A DNA stretch of 15,158 nt from Candidatus Eiseniibacteriota bacterium (GTDB lineage Bacteria > Eisenbacteria > RBG-16-71-46 > DASYSL01), in the NCBI GenBank assembly GCA_031431875.1, contig JANPEF010000069.1, positions 1-15,158 of the forward strand. Reading direction: 5' to 3'. The position numbers and the translations under genes are program-made. How positions within the stretch are numbered: the stretch's first letter is position 1; the number at the start of each line of letters is the position of its first letter. Shown in pieces: positions 1 through 15,158 of this stretch. The notes under the pieces were generated by a model that worked only from the letters and a program-made list of their open reading frames with translations, was not told the DNA's origin and made no database searches.

Positions 1-7
1 TTGCGCC

Positions 8-1321
8 ATGATCCTGCGCCTGCTTCGCCTCCTCCTCGTCCCGCTCAGCGCCCTGAGTCTCCTCACGGCCCCCGTCCTGCCGGCGAAGGCGGCGGCGCTC
101 TGCGACAGCACGACCAAGCGCCTGATTCCGCTCACCGAACTTGGCGCTGCAACGTACGCCGGGCAGGCCGGCGGACTGTATCCCGGTGGAGTCAACGCGA
201 TGCCCGCCGCGCATCTCGCCGCCGGGCTCGCGCGTGCGGCGACGATCGCGCCGCTCGACACGCTCGGCGTGCCGTCCGCGGCGGGACGCATCGTCGTGCT
301 CAGCGTCGGCATGTCGAACACGACCCAGGAGTACTCGACGTTCATTCCCCTGGCCAACGGGTCGGGCCTCAAGAATCCGCGCGTGCTGCTCGTCGACGGG
401 GCGCAGGGCGGACAGACGGCGGCAGTCTTCGCCAATCCGAATGCGAATGCTTGGGCGGTGATCGAGTCCCGGCTGGGTGCGATGGGCGTTCGCGCGGCGC
501 AGGTGCAGGCGGTCTGGCTCAAGGAGGCGAACGCGGGGCCGACGCAGGGATTCCCGACGGCGGCGCAGATCCTGCGCGACGACTTGCGGGCCGTCATGCA
601 GAACCTGCACGCGAAGTTTCCGAACCTGAAGCTCTGCTACCTGAGCAGCCGCATCTACGCCGGCTACGCCTCGACCGGGCTCAACCCCGAGCCCTACGCC
701 TACGAGTCGGGATTTGCCGTGCGCTGGTTGATCGAGGAGCAACTGTCCGGCAGCCCGACGCTCAATCCCGATTCGACCGCGGGCCCCGTCATGGCCCCGT
801 GGCTTGCGTGGGGTCCGTACCTGTGGGCCGACGGACTCATGCCGCGCGCGGACGGGCTGACCTGGGAGTGCGCGGACTTCAGCACGACCGACGGCACGCA
901 CCCGGCGACGAGCGGTCGCGACAAGGTCGCGCAGAAGCTCCTCGCCTTCTTCACGACGGACGCAACGGCGGCGCCGTGGTTCTCGCTGCAGAACGTCGCC
1001 GTCGATCCAGATCCGGCCGGCGCAGCCGGTCCGCGCGGTCTGCGGATCCAGACGCTGTGGCCGAACCCGGCGCGAACAGCGCTGTACGCCCGGGTCGATG
1101 CGCCGCACGCAATGAGCGTCGGCGTCGAGCTCGTCACGGTCGACGGCCGAATCGTCCGACGGCTCGCCGCGACCCAGCTCGCGCCCGGTCCGAACACGCT
1201 GGGCTGGCCGAACCTGGCCGATGACGAAGGCCGTTTGCTGCCCCGCGGGGTGTACTTCCTGCGGATCCGGGACGAGGCTGCGCGACTGTGGGGCACGCGG
1301 GGGTTCGTCTTCGCGCCGTGA
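8..1321 (+). CDS. Secreted SGNH/GDSL-like hydrolase with C-terminal FlgD-Ig-like / T9SS-type sorting domain (437 aa)
   Basis: N-terminal signal peptide (MILRLLRLLLVPLSALSLLTAPVLPAKAAA). Block I-like GMSNT and block V-like DGTHP motifs. The C-terminal WPNP...VELVTVDGRIVRRL...LAPG...W...D.EGR.LP.GVYFLRI pattern is typical of FlgD-Ig/sorting domains. Confidence 0.65.
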   Translation: MILRLLRLLLVPLSALSLLTAPVLPAKAAALCDSTTKRLIPLTELGAATYAGQAGGLYPGGVNAMPAAHLAAGLARAATIAPLDTLGVPSAAGRIVVLSVGMSNTTQEYSTFIPLANGSGLKNPRVLLVDGAQGGQTAAVFANPNANAWAVIESRLGAMGVRAAQVQAVWLKEANAGPTQGFPTAAQILRDDLRAVMQNLHAKFPNLKLCYLSSRIYAGYASTGLNPEPYAYESGFAVRWLIEEQLSGSPTLNPDSTAGPVMAPWLAWGPYLWADGLMPRADGLTWECADFSTTDGTHPATSGRDKVAQKLLAFFTTDATAAPWFSLQNVAVDPDPAGAAGPRGLRIQTLWPNPARTALYARVDAPHAMSVGVELVTVDGRIVRRLAATQLAPGPNTLGWPNLADDEGRLLPRGVYFLRIRDEAARLWGTRGFVFAP

Positions 1322-1324
1322 GCT
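1254..1324 (+). repeat. 71-bp direct repeat, copy 1 (3' end of the hydrolase gene including its stop codon)
   Basis: 65/71 identical, ungapped, to 5712..5782. Confidence 0.95.
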
Positions 1325-1365
1325 TGTCATGGGCCAGCTGCCGGGGCGGCTGGTGGGGATGAACG

Positions 1366-2352
1366 TCAGCCATCATCCATGAGCGGCTCGAGGCCGAGGT
1401 GGGCCCGCACATGCCTCTGTTTCCAGCGCAGCATCGGCTGCGCCCGGATCCGCGCCTGCAGCGCGCCGTCGGTGGTGAGCAACTCGGGCCGGAGTTCCCC
1501 GCGCTGGAGAAATGTCTCAAGGAACGCGCGCTCCCCGGTTCCGAAGGCAAGCAGCTGTCTCACCGCCGGCGCGAGAGCCTCATCGAGCAAAGCGCTCAGA
1601 GCTCGAGCCTCGATCGCCGGCTTCCCCGCGGAAGTGCGCAGGAGAGGCACGAGCTGGTGCCCCACGTCGTGTCGGCTCAGGGGCGTCAAATCCGGGGATC
1701 GATCGCGCACATCCTCGCGCGCGCCCGCGACCAGGACGACGAAGGCAGCACGGAACCCGGCGTCGGCAAGCAGCCCGGGTCGTTCGTCGAGCAGCCGCGC
1801 GGCGTCGTAGCGGTCGCGGGCGACGGAACGGCTCACGAGAGCCGCAAACTTGCCGGCGGCGAGTTCCTCGAGGGAGTATGTCGTGACCTCGGATCCGGTC
1901 AGGCCCTCCACGACCACCCGACGACGAATGGTCCCGAGGATCGGCACTCGCATGACGTAGTTCACGTCGAGCTCGAGATTCTGTTCGCCACCGAGCAGGC
2001 TCGGGAAGCGCAGCCGGAACTTCCCTCCGGCATGCTCGGACGGTTCGCGCAGCACCCGGCAGCCGGCAAGCTGGACCGCATGGATCAGCCGCCGCTCGAA
2101 CTCCGGCCGAAGCCCCTGCAGCTCTGCCGCCGTGCAACGGCCAATGAAGTTGAGGTCGATGTCGACCGAGAGGCGAGGGAGCTCGAGCCAGAACAGGTTG
2201 AGCGCCGTTCCGCCCTTGAGTGCGTAGCGGTCCGCGACGCCCTCCTCGACCTCGATGCGTTCGAGAAGGTCGACGAGGCGCAGGACTTTCTCGAGGGCAT
2301 CGGCCCGGAATCCGAGCTCGCGGGCGCGCGTCTCCAAGTCAGATCGCGTCAT
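1366..2352 (-). CDS. abiEii: AbiEii-family nucleotidyltransferase toxin (type IV TA / abortive infection), 328 aa
   Basis: Motifs YALKGGTALNLFW..LPRLSVDIDLN, ELDVNY, and LEELAAGKFAAL..R...RDRYD. Overlaps the upstream antitoxin gene by 14 bp. Confidence 0.92.
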   Translation of the reverse strand: MTRSDLETRARELGFRADALEKVLRLVDLLERIEVEEGVADRYALKGGTALNLFWLELPRLSVDIDLNFIGRCTAAELQGLRPEFERRLIHAVQLAGCRVLREPSEHAGGKFRLRFPSLLGGEQNLELDVNYVMRVPILGTIRRRVVVEGLTGSEVTTYSLEELAAGKFAALVSRSVARDRYDAARLLDERPGLLADAGFRAAFVVLVAGAREDVRDRSPDLTPLSRHDVGHQLVPLLRTSAGKPAIEARALSALLDEALAPAVRQLLAFGTGERAFLETFLQRGELRPELLTTDGALQARIRAQPMLRWKQRHVRAHLGLEPLMDDG

Positions 2353-3145
2353 CGGCTCCGCCCCCCGGTTGCCCCCCCGCCCATTCGGCGGGCACCACCA
2401 GGTTCCAGCGCGGAACCAGACTACCCGGCCGACTTCGATCGAACGAGACGGGACCTCGCGGGCGGCGCTTCTCCAGGCGCTCGAGGAGTGATTCCGGGAC
2501 CAGCCAGCGCTCGCGCGCGGCCTCGAGGAGATAGCCCAGACGTGCGATCAGCACCGGACGAAGGATGTGCTGGAGCAAGCGCTCGAGCTCGCGCAGGTCG
2601 AGGACCTCGAGGGCGGCGACGGATCGCAGGATCTCCTCCACTCCACCGCCCAACTCCGGGCGATCGAGCACGTCGAGCAGGGTTCGTTCCCGCGTGGTGA
2701 CCCGCACGTCCCCGTCGGGCCGACCCCTGGTCTCGACCCCGTCGAGCGGAGCCGCGGCATAGCCGGCGCGCGGGCGCACGGGGACATAGCTCGTTCCTGC
2801 GTGGCGAAGCTCGCGGACCCTGGTCCATGTGCAGAAGTAGAGGCGCTGATAGGAACTCTGGGCGTAGCCGTGCAGCTCGAGGGCTGTGTGGAATGCGAGA
2901 ACGGCGTCCGGGGCCACGCGTCCGGCCAGCGAGTACGGATCGACCGGAGGCGAGTTCGCCTCGTCTGTCGAGTCGACGCGGACGTAGAGGCCTTTGCGCA
3001 GGCGGCGGACGCGTCCAGATCCACCCCAGCGCACAAGGTGACTGTCGAGCGTTGCCGGGGACCGTTGCCCGGGGACGCCGAGCGCGGCCGCCATTTCCTC
3101 GCGGGTGAAGACTCTGTGCCCGTGCAGGAATTCAGCTGGGTTCAT
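2339..3145 (-). CDS. abiEi: AbiEi-family antitoxin / transcriptional regulator (~268 aa; alternative start 3154)
   Basis: C-terminal part of the listed 911-aa ORF, starting MNPAEFLHGHRVFTREEM. wHTH-like N-terminus (GRVRRLRKGLY), LAFHTALELHG, and VRVTTRERTLLDVLDRPELGGGVEE. Directly upstream of abiEii. Confidence 0.9.
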   Translation of the reverse strand: MNPAEFLHGHRVFTREEMAAALGVPGQRSPATLDSHLVRWGGSGRVRRLRKGLYVRVDSTDEANSPPVDPYSLAGRVAPDAVLAFHTALELHGYAQSSYQRLYFCTWTRVRELRHAGTSYVPVRPRAGYAAAPLDGVETRGRPDGDVRVTTRERTLLDVLDRPELGGGVEEILRSVAALEVLDLRELERLLQHILRPVLIARLGYLLEAARERWLVPESLLERLEKRRPRGPVSFDRSRPGSLVPRWNLVVPAEWAGGQPGGGADDAI

Positions 3146-3204
3146 TGCATTCATCCCCCGGAACCGGCTTAAACATGCCGGATCAGGGGATCGAATGCAA
3201 GAAC
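3140..3204. promoter_or_regulatory. Long imperfect inverted repeat over the abiEi start and promoter; probable AbiEi autorepression operator
   Basis: Arm 3140-3168 GTTCATTGCATTCATCCCCCGGAACCGGC versus the reverse complement of 3177-3204 GTTCTTGCATTCGATCCCCTGATCCGGC, with an 8-nt spacer. Confidence 0.65.
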
Positions 3205-3288
3205 AAGACTCTCTCTGTCCGGCGCGGATTTCCTCGTAAGTCACCGGGGCGTCGCGCTTTGGCCAAGCCCGGCCGCCTCTCCGCAGAG

Positions 3289-3294
3289 TAGTCT
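3289..3294 (+). promoter_or_regulatory. Putative -10 element (TAGTCT) of a leaderless kinase transcript
   Basis: TANNNT hexamer 7 nt before the ATG at 3302, with no Shine-Dalgarno sequence. Mirrored by TACACT (6318-6323) 9 nt before the paralogous ATG at 6333. Confidence 0.45.
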
Positions 3295-3301
3295 GCCCGC
3301 C

Positions 3302-5617
3302 ATGCCCCTCACCCCCGGCACCCGCCTCGGCACCTACGAAATCCTCTCCCCGCTCGGCGCCGGCGGCATGGGCGAGGTCTACCGCGCGCGCGACACGCGC
3401 CTGGGCCGCGAGATCGCGGTCAAGGTGCTGCCCTCCGAAGTGGCCGCATCCCCGGATAGCCTCGCCCGCTTCGAGCGCGAGGCCCGCACCGTCGCCGGCC
3501 TCAACCATCCGAACATCGTCACGCTGTTCTCGGTCGAGGACGAAGGTGGCGTGCGCTTCCTCACCATGGAGCTGGTCGAGGGTCAGACGCTCGTCGACCT
3601 GATGACGCCCGGAGGGCTGCCTCTCGCCCGCGTGCTCGAACTCGCGATCCCGCTCGCCGATGCCCTCGTCGCCGCGCACGAGCGCGGCGTCATCCATCGC
3701 GACCTCAAGCCCGGCAACGTGATGGTCACGCGCGAGGGCCGGGTGAAGGTGCTCGACTTTGGGCTCGCGAAGATGGCGGACAACGCGGACAACGCGGCCA
3801 ACGCGGAGGAAGCGGCGGCGTCGAACGCGCAAACGATCGCCGCCCCCCTCACGGGCGCCGGCGAAGTGCTCGGCACCATCCCCTACATGGCCCCGGAGCA
3901 GCTGCGCGGCGAGACTGCGGATGCTCGCTCCGACCTCTTCGCTTTCGGCGTGCTGCTCTACGAACTCGCCACCGGCCGCCGGCCATTCACCGGAGCCAGC
4001 TCCGCCGAAGTCGGCTCCGCCATTCTTCGCGACACGCCCGAGCTGCTGACCCGCGTCCGGACCGACCTCCCGCAGGATCTCGAGCGCGTCGTGAGCCGCT
4101 GCCTGGAGAAGAACCCGCGCGAGCGCATCCAGTCGACGCTCGACGTCAGCAACGAGCTGCGGCGGCTGCGCAAGGCCGCCGAACGCGGCACGCCCGGGAC
4201 GCCGGCCGCTCCGGACAAGGTCGCCTCGATCGCCGTGCTCCCGTTCGTCAATCGCAGCGCCAGCGCCGACGACGAGTACTTCTCCGATGGCCTGGCCGAC
4301 GAGCTGCTCAACGTGCTCGCCCGCATCCGCGGCATCCGCGTCGTGGCGCGCACCTCCGCGTTCCAGTTCAAGGGAACGAAGGACGACATCGCCACGATCG
4401 GCCAGAAGCTGAACGTCGCCACCGTCCTCGAAGGCAGCGTGCGCAAGGCTGGCAATCGCATCCGGGTCTCCGTGCAGCTGGTGAACGTCGTCGATAGCTC
4501 GCACCTGTGGTCCGAGACCTACGACCGCACCCTCGACGACATCTTCGCCGTGCAGGACGACATCGCGCAGTCGGTGGTGAAGGAGCTGCGCACCTCGCTC
4601 CTCGGCGAGGCGCCGGACTCGGATGCGAGCGGCCAGGCGAAGGCCGAGGTGGCGCAGGCGGCGAAGGGCCGAGCCACCAACCCCGAAGCGCATCGGCTCC
4701 TCCTGCTGGCGCGGCACCTCTTTGATCGGTTGACGCGCGAGGACTTCGCGAAGGGGATCGAGTACCTGAAGCAGGCGGTCACACTCGACCCCGAGTTTGC
4801 GGGGGCCTGGGTGGAGCTGGGCGGGGCGCACACGAGCGAGGCGGACTACGGCTGGGTCCCGGCGGTCGCGGGGCATGCGCGGGCCCGGGAGGATGTGGAG
4901 CGGGCGCTGGGGCTGGAGCCAGACCTGGCGGAGGCGCATGCGACCGTGGCGTGGACACGGATGATGCACGACTGGGACTGGGCCGGCGCGGAGGCATCGA
5001 TTCGCCGGGCGATGGAACTGGCGCCGGCAAGTTCCCAGGTGCTTCGCAGCGCTGGCTCGCTGGCTCGCAAGCATGGCCGTCTCGACGAGGCGATCGACTT
5101 GTTTCGCCGGTCCCTGGAGCAGGACCCGTTGAGTTCAGCGACCTCCCACAACCTGGGGATGGCGCTCGATCTGGCCGGTCGTTTCCGGGAGGCGGAGGAG
5201 ATGTATCGGCGGGCGCTGGAACTCAGCCCGCAGAGACTTGTCACGCATTCCACGCTCTCCCTCGTCCTGCTCGCCCAGGGCCGACCCGAGGAGGCGCTGG
5301 CGGAAGCGACACGGGAGCCGGAGGCTGCGTTTCGCCTCTGGGTCCTGGCGATCGTTCACCACGGCATGGGCCACGAGGCGGAGTCGGACGCGGCGCTGCG
5401 GGAACTGACCGAGAAGTACGCGGAGGACTTCGCGTACCAGGTCGCCGAGGTGCACGGAGCCCGCGGGGAGGTGGACGCCGCGCTCGAGTGGCTGGAACGA
5501 GCGCACGCGAAGCGAGACTCCGGGCTCACCGAGATGAAGGGCAGCCCGCACTTGCGGTCTCTCCACGGCGATCCGCGGTGGAGCGCATTCCTGAAGAAAA
5601 TGGGACTCGAGGACTGA
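3302..5617 (+). CDS. Hanks-type Ser/Thr protein kinase with TolB-like domain and TPR repeats (771 aa)
   Basis: Kinase motifs [35 protein letters not shown]. TolB-like segment [11 protein letters not shown]...[10 protein letters not shown]...[23 protein letters not shown]-type helices follow ([20 protein letters not shown]). Confidence 0.95.
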
Positions 5618-5672
5618 TCCCGGGCGGAGCCCGAGTTGTAAAGCCCGGAGGGACCGTCCTCTTCCCTGGAGG

Positions 5673-5707
5673 TGTGTACGTTCTGTACACAACGTACGGA
5701 CCGTACG
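5673..5707. promoter_or_regulatory. Array of four GTAC palindromic cores at 9-bp period (orphan operator-like site)
   Basis: GTAC at 5676, 5685, 5694 and 5703, forming the palindromes TGTGTAC-N5-GTACACA and CGTACGG-A-CCGTACG. Confidence 0.45.
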
Positions 5708-5711
5708 CACA

Positions 5712-5782
5712 ACTTCCTGCGGATCCGGGACGAGGGAGCGCGACTGTGGGGCACACGAAGGTTCGTCCTCGCGCCGTGAGCT
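5712..5782 (+). repeat. 71-bp direct repeat, copy 2 (orphan 3' end of a hydrolase gene allele)
   Basis: Encodes FLRIRDEGARLWGTRRFVLAP* versus FLRIRDEAARLWGTRGFVFAP* in gene 8..1321; 6 mismatches. Confidence 0.95.
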
Positions 5783-5798
5783 GATCGAAGTCCTTGGC

Positions 5799-6152
5799 TC
5801 ACTGCCGCAGGATCTTCTCCATCGCCTTGCCCCGGGCGAGCTCGTCGATCAGCAGGTCCAGGGATCGGATCTTCCGCATCAGGGGGTCTTCGACCTCCTC
5901 GACACGGACGCCGCACACGACACCCTTGATGAGTGCGCTGTCGGGATGGAACTTCGGCGCCTTCGCGAAGAAGGTCTCGATGTCCGACTGAAGCTCGAGC
6001 TGCTTCTTCAGGCCCGCCGCGGTGTAGCCGGTCAGCCAGCGGATGATCTGATCGGCCTCCTCCTTCGTCCGACCCTTCTACTCCGCCTTCGCCACGTAAT
6101 GCGGATACACCCCCGAGAACGTCATCGTGTAGATCCGGTGCTTCGTCGGCAT
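5799..6152 (-). pseudogene. DUF2200-family protein with in-frame amber stop at 6078-6080
   Basis: Reads [42 protein letters not shown]...ETFFAKAP...[44 protein letters not shown]. The frame continues intact after the TAG. Confidence 0.85.
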
Positions 6153-6332
6153 GGTCGGTCTTCGGACGTCTCGTGTGGCTTCGTCATCGAGCGACTCGTC
6201 TTCGGCCGCGGTAGCGTCATCATCCTGTAAGCCGCCGCTGCCTGCAAGGCGGGGCCAGCCGAGCGCCTGACGCGACACCGGGCCTTACATCCCGCGCACG
6301 CCCGCCCCCCTTCCGGGTACACTCCCGCCTCC

Positions 6333-6533
6333 ATGTCCCTGACCCCCGGCACGCGCCTCGGCACCTACGACATTCTCTCCTCCCTCGGCGCCGGCGGCAT
6401 GGGCGAGGTCTATCGCGCCCGCGACACGCGACTGGGGCGTGAGATCGCGATCAAGGTACTGCGCGCCGACGTCGCCGCCTCGCCGGAGAGACTCGCCCGC
6501 TTCGAGCGCGAGGCTCGCACCGTCGCCGGGTAG
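6333..6533 (+). pseudogene. Truncated Ser/Thr kinase (first 66 codons only), paralogue of 3302..5617
   Basis: 57/66 aa identical to the N-terminus of the intact kinase. Similarity stops abruptly at ARTVAG, followed by TAG and unrelated lower-GC DNA. Confidence 0.92.
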
Positions 6534-7149
6534 ATGGTCTCGGTACCACGGGATACTTAGCCATCTACTTGAAAGGGCGATTACAAATGAGGACTACGAC
6601 ATGGCTAGATGCACAGCACCAGTATATGGACATCGCACATCAAGTGGGGCAGCGGCCTGCCCCGCATGTGGTAGCCGCTCTCGCGGCTACGGGCCATCTC
6701 CCTCCTCCTCGTCGGGGAGCAGTGGGAGGAGCTGGGGTGGCCGGAGCAGCATCGGCGGGTCCGGCAGCGGCGTGAGGCCGCGCTGGTCACGAGTAGGTTC
6801 GTCCAGTGTCTACACGCCTGCCGAGGTGCGGACGCTCACGCCGGTCCGTGGAAACGTCGAGAAGCGAGCGTCCGAGCCTGACCTTCGAGATGTATTTCTT
6901 TGCCACGCGTGGGACGACCGGAAAGGGGCCGCCAAGGAGCTCCACGATCTGCTCGAGTCGCGCGGGGTCTCGGTTTGGTTCAGCGACAAAGACGTCCTCC
7001 TCGGCGCGTCGTTGCTCCGCGAAATCGATAAGGGATTGGCGAAGTCGCGAGTCGGGATCGTGCTGGTGACCCCGGCGCTGTTGCGCCGCCTCGCAGCAGA
7101 GGGCATCGCCGACAAAGAGCTTTCGGCACTCTTGGCGCGTGATCTGCTA

Positions 7150-8252
7150 CTGACACCTGCATTAGTAACGTCCTATCCAAGGCGTGAGAAGAGCGGCGTG
7201 GCGAGCAGGAAGGACCTCAGCAGGTCGGGCCGGCACCGGATCTGGATGAAGTGCCGCTTCGCGCGATCGGCCAGGAGGAACGCGTCGGTTGCCGGATGGT
7301 TGGCGAGCGGGTTCATCTTCAAGTATGCCCAGAGCATTTCGACCGGGTTGAGCTCGGGTGCGTAGGGCGGGAGGAACTCGAGGTGAACACGCCCGGAGCG
7401 GTCGAGAGCCTCGCGCAGTTCGTTGGCGCGATGAGCAGCAAGGCGGTCCCACACGACCACGAGGGGCCGTTGCAGGTGGCGGCGCAGATCGGCAAGGAAG
7501 CGTCGGAAGTGACCAGCCTTCGCGTTCTCACCCGGCAGCAGGGCAAAGTAAAGTCCTACGCGCCGTTTGCTCGGCGAGAGCGTGAGCGCACCGATGACCG
7601 AGACTTTGTCGTGGGACCGCGTGCGCTGGTAGAGGATCGGCGTCTGGCCGCGCGGCGCCCAGGTGCGGCGCACCAGGGGCGCCATCAAGAGCCCGGTCTC
7701 GTCGATGAAGACCAGACTCGCGTTCAGCCGGCGGGCTTTTTTTTAACGCGCGGCCACACGGCTTTGACCCACGTCCGAATGGCCTCCTCGTCGCGCTCGC
7801 GCGCACGCCGCTCAGGCTTCTGCGGACTCCAGCCAAGGGCATGAAGGAGTCGACCGACATGATCCACGTGGTACTCGACACGGAAGCGCCGATCGATGAG
7901 TTCAGCGACGCGCGGACACGTCCACAGGTCGGTCGGAAAGCCGTGGGCAAGAGCGCCACGCAAGAGCGCCTTCTCGAGTCGAGCGCGTTCCGCCGCGCTC
8001 AGCTTCGACGGTCGACCGGGGGTTGGGAGCGCACGAACTCCGGCGCGCCCCTCGGCATCGAAGCTCGCACGCCAACGTCGCACGGAGCGACGATCGACAC
8101 CCACCCGACGAGCAACTTCGACGGGCAGCAGGCCTTCCTTCAGCAGATCGAGCGCGCGCAGGCGGCGGCGCTCCAGTTCGACGGGACTTCCGGACGGGCG
8201 CATGGGTTCCCTCCCGTCCAGGAGTATGGGACATTGCTTATGCAGGCGTCAA
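7150..8252 (-). mobile_element. IS630-family insertion sequence (1103 bp)
   Basis: Imperfect terminal IRs CTGACACCTGCATTAGTAACGTCC and (reverse complement) TTGACGCCTGCATAAGCAATGTCC. TA duplicated at 7148-7149 and 8253-8254. The reconstructed target is CTAG. Confidence 0.95.
7173..8203 (-). CDS. IS630 transposase made from two ORFs by a probable -1 frameshift (HTH ORF 7724..8203 plus DDE ORF ending at 7173)
   Basis: OrfA has HTH/winged-helix motifs (WTCPRVAELI, LLHALGWSPQKP). A8G slippery run (T8 at 7737-7744 on the + strand). The -1 frame gives VFIDETG...VVVWD...LPPYAPELNPVE, the DDE triad. Confidence 0.92.
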
Positions 8253-8429
8253 TAGTTCCCATCGTGCACGACACGACGTATGAAGCTCTCCGCGAAGTCA
8301 GCCCCCTGCTCGGCTCGCGAAGTGGCCTGAGCACTGCAGAAGAGCCGATGGCAGACGTCGCGGCCAAGCTCGCGGAGCTAGTCACAATCTAAATTGAGCG
8401 CATCGTGTTCAGTTCCCCGGGACTGTGCG

Positions 8430-8492
8430 CCCCAAAACCTCGTTGAAGCGGACAGGCCCTGACGGGCATGCTGCTTAAGTCAAACGATCGGC
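8430..8492 (+). other. Degenerate integron attC-like recombination site
   Basis: CCCCAAA-ACCTCG-TTGAAGCGGACAGGCCC-TGAC-GGGCATGCTGCTTAA-GTCAAAC-GATCGGC. attC-like spacing and imperfect palindrome with unpaired bases, but the cores deviate from RYYYAAC and GTTRRRY. Confidence 0.6.
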
Positions 8493-8519
8493 GGACCATG
8501 ATTGAGCACGGCTAGGGCC

Positions 8520-9773
8520 ATGGCGAAAACAGCACCACGAGAAACCACTCACAAGCGGGTTGGAGGGTCCAGTCATTCGACGGACGTTCCAACCAAAGCG
8601 GAGAGCAATCCAATGAATCGAGGGCTGGGCGCCGCGAAGACGGCCAAGAAGGATGAGTTCTACACCCAGTACGTGGACATCCAAAAGGAAGTCGAAGCCT
8701 ACCTCGAGTTCGACCCTGACACCTTCCGCAACAGAATCATCTACTGCAACTGCGACGACCCCTTTGAGAGCAATTTCTTCAAGTACTTCGCCGCTAACTT
8801 CAACAGACTCAGCCTGAAGAAACTCATCACCACCAGCTACGACGGCTCGCCCATCGCCGGCCAGGGCACGTTGTTCCCGGAATACAGCGAGGGCAACGGC
8901 AGGCGGCAAAAGCCCAAGGCCCTGGCCGTCATCCTCGACCACGTGAAGGACGAGGACGGCGACGGCGCGGCCAACGTGATCGACGTCGCCCTCTTCCTCA
9001 AGCGCAACAAGGCAGCCCGCATCGCCCTCAAGGGCAACGACCAATACCCCGGCGGCGACTTCCGCAGCCCCGAGTGCGTTGCGTTCCTCAAAGAGGCCGA
9101 CATTGTCGTCACCAACCCGCCGTTCTCGCTGTTTCGGGAGTACATCGCACAACTGATCGAGCATAAAAAGAAGTTGCTGGTCATCGGGAATCTAAACGCG
9201 ATCAAATACAAGGTGGTCTTTCCGAGTTTTCAGGCCGACAAGCTTTGGCTCGGTCCAACCATCACCAGTGGAGATCGAGAATTTCAGGTCCCAGCTAGTT
9301 ACCCCCTCAATGCCGCGGGATGGCGAGTTGATGAAGACGGAACCAAATTCATAAGAGTGAAGGGTGTGAGGTGGTTCACCAACTTGGATCATGGCCGTCG
9401 CCACCAGCCCCTGAGCCTAATGACTATGGCGGAGAATCGAAAGTTCAACAAGAAGCTTGCAGGGAAGGGCGCCTACGACCGTTTCGATAACTACGAGGCG
9501 ATCGAAGTTCCCTTTACCGACGCCATACCCAGTGACTACGAGGCCACCATGGGCGTCCCAATCAGTTTTCTTGACAAATACTCGCCGGAGCAGTTTGAAG
9601 TCATTTGGCAGGCGAGCGGCAACACTCGTGCGTCAACTCCGGAAAACGTTCTGAAACAAATGGGTTATACTCCGCATCCTGACGACCGAGGCGGCTGCGC
9701 GATTCTAGCTGGACGAAGGACCTACGACAGAATATTCATCCGTCGCCGCCGCAAAGCGGGGAGGAAGAAGTGA
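8520..9773 (+). CDS. EcoRI-family adenine-specific DNA methyltransferase (start uncertain: 8502, 8520 or 8613)
   Basis: Motifs [38 protein letters not shown]...[25 protein letters not shown] and [16 protein letters not shown]. Confidence 0.92.
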
Positions 9774-10936
9774 AAACCACCCTGCGTACCGACCTCACTG
9801 TCGCCGATATCTGCAACGGTTTTGTCTACAACCAACTCGAAGGCAAAGGCCTCTTCGGCCTGGGCGGGACGCTCACCATCCAGCCGGAGTATCAGCGGAA
9901 CTACATCTACGCCGAGGGGGGTGGAAAGCGCGAGCAGGCGGTCATTCACTCGCTGCTGAAGGGGTATCCGCTCGGGCTGATCTATTTCAACAAGGTCGCG
10001 GCGGACAAGTTCGAAGTGCTGGACGGCCAGCAGCGCATCACCAGTGTCGGGCGGTTCGTCACGAACAAGTTCGCGGTCATGGACGGCAACAACCCGCAGT
10101 ACTTCGACAGCCTCCCCGCCGACCAGCAGACCCGGATCAAGGACGCGAAGCTGCTGATCTACGAGTGCGAGGGGACGGAGACCGAGATCAAGCTGTGGTT
10201 CGAGACGATCAATATCGCCGGCGTACCGCTAAACGCGCAGGAGCTTTTGAACGCCATCTATTCCGGCCCGTTCGTCACCAAGGCCAAGGAGGAGTTCAGC
10301 AACAGCCATAACGCCAAGATCCAAAAATGGAGCGCCTACATCAAGGGCAGTGCAAACCGGCAGGACTACTTGGAGCGGGCACTGGACTGGGTGAGCAGGG
10401 GGGATATCGGCGGCTACATGAGTGCCCAGCGCAACGATAAGAGCATCAACGAACTGAAGGCCTATTTCAACGCTGTGATCGATTGGCTTTCCACCGTGTT
10501 CCCGGATGTTCTACACGAGATGCGCGGCCTGGAGTGGGGCAGACTGTACGAAACGTACCACAGCAAATCCTACGATCCGGGGAAGATGTCGGCCGCAGTC
10601 CAGAAGCTCGCGGCTGACGACTGCATCACGGATCGCAGGGGAATCTTCGAATTCCTCCTGGGCGGTTCGACCGACAAGAAGCTGCTGGCCGTGCGGGTGT
10701 TCGACGGCAAGACGAAGCGGGTCGCGTACAACAAGCAGACGCAGGAGGCGCAGGCGAAGGGCAAGTCCAACTGCCCGCTGTGCGCGGTCGGCGAGAACGC
10801 CAACAAGGGCAGGATCTACAATCTTGACGATATGGACGCCGATCACGTTTCCGCGTGGAGCAAGGGCGGCGACAGCTCGCCCGAGAATTGCCAAATGCTC
10901 TGCACTACCCACAATCGCGCCAAAGGCAATCGATAG
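9770..10936 (+). CDS. DUF262 (GmrSD/ParB-like) plus C-terminal HNH endonuclease (388 aa)
   Basis: [42 protein letters not shown], and [12 protein letters not shown]....NCQMLC..HNRAK. The GTG start overlaps the methyltransferase stop (GTGA). Confidence 0.92.
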
Positions 10937-10959
10937 CATGGGGCGTATCGCCGCCCAGC

Positions 10960-11129
10960 GGGAGGAGCGTGCTGGGCGCTGACGCCGCGTAGGACACGCG
11001 GGCGACCAGGGCGAAGTTGTCTTCCGCGCGGTCTGCGGCGCAGGGCCCGACGACCATGACGGTCCCGCCTGGTGCGAGGACTGAGCGTGCGTGCCGCGCA
11101 GCTTCCACAGGATCTCCCGGGCCATGTAG
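10960..11129 (-). pseudogene. Internal fragment of a class I SAM-dependent methyltransferase
   Basis: LHGPGDPVEAARHARSVLAPGGTVMVVGPCAADRAEDNFALVARVSYAAS resembles the LHD.GDP..A......L.P.G..M.VEP segment of Rv2258c-like methyltransferases. No N-terminal SAM-binding motif is present. Confidence 0.6.
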
Positions 11130-11388
11130 GGCGCGATCCGCTAGCTATTCCGCGATCACCAACACCCGCCGCGCCACCAAGACCCCGAACAACCTGCTTG
11201 GAGTCCACAGCTAGCCTAGGCGGCGGCGCAGGTAGCTCCCCTGATCGCGAAACTACTCGGCAATGGTTAGTGGCTGAGGCCTGTCGGGATCACAGCGGCT
11301 CCGCCGAATTCTCGACTCTTGAAGCCGGGCGGCGGTTGCTGAGCGGCCCTCTCGAGTCCGGGATCGGTTACACCCGGGTTACAGTTCC

Positions 11389-11955
11389 TCAGCAGGAAGC
11401 GGCGACGCTGAGACACGTGATGAGCAGTCCGACAGCGGTGAGGAGAACAGCAACGAGCAATGACATCTGTGCCCAGCCCACCCAACCAGCCTTCTTTGAA
11501 TTAATCGCGTCCACTTCTGCGCTCGCCGCATCAAAATTGCGCGCGTGGTCGAATACCAGCTCGCGGATCCGCGTCTTGAACTCAGCGGGCGTATGGGACG
11601 CCGCGATAAGGGCTTCGGCGCGCTCACGGAAGTGATCGGACGTTTCCAGGGTCACCACAGTGCGGACGAGCAGCGCGGCAATTGCGGTCACAATGGAGAC
11701 CAGCATGCCTGCTCCCGCCAGCGCGAACCACGCGATGCTGCAAGGGGGGAGGGACCCGAAGGAGCGAACAAGGGCAAAGCCCCCACCCAGGAAGATTCCG
11801 GCGATAGCTATCGTGCCCTGGGCCTTCTGCTCAATGTCGCGCCAAGTCTCGTTGCTCTCGTCGTATTCGCGTCTCGCATGGTCCAGTACGAGTCTGGCGA
11901 TCGACTTGTGCAAGTCGTCCATGACGTCGGCTGCCTCCTCCTCCGGTGCGGTCAT
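11389..11955 (-). CDS. Hypothetical membrane protein with ~3 TM helices (alternative start 11922 with GAGGAGG upstream)
   Basis: Hydrophobic segments GTIAIAGIFLGGGFALV, IAWFALAGAGMLVSIVTAIAALLV and MSLLVAVLLTAVGLLITCLSVA, separated by a charged helical loop. Confidence 0.75.
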   Translation of the reverse strand: MTAPEEEAADVMDDLHKSIARLVLDHARREYDESNETWRDIEQKAQGTIAIAGIFLGGGFALVRSFGSLPPCSIAWFALAGAGMLVSIVTAIAALLVRTVVTLETSDHFRERAEALIAASHTPAEFKTRIRELVFDHARNFDAASAEVDAINSKKAGWVGWAQMSLLVAVLLTAVGLLITCLSVAASC

Positions 11956-11997
11956 GCCATGGTGTTTCGGCAAATGTGCCCGCGGCTTGAGGACGTT

Positions 11998-12111
11998 TCA
12001 CTGGGGGGACGGGGCTTCCGGCTCTGAGGGGGCCGGGATCCACGCCTCGGGCGGGAAGAAGCACGGCTCGGCGAGCAGGATGCAGCCCAGCTCGAAGCTG
12101 CCGTCCGGATC
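11998..12111 (-). pseudogene. Possible remnant of the N-terminal region of an HNH-type putative restriction endonuclease
   Basis: A startless frame reads DPDGSFELGCILLAEPCFFPPEAWIPAPSE, resembling a GC..L..P.FF....WIP.P motif I recall from such proteins. Confidence 0.4.
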
Positions 12112-12204
12112 GGTGGGTTTGTGCTTTGATCAGCGACAATTAGAACTCCCGCCCGCATTGACTCACCCCTTCTGCTACCGAGAGGGGGGTGCGTGTTTCG
12201 GAGC

Positions 12205-12321
12205 ATCGTGAACACCCAGATCGGACCATCGTGAACGCCTGGATCGGGATCGTGAACGGCTAGATCGGCATCGTGAACACCCGGATCGGGATCGTGAACG
12301 GGTAGATCGGTGATCGTGAAC
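12205..12321 (+). repeat. Six tandem ATCGTGAAC-N5-GATCGG units in the IS21 left end (transposase-binding repeats; last unit core only)
   Basis: ATCGTGAAC at 12205, 12228, 12249, 12270, 12291 and 12313. Two inverted copies occur at the right end (14735, 14757). Confidence 0.9.
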
Positions 12322-12412
12322 AGGCCACCCTGCCGCCGAACGGGGCGGGTGCCGGGCCTGGAGCGACGCTGGGGAGTCCAGTTGTCCACCCACCCCTCGA
12401 AGGAGGGCCTGG

Positions 12413-13951
12413 ATGGCGACCGAGCGACTGCCCATGCGCAAGATCCGAGAGATTCTCCGCCACAAGTGGGTTGGAGGCCGGAGCCACCGCGATGTCGCGG
12501 CCGCCCTGCGCATCAGTGTGGGTGCGGTCTCTGCCGTCGAGCGACGGGCCCGGGAGGCCGGTCTCGATGCGGCGACCGTCGAGGCTCTGGGCGACGACGC
12601 GCTCGAGGCTCGTCTCTACGGCACCACGGCCGCCGAGCGCCGTCGCGTGCTCCCCGATCCCGTGTTCATCCACACCGAGCGCAAGAAACCCGGCGTCACG
12701 CTCGAGCTGCTGCATCAGGAGTACCTGGAGCGTCATCCGGACGGCTATCGCTACACGCAGTTCTGCGAGCACTACCGGCGGTGGTGCAAGGACCGGCGGC
12801 TCTCGATGCGCCAGGTTCATTACGCCGGCGAGAAGCTCTTCGTCGACTACGCTGGGAAGAAGCCGTCCGTCACGGACCCGGTCACCGGCGAGATCCGCGA
12901 AGTCGAACTGTTCGTCGCCGTCCTTGGTGCCTCGAACTTCACCTTCGTCGAGGCCACCGCGAGCCAGCAGATCGCCGACTGGATCGGCAGTCACGTTCGC
13001 GCCCTCGAGTTCCTCGGCGGCGTGCCCCAGGCGATCGTTCCCGACCAACTGAAGACCGGCGTCACCCGCGCGTGCCGGTACGAGCCCGAACTGCAACGTA
13101 GTTACGAGGAGCTCGCCCGCCACTACGGCACGGTGATCTTGCCTGCGCGCCCGGCTTCGCCCAAGGACAAGGCCAAGGCGGAGGTCGGCGTCCAGATCGC
13201 CGAGCGGTGGATCCTGGCGCGCCTGCGCCACGAGGTGTTCTTCTCCCTCGCCGCGTTGAACCTGCGCATCCTCGAGCTCCTGGACGAACTCAACGCGCGC
13301 GCCATGCGGCACTACCGCACCAGCCGCCGCGCGCTCTTCGAGCAACTCGATCGGCCGGCGCTGAAGCATCTGCCCGAGACTCGCTACGAGCACTCGCTCT
13401 GGAAGTTCGTGCGGCCCGGGCTCGACTACCACGTCGAGTTCGATCACCACTACTACAGCGTTCCGTTCACTCTGCGCCACGAGAAGCTCGACCTGCGTTC
13501 GACTTCGAGCACGGTCGAGATCTTCAGGAAGGGTGAGCGCGTCGCGTCGCATCTGCGGAGTTCCCTGCGCGGGCGCCACACCACCGTCACGGAGCACATG
13601 CCGAAGAGCCACCAGGCGCATCTCGAGTGGTCGCCCGAGCGCATCGCGCGTTGGGCCGCGACGATCGGCCCTTCCACCCGCGCCCTGGTCGAGGCGATCT
13701 TCGCCGACCGTCCACACCCGGAGCAGGGCTACCGCTCCTGTCTGGGCATCCTGCGTCTGGCCAAGCGTTACGGCGACACCCGGCTGGAAGTCGCCTCCGG
13801 GCGGGCCCTTGCCGCGCGCGCGCGCTCCTATCGGCATGTTGAATCGATCTTGAAGCACGGACTCGACCGGGTGCCCGCCCCGGACGCGAGTCCCGACGAC
13901 GTCGCGGCCATCGCGCACGTCAACCTGCGCGGGCGCGACTACTACCGCTGA
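12413..13951 (+). CDS. istA: IS21 transposase IstA (512 aa)
   Basis: MRKIREILR HTH, AGEKLFVDYAG, FVAVLGASNFTF, VPDQLKTGV, PKDKAKAEVGVQIAERWILARLR. GGAGG RBS upstream. Confidence 0.96.
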   Translation: MATERLPMRKIREILRHKWVGGRSHRDVAAALRISVGAVSAVERRAREAGLDAATVEALGDDALEARLYGTTAAERRRVLPDPVFIHTERKKPGVTLELLHQEYLERHPDGYRYTQFCEHYRRWCKDRRLSMRQVHYAGEKLFVDYAGKKPSVTDPVTGEIREVELFVAVLGASNFTFVEATASQQIADWIGSHVRALEFLGGVPQAIVPDQLKTGVTRACRYEPELQRSYEELARHYGTVILPARPASPKDKAKAEVGVQIAERWILARLRHEVFFSLAALNLRILELLDELNARAMRHYRTSRRALFEQLDRPALKHLPETRYEHSLWKFVRPGLDYHVEFDHHYYSVPFTLRHEKLDLRSTSSTVEIFRKGERVASHLRSSLRGRHTTVTEHMPKSHQAHLEWSPERIARWAATIGPSTRALVEAIFADRPHPEQGYRSCLGILRLAKRYGDTRLEVASGRALAARARSYRHVESILKHGLDRVPAPDASPDDVAAIAHVNLRGRDYYR

Positions 13952-13965
13952 TGGAGGATCACGGC

Positions 13966-14712
13966 ATGCTCAACAACTCGACGCTCGAGAAGCTCTCGGC
14001 CCTGCGCCTGCCCGAGATGGCCGCGGCCTGGCAGGAACAGCAACGCCGCACCGACCACGACACGCTCACCTTCGACGAACGCTTCGGACTCCTGGTCGAT
14101 GCCCTGTAGCTCGGCCGGGAGAACCGCCGGCTCGAACGCTCGCTCAAGGAGGCCCGGCTCCGGCTCACCCAGGCCAGCCTCGAGGCCATCGAACATCGGC
14201 CTCATCGTCCGCTGAACAAGCCGCACCTGCGTCAGCTCGCCACCGGCCGCTGGATCGCCGAGCATCACAACGTCGTCGTGACCGGGCCGACTGGCACCGG
14301 CAAGACGTTCCTCGCTTGCGCACTGGCCCATCAGGCGTGCCGCACCGGGTCCCGCGTGCTCTATCGCCGGATGCCGCGGCTGTTCGAAGAACTCACGCTC
14401 GCCCACGCCGACGGCAGCTACACGCGACTGCTGGCTCGGATGGCGCGGATCGACGTTCTTGTGCTCGATGACTGGGGGCTGGCGCCACTGCGCGATCAGG
14501 ATCGGCGAGACCTGCTCGAGATCTTCGAGGACCGCTACGGCATGCGCTCCACGATCCTCACCAGCCAGTTGCCGATCGAACACTGGCATGATCATCTCGG
14601 AGAGGCTACCGTGGCCGACGCGATCTGCGACCGGCTGCTGCACAACGCCCACCGGATCGCTCTCGAAGGGCCGTCCTGGAGAAAGGAGGAGAGCGCTCAA
14701 CTCAACGACTGA
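13966..14712 (+). pseudogene. istB: IS21 helper ATPase IstB with in-frame amber stop at codon 48 (14107-14109)
   Basis: GGAGG RBS. MLNNSTLEKLSALRLPEMA...FDERFGLLVDAL*LGRENRRL continues in frame to Walker A GPTGTGKT, Walker B VLVLDDWG and ADAICDRLLHNAHRI. Confidence 0.92.
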
Positions 14713-14927
14713 ATCCCCAGCGTCGCTCCGCTCCGTTCACGATGACCGATCGGGGTGTTCACGATGGCCGAAATACGCAGCCCGGCTCCCGCGGGTCGGC
14801 GAGTCGGTGTGACTCGGGTGGACTACCGCCCCGGGCGACGGGTTCGCAGCTGACCCGCCACGGTCTGCGCACCGGCAGCCCGCCCGTTGATGATTCCCGA
14901 GCGATCAACGTGCCAGATTTGCTCGGG

Positions 14928-15012
14928 ATGGTTCTGAAAAACCTCAGTTCAGAGGGGGGAATGGTTCTGCAAAACTATCGGGGATGGGGTCCCATGGTTC
15001 TGAAAACTGACA
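14928..15012 (+). mobile_element. Orphan transposon-like right end with three ATGGTTCTG(C)AAAA repeats, ending ...CTGACA
   Basis: Repeats start at 14928, 14961 and 14994 (33-bp period). Read inward, the terminus is TGTCAGTTTTCAGAACCAT. No matching left end was seen in the window. Confidence 0.55.
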
Positions 15013-15158
15013 GACCGACGTCCGAGTCCATCAGCGGAAGCTCCCTCAAACTCTTCGTCTACGGGTGGTTGTCAGAGCTTGTCAATGCGCCGGGCCCAGA
15101 GCGCGTGCCGAGCTGGATGATGGACTCCGGTCTGTTCGATGTCGTGAAGGGTGCCCGC
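15013..15158 (+). other. Startless open frame running off the window; probable gene interrupted by the upstream element
   Basis: PTSESISGSSLKLFVYGWLSELVNAPGPERVPSWMMDSGLFDVVKGAR with no stop, beginning right at the transposon-like terminus. Confidence 0.35.

Follow-up and report, generated by a model that had tools for sequence, protein, structure and literature searches.

A tandem hydrolase-kinase locus in an uncultured sediment bacterium looks like an ordinary recombination scar at a palindromic repeat

Introduction

Minimal mobile elements were reportedly described by Saunders and Snyder in 2002, and homology-facilitated illegitimate recombination is said to go back to de Vries and Wackernagel in the same year. 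Integron attC sites form hairpins with the consensus RYYYAAC ... GTTRRRY. In Neisseria, minimal mobile elements are defined in PMC3787668, and the NIME/dRS3 elements are described in PMC1797815 as syntenic intergenic repeats, proposed to seed one crossover that RecA completes in adjacent DNA. In E. coli, microhomology joints sometimes lie in REP palindromes, without preference, according to PMC1428787.

The host studied here is an uncultured sediment bacterium, and the window (the whole stretch analysed, 15,158 nt) contains two versions of one small chromosomal neighbourhood in tandem. As in the Neisseria minimal mobile elements (PMC3787668), close relatives carry different content between one pair of flanking genes, and no recombinase lies in the interval; however, the flanking pair here is conserved in two or three genomes at most, and one allele does not replace the other but is stacked with it, a gene end being duplicated. 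The combination of a homologous anchor with a few-base joint would liken the locus to homology-facilitated illegitimate recombination (PMC6382021) and to microhomology-joined tandem duplication (PMC1428787), whereas the joint here lies inside the anchor gene and duplicates the gene end.

The palindromic repeat involved resembles NIME/dRS3 (PMC1797815) in being intergenic, at syntenic sites and near surface or secreted-protein genes, but it occurs as single hairpins of about 120 bp, roughly 16 per genome, with no arrays, no candidate recombinase and no significant link with variable sites. With REPINs (PMC8049555) it shares an extragenic inverted repeat forming a hairpin in multiple copies (16 loci), lineage restriction, vertical retention, decayed partial copies and presence/absence differences; unlike them, it has a conserved CGTACG array of 9-bp period at its centre rather than a diverse spacer, and a low copy number. 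A RAYT partner was considered and rejected, as the single Y1-like gene has no repeat on its contig and is present in 10/10 family genomes; it sits between what we take to be lexA-like and dinB-like genes. Like attC, the repeat forms an imperfect hairpin of comparable length directly behind stop codons, but its ends read GTT...AAC, the reverse of attC. We rejected the attC reading on these reversed ends and because the canonical attC sites of the genome all lie next to the integrase, on contig C74; a heuristic genome-wide scan gave nine attC matches, with three sites on C74 and none on C69.

Results

The first unit begins with a plus-strand gene at 8..1321, which an earlier sequence-only reading had called a hydrolase. 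The gene is present, with orthologues at 94% amino acid identity in G002 and 88% in the congener G001, but the hydrolase identity found little support, with no match in Pfam, NCBIfam or PDB. Atlas clusters pointed to a secreted protein with a Por_Secre_tail/FlgD-like C-terminus (0.96-0.98), and a GDSL cluster (0.87) gives a weak lead that it may be an SGNH esterase. We keep the label "hydrolase" for convenience.

The final 22 codons of this gene, its stop and 3 nt beyond (1254..1324, plus strand) recur at 5712..5782 (plus strand) as an orphan gene end with no reading frame upstream. The proposed 71-bp duplication was thus borne out, with 65/71 positions identical (6 differences) at a spacing of 4458 bp. 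Copy 1 differs from G002 at 2/61 nt and from G001 at 10/61, copy 2 at 7/61 and 12/61, respectively. We first took copy 1 as native from this divergence but no longer consider the point decisive, since decay is also the fate of a displaced copy, as on contig C91. Among 2522 called genes tested, an orphan local copy of an intact gene's 3' end was found only at this locus (1254..5782) and on C91. A Pfam profile search of the proteins encoded between the repeats detected no recombinase, in agreement with the earlier reading. As to its suggestion of attL/attR-like integration, the 3' end of the target gene does recur as a direct repeat on either side of the unit, and no integrase is encoded between the repeats; the host genome's integrase matches (3 PF00589 and 1 PF07508) are on other contigs.

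Kinase 1 (3302..5617, plus strand) is an intact Ser/Thr kinase with TPR repeats by Pfam. Kinase 2 (6333..6533, plus strand) is a head of 66 codons whose stop is supplied by an inserted island. The two heads (3297-3498 and 6328-6529) are 88% identical, differing at 24/198 nt and 9/66 amino acids (14 synonymous and 9 non-synonymous codon differences), which confirmed the reported identity of 57/66 residues. The stretch 6308-6530 is 87% identical to the leader plus kinase of G001, and the best full-length match of kinase 1 within the genus is likewise the kinase next to the G001 hydrolase; the leader of kinase 1 is similar to the one before another paralogue (G002:C52). Over 198 nt, kinase 1 and the G001 kinase differ at 19 positions, kinases 1 and 2 at 24, and kinase 2 and the G001 kinase at 25. 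Since these differences are mostly synonymous, kinase 2 appears to be a long-diverged functional allele and not a fresh decayed copy. In a tree of 36 heads (198 nt), the three formed one clade with support 0.74, consistent with the proposal of two tandem-stacked alleles of one hydrolase-kinase locus. At codon 66, kinase 2 runs into a defence island (TIR / IS630 / methylase-nuclease / IS21), and the 3' half of the kinase was not found anywhere in the assembly. The island has at its left edge a short hairpin (6530..6568), which is weak (z about -1.8), had no exact match in metagenome contigs and lies outside the plasmid TIR matches.

The cargo of the first unit is on the minus strand and comprises abiEii (1366..2352; type IV toxin, a nucleotidyltransferase; PF08843 6e-27, PADLOC 2e-78) and the antitoxin gene abiEi (2339..3145; PF09407/PF13338, PADLOC 8e-62), which starts at 3145 or 3154, one homologue starting at the 3145 equivalent. 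Close homologues of abiEii were found in 0/9 family genomes and 17/121 overall. An inverted repeat read from the sequence at 3145..3200 lies within an upstream region (3096-3200) conserved in homologous loci and is likely the AbiEi operator by analogy with PMC3985639. The adjacent abiEi and abiEii genes, their order and overlap and this upstream repeat all agree with the AbiE type IV toxin-antitoxin system as presented in that article, from which abiE at 1366..3200 shows no notable difference. Judging from the literature, AbiE might plausibly guard the stacked unit from loop-out. The second unit carries a DUF2200 pseudogene (5799..6152, minus strand, Pfam) with TAG at codon 25 (6078-6080); an intact paralogue on C117 abuts a further copy of the CGTACG palindrome. 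Pfam and PADLOC therefore upheld the minus-strand cargo genes named earlier. With TAG inside DUF2200 and no more than 66 codons of kinase 2 left by the defence island, we regard unit 2 as dead.

The spacer at 5618-5711 is most of a dispersed palindromic repeat of about 120 bp with a CGTACG array, present at 16 loci in the host genome and in 7/41 relatives, all of one family. Its left arm and array (5629..5711) are cut at the novel joint 5711/5712, and its right arm (6259..6294), which precedes the kinase leader, takes up the repeat again no more than 3 nt from the repeat position at which the left part stops. The right arm matches the copy on contig C33 at 26/36 nt (0/20000 shuffles as good), or 60/77 with the leader, and the rejoined parts scored 71 bits with a fold z of -3.2. 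The stretch 5561-5665 is identical to the start of C33 (105 nt), which continues with a complete repeat and another kinase. In eight folds of five copies, z ranged from -2.4 to -9.6, and 86% of cells were paired across diverged copies (0/500 shuffles), with the copies' relatedness as a caveat. A pattern scan of a genome-contig collection matched at least 119 stretches, and among the 80 inspected three held the full repeat, the others being mostly simple tandem repeats. At C45, C31 and C73 the orthologous sites have no repeat, the flanks being too diverged to read a target-site duplication of the MITE type. A restriction-site reading of CGTACG was rejected, as the motif is not avoided (genome-wide O/E 0.91). 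An Rfam search gave a single weak match outside the stacked locus, a promoter/terminator scan gave nothing above shuffles, and we found no published description of this repeat in the literature.

We compared repeat sites with control sites, drawn from 40 G002 stretches (422 kb), for gene-content breaks. In version 1, breaks occurred at 5/10 repeat sites and 25/87 controls (p 0.28); this version left out 4/15 repeat loci without flanking genes, one more at contig ends and 11/98 controls, and its thresholds gave two syntenic loci the wrong label. In version 2 (14 loci with one left out, 6/80 controls left out), the counts were 4/13 and 15/74 (p 0.47). The results showed no significant enrichment at these small numbers.

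Behind the hydrolase, G001 has a degenerate palindrome filling a 107-bp gap and then a kinase, with no cargo gene, and G002, a fourth allele, has a deletion scar with a 58-nt kinase scrap. The interval is therefore not invariant, the point on which the earlier reading had wanted relatives compared: content differs in all three close genomes (abiE, DUF2200, no gene, deletion scar). A plain DUF2200 allele or a plain abiE allele was found in no genome searched. Apart from the scrap in G002, a kinase lies downstream of the hydrolase in 1/61 homologous loci, of which 19 came from genomes and were taken with flanks of 1.5 kb, and 42 came from metagenomes, many of these being short. On C91, a parallel case without a palindrome, a 223-nt gene end (87%) flanks a gene for a 718-aa cargo protein; the downstream copy is the more diverged one (5 vs 10/150 nt from G002) and is still followed by 43 nt of the sequence found behind the single G002 copy. 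No junction motif was common to C91 and the 5711/5712 locus.

Four of 13 runs were compared with the window. Separately assembled metagenome contigs of runs X1 (4565-6411) and X4 (5668-6411) cross 5711/5712 without differences, and an X4 contig crosses 1324. These short-read contigs support the second junction postulated near 5711, which proved to be a non-homologous joint. The excision joint was not among the metagenome joints listed, assembled contigs being prone to drop rare variants. Two coverage observations were not used as evidence: the X1 contig is shallower to the right of 6530 (about 4-7 vs 15-17), and X5 cover of 5567-6072 is near zero.

Discussion

We consider that the locus is probably a recombination scar left by host machinery, in which two alleles were stacked through a short-homology joint in the hairpin repeat; it looks like an ordinary scar and not a dedicated gene-swapping device. 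The ancestral state would have been hydrolase, palindromic repeat, kinase and palindromic repeat, the arrangement seen in G001. Cargo may then have replaced most of the first repeat in two lineages, abiE in one and DUF2200 in the other. The first joint of the stacking, now invisible, could have used homology within the common hydrolase (or kinase) sequence, and the second would have joined the inner-hairpin base of the repeat to hydrolase position 1254 by short homology; the position of this joint is visible, and because it falls at 1254 the 71-bp gene end is present twice. No dedicated recombinase would be needed, and the second allele may have come from a related strain or an old in-place duplication. 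The downstream unit has decayed since then, the TAG in DUF2200 and the truncation of kinase 2 by the island both being observed.

Stacking is supported by the cargo-free arrangement of G001, the clade of the three kinases, the contigs across the joint, the parallel on C91, and the G001-type leader and repeat arm that kinase 2 retains. Against it, neither a plain DUF2200 allele nor a plain abiE allele turned up in the genomes searched; the repeat halves meet within 3 nt, which for two independent junctions we estimate at about 1 in 10 unless the site is a hot spot; the start of C33, identical to the end of kinase 1, has no place in this account; and the clade support over 198 nt is modest. As to polarity, we lean slightly towards the downstream unit as the displaced resident and abiE-kinase 1 as incoming, although kinase 1 is nearer than kinase 2 to the G001 kinase (19 vs 25 differences).

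An unlikely alternative is a small insertion, in which kinase 1, repeat and kinase 2 were already a tandem pair and a single piece of 547 bp, consisting of the hydrolase end and DUF2200, entered the repeat as a copy made during template switching or break repair at the hairpin, making the repeating unit repeat-leader-kinase and not tail-cargo-kinase. The repeat is indeed split in register around 5712-6258, C33 shows the same order of kinase end, intact repeat and kinase, and tandem kinases are common in the host genome. However, this route needs a separate source with DUF2200 already behind a hydrolase end, kinase 2 clusters with the hydrolase-adjacent kinase and not with the C33 kinase, and the C91 parallel arose without a repeat.

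Less probable than either is a dedicated integrase-free or trans-acting exchange, in which the palindromes would be sites for an unlinked enzyme, the intervals reusable cargo slots, and AbiE a lock on the added unit. Three junctions of the locus (abiE, DUF2200 and 5711) lie at repeat positions, partial repeats mark the gain/loss junctions at C149, C76 and G001:C175, the hairpin is kept across diverged copies, and the host genome has an IS110 and an integron integrase (TIGR02249, 458.8 bits, on C74, unlinked to the locus). IS110 was rejected as a partner, its contig C61 bearing no repeat copy. Against such a device, the repeats are not significantly enriched at gene-content breaks in either version, most copies occupy the same sites in G000, G001 and G002, their ends are reversed relative to the real attC sites on C74, the sole Y1 transposase-like gene also occurs in the three repeat-free family genomes, and C91 shares no junction motif. 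The reusable cargo slot proposed from the sequence likewise fared badly: G001 has no cargo gene, G002 has a deletion scar, the hydrolase-kinase adjacency was seen in 1/61 homologous loci, and ordinary intergenic sites are variable as well, with 20-29% of them holding different content in G002 and G000.

A chimeric assembly of two co-occurring strains is very improbable: only short reads exist, no contig spans both 71-bp copies, C33 branches off at 5665 and X1 and the window disagree at several sites, but contigs of two runs (of one study, one possibly the source) cross 5711/5712 identically, X4 crosses 1324, and the joint lacks a shared k-mer long enough for a mis-join.

Beyond the preferred scar, it is a long shot that this family captures genes by a route that favours CGTACG palindromes and FlgD-like-tail coding ends as joints. 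Incoming DNA would be fixed by duplication of the host gene end, while an unlinked enzyme, of the host or of a mobile element, would open the hairpin at one set position. The two displaced gene ends detected are both from FlgD-like-tail genes (109/2522 by a rough motif), a point noticed post hoc. If true, the route would be a dispersed, integrase-free analogue of integrons for kinases, secreted proteins and defence genes; should the breakpoints in the repeat prove fixed, an unknown enzyme of recombination or transposition would be indicated.

The lasting value of the locus lies in the CGTACG-array palindromic repeat and in C91 as a second case of a displaced gene end. As a recombination scar, it would be a well-resolved example of gene gain and shuffling in an uncultured lineage whose kinase and secreted-protein paralogues number in the dozens, in which the stacking of alleles may leave a gene end in two copies and the spare unit may decay into a landing place for defence islands.

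Two diverged units stand in tandem

The window is a complete contig (C69) within a 3.75-Mb assembly of 70% G+C, which encodes dozens of Ser/Thr-kinase paralogues. Alignment bore out the repeats of the sequence-only reading. The 71-nt tail of the upstream gene (8-1321, plus strand) lies at 1254-1324 (tail 1) and again as an orphan gene end at 5712-5782 (tail 2), with 6 of 71 nt different, and the intact kinase (kinase 1, 3302-5617) and the downstream kinase head (kinase 2, 6333-6533) have 24 differences over 198 nt and 9 over 66 residues. The identities of abiEii, abiEi, the kinase and DUF2200 were also confirmed. DUF2200 is interrupted by a TAG at codon 25, and kinase 2 ends at codon 66, where an island starts; with one gene interrupted and the other cut short, unit 2 (tail 2, DUF2200 and kinase 2) is non-functional. 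Family and structure searches with the upstream gene, labelled a hydrolase, returned no match; esterase activity is a candidate function, held as a lead only. Half of the inverted repeat upstream of abiE (9 nt, 3150-3158) was found again, inverted, directly 3' of abiEii (1352-1360).

The island opens with a TIR-domain gene (PADLOC ThsB-like, 6601-8392), split by an IS630-type element (about 7147-8255) and uninterrupted, without IS630, in metagenome runs X5 and X9. It continues with a pair of lower G+C, an EcoRI-type adenine methylase and a GmrSD_N-HNH nuclease (8502-10936), a 194-aa membrane protein on the minus strand with weak PycTM similarity (11389-11973), and an IS21-type element (12186-14783) whose left end carries five 21-23-bp repeats and whose istB has a TAG near 14108. 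Beyond it lies another end that bears repeats (14930-15012), and the flanks of the IS21-type region match 33830-33941 and 32894-33039 of contig C76.

We checked 4 of 13 metagenome runs for the joint at 5711/5712. Contigs of X1 (4565-6411) and X4 (5668-6411) bridged it with zero differences, and another X4 contig (1001-1590) ran through tail 1 into abiE. Both runs belong to the same study and may include the source of the assembly, although several sites of X1 differ from the window. None of the contigs in the four runs spanned both tails, and no excision joint was among the joints listed for them.

The joint breaks a dispersed palindrome

The spacer ahead of tail 2 consists of part of a dispersed palindrome, its left arm and centre. 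The full palindrome is about 115-140 bp long, and its terminal inverted repeats enclose 3 or 4 CGTACG units with a 9-bp period. Its copies fold far better than shuffled sequences, pairing is maintained across diverged copies, and most lie shortly 3' of stop codons. A covariance model identified 16 loci in this assembly and matches in 7 of 41 genomes, all of one family; a strict pattern found the palindrome in 6 of 121 genomes, 5 of these in the genus. Among the matches listed, the public records with the full palindrome are those of Candidatus Eisenbacteria. Most copies occupy shared sites in this genome (G000) and its close relatives G001 and G002, with some presence/absence differences. A genome of another genus (G007; stretches L110, L118, L121, L124 and L130) has a longer palindrome of 139-150 bp with 5 or 6 GTAC units. 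Reading the palindrome as attC was rejected because its ends are the reverse of attC.

In the window, the palindrome is broken at 5711 and its right arm picks up at 6259, within 3 nt of the cut. This arm matches the copy on contig C33 at 26 of 36 nt (0 of 20000 shuffles as good), and the two halves, rejoined, score 71 bits with a fold z of -3.2. Where the palindrome is cut, the hydrolase sequence that takes over agrees in about 5 of 6 bases with what comes next in other copies.

Relatives point to probable stacking of two alleles

G001 has the order hydrolase (88% aa), a 107-bp gap that is itself a degenerate palindrome copy, a full kinase, and the left end of another palindrome copy. The G002 hydrolase (94%) has lost its final codons, and a 58-nt kinase scrap remains. 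A comparison of 36 kinase heads placed kinase 1, kinase 2 and the G001 kinase together in one clade (support 0.74), with mostly synonymous differences; the leader of kinase 2 is of the G001 type, and that of kinase 1 resembles another paralogue's. Both relatives are nearer to tail 1 than to tail 2. No close homologue of abiEii was found in 9 family genomes, and DUF2200 is present in 5 of 61 genomes.

The best reading, which we consider probable, is that two hydrolase-repeat-kinase alleles, each with cargo in the repeat's place, were stacked through two joints, one homologous and the other of short homology. The earlier proposal of two alleles of one locus in tandem is supported by the joint, the empty allele of G001 and the kinase clade, all of which, like the decay of unit 2, are observed directly. 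Each allele would first have gained cargo where the palindrome had stood, and the two cargo-bearing alleles would then have been joined; this order of events, the donor and the enzymes are what we infer. The model works like homology-facilitated illegitimate recombination (PMC6382021) or microhomology-joined duplication (PMC1428787), and it resembles the scheme put forward for Neisseria dRS3 arrays (PMC1797815), in which one crossover falls in a repeat.

The in-register split speaks for a rival, rather unlikely in our view, in which one 547-bp piece was inserted into a palindrome between tandem kinases. The start of C33 (1-230) fits either explanation: its first 105 nt are identical to the end of kinase 1 (window 5561-5665), and it then diverges within the palindrome and continues into an intact palindrome copy and another kinase. 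It may be a coexisting allele, a second copy or a mis-extension.

A genome-wide test of gene ends in G000 for local orphan copies revealed one other case, on contig C91. There, the 223-nt end region of a large secreted-protein gene, spanning its stop codon (59096-59313), recurs 2.78 kb downstream (61879-62099) at 87% identity, with a gene of 718 aa between the copies and no palindrome at the duplicated end. G001 and G002 have a single copy and lack the 718-aa gene at that site. The downstream copy is the more diverged one, yet retains part of the G002 context. As this case shows, a gene tail was duplicated around cargo a second time with no palindrome involved, and the resident copy can be the one that has diverged further. 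On contig C29, the 3' end of the C79 kinase recurs as a 50-nt copy (94%) just past the stop of a paralogous kinase (13024-13073), possibly a replaced gene end.

A dedicated cargo slot is not supported

Several partial palindromes are located at gain/loss junctions, but a dedicated, integrase-free cargo-exchange slot was not supported. Of the 61 homologous loci examined, a kinase comes next after the hydrolase only in that of G001, and neither abiE nor DUF2200 does so in any. Content differs between G002 and G000 at 20-29% of ordinary intergenic sites as well, and breaks were not significantly commoner at palindrome sites, though with such small samples real enrichment could still exist. The repeated unit lacks a recombinase, as first read, and the only Y1 gene of G000 is common to all 10 family genomes. 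G000 has a complete integron away from this locus, on contig C74, with an integrase gene, three canonical attC sites and cassettes in the integrase's direction. The Y1-transposase-like gene, on contig C120 and matched in all 10 family genomes, sits fixed between lexA-like and dinB-like genes, and looks domesticated. The window locus fits the definition of a minimal mobile element (PMC3787668) in part, but its flanking genes are not conserved.

AbiE is able to stabilise plasmids (PMC3985639). Loop-out between the tails may be possible, their longest perfect match being 24 nt, but it would delete the sole intact kinase too.

The window locus is real and mostly accounted for by known processes. 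Rfam and literature naming Eisenbacteria yielded no description of the CGTACG palindrome, and this apparently undescribed repeat family is a lead worth following.
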